Notes under the pieces: generated by a model | Databases searched by the model: none | What the model saw: only the letters and a program-made list of their open reading frames with translations | What the model was told of the DNA's origin: nothing | Program-made: the position numbers and the translations under genes | Part shown: in pieces, positions 1-64,000 of the stretch | How the letters are laid out: each line of letters opens with the position of its first letter | How positions within the stretch are numbered: the first letter of the stretch is position 1 | Source: Naegleria gruberi | Taxonomy: Eukaryota | Reading direction: 5' to 3' (one strand) | Length of the DNA stretch: 64,000 nt | NCBI GenBank assembly: GCA_000004985.1 | Contig: GG738917.1

Positions 1-116
1 CAAACTGCATCTCAAAAGCAGAGGTTGCTGTTCACGAAATTGATCAATTAACCAATCATGGAGAAGAATTAGTTTCCAAACTCCATGCACTTGTAAATGT
101 TGTTGAGAATAAGGAA

Positions 117-764
117 ATGATAATAATGAGTTTTTATGGGGCAATCATTGTAACATTTTTGATTTCCATTCTAATCATTGAAAACTGGATTTCTGTCTTG
201 ATTTCCAATAGCAAATCCAACCAAGCAGACAGAATCACTTTTTTTGAGACTATATTCGATTACATGTTTCTTTCCGTTATTTGTTTTATATTGAGAGTTC
301 TCCAATTGATTCTATTCACAATTGTAACATACTCTAGTTTGGAGAGTTTTAAGAAGACAATTCTCAAAAAGGTTGAAGTTGAAATTAGCCCAAGCACCTC
401 AACAACAAATGGTACCACTTCTCAATTATCTTCCATTGAAATACCAGAGTCTCCTTCCAAGAGCATTCCATCCATTACTCTCACAACTCCTATTCTAGAA
501 CCAACCATTTCAAATGAGAGCACTGATGTAACTCCTGTAGAGAGTCCAATATCTTCATTGGCCAACAATGTTTCTTCCTCAACAAGAACCTCTAAAAGCG
601 ATCTAGCCAATGCAGATGAGCTCTCCTCTACATCATCAACTTGTTCTGCCACAACAATATCAGAAGCTATTAAATCCAATTTGGAAAGTGCTTTACAAAT
701 AGCAAGCTCAATCTCTCATACCACAATAGAAGAGAATCACTCTTCAAACACCAATGCTCTCTAA
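117..764 (+). CDS. hypothetical protein with N-terminal hydrophobic segment and Ser/Thr-rich tail
   Basis: Open frame starting at a verified ATG (117). Two hydrophobic helices are followed by a 150-aa Ser/Thr/Pro-rich low-complexity region. No recognisable domain. Confidence 0.3.
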   Translation: MIIMSFYGAIIVTFLISILIIENWISVLISNSKSNQADRITFFETIFDYMFLSVICFILRVLQLILFTIVTYSSLESFKKTILKKVEVEISPSTSTTNGTTSQLSSIEIPESPSKSIPSITLTTPILEPTISNESTDVTPVESPISSLANNVSSSTRTSKSDLANADELSSTSSTCSATTISEAIKSNLESALQIASSISHTTIEENHSSNTNAL

Positions 765-908
765 CCACATCTTTACTCACTTTCCACAATAAATTAAATT
801 AATATGGTCATTTAATTTCTTCAATTTTTGACAAACTTTACAAAATCCTAAAATCCTGATGAAAAACGCAAAATCATGAACTTGATCTATTTTTAAAAAA
901 CAAAAAAA

Positions 909-2262
909 ATGATGCAACAACACCAACCTCAAGATTCCTTCGGATCAACTTTTGATTTTAGCACAGACAAGGGAAGCTATTCAATTCCAAAGCAAGCCTT
1001 GATCCAATATGTTGAAAAGGCTTTCTTACAAGAGAAAAAGTCCTTCTTGTTGCTTCCAATTCCTTCCTCTCAGGATTTTATTCCCTTCTCCGTGATGGAA
1101 CAAATTGCAAAGGAATCAGAGAGTGTTAGAAAACAAATGGAAATTGTTCTTCAAACTGTGCCAGAGCAGAATGATAGCTTGAGTGATTTTCACTATACTT
1201 TTGGATCATTACCAGATGAACCAAGTGTATCCTATGAAAGTGATCCGAATGCCTATGTTCAAGATTTGGCATTGTTGACCAATGATACACCTGGATTATT
1301 TGTCAATGATATTGATGGTGGAAAATTCCACTTTGTTTCACAACGTCATTATGATGCAGTTGGTGACTTTGTGTGTAAATATGTACAGGAAGAACTTTTG
1401 GTTAAGAGATGTAAATTAGATGAATATTGGTTGCCATTGGATATGAATGCACAAACTCAAAAAGATCAAATGGTTAATATCTTCATGTCAAAGGATGCAT
1501 TGACAAATCCAAACAAACTTATGCTTCTTATACAGGGATCAGGTGCTGTTCGTCCAGGACAATGGGCTAGAGGTATGTCTTTAATTTATTGAATTATTTG
1601 TAATCATTTGGAAAATAACTTGAATTAATACATTGTGTGAAATAGCTCTCTGTATGAATGACACACTCAAGACTGGTACTCAATACAATTATATTGTACA
1701 AGCTATGAAGGAAGGATATGGAGTGATTGTTTTCAATCCAAATCAAAACCATTACGTTCCAAAGGAGTTGGATGATCCAACCAAGTACAACAAGACAGGA
1801 TACATGAATAGAAACAAACCAGAACCATTGCCAAAGAATGTCAAAAAGTCCATTCCACACAATCAATCCCCACCTGAACATACAGTCTATGTGTGGGATC
1901 ATTTCGTTAAGAAGGCAGCAGCTAAGGATGTTGTAATTGTTGCTCACTCTGCTGGAGGTTGGTGCACTATGGAATTATTGAAGGAGAGAACACAGGAATG
2001 CTTGAATAGAGTTAGAGCTATTGCTTTTACTGATTCAGTTCACTCAGTTAATTCATCTGATCCAAAACCTGTTCGTGATTTTGTGGTTGCCAATGCTGTC
2101 AATTGGGTTACCTCTGAAAAGCAATGTGATGTTCTCGTTTCACCAAAGAGACAGGGATCATCATGTGAATGCAGAAGTGCTGGTCACAATAAGCATGAAT
2201 ATACCTCAGAGTTTTGTCGTGAAGCTGCCTTCTCATATATCAATGCTAAATTGGCTCAATAA
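909..2262 (+). CDS. Arb2/FAM172-like alpha/beta-hydrolase-fold protein, 2 exons (909..1572, 1646..2262)
   Basis: Two consecutive ORFs joined by a 73-nt intron (GTATGT donor at 1573, TAG acceptor ending 1645, phase 1 conserved). It has a GxSxG-like motif (AHSAGGW) typical of the FAM172/Arb2 family. Start ATG checked. Confidence 0.45.
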
Positions 2263-2283
2263 ATTTAATAAATTTTAACAATA

Positions 2284-3243
2284 TCAACTCAATTTTTGTA
2301 AATAATTTAAAAAGTATTGAGGATACTTCCATTCATGTGAATTTTCTGAAACTATTGCAATCATCTGATCCAAAACACTAATCATGTGATTATGTTCAGG
2401 ATGATAAATCGAATCCAAATTCAACAAGTAGGCATACATGGCAGTAAAATGTGACAAGACTCCCAAAAAAACTGCAAAATGCCAAATTCCATGACTGAAT
2501 GGAATAATCCCATTTCCATACACCAAAAACAAACATCCTCCACTAAAGAATACTCCACCCAATACTAAACAAATAAACGCCTCAACTGGAAGTGGTTTCA
2601 ATAATCCAGCTGGGACAACTACAAATCCCGACCATCCCATTATATTTAGGAGAAATACATTGTTGAGCTCTCTGATGAGTTTGATTGTCTTGTGGGGGAG
2701 AAACATTTTAATTAGTCCCATTAGACAGAATAACCAAATAAAGACAGCAATGAAACCTCCACTTCCATATTCGTATTCAATTAAGGTTAACCAGGGAGTA
2801 TAACTTGCTGCAATAAAGATATAAATGGTAGCATGATCAAATATTCTAAATTGCATCGACCACTTATCATGTCTTCCTTTCAGAAAACATAAAAGATGAT
2901 AAGTAGACGAAACTCCAAAAAGTAAAACCATTCCAGCTCCATACGAAATTACACACAAGGCCTCTCTCCAACTATTCACAATTTCATCTTCAAATATTTG
3001 TATAGAATAATAAATAAAAAAGAATATCGGAAAGAAATGTGTTAGAAAGTTGACTAATTCTTCACAATTTGAAGGAATGTAATCTGCTCCTTTCCCACTT
3101 TTAGGTCTCGGATTCATAAATATTGAACATAATGGACATGAATATCCATTGTGATGGTGAGTTTTGTGTTGTATTTGATGTTTGTCGTCGTTATCTTTTT
3201 GACAAGATTCAAGGTGGATTTGTTTAGTTTCTAATAGTTTCAT
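2284..3243 (-). CDS. PAQR / hemolysin-III family receptor (adiponectin-receptor-like) 7-TM protein
   Basis: Conserved Hly-III/PAQR motifs are present: STYHL, FDHATIYIFIAASYTP and HGIWHFAVFLGVLSHF, with 7 predicted TM helices. The track ORF begins with GTG at 3303; the first ATG is at 3243 (MKLLETKQ...). Confidence 0.7.
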   Translation of the reverse strand: MKLLETKQIHLESCQKDNDDKHQIQHKTHHHNGYSCPLCSIFMNPRPKSGKGADYIPSNCEELVNFLTHFFPIFFFIYYSIQIFEDEIVNSWREALCVISYGAGMVLLFGVSSTYHLLCFLKGRHDKWSMQFRIFDHATIYIFIAASYTPWLTLIEYEYGSGGFIAVFIWLFCLMGLIKMFLPHKTIKLIRELNNVFLLNIMGWSGFVVVPAGLLKPLPVEAFICLVLGGVFFSGGCLFLVYGNGIIPFSHGIWHFAVFLGVLSHFTAMYAYLLNLDSIYHPEHNHMISVLDQMIAIVSENSHEWKYPQYFLNYLQKLS

Positions 3244-3529
3244 TTTTTTCTTTGAAGGAAAATTGGATAAAAGGATAACATGGATATCGATGAATTTCCA
3301 CACACAAAAGAAAGCACAACAATAAGCATGGTTGAAAAATCGATAAACATTATGAATTGAAAATATTTAAGTTTCCTAAAATTATGTCCTGATTATACCA
3401 TCAGAGGCAATCTCAAAAGGATAGCTCACTCTCCTTTCAAACAATTGAGTTAAATTCGTTAACAGTTGTGTAAATCTCTTTTGTAAATGTGCGGATTCAG
3501 TACATTTGAGGGTTTACAAAATTACAAAT

Positions 3530-5701
3530 TTATTTTACTTGCTTTGCTGTAATTAATTCAACAATCATCTTATTACTTGGAGAATCAATCTTGAATTTGT
3601 TAGCCAACTCTACAAATGCTCCATTGAGATACATAATTTCAGTTTCGTTTTGATTTTCCAAGTCCACTAACATGCTACAACGATTTGAACTAGTCAACTC
3701 ACAAATTTTCATTACCTTTTCATAAACTACTTGCTCAATAGACTTGTCTTTCATTTCTTGAGCTGTAGCCAATGAATCTATTGCTCCAGGAATCATTCTT
3801 AAAATATTGACTTGTTCCTTAATTAGAATTTTCATCAAATTTTGTAAGGCGAGATTTTGTAATAAATTTCCATTTTCAATTTGGTAGAGGGAGGCAAGCG
3901 GATTGATGGTGGAATTGATAATAAGTTTCATCCAATCAACAAACTTTGGTTTTCCATCAATTATTGTCGAATTCAGTATTGAGCCAATTTGGAATTGTGA
4001 ATTATTGGAAAATACATTTCCTAATTTGGTGTCTACAAGTAGTTTTGGAACGCTAATTGATATTTTGTCAGTGTTCGATTGCTCCAATACTCTTCTATCT
4101 TCACTATTAAGAATTGTCTTGACTCCTGAGTATAAATTGATTGGTGACATTGAAACGCCTTCCAAGTTGAGTTTTGAAAGAGAGGTCAAGATATTTTGCT
4201 CATTTCCATATCCATTCTGAACAGTTATAATATGCTTAATCTTTGATAAAGATGGAAGTCCTTCCATCATGTTCTGAATTGCTTGATTAGTGGCATAACT
4301 CTTGACAGCTATAATCAAGACATCAATTTCACCATTCCAAGCATTCTTCAATTCTTCATCACTTATAATATTTACAATAGTATTTCTAATTGATTTAGTT
4401 TCATTTCCTTCCCTTACTTGTGTGGAAATTTCAATATTTTCTTCAAGTTTCGTCTTTTTTCCACTCAGCAATTTCACATCACAATTACTTGATAAACTAG
4501 AAGCAAACAATGAACCAACAGATCCTGAACCAAGAATTAATACCTTTGGTCTTTCGCCTACATTATTATAATCTACACCCAATTGTCCATCTTTCTTTCC
4601 ATCAACATTTGACTTGATTATCTCATTAACTTGATGATTTTTCACATCTTTTTCAATATATTCCGAAACTACACTATATACATCATCCTTAATAATAAAA
4701 GTATGTGATTTGTGTGGAAATTCTCCATTCACAACATCTTTCACATAATTTTCACAAGCATCAATCATGATTGGATTCAAATTCAAATATTGTTTACAAA
4801 ACTTTGGAGTAAACTTTGAATACATTCCCAATAAATCATGATAAACCAACACCTGACCTGAACATTTACCAGATCCAATACCAATTGTTGGAATTCCAAT
4901 GTGTTTCGTAATGAGAGAGGCTAATTTCTGAGGAACGCATTCCAGTACAATTAAGCTAGCTCCAGCTTCCTTAACTGCCAATGCATCTTTCCATAATTGG
5001 ATAGCTTCTGAGCAGTTCTTTGAACCAACCACTCTGAAACCTCCCAATTGATTGCATGATTGTGGGGTTAGGCCAATATGTGCAATGACAACTATTCCAG
5101 CATCGACAATTGACTTGATTTTTGAGGCAACTCTTTCACCTCCTTCAAGTTTGACAGAATTCATTTCTGCTTCCTTAATAAACCTAACAGCATTGTGAAC
5201 TGCAGCGTCATCTGTGACATAGGAACCAAATGGCATGTCACCGATCAAGAATGAATATTGACTTCCTCTCTTGACAGCTTTAGCATGATGAATCATTTCG
5301 TCCATCGTAACGCTAGTTGTGTTTGGTTGACCTAAGGCAGTCATTGACAAGGAATCACCCACCAATATCATATCACAATTTGTTTGGTCAACCACAGAAG
5401 CAGAATGAAAATCAGTTGCTGTGAGCATTGTCAAGGGAATTTGATTTTGATACTTGTAATTGATGCATTGCAAAGTGACAGGTACTAATTCTTGCCTTAT
5501 AGATTCTTTCTCTTGTGAGGATGCCTTATTACTCTTTGGACTTGTGTGCACTGAATAGTTTCGAATAGTCTTCTTTCCATTTATGGTAGACGAAACCCAA
5601 CTCTTTCTTGTGGACTGAACAAGATTCAGCAACGAGAGGACGTCATCCCTTCCCAAACTCTTCCTTACAAGACCACCACCTATTTTTGTAATCATCTTCA
5701 T
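3530..5701 (-). CDS. bifunctional ketopantoate hydroxymethyltransferase (PanB) / ketopantoate reductase (PanE, ApbA) fusion protein
   Basis: The N-terminal half carries the PanB signature MLTATDxxSA...LVGDSLSMTALGQPNTT..VTMDEMIHHAKAV..GDMPFGSY. The C-terminal half carries the PanE Rossmann motif VLILGSGSVGSLF and the C-terminal motif SSMLVDLENQNETEIMYLNGAFV. It is a single uninterrupted ORF. The track start is TTG; the first ATG is at 5701, and the N-terminus looks like a targeting presequence. Confidence 0.8.
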   Translation of the reverse strand: MKMITKIGGGLVRKSLGRDDVLSLLNLVQSTRKSWVSSTINGKKTIRNYSVHTSPKSNKASSQEKESIRQELVPVTLQCINYKYQNQIPLTMLTATDFHSASVVDQTNCDMILVGDSLSMTALGQPNTTSVTMDEMIHHAKAVKRGSQYSFLIGDMPFGSYVTDDAAVHNAVRFIKEAEMNSVKLEGGERVASKIKSIVDAGIVVIAHIGLTPQSCNQLGGFRVVGSKNCSEAIQLWKDALAVKEAGASLIVLECVPQKLASLITKHIGIPTIGIGSGKCSGQVLVYHDLLGMYSKFTPKFCKQYLNLNPIMIDACENYVKDVVNGEFPHKSHTFIIKDDVYSVVSEYIEKDVKNHQVNEIIKSNVDGKKDGQLGVDYNNVGERPKVLILGSGSVGSLFASSLSSNCDVKLLSGKKTKLEENIEISTQVREGNETKSIRNTIVNIISDEELKNAWNGEIDVLIIAVKSYATNQAIQNMMEGLPSLSKIKHIITVQNGYGNEQNILTSLSKLNLEGVSMSPINLYSGVKTILNSEDRRVLEQSNTDKISISVPKLLVDTKLGNVFSNNSQFQIGSILNSTIIDGKPKFVDWMKLIINSTINPLASLYQIENGNLLQNLALQNLMKILIKEQVNILRMIPGAIDSLATAQEMKDKSIEQVVYEKVMKICELTSSNRCSMLVDLENQNETEIMYLNGAFVELANKFKIDSPSNKMIVELITAKQVK

Positions 5702-6245
5702 TTTCTCAATTTTTTTCAATATTGTTTCGGTTGCTGAGAAGTCAAAGACGGAAATTTAAAAACCTTCGAGAGATTAAACTCAAATATCCAGCAACTGTTG
5801 TGAATGATAATAATAATTAACGTCCAACAACCCTCACAGATTGGATATTCTCCGTTAAATTGAAGATTGTTCATTATCACCAACATTTGACTCTAAAATT
5901 AATCTCTTCACTGTTCTTCAACCCTGATTGATATTTGGATCTCTTGCAAAGATTGATAATTTATTTCTTCTTCATGGTGTTGATGAGTTATGTTGTTCTT
6001 ATTTCCATTCTCCGATGGACAAAAAGTTGTTTTTCAGCACAAATATCTTGCACTGTAAATGACGAAGGTTCAAAATTGTAATTTCTTCATTCCTGGAATG
6101 TGTGATTGTAATGTTGAGGTCTGTTACGTATTATTTGAAATTTCCTTCAAATAATTATCCGATTAAGAGACAGTGATTGAGAACTTTAATTTCGCATCAT
6201 TCATTATTCGAAACACAAAAAAACAGTAAAAAAAAATAGAGAGTA

Positions 6246-7313
6246 ATGCAAGTGGCCAAATCATTGCACGAATTTCAAACACTCAGAAAATTATTGGGCA
6301 ATAATGGAAAGGTTGTGAGTTTTGTTCCCACGATGGGAAACCTCCACAGCGGTCATTTACAATTAATGAAAATTGCAAAACAAAACTCGGATGTGGTTGT
6401 AAGCTCTGTTTTTGTAAATCCTGCACAATTTGCAGCAAATGAAGATTTTGATAAGTATCCAAGGACTCTACAATCAGATTTGGAAAAGATGAAGGAAATT
6501 GGTGTGGATTTAGTGTTGGCTCCAGGTGGAACTTCAGAGCTGTATCCACATGGATACATGACACGTGTCTTTATGAGTAAGATATCGACGGATACAGCTC
6601 AGTCACATCCATTGAGGAATAGTTCTGGATCTGTTGGGGAGGAATTGAATCATAATTGGTTGGAGGATCAACCAGAAGCTATTTGTAGAAGTGGTTTCTT
6701 TGATGGAGTTTCTACCATTTTAGTGAAATTGTTTAATATTGTAAGACCACAGGTTATTGTGTTTGGACAGAAAGATGCAGTTCAATGTATGGTTGTAAAG
6801 AGATTGGTTAAGGATTTGAATTATATTGATATTGAAAAGGTGATTATTGGAGAAACTGAAAGAGAATTGGACGGATTGGCCATGTCATCTAGAAATCAAT
6901 ATCTTTCTCCAATTGATAGGAAATATATTGCACCAATTTTGAATAGGATATTATTTGATGCTCAATCATCTTTTAAGAATATTGAAAATGTAAATGCTGA
7001 ATCATTGAGAAAGTGGCTGCAAGATTCATATAATCAATTGGAATTTTCATTTGAGGAAAAGTTGAAAAATCACTATTCGAATGGGTATAATAAGGAAGAT
7101 TACAAGATTGACTATTTGAGTGTGTGTAATTGGAACAATGGTCATGTTTATGGAACCATCTCTACAAATAATATTTATACAGAACCATTTTACAGTATTG
7201 AGAAGGAGAATTTACAAGATTTGACACAGCTCTGTTTATCCACAACTGTCCGAGTTGGAGGAACTCGTTTGTTGGATAATTTAATTATCAATGTTAGGGA
7301 AAATGGGATTTAA
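6246..7313 (+). CDS. panC: pantoate--beta-alanine ligase (pantothenate synthetase, PanC)
   Basis: It has the HIGH-type nucleotidyltransferase motif VPTMGNLHSGHLQLM and panC-like blocks (SVFVNPAQF, VFGQKD, MSSRN) over its whole length. Start ATG verified. It is about 70 aa longer than bacterial PanC because of internal insertions. Confidence 0.85.
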   Translation: MQVAKSLHEFQTLRKLLGNNGKVVSFVPTMGNLHSGHLQLMKIAKQNSDVVVSSVFVNPAQFAANEDFDKYPRTLQSDLEKMKEIGVDLVLAPGGTSELYPHGYMTRVFMSKISTDTAQSHPLRNSSGSVGEELNHNWLEDQPEAICRSGFFDGVSTILVKLFNIVRPQVIVFGQKDAVQCMVVKRLVKDLNYIDIEKVIIGETERELDGLAMSSRNQYLSPIDRKYIAPILNRILFDAQSSFKNIENVNAESLRKWLQDSYNQLEFSFEEKLKNHYSNGYNKEDYKIDYLSVCNWNNGHVYGTISTNNIYTEPFYSIEKENLQDLTQLCLSTTVRVGGTRLLDNLIINVRENGI

Positions 7314-7432
7314 TTGTTGCTGATCTGGTGTGTTTCTCTGATCTTAACCCAATTCATTAATTTCTTATGGAATTTTACCAATGTTGAAATTGATTTAATA
7401 AAATTTAAAAACTACTTGGAATACTGATTTAT

Positions 7433-9508
7433 TTATTCTAAAATATATCCAATAATCGAGAAAATAATAAATAATAATGTGTAAAAAAAGATAGCTTTTG
7501 AGCGCTTTGAACGTTTGTGTGGTTCATCTTTGAGTTCAGGAGTAGAGCAGAATAGTTCCAACATTTTAGAGCTATCCAGTGGATCCTGAGAAAAGTATAA
7601 ATTCCAAATATCTTTGGCTTGTTTCTTGAGGAAATGTTGATTTAACAAGTGATCATTTCTTCCTGTGATAGTCAAGGAAGGAATTCTATATAATTGTTCC
7701 TTAATATTTCTGAAAACGCTATCTCTACACATTTTGGTAGCTTCAGTTTCCTTGAATTCTTCCTCCAAGAAATATGAATAGGCATTGAGTTGACTCATAA
7801 TCTTTTCTTGATCCTCAATATTCTGAATGGTGGCTAATCTTTGGGATCTGTCATGATACAATTTTTTGATACTATCTTGATCAGATGGTTCTTTGTAAAA
7901 GTATTTGAGGAAAACTTTCTCATTTCTAATTGTCATTTCCATAATCTTATCAATAACGAACATCTCCTCTTTGTTGAATTCTATTTCAGAGAAAGAGTCG
8001 TCATCAATGTGATACCTTATTGCTTTGGTTAATTGAATAAACAAGTCTACAACATTCTCAATGCTCATAGTATCGAGTTGGAAACTCTCCTTAATTGAGA
8101 ACTTGGCAAAATCTTCTGATCCTTTTGCAAACTGAAGACAGAAATAGGTACGATCCTCTGCGAAAACCTTGGAGTATGTCATAGTATTCAAGTCCAATCT
8201 ACCAGAGCTGATCAAATCTGCGTTCTTCGATCTGATTTCAATATTGTACAATTGTGCACGGATTTCAAAGAATTTCAAATCAATTTTGAACAAATCCTTG
8301 AAAATATTTCTCAAACCGTCCATAGTCTCTGTTGTTGAGAGTTTTCTGATTGGATCATCCAAAAATGTCTTTCTCAAATATGGAAGATCTGATACAGAAA
8401 GATTAGAATCTCCTAATTCTCGTTGTAATTCCAATAAAGAATCATTTAAAACTATTCTAAAATCAGAAACATCATTTCTATTCATCAAATCATAAAAGTT
8501 GTCATATTTACATTCTTTTGCAAGTGCCTTTTGTGAAGCCAACAAAGATTCAACTTTCTTTTCAATGCCTGATGATAAACTGGTCATTTGAATAGAGTAA
8601 GAAATTCTCCTAACCTCCATGTTTTCATCAAATAATCCCTTAGAAAGATCAAAATACAAATTTCCATGACGTTCGTGTAAAACATGTGCTTGTTGCAACA
8701 TTTCCACCTCACCATTAGTAATTAAAGTTCCAATATAATTATTAGGAATCGAGATTGGCTTCATGTTTTCCAGTTGAAAACGTACAAACTCAGTTCTGAA
8801 TTCTTCTTCTGCTCTTTCTAGTGCCGACCAAAACCATGACTTTTTACTAAATTGGAACCAATCACAACGACTGAGAAGAAAATTAATATTCTTTGTATCC
8901 TTTGTGTCCAATCCCTCGATTCTTTCCTTGATTTTGATAACAAGTTCTGGTAGTAAATGTACATTCAACAAGGAAACAATCTTATTAAACTTTAAAGTAT
9001 AATCCTGTTTGGCACTATTCTCCAATTCATAAATATTCATACTAATCAATTCCAAAATATTCAAACAAATTGATGCAAATTCCTCCTTCTTAATATTTCC
9101 ACTATTACTACCCTCGACAATCTCCCTCAACAAACCAATCAAATCATTCACACTATCAATTTTATACTTTGTATAAATTGCAAGAAATGAAAAATCGATA
9201 CTCGACAAATCTCCTTCAATATAACGTTTAGGAATTTTAAATCCTTTATAATCTATTACTTCATCTCCTTGTTGCTTTACCAAATCTTTAGGTAAATATT
9301 GTTCAACAACAAGCTTTCCTATTGATGGTTTTAAATATCTAATTGTATTACTAGTATTAATAATACTATGATCCGAAGAATAACGTAACTTGGCAAAGGC
9401 TCGTTCTTGATATTGTTGTATTATTGGTATCAACTTGGCTTGATGTTTTCTTTGTGCATTCAATGAAATTTGATGTAACAATGACGAAGGAGGCTTAAAG
9501 GAAAACAT
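7433..9508 (-). CDS. hypothetical tail-anchored protein (C-terminal TM helix)
   Basis: 691-aa open frame with ATG verified. The only feature is a C-terminal hydrophobic helix (AIFFYTLLFIIFSIIGYIL). No confident family assignment. Confidence 0.35.
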   Translation of the reverse strand: MFSFKPPSSLLHQISLNAQRKHQAKLIPIIQQYQERAFAKLRYSSDHSIINTSNTIRYLKPSIGKLVVEQYLPKDLVKQQGDEVIDYKGFKIPKRYIEGDLSSIDFSFLAIYTKYKIDSVNDLIGLLREIVEGSNSGNIKKEEFASICLNILELISMNIYELENSAKQDYTLKFNKIVSLLNVHLLPELVIKIKERIEGLDTKDTKNINFLLSRCDWFQFSKKSWFWSALERAEEEFRTEFVRFQLENMKPISIPNNYIGTLITNGEVEMLQQAHVLHERHGNLYFDLSKGLFDENMEVRRISYSIQMTSLSSGIEKKVESLLASQKALAKECKYDNFYDLMNRNDVSDFRIVLNDSLLELQRELGDSNLSVSDLPYLRKTFLDDPIRKLSTTETMDGLRNIFKDLFKIDLKFFEIRAQLYNIEIRSKNADLISSGRLDLNTMTYSKVFAEDRTYFCLQFAKGSEDFAKFSIKESFQLDTMSIENVVDLFIQLTKAIRYHIDDDSFSEIEFNKEEMFVIDKIMEMTIRNEKVFLKYFYKEPSDQDSIKKLYHDRSQRLATIQNIEDQEKIMSQLNAYSYFLEEEFKETEATKMCRDSVFRNIKEQLYRIPSLTITGRNDHLLNQHFLKKQAKDIWNLYFSQDPLDSSKMLELFCSTPELKDEPHKRSKRSKAIFFYTLLFIIFSIIGYILE

Positions 9509-9849
9509 TTTTTTTTAAATTATTATAATTATGAATGGCTATACTTCTTATTCGCCAACAGGTTTATCTGTATTGAGTTTTGATTTTGATGAATCTTCAT
9601 TCAATAATAATTTATCAAATCATTTCCCCAATATGAAACAATTTCAATTTCAAATTTATTGATGGAAATCAAGCAGAATCAATTCTCACTCAAAATACTA
9701 GCTTTTGAACATGCATGTTGGTTCCAACACTGATAAGTTGAATATGAATACCAGAAGAATTCGAAATAAATTATCACCACATCTTTCAACCTTACATTGA
9801 TTGTTACTGCCCTCCAATAAGCCAAAAAAATTCAAACCCTTAAAAAAAT

Positions 9850-11061
9850 ATGTATGAGCGAAATAAAGCAATGCTTATGCAAATGTTTCAAACAGAGGAA
9901 CAATACACGCAAGTAATCAATCTTCTAGATATCTTTGAAAAGTGGAGTTTGATTGATTTTTCAACTGTCGAAACTATGAGAAAGACGTTTGAAGAAGTGG
10001 ACAAGGACGAAGAGTTTATATTTGATGTTGTTTCAACGAATTGGAAGGTATTTAATCAATGCAAAGACATTCCGATTTCTAAGGATCAATTCATGACCTT
10101 GTCTACCAAGCCTACGAGAATTGCTAGTCTAAGTTGCTTTGGTCGAAAAGGTTGGGAAAGATTATTCAAACAAATTCGAAGATTGAATCCACCTGTTAAG
10201 AAAGAAAACCTTGGATCATTGCAAGCTGATACAATTATAGAAGAAACTAAAGATGAATCATTGACTGATGTTAAACCACCAAAAGAAGAAACATCTTCTT
10301 CAACACAAATATATCAGGCTGGCCCTCATGTAATTAATTACACCCATTCCGACAAAGAAGAAGAAATTTCAGCAGGTGAGCTTCATGAAACAAGGCATAA
10401 TAGAAAATACATTGCCAATTACTTCAAGAAAGAAATGGAGATCTTTTTAGCGAAAAAGATGAGAGGAATGTTAGAGATTTTTCAAGACGAAATTAAGGAT
10501 GATTTAGGTAAGGTCGCCAACAACATTGGCACTTCGTATGAACTGGTCTTTACCCAACATTTAAAAGACAATCATCCAAACTACAAGTTAAACTGTGGTT
10601 ATGGTATGGCTGTCGATTTTACCAAGATCAAAAAACAAGAAAGAGAAAATTGGGAAAAGTTTATGAAAATAATGGTAACAAAGAACTTCCTTACCGAGAA
10701 TGAAATAACATTGTTATCATTAGACACAAACGAAGTAGAATTCAACTTCTTGATGGAAGATACGGTTGCTAATTTTAAAATAATTGATGCCAGTATTTCT
10801 TTATTTCAAAAACAGGCTCAACTATTGAAAAACTTAATACAAATAGAAAGGAAATTGATGGCCTTTAATTTAACAAAAGGATGTGCTTATTTGAAGGAGG
10901 TTTGGTTGTATTCTCCAACCGAGGTCAATATTTCTAGATTGGAAACATGTTGTAAAATAGCAAAACAACATGGATTTACTTTGAAACATGTTGAATCCCA
11001 TGTCAGAGCCAGAACATTTAATACTTCGAAGTATAGAAATAAGATATTGATGGACAATTGA
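9850..11061 (+). CDS. hypothetical protein
   Basis: 403-aa ORF with ATG verified and coding-like composition. No recognisable domain. Confidence 0.3.
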   Translation: MYERNKAMLMQMFQTEEQYTQVINLLDIFEKWSLIDFSTVETMRKTFEEVDKDEEFIFDVVSTNWKVFNQCKDIPISKDQFMTLSTKPTRIASLSCFGRKGWERLFKQIRRLNPPVKKENLGSLQADTIIEETKDESLTDVKPPKEETSSSTQIYQAGPHVINYTHSDKEEEISAGELHETRHNRKYIANYFKKEMEIFLAKKMRGMLEIFQDEIKDDLGKVANNIGTSYELVFTQHLKDNHPNYKLNCGYGMAVDFTKIKKQERENWEKFMKIMVTKNFLTENEITLLSLDTNEVEFNFLMEDTVANFKIIDASISLFQKQAQLLKNLIQIERKLMAFNLTKGCAYLKEVWLYSPTEVNISRLETCCKIAKQHGFTLKHVESHVRARTFNTSKYRNKILMDN

Positions 11062-11141
11062 GTCAAATACTTTCTAATAAACTGATTAAAATTGACCCTC
11101 TCGTTAATTGATGATAAGGAGACATTTGTTATGAATGTGAA

Positions 11142-11215
11142 GCCGTCATAGCTCAGTTGGATAGAGCACAGGACTTCTAATCCTGGGGTCGTGGGTTCGA
11201 GCCCCATTGTCGGTA
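11142..11215 (+). tRNA. tRNA-Arg (anticodon TCT)
   Basis: Cloverleaf parsed by hand. D-arm is GCTCAGTTGGATAGAGC, anticodon arm is CAGGA-CTTCTAA-TCCTG (anticodon TCT), and the T-arm GTGGGTTCGAGCCCCAT contains the B box. The acceptor stem has one U-U mismatch. It closely resembles eukaryotic tRNA-Arg(UCU). Confidence 0.8.
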
Positions 11216-11410
11216 AATAATTTTTTGTTCAAGATCTACTATTGAAGTCTTTGGTTTCTCATAATTTATGTTTCAGACTATTAAGGCCAAAACAATCGTT
11301 AAAAAATATGCAATTCGGCCCTGCAGAGATTGTGAGGAGCCACTTGTCTCATGAGTGTTCGCTTCTATCACCACTAACAAGTTTATTCCTATTCAAATGT
11401 TCATCAATTG

Positions 11411-13600
11411 ATGGAAGCAATGCAATTTAGGTTTCCCAGACTTTCAAAGAGAGAAGACAAAGCCCCAATTATTCAATACAAATTGCTTCATAATGCTGGG
11501 AAATTATTTAATGAATCTCTTCCGTGTCTCTTTGTTGTGAATGGTGATGATTGTTTCGGGACAATGATTAAGCTGATGGAAAGTGAATGGAAATTCCACC
11601 ACATGCACTACATGTTCATTGGTTTGTTTGTAATGAATTCTAAATGTGTCTTGTTACGTAGGAGGTGTGTGGGTGTTTATGGCTTTGTTGATACTTTCCT
11701 CTCCAAAGAATTTGATTTAAATGTGCAGACGGAAGCAAATGAAATGTTTTCAGAGTTAATTAGTTCTTGTAATCAAAATAATGAGGTATTAACTACACTT
11801 GTGAATATGGGGAGGTTTGAATATTACAGTAGAGCGTTTAAGTGTTTGTTTAGAGAATGTTGTAAGGATGATTTTGTTCTGTTTGATTGTTTGGAAGATG
11901 GGCTTTTACAATTGGAAGAATTGAAAGAAATATTCGAAATTCACAAAAGCACTCCAAAGAATTGTATCAAGTTGATACTTGGAGGAAAGGATGGACCGTT
12001 CTTTGTTTTACCTCACCAAAGAGATCAAGAGTGGAATATTGAAATTCAATTCCAATATAGGAACCGAAACGAATCTAATATTCAAATTCACTATGTTATT
12101 GCAAAACCAAAGGCTTCTCACAAGAGAGCATGGGAAAACTTCTTTGATATCAAATCCTTGGAATTTGGCATACCCCTTTCGGATTTTCCCCACGATTATG
12201 TTGAAACATGCAACAGAGAAATTACAGAACTTATTCCTAAATTTAGTATTCGTACAATTCGTGATCCAAATTCTTTGGCCAAATTTAATACTTTTGAAGA
12301 AGCTGAAGAATATGTCAAACAACTATTCCCAAATACAATGGCAGAATTTATCCCAGATCCACCACTTGGAGCTGTAAGATTTATGGTTGTTGTAAAACAT
12401 GGTGGTCAATTAGAAATAGAAACATCACATCCTCTAAAAAGAATTTACGGAGGTGTGAGGTTAGTTGTGAATGGAAAGATGAGCATTTTGGGTGTTGTTT
12501 TAAAGCATGTTATTGAAGAGAAATGGTCAAATTTTCTAAATGACATTTATTGTAAAACAAATACTAAACTAAAAAGGGGAAAAGAAATGGTTCTAGAATT
12601 TCATTCAAAGAGGCGAGATTTATCTTTAGATGAATGCTTGGAAAATATATTCGAAAAGAAAATAACATATTCCAAAGAAAGTGTTTCATGTTATGGAACT
12701 CAACGATTGACCTTAACCTTTATTGGAGAATGGAATGAAAAGAAATCATTTTTCAAACTTTCAATGCAAGAATTTACCAATAAGGAAATTTTAACACATC
12801 TTGCTCAAAACAATTCAATGTTGAGACAAACTCATTCGAACATTTCACAAATTTATGTTTATCAATCAATTACTGATATGGAAAAAATTGAATCGTTCTT
12901 GGATGCTATTACCAAGTTGAGAAATGATATTAATGAGGCGCAAGTAAGTGTGTCGTTGAAAGTGAATTGCTTAGATGTGTCTGTTCAAGAATATTTATTT
13001 CCAATATCCGAACTTGTAAAGTTTAAATATGCAAATTCAAAATTACAACTTTGCAAGCTTGTAATTATTGAATCTATTTCAATATTGAAGCAATTAGATA
13101 GTTTGGACATCTTACATCAAGATATTTCATTAGATAATTTGATGATAAGAAAACGAAACAATTTATTCGAATTGATTTTGATAGATTTTGATTTTTCCAA
13201 AAAGTATTCGAAAGTAGAAAACGAAAATTCAATAAGAGAGCCTAATTGGACAGATTTTGGATCTGTAACAAAGCACCCTTATTGGTGTGAAAAAAAGAGA
13301 ACAAGTGTTGGTGATATTTATTCAATGTCTGTTGTCATCTTTGAGATTGTTTATTTTCTGTGTGTTGGACGAAATTTTTCAAAACAATTCTATAATTTAC
13401 CAGTAAGTAGTGGAAGATACAGAATTGAAATTGTGCAGTGTTTGCAAAATGATTGCGATGATTTACAACAAGTGCTAGGGAAGAAATTTGAATCTTTCCA
13501 AAAGTTAATGGAATACATGTTACATTACGAACAAAATCCTATACTTCCTTGCCTTATCAGTATGATATCCAATCTCATCAATGATGATAACAAGCAATAA
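11411..13600 (+). CDS. hypothetical protein with C-terminal protein-kinase-like domain (possibly an atypical kinase or pseudokinase)
   Basis: The C-terminal about 200 aa show kinase subdomain VIb-IX-like motifs (HQDISLDNLMI, IDFDFS, DIYSMSVVIFEIV). No canonical Gly-loop was seen. The track start is TTG; the first ATG is at 11411. Confidence 0.4.
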   Translation: MEAMQFRFPRLSKREDKAPIIQYKLLHNAGKLFNESLPCLFVVNGDDCFGTMIKLMESEWKFHHMHYMFIGLFVMNSKCVLLRRRCVGVYGFVDTFLSKEFDLNVQTEANEMFSELISSCNQNNEVLTTLVNMGRFEYYSRAFKCLFRECCKDDFVLFDCLEDGLLQLEELKEIFEIHKSTPKNCIKLILGGKDGPFFVLPHQRDQEWNIEIQFQYRNRNESNIQIHYVIAKPKASHKRAWENFFDIKSLEFGIPLSDFPHDYVETCNREITELIPKFSIRTIRDPNSLAKFNTFEEAEEYVKQLFPNTMAEFIPDPPLGAVRFMVVVKHGGQLEIETSHPLKRIYGGVRLVVNGKMSILGVVLKHVIEEKWSNFLNDIYCKTNTKLKRGKEMVLEFHSKRRDLSLDECLENIFEKKITYSKESVSCYGTQRLTLTFIGEWNEKKSFFKLSMQEFTNKEILTHLAQNNSMLRQTHSNISQIYVYQSITDMEKIESFLDAITKLRNDINEAQVSVSLKVNCLDVSVQEYLFPISELVKFKYANSKLQLCKLVIIESISILKQLDSLDILHQDISLDNLMIRKRNNLFELILIDFDFSKKYSKVENENSIREPNWTDFGSVTKHPYWCEKKRTSVGDIYSMSVVIFEIVYFLCVGRNFSKQFYNLPVSSGRYRIEIVQCLQNDCDDLQQVLGKKFESFQKLMEYMLHYEQNPILPCLISMISNLINDDNKQ

Positions 13601-13624
13601 ACCAATGTTAAAGTTCTTATTTAT

Positions 13625-14746
13625 TTACTTTTCAGAGATAGCAACATGAGAAATTTTGGATGCTTCCTCGAGAGCCTTTTGCTTATCTTCCTTGCTTATG
13701 GAAGTCAATTTAGAAAGTAATTGTTGAATTTCTTCATTGCTCAAATCTCTCAGAATTGTAAGAGAAGCTTTTTGTGATTCAAAATCTCTGGATGCACTCA
13801 TACTTCTATTGTAAGAAAGTGGGCCCAATAAGATAATTCTCTTTCCTTCAAATTTCATAATATCACATGGAACTCCTTCTCCCCATACCTTATGGTTGAG
13901 TGACTTTGAAAAACATTCAGAATCGGATGAGTTTAGCGGAATTCTATCAATACCAGTCCAATTGTAGCATTCATAAACCCATGACATTGAACCACCAACC
14001 ATTGAGCTACCTTCTCCCAATAAACAATCCACTTGTTTTTTAGGAGGTGCCTTGATTGCCAAGCTTGGATTATGTTGTTTGAGATAGTGAGCCATTAGTA
14101 CATGTAAACTCCAATTACTTGTAACTCCGTCAATTCTCATTTCAACACCCCAATTTTCCAAAGGATGAATAACAATAATATCCTCATTCTCTAAAATGTT
14201 TGTTGCAAAGAAGAGAAACTTATACTCCCATCTGTTGGCTGCAGTAAGTTCTTGGAATTCATTAAATTTTGGATGAGCACGCATGGCAGCTCTCACTTTT
14301 TCAGATCTACTCGAAGTAGCCACAAGAGACAATTCAATTCTTCTCAAGGCATCTTCATACTGCTTCAATATTTGAGGTGGAATTCTGTCTCCAAACTGAT
14401 CGACTAACAAGAAGGTGTTTGAAGCATAATTGATCAAAGCATTAACATAAACAGCAGCTTGTTCATCATTCAATTCCACATTATTTTCAAACATGACACC
14501 CATAAACAAGAAGAGGAAAGCAAGAGGACCATAACTAAATGGTATTACCTTCATCAATTCAATCAAAAAGTTTGCCAATACCTCGATTTGTTGATCAATA
14601 TTTTCCTCTTCACTCTCCAATAATTCTTGAATTGTTTCCGAAATTAAACCCAGATTCAATTGAATATTTGGCTGATCCTCCTTGCTTTGAACAGCAAGGC
14701 GAATATTGTTTAGCATATCATTGAAGGCTTCTTCAAATTCGAACAT
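13625..14746 (-). CDS. hypothetical protein
   Basis: 373-aa ORF with ATG verified and no recognisable domain. Confidence 0.3.
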   Translation of the reverse strand: MFEFEEAFNDMLNNIRLAVQSKEDQPNIQLNLGLISETIQELLESEEENIDQQIEVLANFLIELMKVIPFSYGPLAFLFLFMGVMFENNVELNDEQAAVYVNALINYASNTFLLVDQFGDRIPPQILKQYEDALRRIELSLVATSSRSEKVRAAMRAHPKFNEFQELTAANRWEYKFLFFATNILENEDIIVIHPLENWGVEMRIDGVTSNWSLHVLMAHYLKQHNPSLAIKAPPKKQVDCLLGEGSSMVGGSMSWVYECYNWTGIDRIPLNSSDSECFSKSLNHKVWGEGVPCDIMKFEGKRIILLGPLSYNRSMSASRDFESQKASLTILRDLSNEEIQQLLSKLTSISKEDKQKALEEASKISHVAISEK

Positions 14747-15114
14747 TTTTTAATTATTGTTAAAAATTAAATTAAATGTGATGTGGAATTTGATTGGATG
14801 AAAGGAAACCAATTACCAGAATATTTCGGAAATTGTAATTTAAGTTAGATCTACTGGAAAGAGGTTTGAATTTGTTTATTAAATTCTTAGATATTTGATA
14901 TTAAATTACTTGTTGGTGAAGGTCTTAGTTCTAATGTGTGATGAATTGAAAAACCGTTGAATAATTTTCGCGCCAAATTTTGTTGTGATTTAAATTTAAA
15001 AAAAATAGGTGAAAAGCAAACAACGTCAAAACGCTTCTCCCGATACGATCATCATCAGTTAATTTATTATTTGACAAACATCATATCAACAACAACAACA
15101 ACAAACACATCAGG

Positions 15115-18100
15115 ATGGACTTTGACGACGAATTAGAGTATCAATTTGCTGATACTACTACTGAAGCGAACGATGACGAAGAAGAAGAGAAGGATTTTGA
15201 AAATCTTCAGGATGACTTTAGAGAAGGAGCTAGTGAAGAGCAAATTAGTGAAGAGGAATTACACTTTCAACAAAATATCAAACCACACATTTTAGATACA
15301 ATACGGTTATTGACCAGTTTTATTATTTTCAAAGATGATGAGGAATTATCTTTCGAAGAGAATACTGAAGTCTATGCTGCTAAAAGGAAGGCTTGTATCG
15401 AATCGTTGCAAGACTTACAAGAAATTACAAAGGAGGATTTGACTAAAAGAGAGAGAAGAGTTTGGACACTTTTAATAGAGACAAATATTCACAAGAATGA
15501 ACTCTTTTCACTGCTGTCACACCACAGAAATGACTATGACATTGTGAGAGAGGTAATTGATTTGTTAGTAATTTTGAGTGAGTCTCCAGATCAAAACAAT
15601 CCGAGATTTAGAAAGTTCTCTGCTAGAGGAGGTGCTTCCGAAAGAAAGAGAGCTATTTTCTACTTTGGAAAACAAATGAAAATATTGCAAAGATTCAAAC
15701 AAGCTTTACTGTCGACTAAATACCTTCCAATCATTAGTTGGACATTAATGAATAAGGAAAATGAATCTGCACTCAAATCAAAAATGATAATAGATGAGGA
15801 AAATAAGAGGAGAGTACTTACAGAAGCTGACCTCTACTTTATTGCTATTTTCAAATTGTTAAATAACTTATTATCTATACCAGATGCCAAACATGGCAAA
15901 GTTTTACAAACTGAAGAACTCCAAACAAGAATGCAAGATGTTTTGGTCAAACAATTGCAAAATGACTGTCAATTTTTAGATTACGCTCTCGTTAAAATGA
16001 CCAAATTTATTGAGAACTATAACGAAGTATCGTCGCAATCTGAAATGAAGAGACTCTCAGAATCTTATTTACTTTTTACAAAGTTTGCTACCATGCTTTT
16101 TTGGAATGAATCTGTGAAGGATTTATTTGAAGCATCAAATCCAATAATTCCAAACAGTAATGATATAGTCATGTCACAGAATGAGGAAAATATGGAAATG
16201 GATAACAGTGAGCTGAAAAGATTGCTAAGAAAGGAGAAAATGTACAAGGATCAAGTTAAGTCTTTGATTCTCACAGGCAGACACTCTCGCTTCCAAGGCA
16301 GTCTTTTAGAAAGAGAATCAAATGTCAGTAAGGTTATTAGTAAGAACAAGGATGCTCAAAAGCTCAGTGCACTATTAGAAGAAAATGAAGAATATGATGC
16401 AGAAAAAGAAAATAAGAAGAATGATGTAAAGATACAAAAAACCTTTGTTGTGCAAAATGTAACTCACATGAATACGGCACACATGTATGCAGCTAGTGAC
16501 AATCCATTCCTTGTTGGAGGCGGACAACAAAAAGCCTCGAGTACTGGTGCTAGATTTGGTACCAAGAGATTTAATGTCATGTCAGACAAGATGGAATTGA
16601 GATTTTCTCCATCCTCTCTCGAAACTAGAAAGATCATTAAGAACTTTGCAGATGATTTGTATAGAGGCTGTTTCAATAGTAAGTTTTCTTTAAATATTTA
16701 AAGGTCTTATCCAATAATAATAATATAGCATTGATTCAACTTACTTTGCAAACTATCATCAAACAACAGGAGGATTCCATTGCCATCAACAATGAACTGG
16801 ATCAAAAATCTACTAAGGAAGCACTTGATCATGAAAGCGAAAGAAACTTTTTATTCTTAGGTCAATTCATGCTAGGTTATAACAGATACAAGTACCTGCA
16901 AAAGAAGAAGAGAGAAGAGCAAAGATCAAGTGGAGAAACTGTTGGTTTCGATATTGCTCTTATTTCTACCTTGTTGAAAGAAGGTGTTGTTTCTATGATA
17001 TTCAAGAAGTTGTTGAGTGATTACTTTTACACACAAAATACTTTTAATCTTACATTTGTAATTGGTTTCTTGAGGGAATTGTTTACAACTTTTAGATGGA
17101 TGGGTGATAAGAACTACAGTGGATCTGATGCATCAACATGGGGTAGAATTGTTTCTATTCACTTGCATCACATTCTCTATGACCCAACAAATATGGAGAG
17201 TCTTGTAAGATTAGTGAGAGAGTACAAACCATATCAAAATTCTATCAAGTACCTTTCTCATTTAGTTTTGTTGGTTGACTTGTTTATTACAGTCATTAAT
17301 GAAAATATAAGCATTGAAGCATTCTTTATGAAGTCTAAGAAAGGAGAATCCTCAACCACAGAAGATGAAGAAGAAGAGGAAGAGAACGATTCTGCCAAGC
17401 AAAAGAGATTCGAATTGGATGGTTTTAGAAGAAGATTTGCCAATCCTTCTGTTCTCAAACAGTACATGTATCTTTTCAGGTTTTATGATGTCAATCCTCC
17501 AGAAGTCAACCAATCCATTATCCAAATATTCAAGTACATTATTGAAGAATTGGATATGGAATTCATGATGTTCAGAGCATCATTCTTGAAGCTTTGTTTC
17601 AATATTCTTTCCAACAAGACGTTTATCCATGATTCATTGGGCTCATTTGAAAGAAAGGTCAATGAAGAGGTGATTGACTTTGTTCTATCAATAGTAAAGA
17701 ACTTCTTCAAGAGAGTCGATGAAGATCCATTCACTGTATGTGAAACTTTGCACTGGAGTACAATGGGCGAAGTCAGCTTGCTCAACCACGCTGATTTTGG
17801 TAGATCAGCAACTGAAGGAAGAGCATCAAGACCTGCAGAAGCTGATGATCTTGATGATTTCATCCAAGGTGAGGAAGAAGAGGAAGATGCCTTAGAAGCA
17901 ATTAGAAGAGATGAGGCCAGAGGAGTTGATGAAGAAGAAGAGCTTCCACAAGAAGAAAAGAAGAAGAAGGACAAGAAGAAGAATAAGAAAAAGAAAGACA
18001 AGAAGAAAGATGAAACAGAAGAAAACCAAGCTGAAGAAGGAACAGAAGAAAACCAAGAAGTTAAAAAGAAGAAGAAAGATAAGAAGAAGGATAAGAAGAA

Positions 18101-18407
18101 AAAGGATAAAAAGAAATCCAAAAAGAGAAAGGAAAGAGACGAAGAAGAAACTGAGGAAACTGAAGATACTGAGAGAAGTGAAAAGAAGAAGAAAAAGAAG
18201 AAAAAGAAGGAAAAACAACAACAGGAAGAATCTCTTCAAGAGGAAGAGGAACCACAAGTTGAAGAAGAAATGGCTGATGAAGAGGATCGTCTCTTACTTT
18301 CCAGTGATGATAGTGATGATGAAAAGAGTAGAGGAAGACTGAAGAAAGTTACACAAAAAAGAGTCTTACCAAATTCATTCTTAAATCTCGATTTTGAGGA
18401 TGAATAA
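15115..18407 (+). CDS. Timeless/Tof1/Swi1-family replication-fork-protection protein, 2 exons (15115..16678, 16729..18407), with a long Lys/Glu-rich C-terminal tail
   Basis: Two ORFs joined by a 50-nt intron (GTAAGT ... TATAG) in phase 1. Blocks resemble TIMELESS, for example LTGRHSRFQGSLL versus human RGNRHSRFGGSYI. The gene has an acidic N-terminus and an acidic/basic C-terminal tail ending DDSDDE. Confidence 0.5.
17905..18300 (+). repeat. coding low-complexity (AAG/GAA)n tract encoding a poly-Lys/Glu tail
   Basis: Purine-rich trinucleotide repeats inside the Timeless-like CDS. They generate spurious overlapping ORFs on both strands. Confidence 0.7.
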
Positions 18408-18426
18408 ATTACAAAATTTGTAAAAT

Positions 18427-20103
18427 TTATGGAGAGCTTTGAATACGATTGACAATGGCTGAAACAAGGGCAGAATTATGAACCTCTGCGCCAATACCCA
18501 ATGACTCTCTATCCTTCAAAATGCAACCACTCTTCTTAATACACAAACCAATAGCTGTTTCCAAGATGGTTCCAGTAGATCTCAAAGAATAGCATGGAGC
18601 AACCTTTTGACAACCATAGTAAAAGTATCTGGTAGCACAAGCAGAGAATATTGCGTTACCTCTAATATCTTGTAAACAATCCAATTGACAGGCAACACAT
18701 GGAGTGTTATCAACACCAGCAAAGGAAGCTCTGTCAGGCATTGGATAATCTGATGGACCAGTAACGTGGAATGAGCTAGGAGCAGAAGAAACCAAACCCT
18801 TTGCAGTGGAAGATAAAGAATTCTTAACTTCGTTGGTAGTTTTCTTTTCTCCTTCACTGGCCTTTTCTTTCAATTCCTTTTTAACTTCTGCAATCTTGGC
18901 AAGTGTGAATTCAGCTTTCAAACCATACTTTTTGTTCTTTAAAGTATTGAAAGCTTTCTTATTGAGAGATTTCAATCCTCTTCCCTTACCACCTTTCTTT
19001 CCTCTTCTGCCACCTCTTCTTCCACCTCTTTTACCACCTTTACCTCTTCTTCCACCCTTTCCTTTACCTCTTTTACCACCTTTTCCACCTCTTCTTCCAC
19101 CTTTGCCTCCTTTCTTTCCACCTTTACCTTTTCCACCTTTTCCTTTACCTCCTTTACCTTTTCCACCTTTTCCACCTTTTCCACCTTTTCCTTTACCTCC
19201 TTTTCCTTTTCCACCTTTACCTCCTTTTCCACCTTTGCCTCCCTTTCTTCCAGAATTTCCACCTTTCTTTCCACCATTTGATTTTCCTCCTCTTTTACCT
19301 CCTTTGGCTCCAACAGAATTTCCACCACCTCTTTTACCACCTTTTCCTCCTCTACCTTGTTGTTTTGATGTGGAACGAGCTGTACGACCACCACTGAGAG
19401 CTCCTCTCTTTCCAGATGGTTTACCACCAGTAGCACCAGCACCAGCACGTGAAGCAGATTTTCCACCTCTTTTACCACCAACACCACGTGAAGCAGATTT
19501 TCCAACAGATCCAGAAGTAGCACCAGTACCAGTACCAGCACCACCACGTGAAGCTCCTTTTCCACCTCCTCTTTTACCACCTCCTCCAGAAGAAGTAGCA
19601 CCACCACGAGATACTGAACCACTTCCTCTTCCAACAGAACTTCTTCCACTACTACCACCACTACTAGCACCTCCTCTTGAACCAGCTGATGATGATGAAG
19701 ATGATCTTCCACCACCACTACTACTAGCTCCTCCACCTCTAGAACCTCCTCCAGAAGATGATCCACCACCTCCTCTGGAACCTCCTCCAGAAGATGCTCC
19801 ACCACCTCGTGATCCACCTCCACCACCAGAAGATGATCCACCACCACCTCTTGAACCTCCACCGCCTCCACCACGTCCTAAAGTGTTGATGTTATCCTCA
19901 ATTAATTCTACATCTTCATCTTCATCAGAAGACAATGTAGCAGCAGCTACTACAACGGTACGTTTTTTTCCTGATGAACTGGTCTTGGCAGGTCCACGAC
20001 ATTGACTTGCTGTGGCATTGACACTTTCACATAGTAAAAAACATTGTATGCTGATAATTGCCAGAATAGCGAAAAGTAAAAGACGAATATTCCACTGTGG
20101 CAT
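18427..20103 (-). CDS. secreted basic Gly/Arg/Lys-repeat protein with conserved C-terminal 8-Cys domain (paralog A)
   Basis: ATG verified. A signal peptide is followed by the motif ATASQCRGP, an acidic stretch, (G3-4[RS])n repeats and GKGGKGGKG-type repeats. A C-terminal domain of about 115 aa has the pattern C-x2-C-x3-C...C...YFYYGCQKVAPCY...C...GC and is shared with the genes at 22143 and 30906. Confidence 0.6.
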   Translation of the reverse strand: MPQWNIRLLLFAILAIISIQCFLLCESVNATASQCRGPAKTSSSGKKRTVVVAAATLSSDEDEDVELIEDNINTLGRGGGGGGSRGGGGSSSGGGGGSRGGGASSGGGSRGGGGSSSGGGSRGGGASSSGGGRSSSSSSAGSRGGASSGGSSGRSSVGRGSGSVSRGGATSSGGGGKRGGGKGASRGGAGTGTGATSGSVGKSASRGVGGKRGGKSASRAGAGATGGKPSGKRGALSGGRTARSTSKQQGRGGKGGKRGGGNSVGAKGGKRGGKSNGGKKGGNSGRKGGKGGKGGKGGKGKGGKGKGGKGGKGGKGKGGKGKGGKGKGGKKGGKGGRRGGKGGKRGKGKGGRRGKGGKRGGRRGGRRGKKGGKGRGLKSLNKKAFNTLKNKKYGLKAEFTLAKIAEVKKELKEKASEGEKKTTNEVKNSLSSTAKGLVSSAPSSFHVTGPSDYPMPDRASFAGVDNTPCVACQLDCLQDIRGNAIFSACATRYFYYGCQKVAPCYSLRSTGTILETAIGLCIKKSGCILKDRESLGIGAEVHNSALVSAIVNRIQSSP

Positions 20104-20459
20104 TTTGTTTTTAATGACTTTTTTGCGTTGCGAGAAGTGAAAGTGTCACTACTCAACATTTGATGTGATTTGAAGCTATTTGTGGCGAACTGGAAAGTTT
20201 CTGGACACATTTCGGGTTGAGTTTATTGGATTGGGAAAGAAGAGGACAATTAAACCAATGTATTTAGTTCAAATATTGTAAAGTTTCGTAATCAATAGTA
20301 AGTAGTATTGAAGTGAAACATTCGAATATTTTGGATTAACTCTCATTGTAAATAGAAACATTGTTTAATATTTCTCATATCGGTATATACTTTTATAAAA
20401 TATTACTCCAATTATGAGATTTGATTTTATTCGAAACATTTCTAATAACTCACAAATAT

Positions 20460-21557
20460 TTAAATTCTTCTTTCAATGGCTGAGGTAATATATTGCATTG
20501 CATTTGAAATTGTTCTATTCACTTGTTCTTCATTTCCAATCGATGGATTCACCTCTACCAAATCCATTCCAACAAATTTCGAATATTTTTGACATTTTCT
20601 ACAAATCTTTAATCCATCCTGATGTGAAATTCCATTCTCCACAGCTGTTCCTGTACTTGGTGTAAATTCTGGATCAATACCATCCACGTCAAAACTCAAA
20701 AATAATGGAAATTCTGATTGATTTAAATTCAAGTGTGAAAAACATTCTTCCAAACAATATTCGATTTCTAATTGATGAATTTCACTTGCAGTAAAGTGTT
20801 GAATTTTGAACTTTTTCAAGATTTCTTGTTCGAAAGAATCGACATCTCGAAGACCCAAGTAAGCCAACCGAGAAGAAACTAGGAGATTGATTTCTTCATT
20901 CATCCATTCGAAACCAATGTGTGAATTTCTTTCCTCTCCCAAAATTGATTGACCACAGAGGAAAGCAAGTGGCATACCATGCATATTCTTACTCATTGAA
21001 TCTGATTGGTGTCAAATAGTTTATCGACAAGTGACAGAGTTGAGAGTTTAAATAAAAACAAGAAACAAACCTTTTGGAGTGTTAATGTCTGCATGAGCAT
21101 CCACCCACAGTACTCTTAAATCTGGATATTCCATTAACATGGCATAAATTGAGCCAATTGCCACAGAATGATCTCCACCAATGTTTACTATAAATGGTTT
21201 CTTATTGGATTGAACTTGGAAAATAGTGTTGATTGTTTCGGCAATTTGTTGATTGAAGGAGCCAACTCTTCTCTGATTGAGACAAATCTCCATATCATCA
21301 GCCTCTTTGTCTACCAATGTTGAAGGACTTTTCGAATAATCTGGACTATTACTATTCGAATCTCTCTTTTCATTAATTTTAATAACTGGCAAGTGATTTA
21401 ACAATTGTGTTTGTAGTAAATGATAAGCTCCCAACTCAACACCCTCTCTTCTCTGACCCAAGCCACACCAACTTTCCAGAATTACAACATTCTCATTGTT
21501 TTCCTCTTGTTGATTTCTCATCATGTTATCAATGATATTCATTAGCTGTGGATGCAT
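20460..21557 (-). CDS. arginase (ureohydrolase family), 2 exons (21071..21557, 20460..21001)
   Basis: Arginase signature blocks are present: GGDHSVAIGS, WVDAHADINTP, the (SM)HGMPLAFL motif and SFDVDGIDP. A 69-nt intron (GTTTGT ... ATCAG) splits the DAHADINTP|K..HGMP region in phase 1. The splice restores the canonical motif spacing. Confidence 0.7.
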
Positions 21558-22142
21558 CTATGATAACTTGTGTATTAATAAGTTTGTTTTTTTTATGTGG
21601 TGAAGAATACGTTAGAACATCCAGTTCTAAACTCTCACTTTAAAAACACATGTTTGGTTGTGTGAATTGCCAATTTAGATGCAACTTATCTTCTATCGAT
21701 TGGAAACATACCTTAACAAGGATCGCCGTTCACATGTTACTGAAATGTGCGTTCAGTTAACATTGTTTTTAACTCAACAACTTGTCAATGTTCTTGTAGT
21801 ATACTCTCAAATTCATTTAAGAAACCTTAGCCGTGTGGGTGGTACTTTACTGATCCATTGCAGATAAGAGTTGAGCTGTAGTAAGTTACGACATTATTTT
21901 CAGTGAATAGGAAAACTTCCACAACAACATCATAAAGAGATGGTAAGAAAAGAAGTGAATTCATTCTAAGGGAAATTACCAATATTTACCATCCAAATAA
22001 ATCATATCCCTCAATAGTCAAACGAAATAAGCCTCATCCAAGTATGAAACTAGATAATAATGAAGAAACTGTTGCAAAAGAAAATATAATATTCATTCAA
22101 ATTCATCTAAAATTATTGCCTATTAAAATAAACATATCAACA

Positions 22143-23336
22143 TTAAGCAGAATTTCTAATCTTTGCAACAATTGCTTGGACTTTTGCATTGCCTGAAGCT
22201 CTTGGATCAATTCCTAAATCAGCATTAGATTTGAAACTACATCCACTCTTTTCCAAACACAATCCAAGTCCAACCTCTGTAATGTAAGCATTTTCTCTGA
22301 GAGTGTAACATGGTGCTACTTGCTGACATCCATAAAAGTAATATTGCTTTGGGCAGTTAGAAAATACAGAGCCAGCAAAACTTTGGAAATATTGCATGCA
22401 ATCCAATTTACATGCAACACATTCAGATTGTTGCTTTCCAAAGAATGAGTTACGATTTGCGTGAGAGGTTGAAGTTGGACCTGTAATATTAAAACGAGAT
22501 GGATTATAGTCAACTGTTCTTCTTGCACCTTCAGAGAGGGAAGACCTACCTGAGGCTGGTGGTGCTGCTTTAACTGCTGGCTTAACTGGGACCTTTGGTT
22601 TGACTACAACTTTTGGTTTAACTACAACCTTTGGTTTGACAGCTGGTTTGACATTCTTGACCTTACTTTTAACCTTACTCTTAGTCTTTGATTTGGCCTT
22701 TGATTTACTCTTGGACTTACTCTTTGATTTACTCTTTGATTTGCTCTTTGATTTACTGGTTGACTTGGACTTGCTCTTTGACTTACTAGCAGACTTGCTC
22801 TTTGATTTACTTGCTGATGACTTACTAGATTTGGATTTACTAGCAGATGACTTTCCTGATTTACCTGATTTACCAGATTTACCAGCTCCCTTACCAGCTC
22901 CTCTTCCAGAACCCTTACCAGCTCCTCCTCTTCCAGAACCTTTTCCACCTCCTCTACCAGCACCTCCTCTTCCAGCAGATCCACCACGAGATCCAGAACC
23001 TCCTCTTCCTGATCCACCTCTACCACCACCTCCACCTCTACCACCAGAGGAACCTCCACGACCTCCTCCACCGCCTCCACCTCTACCTCCACCTCCGCCT
23101 CCAGAGCCACCTCCTTTACCGAGAGTGAAAGCATCTGAAAGGGTTTCTTCCAATAATTCTTCCTCCTCCAAATCATCAGAAAGTGTAGTTACTCCTCTTT
23201 TAGCAGAACTCTTGGCTGTATTATCTGGGCCTCTACATTGACTTGCTGTTCCTTCAACAACAATACTGTTACCCAATAAAAATACCAACACAAGAGTTGT
23301 TATTAGAAATAAACAGACGAAACAACGACTTGACAT
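22143..23336 (-). CDS. secreted basic Gly/Arg/Ser/Lys-repeat protein with conserved C-terminal 8-Cys domain (paralog B)
   Basis: ATG verified. It has a signal peptide, GTASQCRGP, an acidic stretch, (GGGR/GSGR) repeats, and long (KS)n, (SKSK)n and (PKVVVK)n repeats. The C-terminal Cys domain is CVACKLDCMQ...YYFYGCQQVAPCY...GLCLEKSGC. Confidence 0.6.
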   Translation of the reverse strand: MSSRCFVCLFLITTLVLVFLLGNSIVVEGTASQCRGPDNTAKSSAKRGVTTLSDDLEEEELLEETLSDAFTLGKGGGSGGGGGGRGGGGGGGRGGSSGGRGGGGGRGGSGRGGSGSRGGSAGRGGAGRGGGKGSGRGGAGKGSGRGAGKGAGKSGKSGKSGKSSASKSKSSKSSASKSKSKSASKSKSKSKSTSKSKSKSKSKSKSKSKSKSKAKSKTKSKVKSKVKNVKPAVKPKVVVKPKVVVKPKVPVKPAVKAAPPASGRSSLSEGARRTVDYNPSRFNITGPTSTSHANRNSFFGKQQSECVACKLDCMQYFQSFAGSVFSNCPKQYYFYGCQQVAPCYTLRENAYITEVGLGLCLEKSGCSFKSNADLGIDPRASGNAKVQAIVAKIRNSA

Positions 23337-23660
23337 TTTTTCTGATAAAGAGTGTCAGTTTGTTGTTGGAGTACGAGGAAGAGACATGATTGGTATGCAG
23401 TAACACATGAGTTTGATTACAATCATCCTTTCCAGTTACTAATTTTCTTATAGATAGATTATAATGAAGGAAATTGCTAATGTTTGTTCAACACTTTAGA
23501 TAGCAACGAAATTGTGTTGTATTTGAAACAATATTGTTATTGTAATCTTGGTTTGATTTGAGTAAAAGGAAATTTGATTTTGATGCATCTAATTTTCAAC
23601 TAGTCATTCCAAATCTGCACATGTGAAATTGTTGTAAATATTATAGTAGGTGAGGTATTA

Positions 23661-25049
23661 TTAAAACAAATCCTCAATGTCCACATTTTCCCATCCTTTG
23701 AAAAATATTCCCTTCTTATTGACATTTAGCATTTTAGCTTCCCATTCTCTGTATCCTTTGATTGGTGCATCAGCGTTTACAATTTTACTGAATACTTTAA
23801 CTCCATTATTAACATTTTCATAAACTCCTGCCAGTAGTTCTAAATCCTGATCAAATATCATATCAACTGTTTTAGCAAATTTGTTTCGTATGAAAGGAAT
23901 CTTGTTCAGAAAATTCAATATGGAGAGGGAGGAATAGAACTTGAATATTACTTTAACTTCACCTTCTCCTGTTGGAATTAAGCAAAATACTTGTGACATT
24001 CTTGGACCTGATCTTTCATTTGCAATATAGTCAGTGGTGTCCATTCTTACAAAGCAAGGTGGAATGAATGATAACTGAACCATAAATTCTGATTTCAGAC
24101 CTGGAATTTTCTTGAATTCTGGTTTTGTGAATCGATAAGTGAAAGAATCTTGATGAATACTTTGATCGTATTGCATTTCTTTTGGAATGAGTCTTCTCGA
24201 TGGATTGTCTGATGGGATATCTTTAGATATTACGAGTTGGCTTTGAATCTGTGTGGCTTGACTTCTCTTTCCAATAGTTCCATCATGTGTAAAATCCAAA
24301 TGAGCAGGGTCAAGCAAATTCTCCAATACAAACGAGTAATGACAAGGTAGGTCTCTTGTGTTTTCTATTAACACTTCTAGTTTTGAAGAATCATCAGTTA
24401 AAAATTCTTCTCTAAATAATTCCAAAGGTATTTGATTAATATCTGCCTTAACCTTATCATTGGGAAATACCCAAATTAGTCCACAACATTCATGAACTTG
24501 TTTTGCTTGGCACTTGATGGTAGAGCACAATCCTTTCATTCTTTCAGACGAAACTGATGGAATTCTAACACATTGTCCTTCTTTTTCAAACCTCCAACCA
24601 TGATAAGCACATTCCAAGGATCTTTTCCCTTCGAATTCTGTAACTTGTCCTGTAGAAAGTTTGGCAGATCTGTGAGGGCATAAATCTTTCACACAAGTAA
24701 TATTGCCATCACTAGTTCTATACAATGCAAGTGGTTCTCCAAATAGCTTGATTGTTTTTGGTTTAGAATCAGTGATGGAAACATCTTTTGAAAGTGCCAC
24801 TGGATACCAAAACAAGGTCATTTCCAAATTTGTAACATCTGATTTGGTTTTAAATGTATCATTAGGAAATTTCTCAATAATATTCTTTTGTTTAAATATG
24901 AACGAAAAATCCAACCAATCAAATAATCGTAGATAATACTTTGATACTACAACCAATCCTCCCACAACGATAGCACCCAATGCTAGGAGCATGCTGATTG
25001 AATATTCCGATCCTAATACTTTACTTCCTATCTTTACGAGTTGTTGCAT
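23661..25049 (-). CDS. Rieske [2Fe-2S] non-heme-iron oxygenase (Neverland/cholesterol-7-desaturase-like or PaO/CMO-like), N-terminally membrane-anchored
   Basis: The Rieske motif is CPHRSAKLSTGQV...CAYHGWRF. The mononuclear-iron motif is E-x3-D-x2-H-x4-H (ENLLDPAHLDFTHDG). There is an N-terminal TM helix. ATG verified. Confidence 0.7.
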   Translation of the reverse strand: MQQLVKIGSKVLGSEYSISMLLALGAIVVGGLVVVSKYYLRLFDWLDFSFIFKQKNIIEKFPNDTFKTKSDVTNLEMTLFWYPVALSKDVSITDSKPKTIKLFGEPLALYRTSDGNITCVKDLCPHRSAKLSTGQVTEFEGKRSLECAYHGWRFEKEGQCVRIPSVSSERMKGLCSTIKCQAKQVHECCGLIWVFPNDKVKADINQIPLELFREEFLTDDSSKLEVLIENTRDLPCHYSFVLENLLDPAHLDFTHDGTIGKRSQATQIQSQLVISKDIPSDNPSRRLIPKEMQYDQSIHQDSFTYRFTKPEFKKIPGLKSEFMVQLSFIPPCFVRMDTTDYIANERSGPRMSQVFCLIPTGEGEVKVIFKFYSSLSILNFLNKIPFIRNKFAKTVDMIFDQDLELLAGVYENVNNGVKVFSKIVNADAPIKGYREWEAKMLNVNKKGIFFKGWENVDIEDLF

Positions 25050-25437
25050 TTTTTAAAAGAAATTTGATCTTACTTAATCTTGCCTTTACATCATGGCTAA
25101 TTGATCAAGTCGAGTGATAGAAGCTAGGAGGAGATTTAAATTACAACACTAACAAAACGCACTTGAGAAAATCAACAACCAGAAAATATTAGCCTTAAAC
25201 TTTAAGCATTTTTAATCTTAAAAAATATTGATGAAGAGAAGTAAGAAAATGGAAATTCTTCTTACAATTAATTCATAAGAAGTTGATAGGAGAGCTTATT
25301 ATCAATGTCCTTTCAATGTCCACTCAATGTCCACCTAGCTGGAGATGCGAATGATGTCCTCGGTAATGAAATATTAGGAATCCGAAAACCATCATCATAT
25401 TAGACAATTACACTTCATTGAATATTATTTAAACAAA

Positions 25438-26256
25438 ATGACTCAAGGAGAAGAAACATCTGGTTTGAGATTTTTCTCTAGAAACAAAAGCAAAGCTTGG
25501 GCAGAAAAGTTCTTCCTTGCCTATGGCCCTATTTGGATGCTTTACTTTGTCTTTCTGATTTATTATGAAATTTATGAAGGTGCCTCGAAACTTGGTTGGA
25601 CAATGTTTGGTGTCATAATGGCAACTCCTTGTGTTATGTATCCATTGATGTTTCCAGGAAAGGCAGACAGCAAGTTACCAATCACTGAAAGATATTGGTT
25701 TAAGGCTAATCTTTGGATTTTATTTTTCAATTTTGTTGGAAATTATTTCTGGACTCACTACTTTTTCAATCTACTTGGAGCTAGATATACTTTGGAGGCA
25801 TATAGTATCAATGATATTCCTTATTTGATGTTTTTCTGCACCCAAGCTTATTTCACTTTTTATTTCACATTTAGTAATGTTCTATTGAGAATGATTTATA
25901 CTGGAATGAAAGAATCAAGAGGGAGAACTGTCTTTGTTGTATTGTTCCTTTGTGCATTTTGCTATTTCACAGCCTATATGGAAACACTCACAATCCAACA
26001 TTTCAAATATTACACACACAAAAATAGGGATGCAATGTTAAAGTACGGTTCAATTTTCTATGCTCTATACTTTATTGTTGGATTTCCAATGTATTTCAGA
26101 GTGGATGAAGAGGAGAAGGAGAAGAAATTTTCCACATGGAAAGTTGTCACTGAGAGCTTGGCATCATGCATGTTAGTGACTATATTGCTTGACTTTTGGA
26201 GATTGATTATTGGAGGAATCATTCCAGATATTCCTCAATGCAATTGGAAAAATTAA
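25438..26256 (+). CDS. multi-pass membrane protein, cycloeucalenol-cycloisomerase (cyclopropyl sterol isomerase, CPI1)-like
   Basis: 272-aa polytopic membrane protein. Blocks (KANLWILFFNFVGNYFWTHYFF, YFTAYMETLTI, FPMYFRVDE) resemble CPI1 as far as I recall that family. Identified from memory only. ATG verified. Confidence 0.4.
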   Translation: MTQGEETSGLRFFSRNKSKAWAEKFFLAYGPIWMLYFVFLIYYEIYEGASKLGWTMFGVIMATPCVMYPLMFPGKADSKLPITERYWFKANLWILFFNFVGNYFWTHYFFNLLGARYTLEAYSINDIPYLMFFCTQAYFTFYFTFSNVLLRMIYTGMKESRGRTVFVVLFLCAFCYFTAYMETLTIQHFKYYTHKNRDAMLKYGSIFYALYFIVGFPMYFRVDEEEKEKKFSTWKVVTESLASCMLVTILLDFWRLIIGGIIPDIPQCNWKN

Positions 26257-26262
26257 ATAAAT

Positions 26263-27063
26263 TTACAAGTACTTTCTATAATCCTCCTTAGTTCTGTGTA
26301 CCAGCTTTTCCTCAGCTTTACAACTTTTACAAGTCAGAATACACTGTCGTGTCTGGACTGGATCAAACGAAACTGAAATCATGAAATGATCACAATCCAG
26401 TTGTCTCCTTTTTTCATTATCAATTTCTGATCGATGTTCATTATCCATCAAGCCATAGCCCTGCTCAGCTGCTTGAAGAGCTTTCGTTCCCTTTCGTGTG
26501 CTTCTCTTAAAATTATCATATTCTTCCTGGAAAGCATAAATGTACGAAGTGTAAGAGCGGAATTGTTCTCTAAGTTTCATATTTCTATTTGTAAATTTAA
26601 TTCTCCTGTTGAGTAAGGCAAAGTAAAGTTTCTGAAAAACCAAATGTTGTTCTGGTTTCATATCAGATGGAATAAACTTTTTTTGAAATCCAAAAATGTT
26701 TCGTGGATCTTTTAACTGAAACATGTTTTCAATTTCTTTTTCCAAAGTTTTGCCCTCCTTTATGAATAAGGCAGCATGATCCCTTTCTTCCTCTGTGGAA
26801 ATTATTTTACCAAATGTTCTTTCCAATAGATATTTCTGGAAAGGAAGAGAATAAATAATGTTTCTAATTTTTCTATCAATAAGGACATAGACTGTGTAGA
26901 GATCTTTGATTTCAAAATAATTTAGTATCACTATCCATATTTCTTCCAAATGAATTTTGGTAAATATTGTTTCTGTTAAAACTTTAGGTTTCGGTTTCTT
27001 GTTAGATTTCTTAGGGATGGTATTCAACAAGTAGTCTTCGTCTAACAATGCAAATGAAGACAT
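26263..27063 (-). CDS. hypothetical protein with possible N-terminal F-box-like region
   Basis: 266-aa ORF with ATG verified. The N-terminus has a weak F-box-like pattern (IHLEEIWIVILNYFEIKDL). Confidence 0.3.
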   Translation of the reverse strand: MSSFALLDEDYLLNTIPKKSNKKPKPKVLTETIFTKIHLEEIWIVILNYFEIKDLYTVYVLIDRKIRNIIYSLPFQKYLLERTFGKIISTEEERDHAALFIKEGKTLEKEIENMFQLKDPRNIFGFQKKFIPSDMKPEQHLVFQKLYFALLNRRIKFTNRNMKLREQFRSYTSYIYAFQEEYDNFKRSTRKGTKALQAAEQGYGLMDNEHRSEIDNEKRRQLDCDHFMISVSFDPVQTRQCILTCKSCKAEEKLVHRTKEDYRKYL

Positions 27064-27164
27064 TTTTTGATTATCCTAATTTTAAATCTGATCTTGTAAC
27101 TGTGATGATCATCCTCAAAGTGTGAAGTTTCAATTTCAAACAGTCAACTTGCAAAAAGAGCTGT

Positions 27165-27851
27165 TTATTCCACATTACAAAAAGATGTTCCAACAAAAAC
27201 AGCATCAGTATTGGAGAAAGGTTCAAGTGTTAGCAATTCTCTTGGTTTGAAATACTTTTTAACATCGGTGATTGTTTCTTGGGTCCATTCTACAGATTGT
27301 TGAACGTATCCTTCAGGTTTGTGTAGTACAATATAAAAATCTCCACCTTCTTTAAGGAATAATTTGGCATTCTCTGTCATTGCTTTGTGAGTACCATTTG
27401 TCATTATGATGTCCACTTTTTCAGGAATTTCTGATTGATATTCAGATGGATTATTTGCACTTCCACTAATTGCAATAAGATTATTTCTTTGTGATTGCAA
27501 TTTTGCAACAATTTGATAGTCAGATTCAGAACTATTAACACAATAAACTTTTCCACTAGTAGAAATAATATCCGAAATAAAAGATAAGGTAATTGGTGCA
27601 ACATCAATACACAATATCTTTCCTCCTGGTTTGACACTCATAAAGTGCAAACCAGACACAATGCTGGCAGCCAGGCGACAATCCACTCTCCATTTTCTAT
27701 ATTCAGTTCCGTTAATTGTAACGATTTCATCAAAATCAAAAACTTCAGGAATATTTGGTGCATAGTTTACAGTACACAATACATGGAATGGCTCTTCAGG
27801 ACTTGTTGTGATGAACATATTTGGAAATCTGTGTGGTTCAATTGTTGACAT
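27165..27851 (-). CDS. divergent fibrillarin-like SAM-dependent methyltransferase (no GAR domain)
   Basis: It is collinear with the fibrillarin catalytic core: EYRKWRV (cf. EYRVWNP), KPGGKILCIDVAPI (cf. KPGAKVLYLGAASG), VYCVNSS (cf. VYAVEFS), DIIMTNGT, EGGDFYIVLHK, and ELLTLEPFSNTDAVFVG (cf. EQLTLEPYERDHAVVVG). The track ORF extends 5' into the upstream gene in another frame; the first ATG (27851) is used as the start. Confidence 0.5.
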   Translation of the reverse strand: MSTIEPHRFPNMFITTSPEEPFHVLCTVNYAPNIPEVFDFDEIVTINGTEYRKWRVDCRLAASIVSGLHFMSVKPGGKILCIDVAPITLSFISDIISTSGKVYCVNSSESDYQIVAKLQSQRNNLIAISGSANNPSEYQSEIPEKVDIIMTNGTHKAMTENAKLFLKEGGDFYIVLHKPEGYVQQSVEWTQETITDVKKYFKPRELLTLEPFSNTDAVFVGTSFCNVE

Positions 27852-27903
27852 TTTTTTTTGATGATAAATCAACGGAAGGATTGGTTGTTTTGCAATGTTA
27901 CCT

Positions 27904-29367
27904 TCATTGTAAAATGCAATTATTTGTTGAGGATGACAGCAAAGATTGCACTCTCTTGAAGTTTGTGAAATGTTGAAGGTGTTTCTTGTAGGATTCGTAG
28001 TTAGCTTTCTCCTTTTCATACTTTTCAAGTTCTGTGTAGTAATAGGAAGGAGGCCACACATTTGTTTTGATTTCAATCAAATCTTCTTCCTCTAGAGAAT
28101 TCTGAATGAGTGGTAAATAGTTTGCATAATTGTTTGTCATATAGTAGAGGCATAGTTTTCGTAATTGTTTGGCATTGTAAAGTTTAGAAAACAAGTAGAG
28201 AGTTACAATTTCTTCACTGCCATTTTTTGCATTCTCTTCATTGATAGATTTCGATATGAAAACTTCACATTGAGTTTCAAGATGATTCATGTTATATAGG
28301 TGAGCTATGGCTAAAATTGTACACACAGAATTGGAATCAAATACAGGTTGTCTGTGATAGACATGTTGTAGAAAGGCCTCGCATCCTTTGATTTGATCTT
28401 CAATGGAATTAGTTAATTCTTGACCTTCAAATAGATTAATTTCAGTCATGGAAGAAGAGCTCTCAATAAAGCCATCTGTGAACATAACCTTAAAGACATC
28501 ACTGCACACAAATAGAAAACATTTGTTGGCGTATCTGTAGTTATCTCCAATTTTGAATTGAACATCAGCATACTCTTTCTTTCCAAAGAAGTTTGTGTTT
28601 AGTTTCGAATAGAAATCCTGCATAATATTTTCAGATCCCTCATTAAACAAATCACACTTATCGTAAAAGTTTTTCAGAGATGGTGCGTCGAATAAGAGTG
28701 ATAATTCATCAATTCTTCCTTTCAGGAATTTCTTCTCTAGATTAATAGTTTTCCCACAGTAAGTCAATTCTAGTATGGTTATAAATTCTTGTGTTGATAT
28801 AGATTCTACTAGCTCAAGTTTGAAAATTTTCTCCTCATAAAGTATGGTCTTAAATAAAGTGGAGTACTCAGAATAGAGCTCCGGTATTTCTTCTATCTTA
28901 TCGTTTGCAGCAAGATATTTCAATTTAGTGAATAAATTTTCCAATACTTTCGAGCAAGAACAGCTCAGAATAATACTATGAGCATATAGATTTTCTATTT
29001 CATTATTCTCATAATTCATTCCAATAATATGTACATCAGAAAATGCAGAATTATTGAGTAGTGATTGATTATTCTCAAATGAAAATCCAATTCTTTCTAA
29101 CGGTTGAGGTTTTTCTCTTTTCTCTGGTAATCGAGGACATTTCCTCACAGGAGGTGGAAGACAAGTGGAAACAAGGAGTTTCAAAGTGGATACTTTTGTT
29201 TCCTGATACGCTGCATTTATCACTCGATGCATGCACAAAGTTACATTAATATCCAAATCCGAACTTATGAGATAACTTGCACAAACATTATCCTCATTCT
29301 TTTTCACCACATTCATAATATCCTCCTCAATTATTGATCTTTGCAAATCAAAATTTTCATTCATCAT
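27904..29367 (-). CDS. tandem BTB/POZ-domain protein
   Basis: Two BTB-like signatures are present (FSDVHIIGMNYENNEIENLYAHSIILSCSCSKVLENLF and YADVQFKIGDNYRYANKCFLFVCSDVFKVMFTDGF). ATG verified. Confidence 0.45.
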   Translation of the reverse strand: MMNENFDLQRSIIEEDIMNVVKKNEDNVCASYLISSDLDINVTLCMHRVINAAYQETKVSTLKLLVSTCLPPPVRKCPRLPEKREKPQPLERIGFSFENNQSLLNNSAFSDVHIIGMNYENNEIENLYAHSIILSCSCSKVLENLFTKLKYLAANDKIEEIPELYSEYSTLFKTILYEEKIFKLELVESISTQEFITILELTYCGKTINLEKKFLKGRIDELSLLFDAPSLKNFYDKCDLFNEGSENIMQDFYSKLNTNFFGKKEYADVQFKIGDNYRYANKCFLFVCSDVFKVMFTDGFIESSSSMTEINLFEGQELTNSIEDQIKGCEAFLQHVYHRQPVFDSNSVCTILAIAHLYNMNHLETQCEVFISKSINEENAKNGSEEIVTLYLFSKLYNAKQLRKLCLYYMTNNYANYLPLIQNSLEEEDLIEIKTNVWPPSYYYTELEKYEKEKANYESYKKHLQHFTNFKRVQSLLSSSTNNCILQ

Positions 29368-30222
29368 TAAATCACATTTTGTACAAACTAATACTATTTT
29401 CTATAAATTTGTGGATTCAAATATTGCAAAAATACCTACACATGAACTATCAGATTTTAAACAATTGGGAATCCAAATTTTATCCACATTCTCCAATGTT
29501 TTCGGTTGATCAATTGCAAATCTTTCAATTCATGAATAATTGCAACTTGACGTTAAACTTACAATATTAAAATTACATCACAATCAAATTTATCATCAAT
29601 TGTACCAATCTATTCAAATTTAATTTCAAATTTAATTCAAAATATTAAATCACACCTACATGAAAACTAAGGAGATACGATTGATCACCAGATCTGAAAC
29701 TTGTTACTCCTGTACTAATTTCATCATTATTCCTAATTAATTTGTTCCGATCGTCAATACTACCAACAGAATGCTTACCCTCTTTTATTGGTTACACATC
29801 GTAGGAGAGATTGTTTTCCAACGCCTTCATCTCCTAAAATTTTGACTTTCAGAATAAGTGATGCCATTTTTTATAAATTATAAATTAAATAAATTTTAAC
29901 GGCAAGTATTGATCCAAACTTTACAAAAAAAAATGACACGAAGAGGATGTCGTCTCACTTGTTCTAATCGATTTTATTACATCACGATGATCATCTAAAT
30001 AATTCACCACTCATTAAACAAGATCCGAAAACAAAAGACTTCATTTTCCTATCGATTTGAAAATAGTGCTTTTTATTTCAGTGCCGTAAAATGATGATAT
30101 TAAAATTTCCAATCGATACAATTGTTTGATTGGTATAACATCAGACTCGGTTTATATTTTTGATAAAAAGACAAAAGAAGTGATCAATTCGTTTGCTTTT
30201 GGAGGAGTTTTGGTGATGAGTA

Positions 30223-30867
30223 TTGATGATGAATGAGCATGATGAAATATATGTTATTTCAGATCGAGCAAATGAACATTCCTACAGTGTTGAAAAGTTT
30301 AAATTGGGAGAATTTATTAGAAACAAGAATGCTCCAGCTGTTAAACCAGTTTGGATTACATCAGATACATGTTCTAATACGTATGGAAGTGTAGTATTTA
30401 ATGGTGTGAACACTAGATATTTAATTATTCTTGACAATTTTGAAAGTAATTTAAAAATATTTGATTATGAGACTGGATCTTTGATTAATAATACAATTTT
30501 TTCAGTTTATCCATATGCTTATTCATTAGGAAAGATTTCAAACAAGGAAATAGTTGTTGGATGCTCTAAGGTTTATTGAAATTTATGAAATCGATGAGAA
30601 TTCATTTGGATTAGACAAACAAGCACTCAAGTTGATCATTTCTAAACCCATTACAGATTATCCAGAATTTTTTTCTATAACACAATGAATCGAAAGATTA
30701 TTTTTTCAAATGTGTACGACAGTTCTATAACAGTTTGGAGTCAGGATAAATTAGAGCTAGTCCATCAGCATCAAGAACACCTTGATGGTATTTCAGGAAC
30801 GTGTTTGGATGTAAATACAGGAGAGCTCTTTGTTTGTTTTTCTAAGGGGGTTAGCATATTCAAGTAG
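30223..30867 (+). CDS. possible WD-repeat/beta-propeller-like protein fragment, multi-exon (approx 30223..30573 + 30705..30867; 5' exons probably upstream of 30223)
   Basis: Two ORFs can be joined in frame by a putative intron (...VVGCSK | IIFSNVYDSSITVWSQDK...). Segments resemble WD repeats (SITVWSQD, SVYIFDKKTKEV upstream). The track start is TTG. The model is tentative. Confidence 0.25.
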
Positions 30868-30905
30868 AGTGATTATTTTCCAATTTGGATAAGCATTCAA
30901 ATTTA

Positions 30906-32123
30906 TTATCCAGCCCTTATAGCTCCAACCATGGTTGATAAGATCTTTTGAGCTGATGCCCTCTTACTCAAATTCAGTTTCTTTCTATCAACAGTACATC
31001 TATTCTTTGTAATACACATTGCAATAGCAACTTGGATGATATTATCTGAGGCAGTTCTTTCATAACATGGAGCTTTTTGTTGACATCCATAATAATAATA
31101 TTGCTGTCCGCATGTGGAGAAGATAGATGAGAATCCACCAAATGGTTGAGTACAATCAATCTTACAAGCAACACAAGTATTACGTTCAGAACCAGTGAAT
31201 AATGATCTTTCTCCTTGATCATCACTTGAAGGACCAGTCATATCAAAAAAGCTTGGATTTTGAGCTGCAATTTGCTTGGCAAGAGTATCAATTGCATTAT
31301 ATGTGATGTGTGTATCCTTTCCTCCATTGCCATTTGCCACAGCAGTTGGTACAGGTTTTACAACAACTGTTGGTGGAGCTACAACAGCAGCAACGGTTAC
31401 CTTTTTAACATTGTTAACCAATGGATCTCTGGTTACCTTGGTAGTTTTGGCTTTAGCCTTACTCTTTGATTTACTCTTTGATTTACTCTTACTCTTGGAC
31501 TTTCCTTTAGATTTTCCTTTAGATTTTCCTTTAGATTTACCTTTAGACTTTCCTTTAGATTTACCCTTTGAAGACTTTCCTTTGGATTTACCTTTGGATT
31601 TTCCAGAAGATTTACCCTTAGATTTACCAGATGACTTTCCTCTTGAACCCTTGCTGCCACCTTTGGAGCCACCTTTACTGCCTCTAGAACCACCTCTGGA
31701 TCCACCTTTACTGCCTCTTGAGCCACCTTTGCTTCCTCTGCTTCCACCTCTAGAACCTCCACTTCTGCTTCCTCTGGATCCTCCTCTTGAACCTCCACTT
31801 CTAGAACCACCTCTTGAGCCACCTCTGCCTCCTCCTCCACGGCCACCACCACGGCCTCCTCCACCTCTGCCTCCACCACCACGACCACCTCCACCTCCTC
31901 TACCTCCAAGAGTGGTTGCTGCATGTGTTGCTCTTTCATAATTTTCCAAATCTTCCTCATCCAAATCGTGTCCAAGAACGAGTGTAGTTCTGGTTTTACT
32001 TGATGAGGCAGTACTGGCTGGTCCTCTGCATTGACTGGCTGTGGCATCAACATAGATAACCATGGCCAACAAGGCAACCAAACCAAACAATACGCTGATT
32101 CTTACACCTCTGTTAAATAACAT
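30906..32123 (-). CDS. secreted basic Gly/Arg/Ser/Lys-repeat protein with conserved C-terminal 8-Cys domain (paralog C)
   Basis: The track start is GTG; the first ATG is at 32123 and gives a clean signal peptide (MLFNRGVRISVLFGLVALLAMVIYVDA). It has TASQCRGP, an acidic stretch, (RGGGG)n, (GSRGGS)n and (KSKGKS)n repeats. The C-terminal Cys domain is CVACKIDCTQ...YYYYGCQQKAPCY...AMCITKNRC. Confidence 0.6.
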   Translation of the reverse strand: MLFNRGVRISVLFGLVALLAMVIYVDATASQCRGPASTASSSKTRTTLVLGHDLDEEDLENYERATHAATTLGGRGGGGGRGGGGRGGGGRGGGRGGGGRGGSRGGSRSGGSRGGSRGSRSGGSRGGSRGSKGGSRGSKGGSRGGSRGSKGGSKGGSKGSRGKSSGKSKGKSSGKSKGKSKGKSSKGKSKGKSKGKSKGKSKGKSKGKSKSKSKSKSKSKSKAKAKTTKVTRDPLVNNVKKVTVAAVVAPPTVVVKPVPTAVANGNGGKDTHITYNAIDTLAKQIAAQNPSFFDMTGPSSDDQGERSLFTGSERNTCVACKIDCTQPFGGFSSIFSTCGQQYYYYGCQQKAPCYERTASDNIIQVAIAMCITKNRCTVDRKKLNLSKRASAQKILSTMVGAIRAG

Positions 32124-32358
32124 TTTTTTAAAGATACACACTCATAATTTTACAGAACTGATACATTTCTCACTATCAACCTTCCAAATTAAGTATGATG
32201 TGAGTACGGTAGTGGAACACTTTCTGGATATTTGAAGTTTTCAATCGAGTCAGCATGGAATAGGAACAAATAAACAGCACTTATGTGGCATGATAAAAGA
32301 ATTTGGGTATTAATTCAGTTAGCTATCAAGAGATTTGTAAAATAATTTATCTGAAAAA

Positions 32359-33126
32359 ATGCCTAATTTCAAATATTTTTCGGTGCTGATCCTCGTTTCA
32401 ATAATTACATTGGTAATGGAATTTGTTTTAGCTGGGGTGACTATTCCAGCAAGTATTGCTCCTCTCAACACCATCATTAATTTAAAAAACAGCCAAACCG
32501 ATTTCAACAATAATGGAAATCAGACTGATGCATTCACTCCTATAGCATTGGAAGGAAAGATGAATATCACGATCAGTGCTCGTTATTTTACCTTGATTAA
32601 TTTGCCAACTAATAGAATTATAGTATTGAATATTTCGGAAGTGGATAATTGCAAACAACAACAGAACAGTTCGGAATCAACAACATGCACTTCATCCGAG
32701 AGTAATAATTTGAAATTTCTAATTCAATACAGTGATTGGGTAACCGAGAAAAAGTATGAAATGGTAATAACACCAAACACTAATTTTACATTGAAAATCA
32801 AGAATGCCAACGATAGTACATTCTATTCGATTGGAGTTTTCAGAGTAAAATCCTCAAAAAACATTGATGGAGCAATAACAGATGGTAATGAATATAATTT
32901 CCTATTTCAGTTGGATGTTGTGGACTCTATTGAAATGCCAGAATATGTATTTGTGATAATAATGATTTGTTCAGGACTTGTTGCTTCAATTATGTTTTTA
33001 ATTACATTAATTCAATCTGGAGTTTCAATGACTTTTGTTTTGGGAGTGGATTTCTTTTCATTATGTTATAGGAGAGGAAAGAAAGGTTATTCACAAATTA
33101 ATGTGAATATTCCTGAGGAAGAGTAA
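32359..33126 (+). CDS. hypothetical type-I membrane glycoprotein (signal peptide, N-glycosylation sites, C-terminal TM)
   Basis: An N-terminal hydrophobic signal, many NxS/T sites and a single TM helix near the C-terminus (YVFVIIMICSGLVASIMFLITLI). ATG verified. Confidence 0.35.
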   Translation: MPNFKYFSVLILVSIITLVMEFVLAGVTIPASIAPLNTIINLKNSQTDFNNNGNQTDAFTPIALEGKMNITISARYFTLINLPTNRIIVLNISEVDNCKQQQNSSESTTCTSSESNNLKFLIQYSDWVTEKKYEMVITPNTNFTLKIKNANDSTFYSIGVFRVKSSKNIDGAITDGNEYNFLFQLDVVDSIEMPEYVFVIIMICSGLVASIMFLITLIQSGVSMTFVLGVDFFSLCYRRGKKGYSQINVNIPEEE

Positions 33127-33129
33127 AGC

Positions 33130-35520
33130 TTAGAAACTCAATTTTCTCGAGGTTGGAATAATGAAATCGCCCAACAGTAATCCAATAGTTACTGATACCG
33201 TGATAGAAAGTAAATTGAATACAAATTCAATGCCACTAATCAAACTAGTCTCATCTCCTGAGCTAGCTGTCAAAAATTCCTTAACACCTCTCACACCAAA
33301 TGCAGCAGGTATTAACAAAACAGTACCACAAACTGTAACCAGTAAAGCAGGATTTTTGGTAATATGAGCATACAAATTACCAGTAACACCACAAACAAGA
33401 GCTCCTAATAAAGCACCCACTTCTGTTCCTAAATAGTATGAGCTGTATGTAGTTACAAAGAATGAAAGATAAGAAATGATAGCTACGAAAATATAGGTCA
33501 CTATCTTCTTGGGCACTCTGAACGTGAAAATATTTGAAACAATAATAAGTGGTAAAACTAGAGCTAAAATCCACTCTGGAACTCGTCTAAAGGTTCGGTA
33601 CTTGTCTGGTTTTTCGTGAGAAAAAATGGTGGTAGAATTCGATAAGAAGTGGTCTATTCCTGTGGCCATCAACACACCAAATCCAAGCTGTAATGTCACA
33701 ATGAAACCACTGAATAATCTTACTGAACCACTCAACAAGTGTCTCGTACTCAACTCGGCAATACCTGTTGTGAATTGAATACCTGGTAAAATGGAGAATA
33801 CGCCACAAAGCGTTACCAAAAATACTGATAATGGAGAGGCAACTGGATCAGCAAATTGGGCAAAAACGATTTTCAAAATTGTGGCTACAATACCAGCAAC
33901 CACAGAATTAATTACACTATTTACACGTTGGAAATATGGATACCTTTCTGCAAGTGTACAGAAAAGACCAACAAGAACACCTATCGCACAAGAGGTTATC
34001 ATTTCAATAATACTTCCATCCAAGAATACTACCCAAGCAAAGCTATTGAGCAAGTGAGTTATGATTTGATAAAATGAATGGTTAAATATTGGCTTACTCT
34101 TAATGACCTTTCTAATTCTTGTTCTTGCATCAGGAATGGTAATTTTTCTTTGAGCAAGTTCATCAGCAATGTGATCGAGCTTGTACAACTTGTCAAGATT
34201 CAAAGAGCCACCAGCTGATGATAAATTAGCACTATCGATGGTAATATAAAGAGTAGTAGAGGTACTTCTACCATTTTCAACATTAAAGTGTGTCCAATCG
34301 ATAGGGTCAGAGAATGAAAACAACAACCCAGTACTGGTATATTCAATTTGGCATGGTTTGACACCGAATTGTTTTGAAATATATGTAAGATGGTACTCTA
34401 AACGGTGCGCTGGAATACCAAAAGTTGCCAAAGCAAATCCAAGATCGATGAGAATTAATTGAACTTGTCTTTCATATTCGAATATTGTCGAGTAGGAGCT
34501 TCCTACTACTTGATTACCATTATCTGATAAACTTTCATCCACAACAATTTTTCCCTCCTCCATTTCAGTAATCTTTTCATTTGAAAAGATGGAATCAGAT
34601 GGTAATTTCTCCTCACTCTCTGAAATAGGTTTGTTTGAAAATGATTTGGTAAAGTAATTATCAAATACATTGAAGGATGGAGATTTCTTTGTCGAAGAAG
34701 TTGGAGTAACATTATGCATATTTGGAATAGATCCCAAATGCAGTGGTTGATCCCTTTCAGAGAGGGCATTCATATTATCTTCACTTTTAACAGTCTCCAA
34801 CCCTTCAGCACTAGGTGTTTTGGCTCCTTTTTTTCTGATAATTATATTAGATTTTTCAACAAAAGATCCTGAAGTTTTCTTCTTTCTTAAACGTTTGTTT
34901 TGAGAAGGAATATTTAGTGTAATATCACTTCTCTCCCTGTTAATTTCATGTTCAATAGGATCCATAGTATCATCCTCTTCGGATTTATAAATTAATTTGG
35001 GTGCACTTGTAATTGGTTGTCTTTGTTGTTTCATGGTGCGTTTTGTTTCCTTCATTCGTTGCACCATACCATTAATCATTCTCACACGTTCTTCCAAAAG
35101 TTCCTTTTGTTGAGTCAATTGAACAAGTGATGTTCTTTTAAAATCATCAGAAGGTAACAAGCTGTTAGATTGAGAATCATAGGAGGACAACATGTCTCTG
35201 TGAGGATATTCGGATTGGCTTCTCAATAAATGATGAGGTTTTTGTGCTGATTCATCCTTATTGCCAACCATTTCAAGCCACCACCACTTTGGACTTGTTT
35301 TCTTTTGTTTCGGAGTTGCTTTCTTGGAAACATCTACAATAGGACTATCATCATCAATAATAATTTCCTCCGATTTGGTTGTTTCCTGTTGATGGTCTTC
35401 CCTTTGTTGAAGTCCAAACCAATTAAACAATGATCTTTTTCCTGATGTTTGTTTCCTCTGTTCTGGTTGTTTAGCACTTGTAGAATTGATTGAATTTTGA
35501 ATTGAAGTATGATGAATCAT
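33130..35520 (-). CDS. ThrE/DUF1212-DUF3815-family (Prm10/YjjP-like) multi-pass membrane protein with long Ser-rich N-terminal extension
   Basis: The C-terminal 450 aa have about 10 predicted TM helices and an architecture like the putative threonine/serine exporter family. ATG at 35520 is preceded by an in-frame TAA. Upstream exons cannot be excluded because an assembly gap begins 230 nt upstream. Confidence 0.45.
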   Translation of the reverse strand: MIHHTSIQNSINSTSAKQPEQRKQTSGKRSLFNWFGLQQREDHQQETTKSEEIIIDDDSPIVDVSKKATPKQKKTSPKWWWLEMVGNKDESAQKPHHLLRSQSEYPHRDMLSSYDSQSNSLLPSDDFKRTSLVQLTQQKELLEERVRMINGMVQRMKETKRTMKQQRQPITSAPKLIYKSEEDDTMDPIEHEINRERSDITLNIPSQNKRLRKKKTSGSFVEKSNIIIRKKGAKTPSAEGLETVKSEDNMNALSERDQPLHLGSIPNMHNVTPTSSTKKSPSFNVFDNYFTKSFSNKPISESEEKLPSDSIFSNEKITEMEEGKIVVDESLSDNGNQVVGSSYSTIFEYERQVQLILIDLGFALATFGIPAHRLEYHLTYISKQFGVKPCQIEYTSTGLLFSFSDPIDWTHFNVENGRSTSTTLYITIDSANLSSAGGSLNLDKLYKLDHIADELAQRKITIPDARTRIRKVIKSKPIFNHSFYQIITHLLNSFAWVVFLDGSIIEMITSCAIGVLVGLFCTLAERYPYFQRVNSVINSVVAGIVATILKIVFAQFADPVASPLSVFLVTLCGVFSILPGIQFTTGIAELSTRHLLSGSVRLFSGFIVTLQLGFGVLMATGIDHFLSNSTTIFSHEKPDKYRTFRRVPEWILALVLPLIIVSNIFTFRVPKKIVTYIFVAIISYLSFFVTTYSSYYLGTEVGALLGALVCGVTGNLYAHITKNPALLVTVCGTVLLIPAAFGVRGVKEFLTASSGDETSLISGIEFVFNLLSITVSVTIGLLLGDFIIPTSRKLSF

Positions 35521-35750
35521 TGGTGTATCTTCCTCCTCTTCAGTTGAAGACTCTTCCGCACTCTCTGATTCATCTGCATCAGATGAAGAGATGTGAATCT
35601 GTTGCTTGGCAACACTGTTTTGTTTAATTAATCTCCTTTTACTTCCATTATTATTATTGTTGATATTATTACTATTGGGAAGACTTTGACTAATGGTCGG
35701 ATGTTGTTGTTCTAATGTTGATGATGATGAACCAATAATTCATAATATTC

Positions 35751-36300
35751 NNNNNNNNNNNNNNNNNNNNNNNNNNNNNNNNNNNNNNNNNNNNNNNNNN
35801 NNNNNNNNNNNNNNNNNNNNNNNNNNNNNNNNNNNNNNNNNNNNNNNNNNNNNNNNNNNNNNNNNNNNNNNNNNNNNNNNNNNNNNNNNNNNNNNNNNNN
35901 NNNNNNNNNNNNNNNNNNNNNNNNNNNNNNNNNNNNNNNNNNNNNNNNNNNNNNNNNNNNNNNNNNNNNNNNNNNNNNNNNNNNNNNNNNNNNNNNNNNN
36001 NNNNNNNNNNNNNNNNNNNNNNNNNNNNNNNNNNNNNNNNNNNNNNNNNNNNNNNNNNNNNNNNNNNNNNNNNNNNNNNNNNNNNNNNNNNNNNNNNNNN
36101 NNNNNNNNNNNNNNNNNNNNNNNNNNNNNNNNNNNNNNNNNNNNNNNNNNNNNNNNNNNNNNNNNNNNNNNNNNNNNNNNNNNNNNNNNNNNNNNNNNNN
36201 NNNNNNNNNNNNNNNNNNNNNNNNNNNNNNNNNNNNNNNNNNNNNNNNNNNNNNNNNNNNNNNNNNNNNNNNNNNNNNNNNNNNNNNNNNNNNNNNNNNN
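35751..36300. other. assembly gap (550 N)
   Basis: Uninterrupted run of n characters. The flanking X-containing ORFs in the track are artefacts. Confidence 0.99.
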
Positions 36301-36609
36301 GCAATTTACTGTAAATTATTTGTTCGCTTCAATAGAACACCACATTCGCATAGCACACAACCTTATAACGCGCACGACAATATAGTATGAAATTCATATT
36401 GCGCTATACATACCTTTGCTCAATAAACACTTTCTTATGAAAATACAAATTATCTTGGTGCTTTCAACACCTATCCCGTAGAGAAATTTGAAATTCAAAA
36501 GGTAGCAGCACAACCTTAAATCCATTGCGAATTTCTTCATTCATTTTCATTCATCAAATCATCAAACGTAACGGACAGCTAATTCTCTCTCCCAAATAAT
36601 CTTAAAAAA

Positions 36610-38115
36610 ATGAGTGCAGTGACTATGAGGAGGAAGAATATGAACCGCATCGAGTTGGTTCCTCAAAGAAGTGCTGCTACAAATGGTGGTGGTGGTGGTT
36701 GTGGTGTTGGACTTAATTCATCTTGTGTGCTATCGCCAACCAATAATGCAACATCGCCTACTAATAATACAACAATAGTGATGGGTGAGGGAACAACATC
36801 TAAGGGTGGTATGATTAGTTCTGCGAGAGGAAGTAATCAAGATAAGAAAAACTCTCCCTCTAATCAAAATAGACCATCTACGACTAGTTCGATATTTTCA
36901 ATGACATCTTCTGTAAAGTCTGCAAAGATTGTTGAGAGTAGAAGTTCTCTTATCAAGAAGGCCAATGATCGTTTTGCACACAAGAAAATGTCCATCTCTG
37001 ATAGAAATTCAACATTCCCTGGAGTTAATGAGTACAGATTTGCAAAGGAGAAGGAAGATATTATGGAATCTGTGCTCGATAAGATTAACAATCTCTCCAA
37101 TCATTCGTACTTTACTGGCTCTGATGATGGAAAATCTCAAAAGAGCTCAGACCTCTTCATCATGGGCAAAGCTCCAAGTGTCTCACAATCTCAACAATCG
37201 ACTGAATCTCAACTCTCCTCACAATCTCAATATCAAAGACAATATATTGAATGGAAAAATGCAAAAGAAATCAATGAGAGCAGTAAGCAAATTGCAGAAA
37301 CTATCAAGAAAAGAGAAGGACATGTTCCATTTGGTACTTTTGGAGTGTTCCAAACTGGTAACTCAATATATAAGAGGGACTTTATTACAGAGGATGCTCT
37401 GAAGAAGAGAATGAATGAAATTGAAATTGAGGAGAGAGGAAGTTATGTTTTGAATAATCCATGGGAGAAGAATGATGACGATGAAGTAGCAGACGAAGAA
37501 AACAATAAGGAAGACTCTCCAATAGCTGAACAAACAGCGAATGCTGAAGAGAACCATAGACAAACATCAGAGAATGAAGGAAACAATAACTCGAGGGCCT
37601 GTACTCCTATGGATATTGACAAGAGAAGTTCGAGCTCTGGCTCTGCGCAAGAGGAAGATCCTATTGAAATTATTGGAGAGGAACCACATCCAGAAGGACA
37701 GTCAGTGGCCATGATCAATGTAACAAAACCAACAGACTTTGATGCTGCATCTGTGTTTAGCTGTAGTACTCATCACAGTCTATACTCGAGAAGATATGCA
37801 CCTTCAACATGTTCATCAACATTTAGTACAGGGAAAAAGGGTATTAAGGGTGGTAAAGCCAAATATATGCCTAGACCTATGGCTTCCTCGCTGATAGAGC
37901 CTCGATTAAAAACATCGAGTTCTGCTCATTCATCCAATTCCCAAACACCACCTCCAACATCACCTTCTTCCTCCACCACTCTTTCCAAATCTCTCAATAT
38001 TGATGATGTGCGTAAAAACTTTACTCCAATTTCTTCTAGGCATAATTTCCCCCAAGGTAGAAAGAATACTTTCAATTCGATCATAAGATCGAGTGATGTA
38101 CTGTCCACCAACTAA
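36610..38115 (+). CDS. hypothetical Ser/Thr/Asn-rich low-complexity protein
   Basis: 501-aa ORF with ATG verified. Composition is biased throughout and no domain was recognised. Confidence 0.3.
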   Translation: MSAVTMRRKNMNRIELVPQRSAATNGGGGGCGVGLNSSCVLSPTNNATSPTNNTTIVMGEGTTSKGGMISSARGSNQDKKNSPSNQNRPSTTSSIFSMTSSVKSAKIVESRSSLIKKANDRFAHKKMSISDRNSTFPGVNEYRFAKEKEDIMESVLDKINNLSNHSYFTGSDDGKSQKSSDLFIMGKAPSVSQSQQSTESQLSSQSQYQRQYIEWKNAKEINESSKQIAETIKKREGHVPFGTFGVFQTGNSIYKRDFITEDALKKRMNEIEIEERGSYVLNNPWEKNDDDEVADEENNKEDSPIAEQTANAEENHRQTSENEGNNNSRACTPMDIDKRSSSSGSAQEEDPIEIIGEEPHPEGQSVAMINVTKPTDFDAASVFSCSTHHSLYSRRYAPSTCSSTFSTGKKGIKGGKAKYMPRPMASSLIEPRLKTSSSAHSSNSQTPPPTSPSSSTTLSKSLNIDDVRKNFTPISSRHNFPQGRKNTFNSIIRSSDVLSTN

Positions 38116-38188
38116 TTTGTACATAATAAATAATAAGTTGTAGTTTTATTATAACATAGGCCTTTGAGGATGCTGGTCAATTCATAAT

Positions 38189-40171
38189 TTATTCAGTTTT
38201 CAACTTTCCAGAAGATGGTTCTTCAACAATTTCTTGGGATGGTTGTTTTTCTTCAGTTGACTCCTCATTGACTTTTTCTTCAGTGGTTGTTTCAGTAATT
38301 TCAGATTGTTTTTCTGTTGTTTGTTCTTCACCTCCTAATTATTTTAAATATTATTAATTATTAATTATTAATTGTAAATATTTACCTTGACCAAACTCAT
38401 TTACTCTCTTCAAGTCAACTGGATAAATCCATCTTTGATAAAGGTAAATGAAGAAAATGACGTCATCTCTCAAACAAGCAAGCTTGTACATATTTGGACT
38501 TTGAATAACAAAGGCAAACAAGTCATCAACAAATGTGTTAAGGGCCTTATAGACATAGGATTTCCATGGCATGGCAGCAACAGATTTGAGCTTGTAGTTA
38601 ACATAAACTTGTGGAACAGAGTTGAGGAAACCGAAAACATAGATAAATCCAACAATTGTGGACAAGACAAAGCTATACCATGATCTAAATTCATGATTGT
38701 AGAGAGCATAAATTGCATAACCAACAATCAATGGATAGAATACATAGGAAAGATAAGTGATGGCTTCGTTATCATATTCCTTAGTCTTGCTTTCAACATA
38801 GCTAGACTTGTCAGTAATCTCGATAAAGTATGGGAATTTGTTAGTTTTCTTGATTGATACATCTACAACCTTACTAATCTTCCAATATTCGATTAGTAAA
38901 CCAATACCATTACTAATTAAAATCATCCATGAGGTTTCATTATCGAACAAATAGAGGAAAATAGCTGTCTGGAAGAAGCAGTTCACAAAGATTGAACGAA
39001 TTGATAAACCTTCCATATTCTTTTGATTTCTATAGAATTGAATATCATTCTTGAATGCCAAAAAGTCAAAGACACTATGTAAAATGGATACAACAATAGT
39101 AATAGCCAACAAGTATGGATTAGTTTCAAAAAGCATACGCTTAATTTCATCAGACTCTGCTTCATCAGATCCAAATTGTTTTTGCATTCTGAGGGATTCA
39201 TCCATTTGTAAATGGAATTGCCACTTCCATTGATTTACAATTGACAAGTCCAATTCTAAAGGTAAGCTTTTCAATGTATCATTGAGAGCAACAAAGTGAC
39301 TTCTAATTGTCCAAAAATCATTAAAATAAAGAACTGGATAATATCTCTTTGGATTTCCACGCATTGGTAATAAGTGAATTGCTGATTGGAAATGAGCAGG
39401 AAGAGAACTAAGTGGAAGAGCATCATGCATATCAACCATACTCAAAAACACTTTTGGTAAATAATGAGGAATGTACAAATCTCCAACTTCTGCACTGCTT
39501 TCAGTTTCATTTTGTGTAGATGAATCAAAGAGTAAATTTCTCTTCTTATTCCTCTTTACTTTCAAAACTCTACTAAATGGATGAGTAATGTGTAAAATTC
39601 GTTCTGGTAATGAATTTCCTTCCTCCTGTAAGAAAGCATGGAAATGAACTGATTTGTTACCAATCAATAAATCATAAAACACTGGATAATCAGTTTGATT
39701 ATTAAATGTCAAATTAAATGTTTTGTGATTACTTTCACGATCATCATAATAAACTCTATCTTGCAACAATAATTCATGATGAATAGGTTCCGATGAAGTA
39801 TAGTTTACACGATCATAGATTTTTCGCATTAATTTTCTATCACTACTTGTTGATAAATAGAGTTGCAAAGTCATGGCACACGATTTACGGAAGGCAGGAG
39901 CAGCAACTATGGATGCTGATGAAGGTGCTGATTGAGTTGTTGTTGTTGTTGTAGTTTTGGAATCTAGTGAAGAAGCAGCACCATTATTTGCTTGATTTCC
40001 ACCACCTCCGAACAAACCTCCAGAAATCATCTTCATTACGAAAAAGACAATCAACACTCTAGAAATGGTTGAAAGTATTGTTGAGAAGGTGGATCCTTCT
40101 TCATTGTTGGTTCTGGCTGCTGTTGTTGTAGCAGAAGACTGTTGAGCAACAGTACCACCACTTGAAGACAT
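38189..40171 (-). CDS. CLPTM1 (cleft lip and palate transmembrane protein 1)-family membrane protein, 2 exons (38386..40171, 38189..38334)
   Basis: It resembles CLPTM1 over its length, with a lumenal domain then a TM region (FKNDIQFYRNQKNMEGLSIRSIF...LLIEYWKISKV). A 51-nt AT-rich intron (GTAAAT ... TTAG) contains a (TTAATTA)n microsatellite. The small 3' exon encodes an acidic tail (GGEEQTTEKQSE...). Confidence 0.65.
38335..38385. repeat. (TTAATTA)n-like AT microsatellite inside CLPTM1 intron
   Basis: The sequence attattaattattaattattaattg is visible directly. Confidence 0.6.
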
Positions 40172-40346
40172 TTTTTATTTCAATTTTATTTGAACACGTT
40201 TTTGGAATTTTAAAAAAGTATCCATCGATACTTTGTTGAAATCCATTGAGGAAATATTAATCAATTCCAAAATAATCCGCTCAATAGGGAAGAACACATG
40301 CTCTAGATCTGTACAATGCCAAAAAAAGTACAATATCTCTCAATAT

Positions 40347-41097
40347 TTATTGAAAAACGAGAGCCAACAAGGCAAGCAAACATCCAACTAAAACAATGAA
40401 TGAATTTTCAGATGTTCTTAAGGCAGCACCAGTTTTGCCAGTATTGGTATTGGTATTTCCCTTACCAACACTTGCAGCAGCAACAACTTTACCTGCAACA
40501 TTGATATCAACACATCCATAATATGGAGCTTCGTTTGCAGGAATCCACATCCATTGCAAAGTACAATTACTGCAATATCTATCTGGAATGGTAACATTTA
40601 CAACAGTATCACCAGCAGCACTCTTGATATTGTTGGCAAGAATGGTGGAAGCACCTCCAGCATAATCAAGAATTGAAATTCTCATAACACCACCTGTGTT
40701 GTTTTTTCATATAAATTGAATTTAATTTAATTTACTTTCCAATAACAAAACATACCGTGATTGGCTTGAATATTCCATGTGATTGGGACTACTTGATTAG
40801 CCTTGTAATTTTGTGTTGCCTTGGTCTTGGCAACGCTTCCACATGGTGATGTTTTTTGTGTGAGAGCCTGATGTCAAACAAGTGACGACGGTTGGCATGT
40901 GAAAATGGGTGAGATAGTGAAAGAGGAGTAGTAACAAAAAAAACGTGTTGATAAATAATATTAACATTGTTAATACCTACATCTGATCTACCAAAAGTTC
41001 TTGGCTTTGGGTTAATGAATTGACCGTGACCATTTGTGAATTGGAAAATGGTAAATAATAAAGTGAAGGCCAAGATGGCAAGGACAGTTGTACGCAT
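40347..41097 (-). CDS. small secreted, probably GPI-anchored protein with LPMO-like N-terminus (His1-Gly-x-Phe-x-x-Pro-x-x-Arg), 3 exons (40981..41097, 40756..40867, 40347..40693)
   Basis: A signal peptide (MRTTVLAILAFTLLFTIFQFTNG) is followed directly by HGQFINPKPRTFGR. The spliced product (GTAGGT and GTATGT donors, CAG acceptors, phases consistent) has a second His (NIQANHGG), paired Cys residues, and a C-terminal Ser/Gly/Thr-rich stretch plus hydrophobic tail (GPI signal-like). The unspliced read-through frame is AT-rich junk. Confidence 0.45.
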
Positions 41098-41297
41098 TTG
41101 TTGTGTTTGTTTTTTTTAAAGATGGGCTTTTAGAGTGTGATGATTGGAAACATGCGGATCAAAGACAGATGACAGGGATTCTTGATGATACAGATCGATT
41201 TGTCCAGTACAGAATACATTCAAATTATTTTTGACATAGGCCAGGCGGTAATTAATAGTAAATTGAGGCAATGGGATGTAATTAGTTGAGTTTAGGT

Positions 41298-42308
41298 TTA
41301 CTCTCTAGGATGTCTGTGTTGTTTGGATTGTTTGAGAGATTTGAATTTCCTGTCAAATTCGTCCTTTTCCATTTTTCTTTTCACACACCTTTGGATGGAT
41401 TGTTTCAGGTGTTGAGCTTTCCTTCTGATTCGTTCTGGTGTGATTAATCTCTGAATTTTCACACCCTTAACAAACTTTTTTTTACAAATTACAACTTCTC
41501 GTTTTACAACATATTTTCTAACATCGTCCGATTTTGAAAGATTGAATAATTTACGAATTTTGGAAGCTCTCTTTGGTCCCAGAGTTTTGGGATGAATTGA
41601 ATCTGTGAGTCCAGGAATTTCTATTAAGAAATTAATTTATGAAACTCTAGTTTCAAAAACTTACCAAGAGCACCCTTTCGAATAATTATTGCAGAGACAG
41701 CTCTCAAATTTCTATCAAGAATGCATCCTTTTAGTTTAATTCTTCTCCTTTCTCCTTTTCTCTTTGCTTGCCATCCTCTATATCCAAACTCTCCTGGTCT
41801 CCTCAATATACAAGAAGTTCCGTATTTTATCAATCCAGGAGTGTAACAAGTTCCCAAATGGTCTGAAGCTCCTCTATCCAATATTTCATGATTCAAACAC
41901 CTCGTATTGAAAACCTACCTAATTTTAAATATATAATCTCTAAAATCATTTCCAATACAACTTCCATCAATTTCATCACCCAATTTCCTTCCTCTAAATG
42001 CTTCAGCACCTGAACCATAAATTTCAAATAATTTAGTTCGTCCAGTTTCTCTACAAGCCAATTGAAACTAACATTCAATTTTTCATCATTTTAATTAATA
42101 TCATATTTGATCATCATACCTTCAATTGATGATAATAATTGTGTTTCAAAGTAAAAACACCCTCCGAAAATCCCCACTGTCTAACATCAACATCCTGTCT
42201 CATGTGTTCAAAGCCACTTCCGACAAGCAAATCCAATCTTTTCAGAGGATTTGATTGGGGAGGATATTTGGCTGGAGTGAGATTGTTTGGGCGAAGCATT
42301 TTTTTCAA
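41298..42308 (-). CDS. ribosomal protein eS6 (RPS6)-like gene, multi-exon; 3' exons 41298..41620 and about 41665..41880 well supported, 5' exons uncertain
   Basis: The last exon encodes [42 protein letters not shown]...[16 protein letters not shown], nearly identical in pattern to eukaryotic eS6. The preceding exon encodes ...[41 protein letters not shown] (cf. [35 protein letters not shown]). A 44-nt intron (GTAAGT ... AATAG) lies between them. Sequence 5' of this is only weakly eS6-like. Confidence 0.55.
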
Positions 42309-42430
42309 TTATTTTGATAATTATCAACTTTCAGCCCCAGATCATTGCATCTTTCTTTTGGAAAGGTTTCGTTTTTACAAATTGTGCTAAAGGAATCAAA
42401 CCTCCTTATCAGACTAGAAACAATAAAAAA

Positions 42431-43554
42431 ATGGACAACTTAATTGATACCACATGCAATTTCAAAGCACAACACAAAGCACCTCTCAAATTTCCAGCAC
42501 ACATCCACAAGGGAGATAATTTGTTGGTTGCCATCGGAATTAAATCGAGTGCAAATTATTCAAGATCAAGAGTTGGTGATTTTTGGTATTTTTACGAATC
42601 AGTGTATGATGGCGTGAAATGTCGATTTGAAATTCAATCAAATATGCCATTGGATAGTTTTGCACCACCAGCTTTGAATATTCACAAAATTGTGTTGACT
42701 GTTTATCAAATGAATGAAATGGAGGAAAGGGAGCTATTACTTGAAACTAAATCTGAAAAAGAAGTATACTATTTTGGTGGTGTTCACAACCTGAAGAATT
42801 CAATAGAGAAAAAATTGCAAAAATCAATCGTATTATTGGAATTGACAAACTGTCATACAGTGCTAGAGCTTCTTGGGATATTTTAATGAACTATATGGAA
42901 GTTTACGGGTATTTTAGTTATTACCGTGTTGTACCTGGATCAAGGAATGAAAAAGTGTATTGTGAAATGTTGCTTCATGACAGTACACTGATTGACAGTA
43001 ATCATAGTGAAAACGCAACTTACAAAAAAAGATTTCATAAACTTGATGGAGTGGCAGCTAATAAGTCATGGGTTAATATAGATATCTCTAAATATCCGTA
43101 TATTGAAATGTTGAATTACAATGGAGACGAATTGAGATATTCTGAAAGTTTGGAGCAGACAAACAATTTAGGGATAATCACTATAACTTACAATTCGGAA
43201 ATTATTTATAGAGCTAGTTATCCTTATGAAAAGGTAGTTAGAATAGGAAATTCATATACTCCAAATTACCAAAGTCCAATTTACAAGAATGGTTTGATCT
43301 GTGAAATTGATGAGAGAAAACCAACACATTCAGTTTTCAAATTTGTTGAGAAAATGCTCCAAATCACTTTGAAACAAACAAGGAATTTTGAAATTTCAGA
43401 AATGGAACAAGAATGGTGTTCTTTATGTAACAGTCAATTTAAAAATCTTGTAATGATTTTCAATTTTAGAAATTACAAACATTTCAATCATTTGAATTTG
43501 AATAATGCACTGAGAAATTCATCAACTTTCTCAGATATTGTATTTTACAATTAG
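42431..43554 (+). CDS. hypothetical protein(s): two consecutive ORFs (42431..42886 and 42886..43554) in different frames overlapping by 1 nt
   Basis: Both have coding-like composition and no recognisable domains. The arrangement (TAATG) suggests a frameshift, a pseudogene, or two tightly packed genes. The track start of the first ORF is TTG; the first ATG is at 42431. Confidence 0.25.
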
Positions 43555-43784
43555 ATTAAACCTTTAAATCATTTCATGAGCTACTCATTTCAATTTCATC
43601 ACAATTACTTACGCTAGTTTATTCATAGTTGAATCAAGTTAATTTCTTCCTCTGATTTGACCAACTTTCCTAATAATGTCCTCATGAGCTTCACATTTCA
43701 TATGTCAACTTCAAAGAAACCATGTGTAAAGTAAGCGATTACCTTTCATGAAATTGTGTGGAAAATTTTAAAAACAATTAAAAA

Positions 43785-44915
43785 ATGTCAAAAGTTTGTT
43801 TGCTTGTTTTTTTCGTGGTCTTGGCAGGTCTTGTCTGTTGTGTACAAGGAGCAATTCATCTTTTACCACCACAATCATCTTCTTCTACCAGCTTTTCAAC
43901 AATTTCCACAAGAAATGTCAACCAAAATGTAGGGCCCTCTGGTAATACTAATTATATCAACTTGACAGGTGTCATTGCAGGTTCAATCTCAGGTTTAGTC
44001 TTTCTAGTCGTCATCTTACCAACAATTGTTGCTTGTTCTTTAATGTGTGTACTTGTATGTGTGACTGAGGAGAAAGTAGAAGAAAGAGAGTTGGAATCTC
44101 AGAATCCGTTTAATCTTCCATCAAGTGTAATTTCTGGTGAATTTGTGAATGGAACAACATTGTATGATGTTAATTATGCTGACTGTGCCGTTTTTCTTTT
44201 TTGGGTTGTGACTTGGTTATTCAGAAAATTGACTTGTGGCATTTTCGATTCACTTTTAATATTGAGAAGTACTAGATTTCGTGTCAGAAAAATGTTAGTC
44301 GGAAATAGAAGATTAGACTTGGACATTTCAGATAATTGCTGTCATATTCCATTCCTACATTATTTGAATAGTGCATTGAATGTGTACACTTGTGGTTTGT
44401 GGAGAGTTTTCGGCTTGACTCATCGTTTCTATTATAGAAAAATCGATGATAGAATCTTTTGGAAACCAATCGAAAGTTCATCTCAACCCAATCAAGCTAT
44501 TCAATGGGTTGGTTTTGATGAAAAACCTGGCAAACATCAATTTACCTGGTTTAGTATCTATTGTGGATGGAAGACCGAATTAATGTATTGGTTCCTGAAG
44601 AGAATTGTAAATGTTTTCACATTATTCTTTGGCGATGCATTTATTGAAGCTTGGTATTTGAGAGAAAAGATTAAGTATGCTAAATTTGGTGGTAAGGGAA
44701 GTTTTGCAGTGATTCAAAATGGTCAACCAACTTCATTTATTTCTGGCTCTCCAATGAATTTGACATTCCATTCAATTCTGGATGGTTGTTCCTATTTGGG
44801 AAGATTGCTGTTGTATAGATTTTTGTGGATTATCACATGTGGATTGTTTGGATGTTGTTCAGGTGAGAGTTTTATTCTTTCATATATTGATGCACATTTG
44901 GTATTGAATAGATGA
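43785..44915 (+). CDS. hypothetical Cys-rich membrane protein (signal peptide + TM helix)
   Basis: ATG verified. An N-terminal signal-like segment is followed by a TM helix (GVIAGSISGLVFLVVILPTIVACSLMCVLVCV) and a Cys/Trp-rich C-terminal region. Confidence 0.35.
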   Translation: MSKVCLLVFFVVLAGLVCCVQGAIHLLPPQSSSSTSFSTISTRNVNQNVGPSGNTNYINLTGVIAGSISGLVFLVVILPTIVACSLMCVLVCVTEEKVEERELESQNPFNLPSSVISGEFVNGTTLYDVNYADCAVFLFWVVTWLFRKLTCGIFDSLLILRSTRFRVRKMLVGNRRLDLDISDNCCHIPFLHYLNSALNVYTCGLWRVFGLTHRFYYRKIDDRIFWKPIESSSQPNQAIQWVGFDEKPGKHQFTWFSIYCGWKTELMYWFLKRIVNVFTLFFGDAFIEAWYLREKIKYAKFGGKGSFAVIQNGQPTSFISGSPMNLTFHSILDGCSYLGRLLLYRFLWIITCGLFGCCSGESFILSYIDAHLVLNR

Positions 44916-45100
44916 GTTTACAACAATATTGAAATATATTAAAATCACACAAACTAGGCTTTAAAATTAACACATCCTACATCTTTATCCACCAAATTTG
45001 GAAGTAGTCATTGGTTAGCAATATTCAATTTCATTACCTTTTCAAATATTCGAGTTCATAATGATTCGGAAATCAATTTCCGTTGCTTCCTTTAAAAAAA

Positions 45101-45769
45101 ATGGCAGAAATTCAAACACTCGATTTGATCCGAGTGGAGAATAATGCAGAGCTCATTTCCAGCACTCCTCCATCATTTGGAGATATTAGAATTAAACCCT
45201 TGAACTCTCTACTGCTTCCGATAGTTTCTGATGCGAAAATTCTATATGATACAACAAGATTTACCTATTTTGAAGTTAAATTATGTCAAACACTAACTAA
45301 ACTTTTCATTGGATTTGGGTTTACTTCATCAGAGTCACATGATGACGAAGATATTGTTGGATGGGATACAGACACTATTGGTTTTCATTATGATAACGGA
45401 AGAGTCTATCAGGAAACAAGTTTTACAGCACCTATTGCTGATAAACTTCATTTAGTGGATGTAAAGGGAGATGAAGTGTTTGGATTCTTTTTGGACCACG
45501 AAATTGGTGAATTCAAAGTGACATGTAATGGAAGATTATTGCACAATTCATTGGGAACTCGATTCACAATGGAAAAGTACAAGAAGAAGATTTTTAAACC
45601 AATGATAAGTGTGGATTGTGGAATGAGAGTTGAGATGGAAATTAATTTGGGATTACAATTGGGAAGTCGACCATTTTTATTTACAGAGATGGTACTGGTG
45701 AAACAGAGACAGAAATTATTTGAAATGCAAGGGAAATGTTCTGATATGGAAATTGTTTGTCAGGAATAA
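45101..45769 (+). CDS. SPRY (B30.2-like) domain protein
   Basis: A SPRY pattern is present (YFEVKL...GFGFTS...GWDTDTIGFHYDNGRVY...GDEVFGFFLDHEIGEFKVTCNGRLL). The track start is TTG; the first ATG is at 45101. Confidence 0.5.
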   Translation: MAEIQTLDLIRVENNAELISSTPPSFGDIRIKPLNSLLLPIVSDAKILYDTTRFTYFEVKLCQTLTKLFIGFGFTSSESHDDEDIVGWDTDTIGFHYDNGRVYQETSFTAPIADKLHLVDVKGDEVFGFFLDHEIGEFKVTCNGRLLHNSLGTRFTMEKYKKKIFKPMISVDCGMRVEMEINLGLQLGSRPFLFTEMVLVKQRQKLFEMQGKCSDMEIVCQE

Positions 45770-46153
45770 TGCATTTTCCCATAGGTCAATTCAAGTTTTC
45801 AAGAGTCGAATAATGACAGGCTGTTGAAACACTACGAATTGAACAAGAAAGAACTTTCATGATGAATTGAATTCTCATTAGATATTGCAAAATTGAGTTT
45901 TTTTTCCGTTACCATAACAATATACCAATAGTTGCGTCACAACACATACCCAATAAATCGGCTGCCTTACTCAGTTTGTTTTTTTGGTGGTCTTGCCCAC
46001 TTGTAGAGTATCTCTTAACTTCTTATCAAAAATTTGTGACTGAGTTAGTTTAATTTACTTTACAACCCGATTTCCTTTGATTACTGGACTCATACAGATT
46101 TATAAATCAGGTGCCGCACACAATTTTAACTTTAAAAAATTATTTAAAAAAAT

Positions 46154-47623
46154 ATGAAAGATCCAAAGAGAAGAGTTTTGCAGGAATTTATTAAACTTTT
46201 CGCTGATGAGAAGGTTCAAATTCAAGCGGAAAAGAAGAAGAAATCTTCATCACCACAATCGGATAATGATGGAAGAATTATGCTGGAAGAAAAGACATTA
46301 GAATGGGCTACAGATAATGACGGCTACAAGGTTGTATTTACTAAAATATTGTCCTATTTGGATGAGTATGATTTGGCACTTTCTATTCAGCCTACTTGTA
46401 AATTGTTCCAAAATTTTTCAAAGAATGATCAATTGTGGGAAAAGCTCATGTATTACAAATATGATAATGATTATTTGTGTATTTTTAAAGCACACAAAAG
46501 AGACTATTTCCGTAGTGGAAATTGGGAAGATTTCAAGAAAAGATATCAAGATCTTGCCAATTGTAAGGAAAGATTTGTTGCATCTTGGAGAGAGTACAAT
46601 AGTTTGGGTCTAGCAGAGGGATCCTATCGCTTCCATGAACCAACTTCATTTGAATACAGAAGAAAAAAGCATAGAGATTGTGATAAATGCCTAGATGGAA
46701 TTGATGAGGACGAGCCATTTATAGTTGTTGATCCATTTTATTCTAGAAAGGCTCTCCATATCGATTGTGTAAATAAGGAACGTTTTAGAGAAATATATCC
46801 ACATGTTTTGAACTTTCTTCCAGAAAATTCTCCCTACAAACAAGATGTAATCAACTCACTTTACAGATCTAGAATGTTTGATCATGTTGATGGTTCAAGC
46901 AAAAAGCAAGCTGACAAAGATGAAGAAGAAGAATTGGAAGATGAAGAAGAATTACCAGAATATTCATGTGATATATGTGAAGAACCAATTTATGGAATCA
47001 GATACAATTGTCTGGATTGTGGAGAGTATGATTTGTGTGGATACTGTTGTGAAAAGGTCATTATGAAACAGAAGGGGTCAACATTGAAAATGTGTCAACA
47101 TGCTGATCATCCTCACGATCACACTTTCCAATCTGTTGATGAAGAAGAGTTTACTACCTATTCCTGTAACCAGTGTAAAGAAAAAATTAGAGGCCACAGA
47201 TATCACAAATTGGATGAAACAGATTATGATTTATGTACATTATGTTTCTTTGATACAAATTCCAAAGATGCCTATGAAAAGATTGATCTCTTTGGAGAGA
47301 AATCAGTTGAACCTCTCTACACTAGTTTCTGTGAAAAATTATTACTGAAAGAGGTCAAGTCCGTTCTTGAAGCTCTCGGTGAGGAAGTTGCAAACATGAC
47401 AAAGAAGCAACTCTCAGCCAAATTGTTTGAGATTTTAGAGGAAAAGAAGGAGGACAATACCAGACCAACCATTTGCAGTCTAGTTTCCAGTGTAGAAAGA
47501 TTCTGCTGCAAAGACCAAGATGGAATAGTATTACCAAGTTCTGCTCCAAATGCCCTTGTAGCTAGTGTTGAATTGGTTGATGAAGCAGTAAAACCGCCAA
47601 AGAAGAAAACTAAGACCGAATGA
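46154..47623 (+). CDS. F-box-like / double ZZ-type zinc-finger protein
   Basis: It has an N-terminal F-box-like region (FTKILSYLDEYDLALSIQPTCKLF). Two ZZ-type zinc fingers are present (YSCDICEEPIYGIRYNCLDCGEYDLCGYCC and YSCNQCKEKIRGHRYHKLDETDYDLCTLCF). ATG verified. Confidence 0.5.
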   Translation: MKDPKRRVLQEFIKLFADEKVQIQAEKKKKSSSPQSDNDGRIMLEEKTLEWATDNDGYKVVFTKILSYLDEYDLALSIQPTCKLFQNFSKNDQLWEKLMYYKYDNDYLCIFKAHKRDYFRSGNWEDFKKRYQDLANCKERFVASWREYNSLGLAEGSYRFHEPTSFEYRRKKHRDCDKCLDGIDEDEPFIVVDPFYSRKALHIDCVNKERFREIYPHVLNFLPENSPYKQDVINSLYRSRMFDHVDGSSKKQADKDEEEELEDEEELPEYSCDICEEPIYGIRYNCLDCGEYDLCGYCCEKVIMKQKGSTLKMCQHADHPHDHTFQSVDEEEFTTYSCNQCKEKIRGHRYHKLDETDYDLCTLCFFDTNSKDAYEKIDLFGEKSVEPLYTSFCEKLLLKEVKSVLEALGEEVANMTKKQLSAKLFEILEEKKEDNTRPTICSLVSSVERFCCKDQDGIVLPSSAPNALVASVELVDEAVKPPKKKTKTE

Positions 47624-47695
47624 GCACTATGCAATATCCAAGTATTTAAACATTTCATTTCCAACCTTTATCTTGTCAATTTACAACTTGATTAG

Positions 47696-48253
47696 TTACT
47701 TTGATTTGGATGATTCTTCATTATTGTCATCAGGCTCTCCTCTCTCTGATTTATAGAAAATGTACAGAAGAAGGGAGAATAAATAGGTTGACTCATTCAA
47801 TGATGCTATTGCTGAATACCATGCCAACTTGTGCTCCTCAAGAGTAGCTAAATAAGCAAATACACAAATCAAGTGATGTATCCTAATCGAAACAGAAATA
47901 TCTCCACAAATTAATTCACTCAGGAAAAAAGCAACATTGCATTCCACAAAAATCAAATACACATCCGTTCCCTCTATGAGCGTATCTCCATTGGAAGCTT
48001 CCCAAGCCTTAATACAGTACCATAATCCTGAGCCAATGGTAATGACAGTTACTATCGTATTGATAGAAAGTCCAACATATTTAACAATTTTCTTTTTCAT
48101 TGACTTATCAATTCCCTGCTTTTTTACAATGTGAAATGCTAATATTTGTCCCAGATAATTGAGTGTAGCAAATAGTGCAAAGAATGCTGCAATGGAAGCA
48201 TAGGATATGGGACTTGGTGAACTTGTGATTTTGTCAGTAAAGGAAGTAGACAT
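47696..48253 (-). CDS. hypothetical small multi-pass membrane protein
   Basis: 185-aa ORF with ATG verified, 4-5 predicted TM helices and an acidic C-terminus. Confidence 0.3.
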   Translation of the reverse strand: MSTSFTDKITSSPSPISYASIAAFFALFATLNYLGQILAFHIVKKQGIDKSMKKKIVKYVGLSINTIVTVITIGSGLWYCIKAWEASNGDTLIEGTDVYLIFVECNVAFFLSELICGDISVSIRIHHLICVFAYLATLEEHKLAWYSAIASLNESTYLFSLLLYIFYKSERGEPDDNNEESSKSK

Positions 48254-48935
48254 TTTTTGCAGTATAAATTAACTATCTATTAAAATGGAAGGTGTGCAAC
48301 AATTGATGATTATTATGTTTGGACGTGAACATTTTCATAAGATGGAAAGAAAAACATCTTCCTGATTATTACATTGTTTAGAAGTGATTACAGTTGTTTT
48401 TTCTATTATTGATAAAAATTGAAATTTAAGGTACCAATCTGCATGTTCACAAATCCCCCATTCACGAACCATGGCTGGTTAGGAATGCAGCAATCATCTA
48501 TGAACGAGGAAACCTACAACGAAGCATGTTTCCAGTTCTATGTCATGCTCAAGATATGTGACTACAGAGTCTTCATCTTGGTTAACCTCAAAGGTCAGAT
48601 TGACTCAAAAAAGTCGAGTTTATGTATTCCTACAGAAAAGATCCTGTAGAAGTACAGTCAATGGTTTTACAAATACTGCATCCTCAGTGATGTTTTGGTT
48701 GGGAAAGTGAGAAATGTTGTGAGGAGAAGTTATGGTTAAAATATTGGGAATTATTAGAATTTTTGGATCAAGAAAATATTTGAATTGAAGAAAGTACAAA
48801 AACCGAGTAATTAGAGAAACATGTTGTACACCAACAAGAACTATTTCATCAATATTGATTGAGATGGTGTTTGTTTTTGAAATATTTCAGGATGGACTAT
48901 TCAATGTCAAAAATAAGATTTCAAATTACATGTGA

Positions 48936-49016
48936 AGCAGGGGTTCCCGAGTGGTCAAAGGGGGTAGACTCAAGTTCTACTGCGCAAGCTTCGTGGGTTC
49001 AAATCCCACCTTCTGC
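48936..49016 (+). tRNA. tRNA-Leu (anticodon CAA), class II with long variable arm
   Basis: Sequence is GCAGGGGTTCCCGAGTGGTCAAAGGGGGTAGACTCAAGTTCTAC-[variable arm]-GTGGGTTCAAATCCCACCTTCTGCA. Anticodon stem is GTAGA/TCTAC, loop is CTCAAGT (anticodon CAA), and there is a B box GGTTCAAATCC. It closely matches eukaryotic tRNA-Leu(CAA). Confidence 0.8.
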
Positions 49017-49670
49017 AGATTTTGCTTCTTTCTCCCTTAGTCTTTTTGAATAGACCACTATTTGCAAATATTTATTGTTAGTCCGACGTCTAGTTTCTAT
49101 GGTAAAAACTTTGTTCAATTTCATAAAGACTCTATAAAGATAATCAATAAAGATAACACTGACCTCAAATATTCCAGCCTAAACAATTTGAAAAATACCA
49201 TGCACAAAAAAGAAGAAAGACTACAAATTTGGCAAAGTGAAGGAAAAAGACTACAGCACCACAGGTTCCCAAGTTGTCTCCAACCTCAGTACTGATGTGG
49301 CTCGACGATAAATCGGACGGGATGAGGTGCATTCATCGTGATATGGCCGTAGCCATTCAATTGTTGAAAATTTGAAAAATAAATCAAATTCAAGCATGTT
49401 CTTGATAACAGGAAATATTGATATTTGTTGAGATTTATCATTTCACCACTAACAAATCAAATTGGAAAATTTAATTGTACTAATTTTTTATGGAATATTT
49501 TAAACTAGCTCATAAAAAAATGATGTTAAAACTGAGGCTTCTAAAAACGGATGTACAAATAGTTTTTAAAAAATAAAAACACAATTACCAAGATAGATAT
49601 CCAAACCATCACTACAAGAAAATAAATTGTGTGAAAATAAATGATCTTAGAAAAAATCATAAAATGTTAT

Positions 49671-49741
49671 CTCGAGTGCCGGGAATTGAACCCGGGTCGC
49701 CAGAGTGACAGTCTGGAATGCTACCACTATACCACACCCGA
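49671..49741 (-). tRNA. tRNA-Asp (anticodon GTC)
   Basis: The reverse complement reads TCGGGTGTGGTATAGTGGTAGCATTCCAGACTGTCACTCTGGCGACCCGGGTTCAATTCCCGGCACTCGAG. Anticodon loop is CTGTCAC (GTC), and the B box is GGTTCAATTCC. The acceptor stem is fully paired (one G-U). It closely matches eukaryotic tRNA-Asp(GUC). Confidence 0.8.
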
Positions 49742-50247
49742 TTTCACATTAATTAATATACATCAGCACTGTTATACAGCAACTAGACTTGACCTTAGTT
49801 CAATAGATTGTAACTCCAATAGTGCAAATTGAAAGGCAGAAACAAGAAAGAGAAATGTCATGTAAATCATCTTTCAGCAAGTTCTCCCAATGTACACGAT
49901 TCGAATAAATCCAGAAGAAAAAAATGACCAGAAGCAAGAATAGTTGTAAGGGCAGCCAAAAGTTTAAACCTTCCTCTGCATACCGTGCCAGTTGGAAGAG
50001 TCATAACCACAAAGCAGCCCGAACAAGAATTCGCTCAGTCACTTCACAAGCCAACAAGGGATCTCTATTCGGAGGTGTTGAAGATTTGCCTCAACTTCAT
50101 GAATATAGTGATAGATGGATGATAGATGATTTTAAATATATTTAAATAATAGGCAAATGCATTTAAATAAATTCTTCATCAATTCTTCATAAAGTTTGTA
50201 AAATTAATTGATAACCAAATTAAATATTTATTTCTATAATTGGAATA

Positions 50248-51381
50248 TTACGAATTAAACATGTGTTTGATTAGTTCATAGGTAGAAATCATAATTGCAC
50301 ATGAAGGTGCCACTTTGAGACATCTTGGCATGAGTCCTCTCGAAAATCCTTTCATTCCCTGTGATTTGTAAATACTCCTCGAAATGTCAAACACTCCCAC
50401 ATGATTAGAATTGACATTTTGTGCATTTGTCTTGATTACATCGAATGGATGTGTAAGAGTTGTTGCAAAAACACCTCCAATAGCTCCACTCAGAAATGAA
50501 ATCAAAATTAAATTACTGCATTTCACATCATCCCCAGAAGATAATCTTGCCTTACAATCCTTATTTGTTGCAATCAATAAATTATACTTTAAATTCTCGT
50601 AAAACATCCAATAAAGTGAAGAAAATGGAACATCTCTCAATAAAGTTGCTGAATATCCTCTCAGTAATTGATCCCACCTCAAATCACGTAAATAAATCTT
50701 TGTTTTCGATACTTGAGAAGCAGTTTTGAAATATTCAATCGGATTTGTAACTGTTACTGCAATAATTCTTGCCACACAACCTGAAATCAATGGAGTAAAA
50801 GTGTGTCCATAATCCTTGAATTGAACCTTGAATTTCTCATAAAGTGAATAGTAAATTCCATTATTAGGAATGGTCATTAACAATGTTGGCCTAAGTCCTC
50901 TCCACAATGTTGCAATTCCTTCATGTTTTACAATAGAAAGCAAGCCTCGGAATGTTGATTGAGGTAAATGATGATGTTTTGTATGAAGTTGATGAGAATT
51001 AGATTGTGTCTGAAGCCTACTTTTAATTACATCCAATGGACAAGTAAATACAGCAGTAAGACACGAACCAAATGTTGATGCAATGATTTGTTGAGTGAGT
51101 GGAGCAGGTTTACCAAAGGAAGAATGATACTTTTCTATTAGGAAATTAGATATAGATGAAGATGATGATGATTGTATAGGTTGATCATGATTATTATTAT
51201 TATGAATATTAATGGCAGATAAAACAGATGGTGCTGATGAAGGAATCTTTGTATTATTTAAACTATTTAAATTATTATTGTTATCATCAATCATTTCTAA
51301 TCGTGAAAGTATCACTCTCGGATTATCATGCACAATAACCGATGATGCTGATGATGATGAATACTTCTCTTCAATGTTCAT
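50248..51381 (-). CDS. mitochondrial carrier family (SLC25) protein with about 100-aa Asn/Ser-rich N-terminal extension
   Basis: It has three carrier repeats with P-x-[DE]-x-x-[KR] motifs (PLDVIKSRLQ, PIEYFKTASQ, PFDVIKTNAQ) and 6 TM helices. ATG verified. Confidence 0.75.
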   Translation of the reverse strand: MNIEEKYSSSSASSVIVHDNPRVILSRLEMIDDNNNNLNSLNNTKIPSSAPSVLSAINIHNNNNHDQPIQSSSSSSISNFLIEKYHSSFGKPAPLTQQIIASTFGSCLTAVFTCPLDVIKSRLQTQSNSHQLHTKHHHLPQSTFRGLLSIVKHEGIATLWRGLRPTLLMTIPNNGIYYSLYEKFKVQFKDYGHTFTPLISGCVARIIAVTVTNPIEYFKTASQVSKTKIYLRDLRWDQLLRGYSATLLRDVPFSSLYWMFYENLKYNLLIATNKDCKARLSSGDDVKCSNLILISFLSGAIGGVFATTLTHPFDVIKTNAQNVNSNHVGVFDISRSIYKSQGMKGFSRGLMPRCLKVAPSCAIMISTYELIKHMFNS

Positions 51382-52222
51382 AATTATTATTAATTATAAT
51401 ATCAGATAAATATTAATCTTAAAAGCAAACTCTTCAAAATATGTTAGAGTTTTGCCAATGAAGGTTCTTTTTTCTGATTGAATAAAAAGTATTATTCAAT
51501 CTTCTTCCCCTACTCGATTCTATATTATAGCAACTTCAACAACACGGATTTGCATTGATTCTCTCTCAATCAATTTTATTAGGATCCCTATTTGGTAATT
51601 AATATATAAGCAATACCATCTAATGGTCAATGCTTTTTTCTTCTGTTTACCAGCAAACCATTGAATATCGAGATCAATGGTAATTGATGAGAATCCTTTA
51701 AGGTAGCATTAATTCAAGCTGTTTCCTTAGTGCATGAGGAGGACTCCTTCATCATCAAATCAATTTTGAATGTGTGTTGAATTAAAATCAATATCGGAAT
51801 GGGTATCAGATCGTTGTATGAGCTTTTTTTCAACTCTAAATCATTTGTAAAAATAATAATAATATTAAATAATAAATATTAATAATATTAAATTATGAAA
51901 AGCTTAAGAATGTTGTGAGTGGGAAGAAATGAATAGACCTTCGTTCTCTCAGTAAAATAATAATCAAGGCTCATTGTCGGTAATCTGTTCAAAGGTTTCG
52001 AATAAACTTTGGCTTGAAACCACAAAACCATCAAAATCATCAACTGTTGTGATTACGATTTCTTGATGAGGTTTTTCTATTTTCATCACATAATAAAAAT
52101 TCATCATCTCTCGAGTGTGGAAACAATATCCGAAACCTTTCAAAACTATTCGATATTAAAAAGTTGGAATTTAAAATTCTAAGAAGGATTAAAATTGTTC
52201 TTTATTTGCTATCTATTTAATT

Positions 52223-55200
52223 ATGGGAGTTGATGGCAGTAATAGTGGAAACTTTACTGAAGTTTCGAATATGATTGCAAACATGGAACAAAATAAGCAA
52301 CTATTCGAAACAATTACATCAAGAGCTACATTTGCTAGACATCATCGAAAACCACAAACTAGCAACAGCACGGAAAATTTAGAAACAAGAACAACATCAA
52401 ATAATTTATACGAAAATTTATTGGAAACTAAAGGTGAAAATATTATTGGTCGTAAATCAAGTAATAGTTCGTGGACAGTAGAGGAAATTCCACTCTCTTC
52501 AAGACAATCTAAAAATTTAATGGAAACTTTAAACGAAACTCAACTAAACCTTACTGTTATTGTTCAAGACGAAAGTGATGATGCAATTATTAGAAGTGAA
52601 AGTGTAAAGAGTGATGAATCAATAACTATTCTAAATGAACTCTATGATGAGAATTCAATATCCGAAACTGAAAACTATTCGAATAGAATGAATGAAAATA
52701 AGAGAACTCCAATTCAGTCCTCAACTTCAAAGAAATTAAAATTTGATGCACTGATTCCAAACTCTATCAAGAATATGTTTCTTAGTACGAAACGTTCTCA
52801 ACCTTCGAATAGTTTATACGAAGAAGAAAAACCCAAAAAAAATACCAAAAATAGAAAATCACCATCCCTTAGAAATGAAGGTGATTCAAATTCATCCACT
52901 TCTTCACCAATTGCTACTCCAAATGTATTAGATTCCATTGATAATAATGAAAACATAATTTCCAATTGGATTTCAATATTTGAAAATTTACAAAAATCTC
53001 AAAAAGAAGGAAATGATTCAACTTCGACCAGTAAGAATGGAAGTATTATTACAGTATCATCACCACCTAATACTACTACTATTGATAATAGCAACAATAC
53101 TCAATTTTGTATGAATGGAAAAGAGTTTATTGATCTTATTCGAATGTCCTATCAGAATCTCTGTAAATCCAATTTAGTCACTTTGGATGGCAAAGTGTTA
53201 TATGCTTTTGTTTCTACATTGATTACAATGAATTTGATGGTAGAATCTTCAACAACAATAGTTTCTAATGATGAAAATTCTATTCGATTATCACTTGCTT
53301 CAAATCTTTGCAGAAACGAAACTTTATTCGAAACTTTAAACCTCACCTTGTATCCAGAAAGAATCAAACAAGAAAAAGAAAAGGTCTTTGATGCATCATT
53401 ACAATTTCTAAAGCATCAAGTCACTTGTCAACCGCCTTGCGCGCAAATTTTCAACTCACAAACTAATAACTCGACAGCTAGCAGCAATTTTAATGATCGT
53501 AACGAACAAGAATTGAACATAGATAAGAATATGCTACTACAACGAAGAGAATCAAAATTATTGCTGTCATTCGAAGAATTTTTAACTGTCAATAATCAAT
53601 GCAAGATGGGATCATCATTATCTCATGAAGATGTAACAAATTCTACTATTTACAAAGCCGAGGATTTAGAAAAACAAGAAAAAACAACAAATAATTCAAC
53701 ATTTAACGAAATGTCATCACATCAATCAAATGACAAATTAGTTGAAGAAAATGCATCACAAACAACAACAACAGACTTGGCAATCTCCAATTCAGCAGCA
53801 AACTTAACATTACTCTCAAATTTAGGAACCAACGTCAGCAATCACATCAAACAACCTTCAAATAATTCTAATTGTAACAATACTCATTCAACAATTTCAT
53901 CCATCACCACTCCTCCATCTTCTTCCAATGAAGAAATCTCCAATCCATCATCATCTACTCCTTCTGGTCCATCTCCTTACGAGTTGAAATTAAAAATTGG
54001 AGAGAAAAATCTTTCAGAATTGAAACAACAATTAAAAGATAGAAAACACAGATATGGTTTTTTAACTCCGACTCAGTTTTTGGAGTTTGGATTGAGGGCT
54101 GGTTTTGATGAGGAGGAGTTTGCTTCGATATTTGCAGTTACTTATTCAACATTAATGTCAGCTCATCAATTAATTCCACAAATGCAATATGTGATGAAAA
54201 TTATTCTAAATGATGAGAAACTTCCAAAACCAATTACTGATGAAGAGGATGAAGAGGATGAGGATGGAGATTCTGGTGATCAGAATAGAGGTTCATTCTT
54301 GGAAGATGACTGTAAATTATCCAAAGAAGAAAAGAATAATGTTATTGGAAGAGTTTCTCGATTCTTAAAACAATTTGTACTTTTATCATTTTCTGATTTT
54401 AAATATGATAAGCAATTCCATGAGATACTGTATTCATTTGTTGCTCCATTGATTGGGTTTATTGATTTTGAGGCAAGTAATGGAGCTTTAATTCAGGAAC
54501 AAGTTGTTGATTTGGTTGAGAGAATTACACTTGTAATATCGGGAGCTCACGAAGATCAGTTTTGTCAAACTGAAGTTGCTCCAAAACCTCTTATCAAAAA
54601 GCTGCCAACTGATCCAAGAAAAATCAATCTTATAGATATTGATCCAGTTGAGATTGCAAGACAATTGACACTTTTTGAATTTAGCTCATTTGAGAAATTG
54701 AGTGCTAAAGAATTATTGGGAGCTTCTTGGATGAAAGATTCCAAAGAGTGGACAGCACCAAATGTCACCCAATTAATTTGGAGATCTAATCAGCTTACTG
54801 ATTGGGTCAGCACTTTTATTTGTAGTATAACTAATTTAAAGGATAGAAAAAAAGCTCTGAAACATTTAATTCATGTAGCAGATGCTTGTCTCGAGATTCA
54901 TAACTATAATACTGTATTTGAAATTGTAATGGGTCTGATTTCTCAACCTGTTTACCGATTAAAGAAAACTTGGGAAGTACTCAAGGAGAATGATTTACAA
55001 CGAGTTTGGAAACGATTGGAAGATATAACAAGTTTCCCTGGTAATAGAAGAGTTTACAGAGATCAGATACAAAAGGTCATTAAGGAATCTGTGGTAAAGA
55101 TGACTCCTTGTCTGCCCTATCTCGGAGTTCACTTGAGTGATTTGGTCTTTTTCGATGAAGGAAACAAGGATTCAATGGAGAAGGGAATCACTACTTTTTA

Positions 55201-55378
55201 CAATTGTACAAAACGATCATGTATGGGTCAAATTGTTTACCAAATTATTGCTGTTAAGAAAATTCCATATAACTTCCAAAAAGTTGACTTGATAGAACAA
55301 TTCATTTGGTGGCAATTTAATAGTAAGGTGCTACATGACGAAAATGAACGAGATAAGCTTTCTAAAAAGTGTGAATAA
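52223..55378 (+). CDS. Ras guanine-nucleotide exchange factor (Cdc25-family RasGEF with REM/RasGEF-N domain) with long Asn/Ser-rich N-terminal region
   Basis: The C-terminal 450 aa match the RasGEF catalytic domain (IDPVEIARQLTLFEFSSFEKLSAKELLG...WVSTFICS...NYNTVFEIVMGL...PCLPYLGVHLSDLVF). A REM-like block precedes it. ATG verified. It is a single exon. Confidence 0.8.
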   Translation: MGVDGSNSGNFTEVSNMIANMEQNKQLFETITSRATFARHHRKPQTSNSTENLETRTTSNNLYENLLETKGENIIGRKSSNSSWTVEEIPLSSRQSKNLMETLNETQLNLTVIVQDESDDAIIRSESVKSDESITILNELYDENSISETENYSNRMNENKRTPIQSSTSKKLKFDALIPNSIKNMFLSTKRSQPSNSLYEEEKPKKNTKNRKSPSLRNEGDSNSSTSSPIATPNVLDSIDNNENIISNWISIFENLQKSQKEGNDSTSTSKNGSIITVSSPPNTTTIDNSNNTQFCMNGKEFIDLIRMSYQNLCKSNLVTLDGKVLYAFVSTLITMNLMVESSTTIVSNDENSIRLSLASNLCRNETLFETLNLTLYPERIKQEKEKVFDASLQFLKHQVTCQPPCAQIFNSQTNNSTASSNFNDRNEQELNIDKNMLLQRRESKLLLSFEEFLTVNNQCKMGSSLSHEDVTNSTIYKAEDLEKQEKTTNNSTFNEMSSHQSNDKLVEENASQTTTTDLAISNSAANLTLLSNLGTNVSNHIKQPSNNSNCNNTHSTISSITTPPSSSNEEISNPSSSTPSGPSPYELKLKIGEKNLSELKQQLKDRKHRYGFLTPTQFLEFGLRAGFDEEEFASIFAVTYSTLMSAHQLIPQMQYVMKIILNDEKLPKPITDEEDEEDEDGDSGDQNRGSFLEDDCKLSKEEKNNVIGRVSRFLKQFVLLSFSDFKYDKQFHEILYSFVAPLIGFIDFEASNGALIQEQVVDLVERITLVISGAHEDQFCQTEVAPKPLIKKLPTDPRKINLIDIDPVEIARQLTLFEFSSFEKLSAKELLGASWMKDSKEWTAPNVTQLIWRSNQLTDWVSTFICSITNLKDRKKALKHLIHVADACLEIHNYNTVFEIVMGLISQPVYRLKKTWEVLKENDLQRVWKRLEDITSFPGNRRVYRDQIQKVIKESVVKMTPCLPYLGVHLSDLVFFDEGNKDSMEKGITTFYNCTKRSCMGQIVYQIIAVKKIPYNFQKVDLIEQFIWWQFNSKVLHDENERDKLSKKCE

Positions 55379-55441
55379 ACTTTTAAGGCATTTCCAAAAC
55401 AATGAAACAGGCATATTCCAAGAACTTTGGCTATCGATTTA

Positions 55442-57909
55442 TTAAACATTTGGAGTGGCAACGTTACCTCCTGAAGCAACTGGAGGGGCAACACCTTTTC
55501 CTCCTTCATGTCCACAACATGAACAAGTAAAGCAACAACAGAGAGGACAAATACAGCTACTGAGTTGTTCTATCTTGATATTCTCTTCAATGAATCTATT
55601 CAAACTCTTAGTACAGAAACGAGGAATGGTCGGATCATTGGTTCTCATTTCCATTTCAATCAAGAAGCATTGTAAAACAGTATCAATAGCACATTGGATA
55701 ATAACGCAGAACAAACTAGCTACTGCGAAACCAATAATAAAAGCAATAGCAGCCAAGAAGATTGGATTTGAAATTTCCTTTTGATCAGTGTTAAGGAAGG
55801 TAGTCTTTGCAGCAATACCGTATGTGAAAAGGCATGTCAAGGCAGAAACAGCTAATTTGGAAAGAACCAAAACAGCTGTACTCAAACTTTGAGTAATAGA
55901 CATTTGAATTGGATTTCTAATCATCAATAAGAAGGCATTCTTTGCAGATGTAAGGAAGCCAGTACCATACATGGCACATTGAACGTAAGCTTGTCTGTTC
56001 AAGAATTTGATAATCTTTTCAATAATCCACAAGACTGCTCTGACATACCAACCACATCCCTTAACAATACGATTACCCTTAGAGGCTGTTTCCAATTCTC
56101 TTTGAATCTTTTCAAAGATCAATCTTAACATTTGAATAATAGCAACAATCAATGAACCAAAAGCAGCAGTACCAAGATGGAAAACGGCTGTTCTTACAAA
56201 AGCTCTGACAACTGGCATACCCAAAACGAATCTCTTTTCTCTTCTCCAATACCAAGAGGCAATAGCACCACTCAAAGATAAAAATTCAGCTGCTTGAATA
56301 AATGCTAAAATCCATAAACCACCAAAGATGTGATATGCGAAAATTGCTCTAGTCCAGGTGGTCATTGTATATTTCACAGCACCTCCTGAAATATGAGTAT
56401 CTCCTGAAGAGTACAAGAAGATACTGACAACACACCAATAAGCAGCAAAAAGACCAATAATAATAGCAAAAATAATTGGCATAATGAGAACCTGTGGCAT
56501 GTACATGATAGACTTGGAGCTTTCTTGAATAATACCAATAGCTCTTCTAATTCTCATAATGAAAATAGCAGAAACAATAGCAATTAATAAACCAATTGCC
56601 ATTGAAGCAACACCACACCATAAAATAACTTGAGAAACAGTGGTTGAAAGCCCCTTCAATTTCATTACTTGACTTTGAGTGTAACCATAGTAGGTCATGA
56701 AAGCACCCAATCCAAGGAAAGATAAAACGCAAATAATTAAGGTAAGATAGACAACAACACCAGAGAAAATTCTAATGAAAAGCAAAGTAGCAAAACCGAG
56801 AATCATGGCAATAAGAAGGGCAGCAAACAATACTTTCCAACCTCGTGTGATATCATCCCAGAAAGTGCTTACTACATTACTGGCTTCATCAATAATTGAA
56901 GAATAATTTCCACCCAATTTCAACTTGGAAATTGTATCAATAATTTGACTTGCACTTGTGTTGGTAAGACTGATAGTAGGAACACATCTATTCACAACAT
57001 CCTTTAAAAGAGTTAATATCAATAAAATTATTTAAATACTTACATAATAAGTCAATTGTGTTGAAACAGCTTTTGTAATGTCATTGACAGGGAAAATCTC
57101 ATCTCTATCTACTCTCTTGGCACTACAATAACTCAAAAATGGAATGTCAAAACCAGCAAGTTCATATGATGATGTAGTTAATTCTGGTGGACAATCAGCA
57201 GTTCTGTTCAAAAGTTCCAAAATAGTATCACCTGTAGATCTCAATCCAGGACAATAGCTCACACACTAAATTTTTTAAGAAATATTGAATTATCTCACTA
57301 CTTACAATACCACCATAATAGAACGGATCCAAAACTTCCATAAACCACAAATAAGCCTGAGAACTAAGATCAGTCTTCAATGGCTTTACTTTCTGTTCAC
57401 ACAAAGCCATGGCTGTAGTATTCTTTCCACTATCAGAATTAATACAATCGATATCATAAGGTATTTTAATTACATTTGCAGATTCATTCTTGTTGTCTTG
57501 TCCGCAAGTTCTTCCCATATAATCCGTACCATCTATATGAAACATCAAATATTACATGATGAAATTTTAATACAATTAATATACAATTAATTGCTGAAAT
57601 AATTAACTTACAATACAATTTGCTTGGTGTTCCGTATTTGAAAGCAATGACTGCAATAGCAATCATACCAAGACAATATAAAACAAATAATATTAAACAA
57701 GGTATATCAGTAGGAAAACGTCCCTTTTTCTTTACACGAGTAATTTGAGGATTATACTTGGTGGCTTCATTAAAATTTGGTTTATACTTGGCATCTTCTG
57801 GTTCACGATCATCATCAGAATTATAATCGAGTTTACTGAATGATTCACCCTCTTTTGGTTCATCATCTTCATTACTGCCGGAATGACAAAAAGAAGGACA
57901 AGATGGCAT
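55442..57909 (-). CDS. choline transporter-like (CTL/SLC44) family membrane protein, 4 exons (57612..57909, 57306..57532, 57044..57265, 55442..57001)
   Basis: CTL hallmarks are present (KYNPQ...RFPTDIPCLILF, DGTDYMGRTCGQDN, a large Cys-rich extracellular loop, about 10 TM helices, and a C-terminal Cys-rich motif CPLCCCFTCSCCG). Introns are 79, 40 and 42 nt (GTAAGT donors; TAG/AAG acceptors). Phases are consistent and the exon lengths sum to 769 codons. Confidence 0.7.
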
Positions 57910-58396
57910 CCTATTGTTTTTGTTTGAAATAATACAATTAGAAAATTAGAAAAAGTTTGGCGGGAAAATAGATAATAGGTCTATTGATATGATGCTGCTA
58001 ATATCAGCTGATGATGGCGTGTAATTAAATGATGACGAAAAAGCCTAAATCGAGGCAATTTTTTGTATCTTGAAAAAATTCTCTTCAAAGGTGATGGTGC
58101 AACAACTCTCTTGCTGGTCATGATGTTGTCCACAGGATTATGACTGCTATTCGTTGAAAATCTTCTCGAACGTTTAGCTACAGTAAAATAAGTACCTTGT
58201 TCTTGAGAGAGAAATAAAAGCATAATTGTGAAGTTTTAATCGTCGCATGTCAAGGAATTTGTACCACTTGAATTAGAAACCAACAAAGCAGAACATCTGA
58301 ACAGAACTTATTAAATAGTTAATGATTGGTTGTTTATGGAGGAATTAGAAGGCAGTAAAGGAACGAGGATAAAGAATTCAATACTTAAATACTGGG

Positions 58397-60223
58397 TTAT
58401 TGAGTCTTGACTTTCTTATTGACCTTCTTCTTGCAGCAACAAATTGCAAAAAGTATTATTGGACCAATGATCAGTGAGGCACAGATAATGAGGAAAGTTC
58501 TCATGATATTCACTTTTTCAATGGCAAAGAGTTTGTGTTCTGTGGAAACAAATTGTTCACTACCAAAGAGAGCTACTTGACGAATGATAGTGGCAGCTGA
58601 AAGAGAGGCTGGTGACAGTGTGGAAGTGGCATTTGATTCCAATACTCTTTGGAGAATTTCTCTATTTACACCCAATGCAGCCATTTCCTTATTGATGAGT
58701 TTGATTGTTTCCATTTTTTGAGAAATTTCATTTGATTTTTCTAATAAGAATCGAATGCTCTTAATTGTTTCTTCTTGATTTTCCAAATCATGGATTGTTT
58801 TTCCTATTCCTGCATCTTCTGCTCTGATGGAATTCAAGAATTGATCTCCAAATATTGGGAATAAGAGTAGAGGAACTGTGGCATCAATAGATTCGAAAAG
58901 TGAGTGAGCTCCAGCATGAGAAACAAATATAGAAACAACAGGGTGTCTCAATACTTCCACTTGTTTGACCCATTTCTTAATGAGAATTTGCTTAGACCAT
59001 TCCTTATCCATCGAAGAATCTCCAAATATCTTATCCTTATTCTCAGAGTTTGAGACAAAGAGAATATTGAGGGACGGGTCAGATTTCATGATTGCTTGTA
59101 TCATCTTTCTGGTATGATCAAGGGAAATTATGACCTTAGTGCCAAATGCAATGTAAACAACCTTCTTCTTTTTACCAGCAATCGCATCAAGCCATACCAT
59201 TTCATCTTGAATTTCATCGATAGAGGTATTCGAATCACTTCCAATTATTTGTCTGGTTGCTGGTGATTTTTCAATATGATTGAACCCAACAAATTTATGA
59301 TTTTGTGGAACTGGGAATGAATATTCGAAAATACCTGGAATAGTGAAATGAATTGTCACTTTGTCATTTGTTTCAAAGAATGGACCAGATACTGCTGGTA
59401 ATCCAAGTTCTTCCCTGAGTTTAGTTACTTCACCAAGAGTTGGATAAGCCATCTTGATAAATTCAATGAATTCAAATACTTGCTCCTGCAACTGAGTCTT
59501 CAAATAGGAAACAATGCCATCACGTTCTAAAATTGCCCTTCCTCTAGATAAACTAGTTTCAGCAATTGGCAGTTGAGGTAAATAGGATGGTCCACCAGAG
59601 TATCCATACATAATTGGTGGAGTGTCAATAATCACAAATTCAATTCCTTCAAATTGAGACCACTCCAACACTGAGCTAAATAATCCATCAATAACAAGTA
59701 ATAATCTAATTTTTCCTTCTCTACTTTGCTTCAAAGTATTGGCCAAAGATAGGTCACAATTTGATTTTTCATTGAACAAATCTTTGATTCCAACAATTCC
59801 CATTTCATAGGCCTTAGAAATTATGGTAAATGCTGCCTTAAATCTATCCATCTTTGGAATCTCACTCTTTGCATAGACTGAGAGATTATCCATTGTTTCT
59901 TTGAAATTAAATCTATCGTCAATTTTACATTGAATAATGTTGAACTTTCCATCATGGTCAATTTCAAAATCATTCACAAAGGAAACAAAATGAATATTTT
60001 GCTTTCTAATTCCAGACACAATTGAGTATGCTTTTGCCAATGCCTGAAAATCCCGAACATGAGAACTGTCTGGTACTGTTAAAAAGACAACCACTTGTTC
60101 CTTGTGGCTATAATTCGGAACTGTTTGTGCTTTGATTTCCATGAATAATACTAATAGTAACAACCCGATGACCGTGAACACAGTACGTGTGGCCAAAGGT
60201 TTCATACAATGTTGTGTAGACAT
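58397..60223 (-). CDS. UDP-glycosyltransferase (UGT superfamily, GT1) with signal peptide and C-terminal TM anchor
   Basis: It carries the canonical UGT signature W-x2-Q-x2-VLRHPVVSIFVSHAGAHSLFESIDATVPLLLFPIFGDQFLN. There is an N-terminal signal/anchor and a C-terminal TM helix followed by a basic tail (CCKKKVNKKVKTQ). ATG verified. Confidence 0.8.
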   Translation of the reverse strand: MSTQHCMKPLATRTVFTVIGLLLLVLFMEIKAQTVPNYSHKEQVVVFLTVPDSSHVRDFQALAKAYSIVSGIRKQNIHFVSFVNDFEIDHDGKFNIIQCKIDDRFNFKETMDNLSVYAKSEIPKMDRFKAAFTIISKAYEMGIVGIKDLFNEKSNCDLSLANTLKQSREGKIRLLLVIDGLFSSVLEWSQFEGIEFVIIDTPPIMYGYSGGPSYLPQLPIAETSLSRGRAILERDGIVSYLKTQLQEQVFEFIEFIKMAYPTLGEVTKLREELGLPAVSGPFFETNDKVTIHFTIPGIFEYSFPVPQNHKFVGFNHIEKSPATRQIIGSDSNTSIDEIQDEMVWLDAIAGKKKKVVYIAFGTKVIISLDHTRKMIQAIMKSDPSLNILFVSNSENKDKIFGDSSMDKEWSKQILIKKWVKQVEVLRHPVVSIFVSHAGAHSLFESIDATVPLLLFPIFGDQFLNSIRAEDAGIGKTIHDLENQEETIKSIRFLLEKSNEISQKMETIKLINKEMAALGVNREILQRVLESNATSTLSPASLSAATIIRQVALFGSEQFVSTEHKLFAIEKVNIMRTFLIICASLIIGPIILFAICCCKKKVNKKVKTQ

Positions 60224-60944
60224 TTTTTTGGTTTTGGTTTGGCTATCTCGTGGAAATATCGTCTCCCTTTTGAAGTGGAGTTTTGAGAGGGAAGAATACT
60301 ATCAAAAATGCTTTGACGGTATTATGGCGGAAATGAGAGCGGGTCCAAGGAAATACAAATTTGGCATGTGTGCGTTGTTGAGCTTGGGTTTCAACTGTAA
60401 TTATTTTACAATTTTTATGAGAATTTGAGCGGTCATCAAAATCTCTAAGGTTTTTTTGTTTTGTTGAAGTTCTTAGCAAAATTGATTTCTTTCATAAAGG
60501 CTTGAAAGAATACTTCATGCATGGTTGACTTGTTCGATATTAAACCTAATGTCACAAGATTGTTCCTACTCTTGTTAGTTCTTTCATTTTAAACTAAACA
60601 ATTCAAATCCTAAGAATGCTTACTTGAAATAATTATCACCACCTCACCCAAACTGATCGCCTTACTGCTTATGAGCCGAAATGATTGAGAATCTTTGTGG
60701 CGCCTTCATAAATCTACGAATTTCCAAAAATCAACCAAAAAGGGCCGAAAGCAAGTTAAAAAAATAGAACAATATTCTCGCTCTAGGTTGTAGTCATACA
60801 AAGAACTCTCAGTAATAGTTCATCATTTCAAATCGTCATCACTAATAGGTCGGCTAGGAATTTTTGAAATTATTCAAAGCTTTGAAAAAGTTCAAAATTG
60901 TATTATATTGAATATTAAATTGTAATTAATAATTATAGGAAATA

Positions 60945-61313
60945 ATGGGAGCCAAATGTGCAAAGGATGATACTACCAGCTCATCTAAAGTTGAGGATAA
61001 TTCAAAGAGTAAATCGGAAGAGAGAAAAAACACTCCTCCGAAAGAAAAGAGAGAATTAAAAATTTATACAATGGATGATGTAGCCAAATCGGAATGTTGG
61101 ATGGTTGTGGATGGATATGTGGTGGATTGCACTGGGTTTGATAAAGACCACCCTGGTGGTGCCTATGCAATTGTACAATATGCCAAAAAGGATGCAACTG
61201 ATATATTTCTCTCATCACATGGCAAACGAGGTGTTGCCAAAATGAAGGCATTAGCCATTGGAACAATAGATGGTTATAAGGATATCGGAAAACAACTAGC
61301 AGATATAAATTAA
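60945..61313 (+). CDS. cytochrome b5-like heme-binding domain protein
   Basis: The 122-aa protein has the cyt-b5 motif (HPGGAYAIVQYAKKDATDIFLSSH) with paired His ligands. ATG verified. Confidence 0.65.
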   Translation: MGAKCAKDDTTSSSKVEDNSKSKSEERKNTPPKEKRELKIYTMDDVAKSECWMVVDGYVVDCTGFDKDHPGGAYAIVQYAKKDATDIFLSSHGKRGVAKMKALAIGTIDGYKDIGKQLADIN

Positions 61314-61370
61314 TTATCAATTTTCAATTAGGACCTTTAAAGTACCTGTCATGATTGTGAACTTGTTGGG

Positions 61371-63347
61371 ATGAAAAAGTTCTTTTTTGTAAACCATCAA
61401 ATATTAGACATTAAAAAATACCTCAACATGAATTGTCGCGAATCGGTTGATATTTATATTTCTGCCAACAACTTGCAGAGAATGGATCTACTTTCCAAGA
61501 GTGATCCATTTGCAAAATTGTATTATATGGGACCATCAACGAGTGGATCATCCAATCAACCAATAATTAGTACCTCATTCACATGTTTAGGAAAAACGGA
61601 AACAATTCAAAATAATTCCAATCCATCATTTGCTAAAAAGTTCAGTCTTTATTATTATTTTGAATATTCACAGAAATTAAATGTAGAAATCTATGATGAT
61701 GATGGTAAAAACAATTCACAACTCATGGGAAAAACACAAGAATTCACCCTCTCTCAGGTTATCTGTTCACGAGATGGTAAATTTAAAGTTAATCTTGTAA
61801 ATACTTCAGGAAAAGTTGTTGGACAAGTTTTTCTTCATGCTGAGAAAGTCGTAAAACAAGCTGATGTCAATCCATTCTCAGAAGAAAGAGAAAGATTGGC
61901 TTTCCAACGATTTTCAACTCTTTCCTACCAAGCTCTTAGGGATTTAGTAATGGAAATTCCAAAAGTTGTCCCTACCGATGTCAAATACGTTCATTTCGTT
62001 TGTTGTGCTAGAAATCTTGATAAGAAGTAAGTTAATTTCATTGGCTTTTAATTCAAACTTGTTAATTTTAGGGATCTGTTTGGAAAGTCGGATGGATTTT
62101 TCTATTTTGAAAAGGATGTTGCCTCTCGTAGAGAAAAGTTATATCAAAGTGAGGTTATTCAAAAGAATTTAAATCCTGATTGGGCCACCTTCTCTCTTAA
62201 TTTGGATTTGTTTAACAATGATTTCAATAAGAATATTCATGTTAAATGTTATGATCATGATAAACATTCAGATGCTGACCTCATCGGTGAATTCAGTTTC
62301 ACTTTGGATGAAGTGATCAACCAAGGAAAAAAACAATTCGACCTTATAGAGCCAACTCTTGCTTCTAAAAAGAAAAATTACAAAAATTCTGGCATCTTTG
62401 AATTTACAGATTGTCAAATAATTATAAAGCAAGAGCCAAAACAAAATCCAGAATTATCAATTTACAATCAAGTAATAGCACTAAAAGAAAACAGAAATGC
62501 AGAATTTATGGACTATTTATTTGGTGGATGTTCAATTTCAGTTTCTGTTGGAATTGATTTTACTGGTTCTAATAGAGCATACACTGAGTCGAATTCTCTC
62601 CATCATTTGAGTGGAAAACAAAACCAATATCAACAAGCTCTCTCTCAAGTAATGAATATTTTGGAACCTTATGATGTGGACAAGATGTATGCTGGTAGGT
62701 ATTTGATTGAATTATTATCAAATTAACAATGAAAAGCCTATGGTTATGGAGCTACTGTAGATGGTAAAGGAATGAAGCCAATGTTTAATTTATCCCTCAC
62801 AGATCAGGAGGAATTGCATGGAGCTCAAGAAATATTAACTGCCTATGCAAATGCTCTCCCTAGATTATCATTTGGAGATATGGGAAGTGCCACCAATCCA
62901 AAAACAAAACAAAGATATTGGGGAGATGACTTTTACAGACTCATTGAGTGTGTTGTTGAAAAAACTCCAAAAATCCATCAAAACCATCAGTTCTATAACA
63001 TTCTTCTTCTCATAATTGATGGAGATTCATTTGACATGCAATCAACAATTAATTCAATCGTCGATGCAAACGATAAGCCAATTTCAATCATTATTGTTGG
63101 TGTTGGAAATAGTAATTTCAGTAATTGCAGAAAATTTGATGCTGACGACGAACCTCTCGTTCATAGCAATGGAAAGAAGATGACAAGAGACATTGTTCAA
63201 TTCGTTAGATTTGCAGATTGTTCCTCAGTTGAAGAATTGGCCAAGCAAGTATTAGCAGAGGTTCCAAAACAATTAGTAACCTTCTTTGAGGCTAAGAAAA
63301 TTGTGCCAAACCCTAGACCTTTCATCCAACAACCACCATACTATTAA
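61371..63347 (+). CDS. copine (C2-C2-vWA), 3 exons (61371..62026, 62072..62694, 62737..63347)
   Basis: C2A has LLSKSDPFAKLYY. C2B has DLFGKSDGFFYFEKD...LNPDW. The vWA/copine domain has VSVGIDFTGSNRAYTES...MYA|AYGYGA...IIDGD...IIIVGVGNSNF. Introns are 45 and 42 nt (GTAAGT/GTAGGT donors, TAG/AAG acceptors). The phases are conserved and restore the copine YG(F/Y)GA motif. Confidence 0.7.
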
Positions 63348-64000
63348 GTGCACACCCCCAAGAAATGAAATGTTAAATATTGCATGTTCACAATCAAAGT
63401 CACCACCCCATTGAATTGGAAAGAAAGAGGTCACACCCAATAAATATAACAATCTTTACATGTGATTCAAACAGCATGTTGTGTGAAATCAGCGAATTTT
63501 CTTTTAACAATGTATGTTAAATGACCAATTCCTTAAACAGCTATCAAGTGATGATATCAACATTGTTGAATGAATTAATTCACACAATTTCCCTACAAGA
63601 TCAAATATCTTCTTTGAGTCCTCACTTTGCAGTGAAAAAATCTAAAGAGCGAACCTACTACTACAGCACATTATTTAACATACCATTGTAAACTAACTCT
63701 CGCTATTAATTTCTTTCCTTGTTGCTCTCATCACAAGCCCAGTACCAATCTGGGAACCAAACCTCCATTTGTACTGACCATGTTTTAATTCGTAAAAAAC
63801 TCCTCAACACCTACCATCAATTTTCTCCTTTCCTTTAACACAAAAACAGCAACACACTATCCTCTCTTCAATTATAAAGTGTTGAGTTTTATTGTGTTAT
63901 AGTGTGCAAGATAATAGTAATTAGACAACACAATATAATTTCTTGCAAGCTGTTAGGCAAATAATTGTCTGAATATTCAAATCCTTGTCGTGTTTTTGTA

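Follow-up and report, generated by a model that had tools for sequence, protein, structure and literature searches.

Why does the nuclear genome of Naegleria gruberi carry three consecutive steps of pantothenate (vitamin B5) synthesis in two neighbouring genes of opposite orientation, one of them a fusion? A sequence-only reading of the window (the whole 64-kb stretch of DNA analysed) had pointed to a PanB-PanE fusion gene head-to-head with panC, and had raised horizontal acquisition, co-regulation and substrate channelling as possible reasons. Our analysis indicates that panBE and panC are very probably two ordinary, vertically inherited nuclear genes whose products cover the three steps leading from alpha-ketoisovalerate to pantothenate, with a fusion that bears a putative presequence and is probably mitochondrial, a PanC that is presumably cytosolic, and a linkage that has been retained. 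The features of the locus are:

3530..5701, minus strand: panBE CDS, 723-aa bifunctional ketopantoate hydroxymethyltransferase / ketopantoate reductase (ORF, Pfam and NCBIfam)
5480..5701, minus strand: N-terminal extension, residues 1-74, putative mitochondrial presequence
4697..5479, minus strand: PanB (KPHMT) domain, residues 75-335 (PF02548, solved structures, catalytic residues)
4547..4696, minus strand: inter-domain linker, residues 336-385, without family match
3533..4546, minus strand: PanE (KPR) domain, residues 386-723 (PF02558, PF08546, TIGR00745, solved structures)
5702..6245, no strand: divergent intergenic region of 544 bp, presumed promoter(s) and 5' UTRs of panBE and panC
6246..7313, plus strand: panC CDS, 355-aa pantoate-beta-alanine ligase (ORF, PF02569, TIGR00018, solved PanC structures)

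Two genes for three pantothenate enzymes

The minus-strand ORF spans 3530..5719, and its first ATG, at 5701, opens an intron-free frame of 723 codons that closes with the stop codon at 3530-3532. According to the ORF list, no stop or frameshift, which the earlier reading had named as grounds for rejecting the fusion, falls between the PanB and PanE halves. The product is identical to the annotated N. gruberi protein P0001 (100% identity across 100% of the length). In the AlphaFold model, two confident domains are joined by a low-confidence linker, with a long helix at residues 339-367 and a low-confidence segment at 361-375; an alignment of 16 fusion proteins revealed that linker sequence and length differ between them.

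The PanB half matched Pantoate_transf (PF02548) over residues 75-330 (E = 4.6e-101, 338 bits versus a cutoff of 28.7; profile positions 2-258 of 259) as well as TIGR00222 panB (297.9 bits versus 207.55). It resembles the solved KPHMT structures 3ez4, 3vav, 1oy0 and 1m3u (E = 1e-53 to 1e-60), and the model gives it a pLDDT of about 88-96. For E. coli KPHMT, we take D45, S46, D84, K112, E114, H136 and E181 of the published structure to be the metal-binding and catalytic residues. These align pairwise to D116, S117, D155, K184, E186, H208 and E254, all of which are conserved and invariant in the 16 fusion proteins.

In the PanE half, a Rossmann N-domain (PF02558 ApbA, residues 387-508, E = 1.5e-16, 60.8 bits versus a cutoff of 22.2) and a helical C-domain (PF08546 ApbA_C, residues 590-721, E = 8.1e-29, 101 bits versus 22.7) flank a lineage-specific insertion. 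TIGR00745 apbA_panE was passed marginally (144.5 bits versus 141.35), and the domain resembles the solved KPR structures 5hws, 5ayv, 3ego and 1ks9. Both the NADPH-binding GxGxxG motif (G391-S-G393-S-V-G396) and K467, N496, K592, N596, S676, D680 and E688 are conserved in the E. coli alignment and in the 16 fusion proteins. K467, N496, K592, N596, S676 and E688 are the counterparts of K72, N98, K176, N180, S244 and E256, the catalytic or substrate residues of the published E. coli KPR structures. The in-frame fusion with intact catalytic motifs proposed earlier is thus borne out by a single ORF, by family matches of each half and by the conservation of every residue checked. The ApbA/PanE superfamily includes reductases acting on other 2-oxo acids. 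Because of this breadth, ketopantoate specificity is suggested by the covalent fusion to PanB together with the conserved active site (K592, E688 and N496).

The plus-strand gene was correctly called panC. Its product is 100% identical to the annotated N. gruberi protein P0121, gives a full-length family match (PF02569 Pantoate_ligase, E = 1.8e-74; TIGR00018 panC, 228.1 bits versus a cutoff of 212.75) and matches solved PanC structures. The nucleotide-binding motifs HxGH (H34-S-G-H37) and SSRN (S214-S215-R216-N217), the pantoate-binding glutamines Q61 and Q180, and K176 and D177 are conserved relative to E. coli, from which the protein differs by clade-specific insertions of about 25 residues near 120-144 and about 30-40 residues near 290-320.

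A putative presequence on the fusion protein

Residues 1-74 of panBE have no counterpart in E. coli PanB. In line with the presequence-like N-terminus noted before, this extension is basic (14 K+R versus 5 D+E) and ends in [YF]SVH in 14 of 14 Naegleria-clade members, 8 of which have R at -3. The motif R47-N-Y49|S50-V-H suggests cleavage after Y49 (nucleotide 5555). The AlphaFold model leaves the extension disordered (pLDDT <50), with one helix predicted at residues 18-37. From these features we infer a putative mitochondrial presequence. PanC lacks an N-terminal extension, its first residues aligning with the start of the E. coli enzyme.

Such a presequence would probably send the fusion to the mitochondrion, where the PanB domain would convert alpha-ketoisovalerate and methylene-tetrahydrofolate to ketopantoate and the PanE domain would reduce ketopantoate with NADPH to pantoate. 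Pantoate would then exit the organelle, and PanC, presumably cytosolic, would join it to beta-alanine using ATP. The enzyme activities, the compartments and any co-regulation of panBE and panC are what we infer for the living cell. Substrate channelling through all three steps, as had been suggested, is unlikely because the targeting-like extension is present on the fusion and absent from PanC.

An old and widespread fusion

The sequence-only reading held that the fusion is not a standard architecture, with fungi and plants as its frame of reference; the organism is a heterolobosean, and the claim did not survive comparison. Among the best 120 database relatives, PanB-PanE was the commonest architecture (64 proteins), next to 13 PanB-PanE-PanC, 13 PanB-PanC and 30 PanB proteins. 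PanB precedes PanE in all 77 fused relatives examined, and the triple fusions run PanB-PanE-PanC. Carriers include N. fowleri, Acrasis kona, dictyostelids, Planoprotostelium, Arcella and Balamuthia, as well as Capsaspora, Thecamonas and Perkinsus, so that fused relatives span Heterolobosea, Amoebozoa and the last three genera. Two papers describe a bifunctional PanB-PanE in Toxoplasma, other coccidia and Perkinsus (PMC8717973, PMC8764084) and a trifunctional PanB-PanE-PanC ORF in Chromera and Vitrella (PMC8717973). Among eukaryotes the fusion is thus both old and widespread and no Naegleria novelty, dating back at least to the ancestor shared by Naegleria and Acrasis. The finding is correct but ordinary: P0001 and P0121 were already annotated, and the bifunctional KPHMT-KPR is documented.

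We built rough, bootstrapped neighbour-joining (NJ) trees for PanB, PanE and PanC separately, the phylogenies that had been called for, and in each of them the N. gruberi sequence fell inside eukaryotic, heterolobosean clades. In the PanB tree, N. gruberi grouped with N. fowleri (100% bootstrap), then with 10-12 metagenomic fused sequences (72-79%) and with the Acrasis group (85%); the same nested groups were recovered for PanE (97-100%). For PanC, the three Naegleria species (100%) were joined by 7 metagenomic sequences (100%). Deep nodes were unsupported (bootstraps 1-20%), and these trees therefore do not decide whether the fusion arose once or how it relates to bacteria. In the same poorly supported eukaryotic group as the Naegleria PanB lie stand-alone plant and fungal PanB proteins.

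There is next to no chance that an artefact of assembly or sequencing has joined two separate genes into the fusion. Nothing specific speaks for it, although a frameshift in one metagenomic relative (L008) illustrates that sequencing errors can alter apparent architecture; the same unbroken architecture recurs in the genomes of three Naegleria species and in over 70 independent proteins of the database, and the trees of the two halves are congruent. It is very unlikely that Naegleria recently acquired a bacterial pan operon horizontally and that its genes then fused. The pantothenate genes do encode bacterial-type enzymes in an operon-like cluster, and bacterial PanB proteins are up to 55% identical. 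However, PanB, PanE and PanC all have their nearest relatives among eukaryotes, which share the fusion, none of the 20 bacterial loci whose match covered both halves contained a fused ORF, and bacterial-sized PanE relatives scored no better than about 1e-20. Composition is native (GC of panBE and panC 0.33-0.35 versus a window mean of 0.34, and equal to that of the flanks), orthologues have introns (one of 74 nt in the N. fowleri orthologue), and the fusion bears what looks like a eukaryote-type targeting extension. The horizontal acquisition proposed earlier is thus not indicated as a recent event; an ancient bacterial operon origin of the pan genes is compatible with the data.

Linkage of panBE and panC

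The head-to-head layout was confirmed, with panC starting 544 bp from panBE on the opposite strand. The same arrangement occurs in N. fowleri (spacer 498 bp) and N. lovaniensis (516 bp), all three spacers lying below the 1 kb that bounds a bidirectional-promoter gene pair. Only panBE and panC, among the 42 ORFs of at least 150 aa in the window, matched the N. fowleri and N. lovaniensis loci; both flanking adjacencies are broken and every flanking gene differs. In N. gruberi, the neighbours are unrelated to the pathway pair (an HlyIII-family protein, a 691-aa protein without family match, a kinase and Timeless). The N. gruberi genome reportedly holds about 15,700 genes, so that two given genes would adjoin with a chance of about 2 in 15,700 (~1e-4). 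Together with the HMM E-values and the recurrence in two other Naegleria species, this shows that the adjacency is not due to chance. A eukaryotic metabolic gene cluster is usually defined by at least three non-homologous clustered genes of one pathway; here there are three activities but two genes only.

Beyond the genus, two related lineages have panBE and panC adjacent but tail-to-tail (convergent), and tandem or fused arrangements occur in other eukaryotes. Linkage was absent in Acrasis, two other lineages of the same clade, Dictyostelium, Capsaspora and Planoprotostelium, and selection for it is therefore not universal. Naegleria and the uncultured lineages nearest to it inherited the adjacency, and at least one inversion of one of the two genes took place, so that it is the linkage that has been preserved and not a particular shared promoter. 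The head-to-head pair of Naegleria, the tail-to-tail pairs of two related lineages and the bacterial operons of the same gene order form a mildly new comparison.

Within the spacer (5702-6245), no ORF of at least 60 aa was found, and comparison of the N. gruberi sequence with N. fowleri and N. lovaniensis yielded no significant conservation and no conserved motif that passed the empirical control. The sole block common to the three species is the A-rich ACAAAAAAA, about 10-40 nt upstream of the panC ATG, and the 8-mers shared between spacers were not in excess over other 544-bp segments of the window.

That one bidirectional promoter, as the sequence-only reading had proposed, drives both genes, co-regulates the whole pathway and keeps the pair head-to-head is a doubtful explanation. 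The two genes serve the same pathway, and a divergent layout, the genes lying about 500 bp apart, persists in three Naegleria species despite different flanking genes. Yet the spacer lacks significant conservation, it is the longest of the divergent spacers measured nearby (others 342 and 369 bp) and leaves room for two separate promoters, and the convergent pairs of the closest non-Naegleria relatives, as well as a tandem pair in another eukaryote, mean that linkage can be kept without a shared promoter. Alternatively, the adjacency could be a neutral leftover of ancestral linkage, from a bacterial-type panB-panE-panC operon or a split triple fusion, with a 0.5-kb spacer offering rearrangement a small target; this could well be so, if with a chance somewhat below even. 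Bacteria have adjacent panB and panE, in some cases one in-frame stop apart (L019, L020, L065), and some have panB-panE-panC operons ordered like the eukaryotic fusions (L027, L099, L108, L135). Eukaryotes display every intermediate (BC, BEC, and BE to which C is linked in any of three orientations), and several lineages have lost the linkage. But panBE-panC survived while both flanking adjacencies broke, it outlasted at least one inversion, and the trees do not tie the eukaryotic genes to bacteria with B-E-C operons, the nearest bacteria for PanB and PanC being two actinobacterial loci of C-B order (bootstraps 18-21%). We consider it improbable that the pair is a surviving operon-to-cluster-to-fusion intermediate, in which a bacterial-type panB-panE-panC block entered an early eukaryote, BE, BC and BEC fusions arose stepwise, and Heterolobosea held the linkage by selection for co-regulation through inversion and flank turnover. 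Retention of the linkage by vertical descent is the reading we prefer.

Comparison with other pantothenate systems

Yeast (ECM31, PAN5 and PAN6) and plants use the same pathway as Naegleria but have separate PanB, PanE and PanC genes that are not known to be fused or linked; in yeast and plants, PanB is mitochondrial and PanC cytosolic. Bacterial pan operons share the enzymes and the B-E(-C) order with Naegleria, but consist of separate ORFs in one direction without a presequence; their PanB is at most 55% identical and their PanE about 25%. We found panB-panE and panB-panE-panC strings in genomes of Chloroflexota, Desulfobacterota and Bacillota, E. coli having panB-panC. Where a single in-frame stop parts panB from panE, loss of that one codon would create the fusion.

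Closer in architecture are Toxoplasma gondii, other coccidia and Perkinsus, which, according to PMC8764084 and PMC8717973, likewise have PanB then PanE in one ORF and PanC as a separate gene; a Perkinsus protein (P0107) was a direct database match to panBE. The same papers place the Toxoplasma fusion in the mitochondrion and PanC outside it, which agrees with the putative presequence pattern of Naegleria. Identity to the Toxoplasma-type enzyme is just about 30%, and Toxoplasma PanC is, according to PMC8764084, much larger (88 kDa versus 355 aa in Naegleria). The comparison with Toxoplasma concerns the proteins; in Naegleria, the genes panBE and panC are adjacent and divergent. The trifunctional proteins (13 of the 120 best matches; Chromera and Vitrella in PMC8717973) combine the three activities in the same B-then-E order, and their PanC domains share a weakly supported eukaryotic group with Naegleria PanC (46% bootstrap). 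In Naegleria, by contrast, panC stands apart from panBE and is encoded on the other strand, so that without an inversion it cannot be a simple fission or fusion neighbour.

With Naegleria and its relatives, a linked-but-unfused state joins the range of physical coupling displayed by this pathway, which covers every degree from bacterial operon to trifunctional protein. The pan genes are thus a compact case study of pathway-gene fusion, of modest and comparative value. Humans do not have the pantothenate pathway. In formal terms this makes the N. fowleri orthologues specific to the parasite, an argument already put forward for Toxoplasma.

Gene content, active sites and neighbourhood

The two genes flank a 544-bp spacer (5702-6245) without any ORF of at least 60 aa in the mechanical ORF list, which also gave their extents:

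3530..5719, minus strand, first ATG at 5701: panBE, 723 residues uninterrupted
6246..7313, plus strand: panC, 355 residues

In family searches, residues 75-330 of the fusion protein matched the PanB family (PF02548 Pantoate_transf, E = 4.6e-101; TIGR00222, 297.9 bits versus a cutoff of 207.55). The PanE part comprised ApbA (PF02558, residues 387-508) and ApbA_C (PF08546, residues 590-721) and scored 144.5 bits with TIGR00745 (cutoff 141.35), while the panC product was assigned to PF02569 (E = 1.8e-74) and TIGR00018 (228.1 bits, cutoff 212.75). All three enzymes matched solved structures of the corresponding enzymes. For residue comparison, the E. coli genes were retrieved and aligned to N. gruberi PanB, PanE and PanC. 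Counterparts of the E. coli functional residues were found in PanB (D116, S117, D155, K184, E186, H208, E254), PanE (G391xG393xxG396, K467, N496, K592, N596, S676, E688) and PanC (H34-S-G-H37, Q61, K176, D177, Q180, S214-S215-R216-N217). In published E. coli structures these residues bind metal, cofactor or substrate; the majority of them are invariant in 16 diverse fusion proteins. An AlphaFold model of the fusion (mean pLDDT 78, pTM 0.51) is confident in two domains (about residues 71-335 and 386-723) and has low confidence over residues 1-70 and 361-375. Together, the ORFs, the family and structure matches, the conserved residues and the model show that the sequence-only reading described the genes, the in-frame fusion and the motifs accurately in every particular. 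The annotation holds, and the biology is coherent.

The fusion and PanC each match an annotated N. gruberi protein from end to end with 100% identity (P0001 and P0121 among the database relatives). This identity marks the window as nuclear DNA of a heterolobosean amoeboflagellate, so that fungi and plants, with which the genes had been compared, were the wrong frame. Two insertions, at roughly residues 110-145 and 285-325, distinguish the PanC proteins of Naegleria and of its uncultured relatives from those of bacteria, chytrids and oomycetes, which lack them; a conserved PLRN...WLExQPE block lies in the first.

The GC content of panBE and panC (0.33-0.35) equals the window mean (0.34). The surrounding genes are ordinary eukaryotic ones, namely an HlyIII-family membrane protein, an Arb2-domain gene, a kinase, Timeless and three tRNAs:

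909-1592 and 1654-2262, plus strand: ORF pair, first and second halves of Arb2 domain PF22749, probably a single gene with a ~60-nt intron
11142-11215: tRNA Arg-TCT
48937-49017: tRNA Leu-CAA
49671-49741: tRNA Asp-GTC

Local GC rises to 0.42, with strongly negative GC skew, in the patch 18001-20000, where a 558-aa ORF (18427-20103, minus strand) gave no Pfam match.

The PanB-PanE fusion is common in protists

The best 120 relatives of the fusion comprised 64 PanB-PanE, 13 PanB-PanE-PanC and 13 PanB-PanC proteins, and 30 with PanB but neither PanE nor PanC. In triple fusions the domain order was B-E-C (Pfam scan, n = 7). Named carriers comprise N. fowleri, Acrasis kona, five dictyostelid genera, Planoprotostelium, Arcella, Balamuthia, Capsaspora, Thecamonas, Perkinsus and an oribatid mite. 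Bifunctional KPHMT-KPR has been reported for Toxoplasma, where it is mitochondrial, other coccidia and Perkinsus, and a trifunctional ORF for Chromera and Vitrella (PMC8717973; PMC8764084). The search of other genomes that had been proposed earlier thus found the fusion to be widespread in protists, and the view that it is not a standard architecture has to be abandoned: both genes carry annotation already, and the architecture has been published. A literature search on pantothenate synthesis in Naegleria returned no relevant paper and none on these two genes.

The mite protein (P0048, Oppia nitens) is annotated as a 742-aa PanB-PanE fusion. Published work on mite pantothenate genes acquired via horizontal transfer covers panB and panC and does not discuss a fusion (PMC7738191). 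In two further relatives (P0087, P0090), PanB is joined to Rossmann-like domains (PF10727, PF10728, PF03807) and not to ApbA/PanE, which may represent an independent fusion to another reductase family. A metagenome scan for eukaryotic loci with linked or fused genes brought up bacterial operons for the most part, and L102 was the sole stop-free fusion. Since it missed the heterolobosean relatives, it provides no useful census.

Linkage of panBE with panC

The head-to-head arrangement recurs in N. fowleri (locus L001: panC 6354-7502, minus strand; panBE 8001-10357, plus strand) and in N. lovaniensis (L012: panBE 5141-7484, minus strand; panC 8001-9181, plus strand). In these two species, sequence up to 8 kb from the pair matched none of the remaining 40 ORFs (at least 150 aa) of the 64-kb window. 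In two uncultured relatives (L009; L010 with L011), which share ~42% identity in PanBE and ~48% in PanC, the genes are adjacent tail-to-tail, ~230 bp from stop to stop. An unrelated GC-rich eukaryotic contig (L006, L007) carries them in tandem, panC then panBE. At another locus, L008, gene calls give a tandem panBE-panC with a 33-bp gap; at 7830-7960, the PanE C-terminus continues in another frame and passes into PanC without a gap, and the locus is probably a B-E-C fusion that a frameshift error has broken in the 9x long-read assembly. No panC was found within 8-10 kb of panBE in Acrasis kona (L002), in two further Naegleria-clade lineages (L003, L178) or, as checked by tblastn, in Dictyostelium, Capsaspora and Planoprotostelium. 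Given head-to-head, tail-to-tail and tandem loci alongside unlinked lineages, gene order indicates that the linkage is recurrent, old in the Naegleria lineage, independent of orientation and not universal. We found no prior description of it.

One bidirectional promoter for both genes had been proposed, and the head-to-head order in three Naegleria species would allow it. The three spacers align poorly, and an alignment and shared k-mer analysis identified a single block common to them, an A-rich run immediately upstream of the panC start. Other divergent spacers in the neighbourhood are shorter (342 and 369 bp) than this one of 544 bp. A shared promoter is possible but not supported. Moreover, as the genes are convergent in sister lineages, a shared promoter would not be what keeps the pair together.

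In the 64-kb window the 8-mer ATTCTCCG has just two copies, both lying in the spacer (5847-5854 and 6007-6014), and the N. fowleri and N. lovaniensis loci have one copy each, likewise within the spacer (L001 7679; L012 7824). As a control, the remaining 544-bp segments of the window were all compared with the 8-mers conserved between these two species. Segments shared 1.5 such 8-mers on average, versus 2 in the spacer, so that ATTCTCCG was dropped as a conserved promoter motif and is not counted as evidence. A scan for sigma-70-type promoters and terminators was disregarded, the host being eukaryotic.

Gene trees, introns and bacterial parallels

Trees were built by neighbour-joining with our own script (Kimura-corrected distances, 100 bootstraps). 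For PanB, N. gruberi and N. fowleri grouped at 100%, were joined by 10-12 metagenomic fused proteins at 72-79% and, one step further outward, by a group that includes Acrasis kona at 85%. PanE nested in the same way (97-100%), which dates the joint inheritance of the two halves to the common ancestor of Naegleria and Acrasis or earlier. For PanC, three Naegleria species (100%) and seven metagenomic proteins (100%) formed a group placed weakly (46%) among PanC proteins of fungi and oomycetes and the PanC domains found in fusions. The heterolobosean clade is resolved, and deeper nodes are without support. All 77 fused PanB domains fell into a 104-member group that contained no bacterial reference-genome sequence and had a bootstrap of 1%; once 153 stand-alone PanE proteins were included, the PanE domains of the fusions did not group as a clade, support being nil. 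When the PanE half was searched against 1.84 billion cluster representatives, only six proteins matched at E <= 1e-30, all of them fused proteins or fragments thereof, and bacterial-sized PanE proteins first appeared at ~1e-20.

In N. fowleri, panBE has a 74-nt intron (L001 8601-8674) at the site that corresponds to N. gruberi residue 185/186. N. lovaniensis panBE has an intron of ~53 nt at the same position (L012, about 6832-6884). The site lies within the conserved KLEGG motif, and N. gruberi panBE is intronless. N. lovaniensis panC has a ~56-nt gap near residue 50.

Reference bacterial and archaeal genomes yielded 20 loci that matched both the PanB and the PanE half. Inspection of ORFs revealed adjacent separate genes throughout and not one true fusion. 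At three bacterial loci a single in-frame stop separates panB and panE, one mutation short of a eukaryote-type fusion: L019 (3849/3850), L020 (3825/3826) and L065 (3795/3796), from Caldilineales, Desulfarculus and Oscillospiraceae. Four bacterial loci (L027, L099, L108, L135) carry panB-panE-panC strings; their order is that of the eukaryotic fusions, whereas bacterial panB and panE stay separate ORFs.

These results divide the earlier suggestion of horizontal acquisition. A recent transfer from bacteria is ruled out by the trees, the PanE search, the native composition, the N. fowleri intron and the targeting-like extension described below. An ancient bacterial origin of the eukaryotic genes would be compatible with the data, and the bacterial panB-panE pairs and B-E-C strings may hint at it.

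A putative mitochondrial extension

Alignment revealed a 74-residue N-terminal extension on the fusion that is missing from E. coli PanB. It is basic (14 K+R versus 5 D+E), in line with the presequence-like N-terminus noted previously. In the Naegleria clade (P0001-P0014), [YF]-S-V-H closes the extension in 14 of 14 proteins, with Arg at -3 in eight; the remainder is unconserved and 28-88 residues long. Motif comparison located one site:

5555-5563, minus strand: R47-N-Y49 (then S50), putative processing site of the fusion

The pattern R-x-[YF]-S is that of an R-3 mitochondrial processing site. The [YF]-S-V-H end looks like a conserved site of this kind, which would suggest a mitochondrial fusion protein. 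PanC begins where the bacterial enzyme does and lacks such an extension. With an extension on the fusion and none on PanC, the likeliest layout would have a single mitochondrial polypeptide carry out steps 1 and 2, and step 3 take place in the cytosol, like that reported for Toxoplasma. Of the substrate channelling envisaged earlier, transfer between PanB and PanE is plausible; the extension argues against including PanC.

What remains new is the conserved, orientation-flexible linkage of panBE with panC and its parallel to bacterial B-E-C operons, a small comparative-genomics observation, short of a discovery.

Follow-up and report, generated by a model that had tools for sequence, protein, structure and literature searches.

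The question raised by this locus of Naegleria gruberi is what is encoded by three neighboring genes whose predicted proteins join conserved ends to long, strongly basic repeats. The genes, called A, B, and C here, lie on the minus strand of the 64,000-nucleotide stretch of GG738917.1, scaffold 73 of this species, that was analyzed (the window), where all three open reading frames described in the initial annotation are present, with the following features.

15115–18407, plus strand: TIMELESS homolog in two ORFs (15115–16701 and 16731–18407; Pfam TIMELESS)
18427–20103, minus strand: gene A, 558 aa (ORF list and alignment; stop codon at 18427–18429)
18430–18837, minus strand: C-terminal 8-Cys domain of A, 136 aa, predicted alpha/beta (alignments and AF2 model)
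18880–19875, minus strand: polycationic low-complexity core of A, net charge about +83, 43% Gly
19876–19989, minus strand: acidic stretch of A, ending in NINTLG, pI 4.5
19990–20013, minus strand: N-terminal motif TASQCRGP of A, whose Cys, at mature position 5, is invariant family-wide
20014–20103, minus strand: predicted signal peptide of A, residues 1–30, ...ESVNA/TASQC (h-region hydropathy and the -3/-1 rule)
22143–23336, minus strand: gene B, 397 aa (ORF list and alignment)
22146–22550, minus strand: C-terminal 8-Cys domain of B (alignments and AF2)
22602–23117, minus strand: polycationic core of B, net charge +50
23118–23225, minus strand: acidic stretch of B, ending in DAFTLG, pI 4.1, net charge -6
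23226–23249, minus strand: N-terminal motif TASQCRGP of B
23250–23336, minus strand: predicted signal peptide of B, residues 1–29, ...IVVEG/TASQC (hydropathy and the -3/-1 rule)
30906–32123, minus strand: gene C, 405 aa with the ATG at 32123 as start (ORF list)
30909–31310, minus strand: C-terminal 8-Cys domain of C (alignments)
31356–31904, minus strand: polycationic core of C, net charge +56
31905–32018, minus strand: acidic stretch of C, ending in AATTLG, pI 5.0
32019–32042, minus strand: N-terminal motif TASQCRGP of C
32043–32123, minus strand: predicted signal peptide of C, residues 1–27, ...IYVDA/TASQC (hydropathy and the -3/-1 rule)

The frame of gene C stays open upstream to a GTG at 32141, and the ATG at 32123, which is preceded by TTTAAAAAA, is the plausible start. 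Full-length alignment of the three proteins reproduced the architecture that had been claimed for them: a hydrophobic N terminus, the motif TASQCRGP, identical in all three, an acidic stretch that ends in TLG and runs into Gly-rich sequence (TLGRGGGG in A, TLGKGGGS in B, and TLGGRGGGG in C), a core in which Gly/Arg/Ser repeats come before Lys-rich ones, and a C-terminal domain with eight invariant Cys residues at conserved spacing. A nucleotide core had also been reported at all three N-terminal motifs; CATTGACTTGCTGT, for which about 0.05 chance matches are expected, is exact in A and B, but C carries one mismatch (CATTGACTGGCTGT). BLASTP aligned the Cys domains of A and C with E = 5e-23 and 37% identity and the N termini of A and B with E = 2e-8, and by these alignments the similarity among the three is well beyond chance. 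Because the Cys domain shows saturation at synonymous sites (pS 0.67–0.79) and dN/dS is about 0.4, the genes are old paralogs under purifying selection rather than recent duplicates or repeat artifacts, and the proposed family, in which the ends are conserved while the repeat cores diverge fast, is borne out by the alignment. Exactly three copies were found in the window by a six-frame motif scan.

The further copies sought beyond the locus do exist, both elsewhere in N. gruberi and in other heterolobosean species. A profile search among 1.84 billion representatives returned 35 at E < 1e-3, with 22 at E < 1e-10; the named sources were Naegleria, Willaertia, and Acrasis, all heterolobosean, and every protein was annotated as hypothetical. 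As far as these sequence searches reach, the Cys domain is without a known relative outside Heterolobosea. The TIMELESS homolog, which is convergent with gene A, anchors synteny to a family locus of Naegleria fowleri, where a tandem pair of family genes likewise adjoins TIMELESS; the homolog in the window is 64–72% identical to the N. fowleri TIMELESS gene adjoining FDP41_002008. A, B, and C are real, uncharacterized genes.

Comparison across the family changes the weight that should be given to the repeats. In the window, the cores are Gly/Arg/Lys/Ser polycations of 170–330 residues with predicted disorder (net charge +50 to +84, pI 12, next to acidic stretches of pI 4.1–5.0), almost free of hydrophobic residues and encoded by tandem DNA arrays whose periods are 9–75 nt. 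The core of A starts with (GGGS/R)n, continues with GKGGKGGKG repeats, and ends in a Lys-rich helical spacer; that of B goes from (G3-7R)n to GKS/(SK)n, with PKVVVK repeats immediately downstream at about 22600–22640; and that of C passes from (GGGGR)n into (GSRGGS)n, then (KSKGKS)n, and finally (SK)n. For B, the AF2 pLDDT is <50 over residues 12–171, most of the core. Family-wide, the cationic segment has a fixed insertion point after a conserved "TL" (10 of the 11 members have it after T(L/Q)), and this cassette is absent from some members, a Gly-rich disordered polycation in others, and an extreme amphipathic Arg/Lys helix in the remainder. Amphipathic cationic helices occur in Willaertia magna, N. 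fowleri, and N. gruberi paralogs (for example FRRFRRFFRRVGRVFRRIGRF, (LGRRLRR)n, and KKLGKKIKKGVKKIGKGIKK; muH 0.8–1.19), and no cationic insert is present in P0003, P0004, P0007, P0010, the Acrasis proteins, and the N. fowleri neighbor at L002:9004-9756. Conservation throughout the aligned sequences extends to the signal peptide, the Cys domain, and a single Cys at mature position 5; the family is thus not defined by the repeat core, a point that the initial annotation had missed. Because several members devoid of the cationic segment still have both the acidic stretch and the Cys domain, the conserved effector is not the cation, and the core function probably resides in the Cys domain instead.

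That domain is about 135 aa long in A, B, and C, with its Cys residues at positions 47, 50, 54, 67, 76, 82, 99, and 105 in domain numbering, and all three match the family pattern TGP...C-x2-C-x3-C...C...YYYGC-x5-C...C-x5-C. In the family-wide alignment, C50, C54, C67, Y74, C82, C99, and C105 are invariant, a strip of aromatic residues, (Y/F)(Y/F)(Y/F)YG, is conserved, and C47 and C76 are lost jointly in the Acrasis-type subgroup, in which the domain persists. To judge from the alignment, this paired loss is more readily explained by disulfides than by tetrahedral metal sites. The AF2 model of the A domain is an alpha/beta fold with pLDDT 90.9 and pTM 0.84. The domain matched neither a Pfam family nor a PDB sequence, nor any fold in the PDB or a viral fold library; because the fold searches covered those two collections, it is with respect to them that the fold is without a known counterpart, and with these results the suggestion of a possibly new extracellular module stands. 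Membership in the sulfhydryl oxidases and the saposin-like proteins was rejected. Pox_E10, the Pfam family of Erv1/ALR-type sulfhydryl oxidases, scored 15–18 bits against a cut-off of 27 in only 1 of 29 members, and the predicted model is not a helical bundle such as the FAD-binding one, with a CxxC, of these oxidases. Nor does the domain have the makeup of saposin-like proteins such as naegleriapores and amoebapores, which are all-alpha five-helix bundles with 6 Cys in three disulfides.

Secretion of A, B, and C, as had been claimed, is likely from their hydropathy, their -3/-1 residues, and calls on homologs. The mean Kyte-Doolittle value of the h-region exceeds 3 in all three, and the residues directly before TASQCRGP are V.A in A, V.G in B, and V.A in C, giving the predicted junctions VNA/TASQC, VEG/TASQC, and VDA/TASQC. 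All members with a complete N terminus have a hydrophobic h-region and small -3/-1 residues, four residues ahead of the invariant Cys. All 23 aligned members have this Cys as residue 5 of the predicted mature chain, and the number of Cys residues is odd in 20 of these 23 mature sequences. Phobius calls of SP=Y and TM=0 have been published for Acrasis AKO1_005987, for the N. gruberi paralogs 50935, 59834, 63246, and 71995, and for the scaffold-73 models #35, #37, and #43 (PMC11589745 Suppl. Data 1), and the order and numbering of the last three fit A, B, and C.

On this basis we tentatively propose that the family acts in extracellular binding and cross-linking within the cyst wall or matrix. 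Each protein would enter the secretory pathway, and its C-terminal domain would fold with four disulfides, of which the C47–C76 pair is supported by the joint loss. The domain might be a specific binding or anchoring module whose target is possibly a glycan, held through the aromatic strip; the ninth, odd Cys (Cys5) would be free for an intermolecular disulfide, and the polycationic segment would bind polyanionic polymers multivalently. The whole protein would be an extracellular cross-linker or coat, most likely in the cyst wall or another secreted matrix. Literature searches with eleven locus tags and three protein accessions returned nothing on expression, localization, or binding, and family members are not listed in the N. 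fowleri cyst RNA-seq supplement. The gene model apparently corresponding to A is an "estExt" model; if the mapping is right, gene A is backed by ESTs whose source material was probably not cysts, a point against a cyst-only role.

The closest parallels in design are cyst-wall lectins. Leo lectins of Acanthamoeba castellanii carry 8-Cys "four-disulfide-knot" domains, with or without a basic spacer in which Thr, Lys, and also His abound, and are reported to be unique to Acanthamoeba (PMC6541295), while Jacob lectins of Entamoeba have 6-Cys domains with or without Ser/Thr-rich spacers (PMC11423589). Like these, the heterolobosean family combines a signal peptide, a lineage-restricted Cys-rich module, here with 8 Cys, conserved aromatic residues, and a multigene family in which a long spacer of low complexity, sometimes basic, is present in some members and missing from others. 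Leo binds cellulose through a linear array of three aromatics, with which the conserved strip (Y/F)(Y/F)(Y/F)YG may be compared. However, no sequence relation to either lectin was detected among the 35 hits of the profile search, whose named sources are all heterolobosean; the proteins of this family have one domain each rather than the two of Leo and fall outside the Leo lectins, their domain is predicted to be a regular alpha/beta structure of about 135 aa rather than knots of short loops, and they have an extra conserved N-terminal Cys peptide. Wall localization and glycan binding have been demonstrated for Leo and are proposed for the heterolobosean family.

Other secreted proteins resemble the family more distantly. 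In plant glycine-rich cell-wall proteins, a signal peptide leads into low-complexity sequence of the (GGX)n type, and the Giardia cyst wall protein CWP2 has a strongly basic tail on a Cys-rich wall protein, Giardia CWPs being leucine-rich-repeat proteins. The heterolobosean family shares with them a signal peptide and low complexity, or the basic tail on a Cys-rich protein, but no homology, and the plant proteins have neither a Cys domain nor Lys/Ser blocks. Silaffins, to which the initial annotation had pointed, are Lys/Ser-rich diatom peptides defined by post-translational modification with polyamines and phosphate and by their ability to precipitate silica. They too are secreted, polycationic, and of low complexity, but lack a Cys domain, and since we know of no mineralized (silica) structure in Naegleria, this analogy is one of composition only.

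Against a wall or matrix protein must be weighed, as its main rival, an antimicrobial or prey-handling effector, a reading that we consider rather doubtful, in which a conserved scaffold presents a hypervariable cationic effector and the acidic stretch masks the polycation in transport. Once secreted, or delivered to the phagosome, the cationic segment would attach to bacteria or permeabilize them: amphipathic-helix versions would lyse membranes, and the Gly/Arg/Lys/Ser versions of the window would act like protamine, histones, or polylysine, binding LPS, teichoic acids, or nucleic acids and agglutinating prey. Precursors of frog-skin peptides, defensins, and cathelicidins combine an acidic propiece with a cationic peptide, and the heterolobosean family is like them in its signal peptide, its conserved Cys-containing scaffold, its hypervariable cationic segment ranging from Gly/Arg-rich to amphipathic-helical, and its tandem gene duplication, the last two being what an arms race would predict. 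Wherever a member carries the insert, the cationic stretch (+12 to +84) comes immediately after an acidic one (net -4 to -12), the paralogs named above have textbook amphipathic cationic helices (muH up to 1.19), which in this position suggest, by analogy, an antimicrobial precursor rather than a spacer of the wall, and the host organisms of the family are all known as bacterivores. The fixed insertion point could be a processing site, and KR or RR occurs at mature positions 14–18 in 10 of 23 members. Several members, however, dispense with the cationic segment, the cores in the window are far longer than known lytic peptides, non-amphipathic, and nearly without hydrophobic residues, and the fold searches turned up nothing homologous to cathelin, saposin, or defensin. 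Membership in the cathelicidins proper, defined by an N-terminal cystatin-fold cathelin pro-domain with 4 Cys ahead of a C-terminal cationic peptide, was rejected, there being no cystatin-fold and no Pfam match and the order being reversed, with the cationic part N-terminal to the conserved domain.

An adhesive or coacervate glue, by analogy with the Lys/Gly-rich cement proteins of mussel, barnacle, and sandcastle worm, would fix trophozoites or cysts to mineral or organic surfaces that carry negative charge. Such a role would suit a protein with a secretion signal, extreme positive charge, a Gly/Lys/Ser composition, predicted disorder, and an unpaired Cys available for disulfide curing, but it is improbable, as the likeness is again compositional, the core has no DOPA-type Tyr-rich repeats, and the conserved part is the Cys domain, several members being devoid of the polycation. 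Far less probable still is that these are intracellular RGG-type nucleic-acid-binding proteins with a zinc-binding Cys domain and an N terminus that is not a signal peptide. RGG/GAR-like repeats in A, B, and C and a CxxC motif in the domain would agree with this, but in all members the N terminus is consistent with a signal peptide, which Phobius also calls in homologs, the paired loss of C47 and C76 suits disulfides better than metal sites, RGG repeats are missing from many members, and Pfam gave no RRM, KH, or other RNA-binding domain; membership in the RGG/GAR-box class, nucleo-cytoplasmic proteins in which such domains usually accompany the repeats, was rejected on these grounds. Long antisense and frame-shifted ORFs also traverse the repeats, as would be expected if the genes were spurious products of low-complexity tandem arrays, but that explanation is refuted by conservation and can hardly be entertained: the nonrepetitive ends are conserved across genera (E = 1e-25 to 1e-36), dN/dS is that of constrained coding sequence at about 0.4, the AF2 fold is confident, and the locus is syntenic in N. 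fowleri.

The proposal of a wall or matrix cross-linker is the one that we prefer. A more far-reaching idea, which we regard as unlikely, is that the 8-Cys domain is a new disulfide-rich extracellular fold, found so far in Heterolobosea only, and the constant scaffold of an innate-defense or surface-coating system that carries an acid-masked, variable cationic effector cassette after "TL." If this were true, a cathelicidin-like design of conserved scaffold plus variable cationic warhead would have arisen independently in an excavate amoeba, and its cassette would have diversified into the disordered Gly/Arg/Lys/Ser polycations of the window and the amphipathic antimicrobial-type helices of the paralogs.

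The three minus-strand ORFs proposed in the initial annotation, here called genes A, B and C, are present in the ORF list with exactly the boundaries it had assigned, among the following features of the window.

15115-18407, plus strand: TIMELESS homologue, in two ORFs (15115-16701 and 16731-18407)
18427-20103, minus strand: gene A, 558 aa
18806-20005 (plus strand) and 18972-19874 (minus strand): ORFs antisense or out of frame in a repeat core
20460-21557, minus strand: arginase, exons 21048-21557 and 20460-20996, intron of about 50 nt
22143-23336, minus strand: gene B, 397 aa
22600-23241 (plus strand) and 22622-23176 (minus strand): ORFs antisense or out of frame in a repeat core
23661-25049, minus strand: Rieske/PaO-type oxygenase, NAEGRDRAFT_53656
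27165-28076, minus strand: fibrillarin-family methyltransferase ORF (Pfam Fibrillarin, E=1.6e-31)
27904-29367, minus strand: BTB ORF, its end overlapped by the fibrillarin-like ORF
30906-32123, minus strand: gene C, 405 aa
31276-31941 (plus strand) and 31433-32086 (minus strand): ORFs antisense or out of frame in a repeat core

A full-length alignment bore out the single architecture claimed for the three proteins, that is, a hydrophobic N-terminus, an identical TASQCRGP motif, an acidic stretch running to TLG, a core of Gly/Arg/Ser repeats and then Lys-rich repeats of a copy-specific type, a spacer, and a C-terminal domain of about 135 aa (the Cys domain) with eight invariant Cys and the block (Y/F)(Y/F)(Y/F)YGCQ..APCY. 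Judged by sequence, the similarity is far above the chance level (E=5e-23 for the Cys domains of A and C, E=2e-8 for the N-termini of A and B), and a six-frame motif scan of the window found these three copies only. A and B match the nucleotide core reported at the N-terminal motifs perfectly, and C departs from it at one position. The frame of C is open upstream to a GTG at 32141, and its ATG at 32123 is preceded by an A-rich leader, as are the starts of A and B. The Cys domain shows saturation at synonymous sites and a dN/dS of about 0.4, so the paralogues are old and under purifying selection; the idea that they are an artefact deserves almost no credence. DNA tandem arrays underlie the repeat cores, whose computed net charges are +83 in A, +50 in B and +56 in C (pI 12), after a preceding stretch of pI 4.1-5.0. 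The antisense and out-of-frame ORFs across the cores (184-399 aa, Pro/Leu/Phe- or Val/Glu-rich) were rejected as genes and regarded as by-products of the GGN/AAR/TCN repeat composition. The upstream regions of A, B and C share no motif of at least 8 nt and thus give no sequence hint of co-regulation.

The window has a GC content of 33% and introns that are short, the arginase with its two exons being an example; both features agree with N. gruberi. The neighbours of A, B and C (TIMELESS, arginase, Rieske oxygenase, fibrillarin-like, BTB and ThrE) are housekeeping genes that supply no functional context. The TIMELESS homologue, which is probably split into its two ORFs by a short intron, ends in a Lys/Glu-rich tail derived from tandem repeats at 18044-18230, and just 20 nt separate its stop from that of gene A on the opposite strand. 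The Rieske-oxygenase ORF is 100% identical to NAEGRDRAFT_53656 (JGI model fgeneshHS_pg.scaffold_73000028), which places the window on N. gruberi scaffold 73; after heterolobosean orthologues, its closest relatives, at 33-39% identity, are environmental entries labelled "phenylpropionate dioxygenase-like" and proteins of bdelloid rotifers (Rotaria, Adineta), a patchy distribution that could reflect horizontal transfer. The fibrillarin-like ORF is devoid of the usual N-terminal Gly/Arg-rich domain, and its location inside a cluster of RGG-repeat genes is probably a coincidence.

Neither a collection of 15 billion proteins nor a gene-position index contains the products of A, B and C exactly as the ORFs encode them, and their public models are probably not identical to the simple ORFs. 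Published Phobius results for the N. gruberi proteome include three models on scaffold 73 that are predicted to have a signal peptide and no transmembrane segment (TM=0, SP=Y), namely, estExt_fgeneshNG_pg.C_730035 (JGI 81896), fgeneshNG_pg.scaffold_73000037 (JGI 74736) and fgeneshNG_pg.scaffold_73000043 (JGI 74742) (PMC11589745 Suppl. Data 1). Counting genes from A to C, between which lie the arginase, the Rieske gene, two unknowns, the fibrillarin-like gene and the BTB gene, makes A #35, B #37 and C #43, and from this gene order, not from sequence, we infer that the three models represent A, B and C in the public databases. A literature search on their JGI identifiers found no mention.

A profile of the three Cys domains, searched against 1.84 billion cluster representatives, matched 35 proteins at E<1e-3, 22 of them at <1e-10. 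A word-indexed homologue search was insensitive, with 1 and 3 matches versus the 35 of the exhaustive search, and was not used to argue absence. Sources and labels were checked for 20 of the 35; every named source is heterolobosean and the remainder are environmental assemblies, and all labels are hypothetical or predicted, except for one evidently spurious "hisA." The matches include NAEGRDRAFT_59834, 63246, 50935, 73150 and 71995 of N. gruberi, proteins of N. lovaniensis, Willaertia magna and Acrasis kona, and FDP41_002008, FDP41_000343, FDP41_000344 and FDP41_008784 of N. fowleri, which together with the neighbour of FDP41_002008 are clear orthologues. The sequences are therefore already public as hypothetical proteins, and searches with eleven locus tags and three protein accessions and of papers on the Naegleria cyst wall, encystment and secretome found no mention of members; no published description of the family or its domain was found in the literature searched. 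The Acrasis protein P0023 (AKO1_005987) and its relative P0025 have a 6-Cys version of the domain near the N-terminus, followed by about 350 aa of coiled-coil-looking sequence, an architecture unlike that of Naegleria.

Two family genes in tandem stand immediately upstream of TIMELESS in N. fowleri, and in the window TIMELESS, 64-72% identical to its N. fowleri counterpart, abuts gene A. Because TIMELESS adjoins family genes in both, the two loci are orthologous, with differing copy number and orientation. FDP41_002008 has the repeat order of B and C (Gly/Arg, then Lys/Ser, then P/V/K), and its pair neighbour contains no cationic repeat whatsoever. The second N. fowleri tandem pair, FDP41_000343 and FDP41_000344 (10001-12555 of L003, the DNA region around them, VFQX01000002.1), carries long inserts forming arrays of amphipathic Arg-rich helices, (LGRRLRR)n and FRRFRRFFRRVGRVFRRIGRF, preceded by strongly acidic stretches. 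Across the family the acidic stretch after the N-terminal peptide has a net charge of -4 to -12, and the cationic segment, where one exists, starts right after the conserved T(L/Q) in 10 of 11 members. This segment occurs in three states: it is absent, or a Gly-rich disordered polycation (A, B, C, FDP41_002008, NAEGRDRAFT_71995 and FDP41_008784), or a strongly amphipathic Arg/Lys helix such as FRRFRRFFRRVGRVFRRI, with a hydrophobic moment of up to 1.19. The repeat core is thus an unusual variable cassette at a fixed position and not the feature that defines the family.

The signal peptides proposed for A, B and C find agreement in a secretory-type N-terminus throughout the family, with the predicted signal-peptidase cleavage site, in most cases V-x-A/S/G, invariably separated by four residues from a downstream Cys; this Cys (Cys5) is thus residue 5 of every predicted mature chain. 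It is very improbable that the proteins are intracellular ones of the RGG type, which their repeats resemble. Acylation of an N-terminal Cys as in Hedgehog was rejected because the Cys lies five residues past the predicted cleavage site and not at it. Nine Cys are found in 18 of 23 mature sequences, and the count is odd in 20. The Acrasis-type subgroup has lost C47 and C76 (Cys-domain numbering) jointly while keeping the other six domain Cys, and this pattern in the sequences argues for a C47-C76 disulfide and for a disulfide-bonded rather than metal-binding domain. In two members with even counts the extra Cys falls within helix 1 of the domain, at positions separated by one helical turn; together with an AlphaFold2 model of mature B, in which pLDDT is 72 at residues 1-10 versus <50 at residues 12-171, this weakly hints that the N-terminal peptide might dock on the Cys domain.

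AlphaFold2, given a 29-sequence alignment, predicted an alpha/beta structure for the Cys domain (pLDDT 90.9, pTM 0.84) with two short N-terminal helices, five strands, one long helix and a C-terminal helix, on which a saposin-like reading of the CxxC...Cx5C spacing was rejected. The initial annotation could assign this domain to no known family, and that judgement stands: Pfam gave sub-threshold noise only (Pox_E10, DDHD, CIS_TMP and WSC) for the full proteins and the 29 domain sequences, the domain profile had no match in the PDB (best E=1.3), and Foldseek of the model found none in the PDB (best E 3.1, TM <0.25) or a viral library (best E 0.87). For this predicted model, the absence of a known fold applies to solved structures only; the fold may be new.

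In type, A, B and C pair a secreted Cys-rich module, specific to their lineage, with a spacer of low complexity. They show a secretory-type N-terminus, a disulfide-type Cys domain under purifying selection, one extra conserved Cys and a predicted-disordered polycation of +50 to +84. We tentatively propose that they act outside the cell as a cross-linker or coat, for which the cyst wall or a secreted matrix is the likeliest site. The Cys domain would be a specific binding module, the odd Cys would permit covalent inter-chain links, and the polycation would bind polyanions multivalently. This possible role is suggested by the Cys module being the conserved element, by the existence of members with and without the low-complexity part, and by the same design in two proven cyst-wall lectins, Leo of Acanthamoeba, which has 8 Cys with or without a basic Thr/Lys/His-rich spacer (PMC6541295), and Jacob of Entamoeba (PMC11423589). 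A conserved aromatic strip, whose exposure is putative, also recalls the cellulose-binding aromatic arrays of Leo and Luke. The resemblance is one of design, and membership tests placed the proteins in none of the Leo, saposin-like, cathelicidin, Erv1/Pox_E10 and GAR-box families; they are probably not silaffins either, which they resemble in composition.

The main rival, an antimicrobial or prey-binding effector, is rather unlikely, although the acidic-then-cationic order, the amphipathic helices of the paralogues, the conserved boundary motif and the hypervariability all fit it. Several members have no cationic part, however, and the cores of A, B and C are nearly devoid of hydrophobic residues. 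In its evolutionary pattern the family is like cathelicidin-type precursors. An adhesive role seems improbable.

To our knowledge, almost nothing is known in molecular terms about what Naegleria, the genus to which the brain-eating N. fowleri belongs, secretes in order to form its cyst wall or deal with bacteria. Jonah, Luke and Leo became diagnostic or cyst-wall targets for Acanthamoeba, and a secreted protein that is abundant, confined to one lineage and unique in its fold, if that is what this family represents, would be a candidate for the same uses. Should the AlphaFold database also prove to contain no relatives of the Cys domain, this domain would be a new addition to the disulfide-rich extracellular folds. 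The switching of the cassette between disordered polycation, amphipathic helix and nothing offers a natural experiment in the evolution of low-complexity cationic regions. A, B and C, whose function we infer, are real and uncharacterised genes relevant to the cyst and prey biology of Naegleria.

Follow-up and report, generated by a model that had tools for sequence, protein, structure and literature searches.

METTL14 and DNMT3L are pseudo-methyltransferases: they retain a Rossmann methyltransferase fold, their cofactor and catalytic residues have degenerated, and both are defined by the active partner enzyme that they activate. The Naegleria gruberi protein considered here (NgFLP, the name used for the product of the open reading frame at 27165-27851 on the minus strand) comes from another family of methyltransferases and is to be compared with the fibrillarins of eukaryotes (fibrillarin/Nop1) and archaea (aFib). 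In fibrillarins, the catalytic residues are defined as a K-D-K-H tetrad, the Asp of which is essential in the tested proteins (PMC3413156), while SAM is contacted in human fibrillarin by E186-F187 and D211-A212 (as cited in PMC3203579). An Arg of helix alpha4 anchors fibrillarin to Nop56/Nop5, and the R231E mutation abolishes Nop56 binding (PMC7962484).

NgFLP shares with eukaryotic fibrillarin/Nop1 the whole-length Pfam domain, the two-subdomain fold (TM 0.84-0.90 to the human, yeast, and Chaetomium proteins), the C-terminal motif, and the EYR-W, SxxSDI, NAxxFLKxGG, and LEP signatures. However, it lacks the GAR domain, the motif I Gly, the SAM-contacting E/D, the K-D-K-H residues, the AQP stretch, and the Nop56-binding Arg, and its domain is acidic, whereas theirs is basic. 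With archaeal aFib (Pyrococcus 2NNW/4BY9), it shares an equal length and the absence of GAR, and this protein provides the best superposition (TM 0.91, rmsd 1.9); in contrast to NgFLP, aFib possesses all catalytic and SAM-binding residues and binds Nop5, and NgFLP fails every NCBIfam aFib equivalog cut-off. Judging from its sequence, NgFLP is probably encoded by a separate intron-less gene and represents a GAR-less paralogue of eukaryotic fibrillarin which has kept the fold but lost the SAM-dependent 2'-O-methyltransferase function, that is, a “pseudo-methyltransferase”.

Fold and gene structure

Table 1. Features of the NgFLP locus. Positions refer to the window, i.e., the whole analysed stretch of 64,000 nt; percentages give the share of homologues with the canonical residue.
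Feature	Position	Strand	Remarks
Tandem-BTB ORF	27904-29367	(-)	Two BTB stretches (Pfam); ends 52 nt upstream of NgFLP
Spacer, BTB stop codon to NgFLP start	27852..27903	(-)	52 nt; ends in tcaaaaaaaaATG
Fibrillarin-like CDS (NgFLP), Naegleria gruberi	27165..27851	(-)	Intron-less, complete; 228 aa + TAA; by translation
R59, for first catalytic Lys (K57 of Pyrococcus fibrillarin)	27675..27677	(-)	K in 91%
Met71	27639..27641	(-)	Start of the shortened public gene model P0001 (158 aa)
D83-V-A-P86, degenerate motif I	27594..27605	(-)	Canonical G-[AV]-[AS]-[ST]-G-T; per-column alignment
N106, for post-I acidic SAM-contact residue	27534..27536	(-)	E/D in 93%
S131, for motif II Asp (SAM contact)	27459..27461	(-)	D in 90%
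Q139, for helix alpha4 Arg (yeast Nop1 R231 / Pyrococcus R138)	27435..27437	(-)	R in 90% of canonical eukaryotic fibrillarins
N152-G-T154, degenerate motif IV	27390..27398	(-)	Catalytic Asp (91%) replaced by Asn; following A-Q-P deleted
H177-K178, site of second catalytic Lys	27318..27323	(-)	K in 88%; His aligned, Lys one residue on; alignment less certain
D216, for tetrad His	27204..27206	(-)	H in 87%

The Pfam Fibrillarin profile (PF01269, gathering cut-off 27 bits) aligns with NgFLP residues 4-222 over its positions 1-224 of 227, with 111 bits and an E-value of 6.2e-32, and 16 PDB fibrillarin sequences match the protein at E-values from 8e-25 to 2e-10. The preliminary description had proposed a collinearity with the fibrillarin core, which extends over this full-length match; EYRKWRV, KPGGKILCIDVAPI, DIIMTNGT, and LTLEPFSNTDAVFVG are all present in the translation. 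The AF2 model (pLDDT 89.8, pTM 0.89) comprises the fibrillarin-type N-terminal beta subdomain and the seven-stranded Rossmann methyltransferase fold. When this model was compared with the PDB by Foldseek, the top 37 chains were all fibrillarin (TM 0.74-0.91, the best being 2nnw_B; the next fold class about 0.5), although the structural match depends in part on the sequence match because the AF2 input alignment consisted mostly of fibrillarins. The profile search and the predicted structure show that NgFLP has the fibrillarin fold, as had been supposed from the letters, and Fibrillarin was the only Rossmann-fold methyltransferase profile with a significant score in the Pfam search.

The divergence of NgFLP is as high as was initially suggested. 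Its 111 bits compare with about 270 for the less divergent paralogues, and it remains below all five NCBIfam fibrillarin equivalog cut-offs (NF003275-NF003279; best scores 90.4 vs 254 and 77.7 vs 113). NF003276 is passed by the canonical eukaryotic fibrillarin P0010 (260) and by the N. lovaniensis protein P0002 (121).

An open frame of 228 codons is expected by chance about 0.007 times per window (computed), and the NgFLP ATG lies in an A-rich context, as is usual for ORF starts in the window. The N. gruberi gene model in the public database is computational and begins too late, at Met71: P0001, a “predicted protein [Naegleria gruberi]”, is 100% identical to residues 71-228, i.e., to the C-terminal 69% of the ORF, and misses the N-terminal beta subdomain (Pfam positions 1-70). 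This model ought to be lengthened from its Met71 start to 228 aa.

Cofactor pocket, catalytic tetrad, and Nop56 docking

To describe the conservation per column, we used 271 homologues and 11 functional columns chosen a priori on the basis of PMC3413156 and PMC3203579: the G, G, and T of motif I, the SAM contacts E, D, and A, and K-D-A-K-H around the methyl group. The remaining 49 columns, each at least 80% conserved, served for comparison. NgFLP keeps only one of the 11 functional columns vs 32 of the 49 others (Fisher one-sided p = 8.5e-4) and, with 33 of 60 conserved columns in total, is the most degenerate Naegleria copy. The first Gly of motif I (96% of the 271 homologues) is replaced by Asp and the second (92%) is absent, so that the GxxxGT loop reads DVAP-IT (with a gap). 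The alignment of ILCIDVAPIT with the canonical VLYLGAASGT is unambiguous, and the altered SAM-binding motif pointed out previously is real.

The changes go beyond motif I: the post-I acid, the motif II Asp, the catalytic Asp with AQP, both Lys, and the His are replaced or deleted (Table 1), and Ala132, following S131, is the sole SAM-contact residue kept. The catalytic tetrad K-D-K-H is converted into R-N-H-D, and the deletion of the A-Q-P stretch beside the methyl group covers 4-6 residues, including the catalytic-site Ala. The per-column comparison shows an erosion specific to the predicted cofactor pocket and the K-D-K-H tetrad; the combination typical for pseudoenzymes, a fold that is kept and catalytic and cofactor residues that are preferentially lost, is found in the NgFLP sequence. 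In several cases the substitute is polar and semi-conservative (K to R, E to N, D to N, and D to S), and a Lys adjoins H177, so that NgFLP may possess a residual activity or an unusual ligand.

The residue that would anchor the protein to Nop56 is replaced by Q139, and a second near-invariant Arg (yeast position 205) is replaced by Q113. The NgFLP domain has a pI of 5.0 and a net charge of -8, while in the canonical domains the median pI is about 8.9 and the net charge +3. The alignment and the computed charges show the loss of the putative Nop56-anchoring Arg and a shift of the domain from basic to acidic. The reported absence of an N-terminal GAR domain was verified: there is no RGG/GAR sequence before the domain, the ATG being located only two codons ahead of the first profile position, and the in-frame upstream extension, which overlaps the BTB gene, is devoid of RGG repeats.

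Relatives of NgFLP

In NJ trees with 200 bootstraps, NgFLP shifts among long-branch paralogues, and no grouping exceeds 25%; the reciprocal-best-hit logic also fails because NgFLP is distant from everything. Its best-scoring relative is the N. lovaniensis protein XP_044555740.1 (P0002), with 107.5 bits and 35-37% identity. Both proteins are from the same genus, GAR-less, and without the alpha4 Arg, and they have several local features in common (xC[KR]LA for RSKLAA, NAKLFLKE-GDF, and the LH motif in beta5). However, P0002 differs by an N-terminal HipN domain (25 bits at a cut-off of 23), by one intron, and by retaining 7 of the 11 functional positions, with the Gly loop, the two Asp, and the two Lys in place. 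No synteny was revealed between 21 kb around P0002 in N. lovaniensis and the 64 kb of the window, and the sister grouping of the two proteins gained an NJ bootstrap of 17%. A missed upstream HipN exon of NgFLP was rejected, as tblastn detected no HipN-like sequence anywhere in the window. Thus, neither architecture nor synteny nor a robust sister relationship identifies NgFLP as an apparent orthologue of this HipN–fibrillarin-like protein.

More distant GAR-less divergent proteins occur in protists, including the dinoflagellate P0279 (Alexandrium monilatum) and P0099, P0017 of Blattamonas, and P0157 of Arcella; P0018, P0115, P0047, P0121, P0016, and P0008 are further fibrillarin-like proteins of this type. 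As in NgFLP, the GAR domain and the alpha4 Arg are missing from all members of the protist set, their domains are acidic or neutral, and in most of them the catalytic residues are preferentially lost. The differences are that the replacing residues mostly vary from protein to protein and that many members carry a VVDA motif where NgFLP has LHKP. P0099 resembles NgFLP in its motif I (DVAP) and its motif IV (NGT), but this match may be a coincidence because the second dinoflagellate member has KVGP/NGA. Orthology with P0099 is weakened by this Alexandrium sequence, and NgFLP ranks just 188th to 239th among the matches of the dinoflagellate proteins. The NJ phylogeny neither united the protist set as one family nor split it.

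The relatives of NgFLP bear HipN or ubiquitin-like N-terminal modules in place of the GAR domain. One can tentatively suggest, as a possibility that we consider less than even, that NgFLP belongs to an old and patchy eukaryotic family of “orphan” fibrillarin-like proteins (Discoba, Metamonada, Amoebozoa, and dinoflagellates). This family would have parted early from the box C/D snoRNP, dispensed with the GAR domain, the Nop56-binding Arg, and the basic RNA-binding surface, gained HipN, a ubiquitin-like region, or a coiled coil, and afterwards lost catalysis repeatedly.

As to the housekeeping fibrillarin, a published survey lists one fibrillarin for N. gruberi with the protein unspecified, and our search of the literature and supplements for a canonical N. 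gruberi fibrillarin returned only this count together with indirect evidence. An antibody to Naegleria nucleoli cross-reacts with yeast Nop1 (PMC3321029), and a published phylogeny used the N. fowleri fibrillarin gene as an orthologue. The best canonical-looking match, P0156, was discarded as it is located on a GC-rich non-Naegleria contig. A U3 box C/D snoRNA gene is present in the same window as NgFLP.

Alternatives, function, and significance

The preliminary description regarded NgFLP as probably not the housekeeping nucleolar fibrillarin, with which the change of 10 of the 11 functional positions and the loss of the Nop56-binding Arg agree. It left a choice between a paralogue with a different substrate and a catalytically altered fibrillarin-fold protein; the multi-site loss in the active site and Q139 favour the latter, and the former is less favoured. 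An active, snoRNP-independent methyltransferase with a remodelled cofactor pocket and a different substrate seems improbable to us, even though neither the fold nor the secondary structure forming the pocket is disrupted (AF2, Foldseek), the pocket replacements are polar rather than hydrophobic, and K178 adjoins the position of the second catalytic Lys. In addition, the NgFLP lineage may have begun as an active enzyme because the Gly loop and the two Asp and two Lys are still present in the relative from N. lovaniensis. Against this stand the simultaneous changes, which include both motif I Gly, the essential Asp, and the A-Q-P deletion, and the lack of any significant Rossmann-fold methyltransferase profile other than Fibrillarin. 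It is also unlikely that NgFLP is a recently inactivated relic, i.e., a duplicate that is unexpressed or dispensable and is turning into a pseudogene. This could be suggested by its degenerate state (33 of 60 conserved columns), by a library of 1.84 billion proteins that yielded no orthologue but the 35-37% identical, non-syntenic N. lovaniensis protein, and by a profile search that gave no N. fowleri counterpart; with so few or no orthologues found, the distribution is patchy, as expected of a dispensable gene. However, all 228 codons have stayed open in this AT-rich DNA, in which 4.5% of the single-base changes in the ORF create stops, and neutral change beyond about 0.1 substitutions per site would therefore probably have broken the frame. 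The codon usage is typical for the host, with 0.39 bits per codon in frame vs -0.24 and -1.07 out of frame, and 0.19-0.55 in the neighbouring genes, and the start context is good. Moreover, the losses cluster at functional sites while the fold-determining positions are kept, whereas pseudogene decay is expected to be uniform. NgFLP looks like a maintained and not a decayed gene because its frame is intact and its codon usage is like that of the neighbouring genes.

The other alternatives concern the origin and the limits of the gene. That NgFLP is the sole, extremely divergent fibrillarin orthologue of N. gruberi is hardly credible: the single fibrillarin given by the survey speaks for it, but the catalytic Asp, essential in the tested fibrillarins, and the Nop56-binding Arg are both missing, the U3 gene lies in the same window, the nucleoli contain a Nop1-cross-reacting antigen, the N. 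fowleri fibrillarin is treated as an orthologue, and the relative from N. lovaniensis, being a HipN fusion, is not canonical either. A horizontal acquisition from an archaeon appears equally implausible. The GAR-less length of about 227 aa, the PDB search, in which Pyrococcus fibrillarin scored 91 bits vs 80 for the human one, the predominance of Thermococcales in the word-indexed profile search, and the motif II context “G-x-A”, similar to the archaeal “GDA”, would agree with it. This origin was nevertheless rejected on paired profile scores with controls and on the C-terminal signature: NgFLP has 139 bits on the canonical eukaryotic profile vs 127 on the archaeal one (a difference of about 13), while true archaeal sequences differ by 48-81 bits in the other direction (-48 to -81), and the eukaryote-type motif KPxExLTLEP is present. 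The codon usage is that of the host, the overall best match is another Naegleria protein, and the profile scores and the motif show a descent of the eukaryote type. The preliminary description also suggested that NgFLP, located about 50 nt from a tandem-BTB gene on the same strand, could be the C-terminal part of a BTB–fibrillarin fusion or of a co-transcribed unit. The neighbourhood is real, and with a gap of 52 nt this tandem pair is the most closely spaced one in the window (next 61 and 101 nt), but the fusion gained no sequence support and this whole reading is very doubtful. The BTB frame is closed by TGA, the two ORFs are in different frames, and the lone AG acceptor in the gap, at 27903, directly follows the BTB stop; the in-frame GT donors 316-523 nt upstream have a weak consensus and would remove the C-terminal part of BTB. 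When the splicing options were enumerated, no plausible intron was obtained and joining by splicing was rejected. Furthermore, the fibrillarin homology begins at about residue 3, just past an ATG in a typical context, and no BTB gene adjoins the N. lovaniensis relative.

NgFLP is most likely an inactive “spin-off” copy of fibrillarin because nearly all cofactor, catalytic, and partner-docking residues are lost. Such a protein would not bind SAM productively and would not be assembled into box C/D snoRNPs, while rRNA methylation would be performed by a canonical fibrillarin encoded elsewhere in N. gruberi. NgFLP may have been kept for a task other than catalysis, the most plausible one being that of a protein-binding module, since its relatives carry HipN or ubiquitin-like N-terminal modules and not GAR.

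Our full-text literature search for a fibrillarin pseudoenzyme found no relevant paper. Fibrillarin is usually treated as a single, near-invariant, and essential enzyme, and surveys count its copies while ignoring whether they are functional; relatives of NgFLP are labelled “rRNA 2'-O-methyltransferase fibrillarin” in UniRef, which calls for caution in automated annotation. NgFLP suggests that the fibrillarin fold can outlast the cofactor pocket, the catalytic tetrad, and the Nop56-docking residue, and comparable acidic copies without GAR occur in several lineages of protists. If expressed, such copies are candidates for new non-catalytic roles as regulators, decoys, or chaperone-linked adaptors. 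Should the “orphan” family prove real, it would be a class of fibrillarin-fold pseudoenzymes not described before, whose role would lie outside the nucleolus and consist in binding proteins.

The NgFLP gene and its surroundings

The window comes from the nuclear genome of Naegleria gruberi. The ORF of the fibrillarin-like protein NgFLP translates to 228 aa, in which all peptides quoted in the preliminary description are found. Its ATG at 27851 lies within tcaaaaaaaaATG, and its A-rich start context is common to the upstream ends of most long ORFs in the window. The sole near-identical database protein, a 158-aa "predicted protein [Naegleria gruberi]" (gene model P0001), starts at the internal Met71 and corresponds to residues 71-228; the first 70 residues (Pfam Fibrillarin positions 1-70), which form the N-terminal beta subdomain, are absent from this public model. 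Codon usage in frame scores 0.39 bits/codon (22 neighbouring ORFs: 0.19-0.55), other frames are negative, and 0.007 open frames as long as this one are expected per window by chance. Stops are created by 4.5% of single-base changes in the ORF, so the frame would probably not have survived more than ~0.1 neutral substitutions per site. With its open frame and host-like codon usage, NgFLP looks like a gene that is being maintained.

The tandem-BTB gene, previously placed about 50 nt upstream on the same strand, ends 52 nt before the NgFLP ATG; no other tandem pair in the window is as closely spaced (61 and 101 nt are also present). The fused product once considered for these two ORFs is unsupported by sequence because the BTB ORF ends in TGA and lies in a different frame, the single AG acceptor in the gap comes immediately after the BTB stop, and the GT donors permitting an in-frame fusion are weak, lie 316-523 nt upstream and would cost the BTB protein its C-terminal part.

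Coordinates of NgFLP, its N. lovaniensis relative and other features of the window
Feature	Coordinates	Strand	Remark
NgFLP ORF	27165-27851	-	
NgFLP part left out of P0001	27639-27851	-	
Tandem-BTB ORF	27904-29367	same as NgFLP	
U3 box C/D snoRNA gene	48433-48661	-	76 bits
Other ncRNA genes	49248-49354, 48937-49017, 49671-49741, 11142-11215	-, +, -, +	
PanB-PanE/ApbA fusion	3530-5701	-	single 723-aa ORF; ketopantoate hydroxymethyltransferase + ketopantoate reductase
PanC	6246-7313	+	pantoate-beta-alanine ligase; divergent neighbour of PanB-PanE/ApbA
Paralogous low-complexity proteins	18427-20103, 30906-32141	-, -	no Pfam match
Rieske / pheophorbide-a-oxygenase-type oxygenase	23661-25049	-	Rieske, VanA_C, PaO domains
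Multi-pass membrane ORF	25438-26256	+	272 aa; no Pfam match; divergent neighbour of Rieske oxygenase
Same-strand ORF pair	909-1592, 1654-2262	+, +	
P0002 locus L001 (N. lovaniensis)	10001-11083 of L001 (PYSW02000001.1)		HipN fused to fibrillarin-like domain

Elsewhere in the window, the PanB-PanE/ApbA and PanC ORFs give this eukaryote a pantothenate cluster of bacterial style. The same-strand pair near the left end, separated by only 61 nt and with a weak Arb2-domain match in the first ORF, may represent exons of one gene with a short intron rather than two genes. The two low-complexity paralogues share a signal-peptide-like N-terminus, the motif ATASQCRGPA, long RGG/SGG and then KGG/SKGK runs, and a Cys-rich C-terminal domain (CVAC..DC...YYYGCQ); the first is responsible for a GC peak at 18-20 kb. 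Their RGG runs look similar to a Gly/Arg-rich (GAR) domain and are unrelated to the NgFLP gene. An ORF-poor stretch carries a cluster of small ncRNAs (U3 snoRNA, 5S rRNA, tRNA-Leu(CAA) and tRNA-Asp(GTC)), and tRNA-Arg(TCT) lies outside it.

Fold, active site and Nop56 interface

The likeness to the fibrillarin catalytic core and the absence of a GAR domain, both claimed at first sight, are confirmed. Residues 4-222 match positions 1-224 of the 227 in Pfam Fibrillarin (PF01269; 111 bits, E 6e-32), and sixteen solved fibrillarin sequences in the PDB are matched at E 8e-25 to 2e-10. The AlphaFold2 model is confident (pLDDT 89.8, pTM 0.89), and in a Foldseek comparison with the PDB its top 37 hits are without exception fibrillarin chains, led by Pyrococcus 2nnw_B (TM 0.91, rmsd 1.9 A); chains from human, yeast and Chaetomium reach TM 0.84-0.90. 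Because its input alignment of 51 sequences consisted mostly of fibrillarins, the model depends in part on the sequence match.

The K-D-K-H tetrad and an Ala surround the SAM methyl group and are described as invariant from archaea to vertebrates (PMC3413156). We aligned 271 homologues, obtained by searching 1.84 billion representatives exhaustively and by a profile search, to a fibrillarin HMM and tabulated the conserved columns, the functional positions having been fixed from the literature ahead of scoring. Rossmann methyltransferases in general have the Gly-rich motif I as their cofactor loop. The altered motif I noticed earlier (GxxxGT, first G in 96% and second in 92% of homologues) reads D83-V-A-P-(gap)-I-T in NgFLP, and the changes extend to the post-I acidic residue (E/D 93%; N106), the motif II Asp (D 90%; S131) and the whole tetrad: the first Lys (K 91%; R59), the catalytic Asp (D 91%; N152, followed by deletion of A-Q-P), the second Lys (K 88%; H177 with K178 adjacent, the alignment being less certain here) and the His (H 87%; D216). 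NgFLP retains 1 of 11 functional columns vs 32 of 49 other columns conserved at ≥80% (Fisher one-sided p = 8.5e-4), so the losses concentrate on the active site, and residues that determine the fold persist. Judged from this alignment, the pattern is that of a pseudoenzyme and not of uniform decay. NgFLP also falls below all five NCBIfam fibrillarin equivalog cut-offs, one of which is passed by a canonical eukaryotic fibrillarin and by the N. lovaniensis relative P0002.

According to the crystal structure paper on yeast Nop1-Nop56, helix alpha4 is the interface core, all eukaryotes conserve its Arg (R231 in Nop1, R138 in Pyrococcus), and Nop56 binding is lost in the R231E mutant (PMC7962484). 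NgFLP has Q139 at this position, where 90% of canonical eukaryotic sequences carry R, and Q113 in place of a second near-invariant Arg. The interface residues were placed via Pyrococcus numbering; a second mapping check used a yeast Nop1 sequence that has the residues named in PMC7962484 in 11 of the 12 cases compared. The domain is acidic (pI 5.0, net -8; canonical median pI 8.9 in eukaryotes and 8.7 in archaea). With Q139, Q113 and this acidity, canonical box C/D snoRNP assembly and RNA binding would be unlikely. Methyltransferase activity and snoRNP membership have very probably been lost.

Relatives and descent

The best relative of NgFLP is N. lovaniensis XP_044555740.1 (P0002; 107.5 bits, 35-37% identity), which likewise has neither a GAR domain nor the Arg that anchors fibrillarin to Nop56. 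Unlike NgFLP, it carries an N-terminal HipN (Hsp70-interacting protein N-terminal) domain (25 bits vs a cut-off of 23) and retains 7 of 11 functional positions and most catalytic residues; we know of no description of this architecture. Nothing else is common to the P0002 locus and the window, no HipN-like sequence was found across the window, and the sister relationship has an NJ bootstrap of 17%, therefore orthology is not established. A profile search gave no N. fowleri counterpart.

Despite slightly better PDB sequence scores to Pyrococcus, archaeal transfer is rejected because the canonical eukaryotic profile beats the archaeal one by 13 bits (archaeal controls differ by 48-81 bits the opposite way) and the eukaryote-type motif KPxExLTLEP is present. 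NgFLP is thus eukaryotic by descent and most likely a paralogue that has the fibrillarin fold.

The homologue searches gave further GAR-less divergent fibrillarin-like proteins from the oxymonad Blattamonas (P0017), Arcella (P0157), a dinoflagellate (P0099; L002, Logan ERR9851073) and the dinoflagellate Alexandrium monilatum (P0279), as well as several unassigned sequences of environmental or transcriptome origin. In all 12 examined, NgFLP and P0002 among them, the alpha4 Arg is absent and the domain is acidic or neutral, and in most of them functional positions are lost preferentially. Motifs are degenerate in both P0099 (TDVAP, NGT) and its homologue P0279 (PKVGP, NGA). P0099 shares DVAP and NGT with NgFLP; this match may be a coincidence because P0279 has KVGP and NGA instead. 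Many of the other GAR-less proteins recovered have VVDA where NgFLP has LHKP. The available NJ trees do not separate one old GAR-less family from repeated origins. P0099 and P0279 have a common N-terminal extension, ubiquitin-like by eye and without a Pfam match; the P0099 gene call begins at GTG, and homologous sequence extends upstream of it.

A probable housekeeping fibrillarin and the possible role of NgFLP

The case for a separate housekeeping fibrillarin in N. gruberi is indirect: the U3 gene, from which it follows that box C/D snoRNP machinery is in use in the organism, a nucleolus-staining monoclonal antibody for Naegleria that recognises yeast Nop1 (PMC3321029), the fibrillarin of N. 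fowleri, which a published phylogeny treated as an orthologue (PMC11761994), and the absence from NgFLP of the catalytic Asp, which is essential in tested systems (PMC3413156). A tree-of-life survey gives one fibrillarin for N. gruberi, the protein not being specified (PMC7608942 supplement); the one counted may be a canonical copy, with NgFLP left out, or it may be the truncated model P0001. Our literature search for a catalytically dead fibrillarin paralogue found no description. Our best guess, weakly held and drawn from the N-terminal modules of its relatives, is that NgFLP may have a protein-binding or regulatory role.

Follow-up and report, generated by a model that had tools for sequence, protein, structure and literature searches.

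The eS6-like gene NAEGRDRAFT_74747 of Naegleria gruberi probably belongs, as a functional gene, to a family of divergent eS6 paralogs that is specific to Naegleria. As judged by sequence comparison, this family is seen only in Naegleria and combines an N-terminal extension with a divergent eS6 body. A duplication of the canonical eS6 gene in the Naegleria stem lineage would have given rise to it.

Structure of the gene

The window, i.e. the whole stretch of DNA analyzed, covers 64,000 nt of N. gruberi contig GG738917.1. The eS6-like coding sequence lies on its minus strand at 41298-42299, confirming the earlier note on this DNA, which had placed one there (41298-42308), and no further eS6-like copy was found inside the window. 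Translation starts at the ATG at 42299, with an in-frame stop two codons 5' of it, and 42308 is merely the mechanical TTG start of the open reading frame (ORF). The spliced model consists of four exons and three GT..AG introns and yields an 861-nt ORF encoding a 286-aa protein, which is a 100% match, over its full length, to NCBI XP_002670307.1 (NAEGRDRAFT_74747, N. gruberi). The features are as follows.

42120..42299, minus strand: exon 1, 60 codons, family-specific N-terminal extension, 100% match to the NCBI protein
42068..42119, minus strand: intron 1, 52 nt, GTATGA..TTAG, phase 0, at the extension/eS6 junction
41919..42067, minus strand: exon 2, 149 nt, eS6 N-domain FQLACRETG...DYIFKI(R)
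41874..41918, minus strand: intron 2, 45 nt, GTAGGT..ATAG, phase 2, the one that the earlier note failed to place
41665..41873, minus strand: exon 3, 209 nt, remainder of the eS6 N-domain, up to RKGAL
41621..41664, minus strand: intron 3, 44 nt, GTAAGT..ATAG, phase 1
41298..41620, minus strand: exon 4, 323 nt including the stop codon (41298-41300), near-canonical C-terminal half, (E)IPGLTD..., then a long helix
42300..42430, no strand: intergenic region, ~131 nt, up to the ATG at 42431 (plus strand) of a possible divergent ORF

The gene model, already in GenBank, is sound. Splicing had previously been thought to need either an 18-nt intron or an internal insertion, neither of which is called for by the three introns above. 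This apparent problem arose because one motif had been mis-registered. The canonical GGNDKQG motif corresponds not to the 'GND' in exon 2 but to 'GASDHLG', with which exon 3 begins. Between the gene and the possible divergent ORF, the intergenic region presumably serves both as a promoter. When ORF fragments from the two flanking genes were scanned against Pfam, nothing matched.

The eS6 body

The product contains a complete eS6 body at aa 59-283. Membership in the Pfam family Ribosomal_S6e (PF01092) was taken as a score above the curated gathering cutoff with the whole domain covered, and aa 60-186 score 113.4 bits (cutoff 26; E 7.6e-33) over profile positions 2-125 of 125. Exon 2 by itself matches profile positions 4-51 (E 2.2e-11) and exon 3 by itself positions 53-117 (E 9.9e-13). 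Solved eS6 chains are colinear with the model, from their residue 1-2 at aa 59-60 to approximately residue 228, and L59-K60, encoded by the last two codons of exon 1, align with the canonical Met1-Lys2. The N-terminal ~50 aa of eS6, which the earlier note found only faintly recognizable and possibly absent, are thus present and encoded in exon 2. No canonical N-terminal exon had been overlooked, a possibility that the note itself had raised.

Structure prediction gives the body, at high confidence, the eS6 fold of an N-terminal beta domain, a conserved middle segment, and a long C-terminal helix. In the AlphaFold model, pLDDT exceeds 90 over aa 60-280, including the predicted long C-terminal helix (aa 241-282, pLDDT >90). 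When the model was compared with the PDB using Foldseek, the top 50 matches were all eS6 chains, with E values of 1e-19 to 1e-21 over ~227 aligned columns. The product is highly basic, with a pI of 10.4 and 23% Lys plus Arg.

The two halves of the body differ markedly in conservation, as had been noted before. Identity to canonical Naegleria eS6 is 68-70% across aa 187-260 and 31-33% in the N-terminal domain. To define conserved columns, we used the 81 positions that are at least 90% conserved among 46 canonical eS6 sequences. This gene keeps 56 of them, 29 of 32 in the C-terminal half and 27 of 49 in the N-domain, whereas canonical Naegleria, red-alga, and nematode eS6 keep all 81. Of the 25 near-invariant columns that have changed, 22 are in the N-domain, including the GGxDKxGFPMKQGVL loop, so that the near-invariant residues expected of a housekeeping orthologue are retained only in part.

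An obligatory N-terminal extension

A housekeeping eS6 would also start at Met-Lys, with no N-terminal extension. Here, 58 residues come before L59-K60, and they contain the motif P-L-K-R-L-D-x3-G-x-G-F-E-H-M-R-x-D-x-D-V at aa 19-40. This motif aligns among seven paralogs (this gene and six others) and the gene conforms to the family consensus, [PN]-x-[KR]-[KRN]-[LI]-D-x3-[GES]-x-G-x-[EDN]-[HYF]-x-x-x-[DV]-x-[DN]-[VLI]. The extension is modeled at low confidence (AlphaFold pLDDT 39-47). Intron 1 closes with an in-frame TAG, so that only splicing to exon 1 allows translation of the eS6 body. Exon 2 has no Met, and the loss of the canonical start Met, together with the in-frame stop before exon 2, makes the extension obligatory.

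It was rightly recognized earlier that the first exon (MLRPNN...HQLK) bears no resemblance to eS6. Pfam likewise gave no match for it, even at E<=10, and the earlier note, which found no consistent splice model, listed a chimeric gene among its options. An artefact or a chimera would mean that exon 1 is non-coding or part of a different gene and that the remainder is a truncated eS6 copy. We consider this very improbable, since every paralog has a homologue of exon 1 ahead of its eS6 body, with the junction at the same place, and since extension and body form one continuous ORF in the intronless paralog L005. The missing Met and the in-frame TAG before the eS6 body likewise argue against it, as does the lack of a donor family: a profile of the extension, searched against 1.84 billion representative proteins, retrieved family members alone.

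We also considered that the basic, Ser/Thr/Pro-rich first 15-20 residues might be a targeting peptide, e.g. mitochondrial or nucleolar, of an eS6 derivative addressed to an organelle or other compartment. The extreme N termini are indeed basic and nearly devoid of acidic residues in all paralogs, e.g. MLFKVTGKHKKRGRPSTHNAKK and MVRLEKGPYKVRAPMSRP. However, conservation within the extension is highest in an acidic/aromatic motif, LDLxxGxGFEHMRxDxDV, and a conserved motif of this kind is not normally seen in cleavable presequences. Furthermore, no eS6 homologue is known from mitoribosomes, and a targeted derivative appears improbable.

A canonical eS6 gene in the same genomes

The search for a second, canonical RPS6 that had been proposed as a check was successful. 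The canonical eS6 of N. gruberi (XP_002676748.1) is encoded elsewhere in the genome, and canonical eS6 is also found in N. fowleri and N. lovaniensis. These proteins are 92-100% identical across Naegleria species and their N-domain is 54% identical to human. The canonical eS6 genes examined, from Naegleria other than N. gruberi, are intronless, whereas this gene has three introns.

These findings refute the idea that this gene is the organism's only eS6 in a merely fast-evolving Naegleria, an idea with nothing in its favor beyond the divergence itself and with practically no probability left, because canonical copies keeping all 81 conserved columns exist in the three species. The option of a fast-evolving lineage raised in the earlier note thus falls. 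Its option of a neofunctionalized paralog fits what was found, in that the canonical eS6 coexists with a locus from a clade of divergent paralogs that is conserved and under selective constraint.

The divergent family in Naegleria

Two divergent eS6 paralogs are found in each of the genomes of N. gruberi, N. lovaniensis, and N. fowleri, and several environmental contigs also carry them. In a neighbor-joining (NJ) tree of eS6, for which supports are bipartition-based bootstrap values, the divergent paralogs are monophyletic (100/100). Heteroloboseans are split from other eukaryotes (99/100), and the divergent family groups with heterolobosean eS6. When a profile of the family was searched, members scored 314-469 bits versus at most 245 bits for canonical eS6, and no members were found in the annotated Willaertia or Acrasis proteomes. 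Compared with canonical eS6, the derived substitutions G112A and R191K occur in all members, and P233V, G86, and F139 were found as well.

Gene structure also links the family members. The phase 0 junction intron, placed directly before the third canonical codon, lies after codon 60 in this gene and after codon 58 in paralog loci L001, L002, and L003. It is also found in L004, L006, and L009, and has been lost in L005. The closest partial orthologue, L009, has an intron at the position of intron 2; clades A, B, C, and D and the canonical genes have none there. No intron was found at the position of intron 3 in the other paralogs of solved structure, nor in L006 or L010, where the ORF is uninterrupted. 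When all ORF fragments of the window that reach 50 aa were compared by tblastn with the 10-kb flanks of L001-L008, the eS6-like gene itself was the sole match. There is thus no shared gene order around the paralog loci, and this copy cannot be assigned to clade A or B by synteny.

Selection, codon usage, and a search for expression

The paralog family evolves under purifying selection, as estimated from coding sequences. In sister paralog pairs, dN/dS is 0.26 (pair A) and 0.24 (pair B), with values of 0.32-0.50 for the extension alone. The dN in these pairs is 0.17-0.18, ~12 times higher than the 0.014 of the canonical gene. For this gene and its closest partial orthologue L009, dN/dS (computed with NG86 and LWL85) is ~0.46, but dS is near saturation (0.95) and the overlap is 126 codons, so that constraint on this copy is less well measured than in clades A and B.

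Codon usage sets this gene apart from a housekeeping eS6, which would be expected to combine strong codon bias with very slow evolution. Its effective number of codons (ENC) is 40.6 and its GC3 0.25, versus ENC 32-33 and GC3 0.43-0.44 in canonical genes. ENC is 41-49 across the paralogs. Searches for the gene's identifiers in the full-text literature and supplements of Naegleria papers yielded no sign of a transcript, a peptide, or an association with ribosomes, and nothing relevant was found in the literature on Naegleria ribosomal-protein paralogs. Unlike for the canonical gene, a search with the exact product yielded no member from Logan run assemblies, which could mean very low expression.

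The lack of any expression mention, the high divergence for a ribosomal protein, with an N-domain only about one-third identical to the canonical one, and the lack of synteny to the paralog loci of other species would all be compatible with a decaying duplicate whose frame happens still to be open. Nevertheless, we regard such a pseudogene, another option of the earlier note, as improbable. A pseudogene would show disabling mutations or a dN/dS of ~1, whereas here the ORF is intact over four exons, the introns are canonical and spliceable, and dN/dS is below 1 both within the family and versus the closest orthologue. In addition, the species share the extension motif as well as the junction intron, and the C-terminal half retains nearly all of its conserved columns.

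Discussion

If NAEGRDRAFT_74747 is a functional member of this family, as we think probable, it most likely retains binding to 18S rRNA at the site of eS6, given its basic character (pI ~10.4), conserved C-terminal motifs, and long helix. Its weak codon bias suggests a low-abundance or stage-specific role, and the paralog may be an eS6 substitute of this kind in a subset of 40S or pre-40S particles. It has been reported that eS6 joins early, in the nucleolus, and makes bridge eB13 with eL24 and uL3 (PMC9932298). The remodeled N-domain would alter the eS6 surface in this intersubunit bridge, and the extension would present a conserved motif for docking at the subunit's foot. On the other hand, 46 columns that are conserved in canonical eS6 vary within the family, mainly in the N-domain and including the GGxDKxGFPMKQGVL loop, which could equally mean that the ribosomal role of the N-domain has been lost.

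A more far-reaching possibility, which we put forward tentatively, is that these genus-wide, multi-copy eS6-derived proteins take the place of eS6 in a separate class of 40S subunits. The N-domain would then retune the eB13 bridge to eL24/uL3 and the extension motif would recruit a lineage-specific factor, resulting in specialized ribosomes that are stage-specific (cyst, flagellate, stress).

Alternatively, the protein may have been neofunctionalized outside the ribosome. It would then have kept the eS6 fold and the basic, RNA-binding C-terminal half without being part of the 40S subunit, would bind another RNA or ribonucleoprotein or act as an assembly or regulatory factor, and would use its extension for a new partnership. 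Several observations point in this direction, namely the loss of near-invariant residues from the N-domain, including the GFPMKQGV loop, the family-fixed non-canonical states (G112A, R191K, P233V, G86, F139, and C225), the novel and obligatory extension motif, and a codon bias too weak for a bulk ribosomal protein. We nonetheless consider an extraribosomal role unlikely, although by no means far-fetched. The predicted fold is wholly eS6-like and the C-terminal half has stayed almost exactly canonical through long divergence, for which binding to the same rRNA site is the simplest explanation.

The preferred reading, a functional divergent paralog acting beside a housekeeping copy, can be set against known systems. 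The product has the same domain order and body length as canonical cytosolic eS6 (N. gruberi XP_002676748.1, and the human and yeast proteins in solved 40S structures), and its C-terminal sequence motifs are near-identical. The long C-terminal helix is alike in the predicted fold. Unlike canonical eS6, this gene has the obligatory 58-aa extension, lacks a Met at the canonical start, and contains three introns, and it belongs to a set of paralogs with much higher dN and weaker codon bias.

Diverged ribosomal-protein paralogs that have been proposed for specialized ribosomes include Drosophila RpL22-like and RpS5b, and mammalian RPL3L, RPL10L, and RPL22L1. By analogy, the Naegleria family would be another case of an extra, faster-evolving copy kept by purifying selection beside the housekeeping copy. 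Those paralogs are lower-expressed second copies, whereas the Naegleria family is known here from sequence. Unlike paralogs of the RpL22-like/RPL3L type, the Naegleria family shows more extreme divergence (approximately one-third N-domain identity), has at least two members per genome, predates the split between N. gruberi and N. fowleri, and bears in all its members a new conserved N-terminal extension. The eS6A/eS6B duplicates of yeast and Arabidopsis, which are nearly identical and interchangeable, resemble the Naegleria situation in that there is more than one eS6 gene per genome. However, the Naegleria paralogs have 31-42% N-domain identity to the canonical copy and a different N terminus.

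Few proteins are known to evolve as slowly as the core ribosomal proteins, and the reality and spread of specialized ribosomes formed with paralogs are still debated, most of the work having come from animals, yeast, and plants. The free-living excavate amoeba considered here keeps at least two strongly diverged eS6 copies per genome, which have persisted at least since N. gruberi split from the N. fowleri/N. lovaniensis lineage. All of them share the new N-terminal exon and an rRNA-binding C-terminal half that is close to canonical. If these proteins are in ribosomes, they would provide a clean natural experiment, with a unique peptide tag for proteomics, in a protein that forms a bridge in other eukaryotes. 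If they act outside ribosomes, the fold of a core ribosomal protein would have been recruited for a new job. Should the specialized-ribosome reading be true, there would be stage-specific ribosomes in a deep-branching eukaryote.

Gene model and eS6 identity

On the minus strand of the AT-rich (34% G+C) window, positions 41298-42299 contain four open segments connected by three short GT..AG introns, arranged as follows.

42299..42120, minus strand: exon 1
52 nt between exons 1 and 2: intron 1 (GT..AG)
42067..41919, minus strand: exon 2
41874-41918, 45 nt: intron 2 (GT..AG)
41873..41665, minus strand: exon 3
41621-41664, 44 nt: intron 3 (GT..AG)
41620..41298, minus strand: exon 4, stop codon included

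Splicing gives a CDS of 861 nt and a product of 286 aa, which matches, at 100% identity along its entire length, XP_002670307.1 (EFC37563.1, NAEGRDRAFT_74747, UniProt D2W064; "predicted protein [Naegleria gruberi]"). The four-exon model is therefore the one already in GenBank. The eS6 similarity seen by eye in the earlier note is confirmed by Pfam, since positions 2-125 of the Ribosomal_S6e profile match aa 60-186 with 113.4 bits (cutoff 26 bits) and an E value of 7.6e-33. In addition, 62 distinct solved eS6 chains are colinear with the product, their residue 1 or 2 falling at model aa 59/60 and the correspondence extending to approximately residue 228.

According to the same note, the N-terminal ∼50 aa of eS6 were only faintly recognizable and could be accommodated only by an 18-nt intron or an internal insertion. 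This arose from matching "GND" in exon 2 to the canonical GGNDKQG motif, which in fact corresponds to GASDHLG at the start of exon 3, across the ordinary 45-nt intron 2. The flagged anomaly is ordinary splicing. Exons 2 and 3 each match Ribosomal_S6e alone (positions 4-51, E 2.2e-11, and positions 53-117, E 9.9e-13, respectively), and the N-terminal 50 eS6 residues are thus present and clearly recognizable, though divergent. Exon 1 is, as had been noticed, not eS6-like, with no Pfam match even at E≤10.

A search for a second, canonical RPS6, suggested at the outset, found it in N. gruberi as P0122 (XP_002676748.1, NAEGRDRAFT_68050), which clusters at 90% with N. lovaniensis eS6 (P0011), N. fowleri P0121, and P0123, the product of a transcript-sized 923-nt Logan contig. 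The deposited P0122 model (219 aa) is without its first 11 residues (MKLKISDPSTG), which both the near-identical P0123 and the orthologues from N. fowleri and N. lovaniensis contain. The coexistence of canonical Naegleria eS6, 92-100% identical between species in the N-domain, rules out that our locus is the sole eS6 of a fast-evolving lineage.

A paralog family in Naegleria

The nearest relatives of the locus are similarly divergent proteins rather than canonical eS6. They comprise P0003 and P0004 (N. lovaniensis), P0007/P0125 and P0127 (N. fowleri), a second N. gruberi copy (P0009), and the environmental P0005/P0126, P0010, P0129, P0130, and P0131. In a profile search, family members score 314-469 bits versus ≤245 bits for every canonical eS6; the annotated proteomes of Willaertia magna and Acrasis kona yielded canonical eS6 only. 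Two higher-scoring non-Naegleria matches, P0002 (Gonioctena) and P0008 (Ancylostoma), appear to be fused tandem double-eS6 gene models (460 and 414 aa). The Acrasis kona eS6 model P0015 also appears fused, with a 175-aa N-terminal part matching PF09451, and such models inflate homology-search scores.

In a neighbor-joining tree (209 gap-free columns, 100 bootstrap replicates), the eight full-length divergent sequences form one clade (100/100), and all heterolobosean sequences, canonical and divergent, are split from the red alga, nematode, and beetle (99/100). Clades A and B are N. lovaniensis/N. fowleri orthologue pairs and clade C unites N. gruberi P0009 with an environmental contig (100/100 each); our locus is placed near A, B, and the environmental clade D with weak support (55-78). 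Because the divergent paralogs share T192, G232, W144, and R245 only with heterolobosean canonical eS6, and I244 only with that of Naegleria, the sequences point to duplication of a resident eS6 gene. The most parsimonious timing for this is the stem lineage of Naegleria, and a long-branch effect probably explains the basal placement of the divergent clade.

In N. fowleri, the last ∼160 nt of the paralog A CDS (L004) are 88% identical to paralog B (L003), as against 67% identity to the A orthologue of N. lovaniensis; in the remaining body, the pattern is reversed (64 versus 83%). At the sequence level, this indicates gene conversion between unlinked paralogs in the C-terminal tail.

An obligatory N-terminal extension

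Every member with a readable 5′ end has an extension of 57-63 aa with a common motif, represented in other family members by PLRKLDLAFGRGFDHMREDPDV, AKKIDEWCGSGYEYMGQDPDL, YKNLDLCFGRGWEHARQDTDV, PLRNLDLLFGRGFDHMREVHDI, and PFKKLDTQYSRGTNYWSQDANV. At the position of intron 1, between the codons for canonical Lys2 and residue 3, a phase-0 intron is found in the family loci L001-L004, L006, and L009. This junction intron is absent from the environmental contig L005, where extension and eS6 body form a single uninterrupted 825-nt ORF, which rules out a gene model joined in error. All members have another residue in place of the canonical start Met (L, R, H, R, N, D). Since exon 2 of our gene contains no Met and is directly preceded by an in-frame TAG at the end of intron 1, the eS6 body can be made only as a fusion with exon 1. 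As judged from these sequences, the extension genuinely belongs to the protein and is obligatory. Among 1.84 billion representative proteins, a profile of the extension matched three, all of them family members; no donor gene is detectable, so the chimeric gene envisaged earlier is unsupported.

As modeled by NCBI, N. fowleri paralog A (FDP41_010695, P0007, 245 aa) begins at an internal Met. Its full first exon (L004 9875-10054), starting at 9875, encodes MVRLEKGPYKVRAPMSRPLRNLDLLFGRGFDHMREVHDIHR..., including the family motif.

Selection, codon bias, and introns

Comparing the N. lovaniensis and N. fowleri orthologues by NG86 gives a dN/dS of 0.26 in pair A and 0.24 in pair B (0.15 and 0.12 by YN00). 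By region, the values are 0.32-0.50 in the extension, 0.20-0.26 in the N-domain, and 0.16-0.22 in the C-terminal part, all <1. With such constraint, in a gene that can be spliced, the pseudogene reading entertained at first is rejected. dN is 0.17-0.18 in the paralog pairs versus 0.014 in the canonical pair. The closest available relative of our gene, a 587-nt metagenomic contig (L009), shares introns 1 and 2 with it (intron 2 at L009 482-523) and is 53% identical, with a dN/dS of ∼0.46 and dS of ∼0.95 (126 codons).

Codon bias is strong in the canonical genes (ENC 32-33, GC3 0.43-0.44) and weak in the paralogs (ENC 41-49, GC3 0.25-0.37; 40.6 for the ENC of our locus), which suggests that the paralogs are expressed far below canonical eS6. 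No introns occur in the canonical Naegleria genes that were examined or in clade D, and the junction intron is the only one in clades A, B, and C. Introns 2 and 3, found neither in clades A-D nor in canonical genes, look like gains in the sub-lineage of our gene from an intronless parent, or may alternatively reflect multiple losses elsewhere.

Genomic neighborhood

Downstream of the gene lies a small, apparently multi-exon neighbor (40347-41097, minus strand), the product of which appears to be secreted or anchored in the membrane. It starts with a signal-peptide-like stretch (MRTTVLAILAFTLLFTIFQFTNG followed by HGQFINP...), has a block containing Cys (CSNCTLQWMWIPANEAPYYGCVDINV), and ends in a hydrophobic C terminus; its two ORF fragments have no Pfam match. 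Plus-strand ORFs at 42431-43554 (MDNLIDTTCNFKAQHK..., then MNYMEVYGYF...), also without Pfam matches, diverge from the eS6-like gene, beginning ∼131 nt upstream of its start codon, and two tiny upstream ORFs (ATG-stop) lie in the intergenic region, toward the eS6-like gene. The window also contains a tight non-coding RNA cluster (48433-49741) and a separate tRNA gene.

48433-48661, minus strand: U3 snoRNA (76 bits)
48937-49017, plus strand: tRNA-Leu(CAA)
49248-49354, minus strand: 5S rRNA (61 bits)
49671-49741, minus strand: tRNA-Asp(GTC)
11142-11215: tRNA-Arg(TCT), apart from the cluster

Structure and possible role

The AlphaFold model of the product (56-sequence alignment) has a mean pLDDT of 82, with values >90 from residue 60 to ∼280 and low-confidence values of 39-47 in the extension. 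The top 50 Foldseek PDB matches are all eS6 chains of ribosomes and SSU processomes (E 1e-19 to 1e-21, ∼227 columns). Of 81 columns with ≥90% conservation among 46 canonical eS6 sequences from eukaryotes, canonical Naegleria eS6 retain all 81 and our locus 56, i.e. 27/49 in the N-domain and 29/32 in the C-terminal half. Sequence and structural model together thus characterize the locus as a spliceable, constrained gene for a predicted eS6-fold protein beside the housekeeping eS6, with an obligatory new N terminus, a remodeled N-domain, and a C-terminal half in the canonical state.

Because its C-terminal motifs and helix are conserved and the protein is basic (pI 10.35-10.95 among the paralogs), it would still bind 18S rRNA at the eS6 site, and its weak codon bias would fit a minor or conditional eS6 variant. 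In other eukaryotes, eS6 takes part in early nucleolar assembly and forms the intersubunit bridge eB13 with eL24 and uL3 (PMC9932298). An altered N-domain surface and a protruding conserved motif could therefore change subunit joining or recruit a lineage-specific factor. The principal competing reading is RNA binding outside the ribosome, and the divergence pattern fits both roles: 46 columns are conserved in canonical eS6 but variable among the paralogs, and only a few positions are fixed in a new state.

The gene model is public, but merely as an uncharacterized "predicted protein"; in other species, automatic annotation names the orthologous models "40S ribosomal protein S6", and one of these is truncated at its N terminus. 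A literature search turned up no paper on the gene or its family, or on paralogs of ribosomal proteins in Naegleria. The family is best described as lineage-specific, strongly diverged ribosomal-protein paralogs with a novel N-terminal exon. Conserved across Naegleria and carrying an obligatory new motif, this set of eS6 variants is, in a deep-branching eukaryote, a concrete, testable candidate for ribosome heterogeneity or, alternatively, for ribosomal-protein exaptation.
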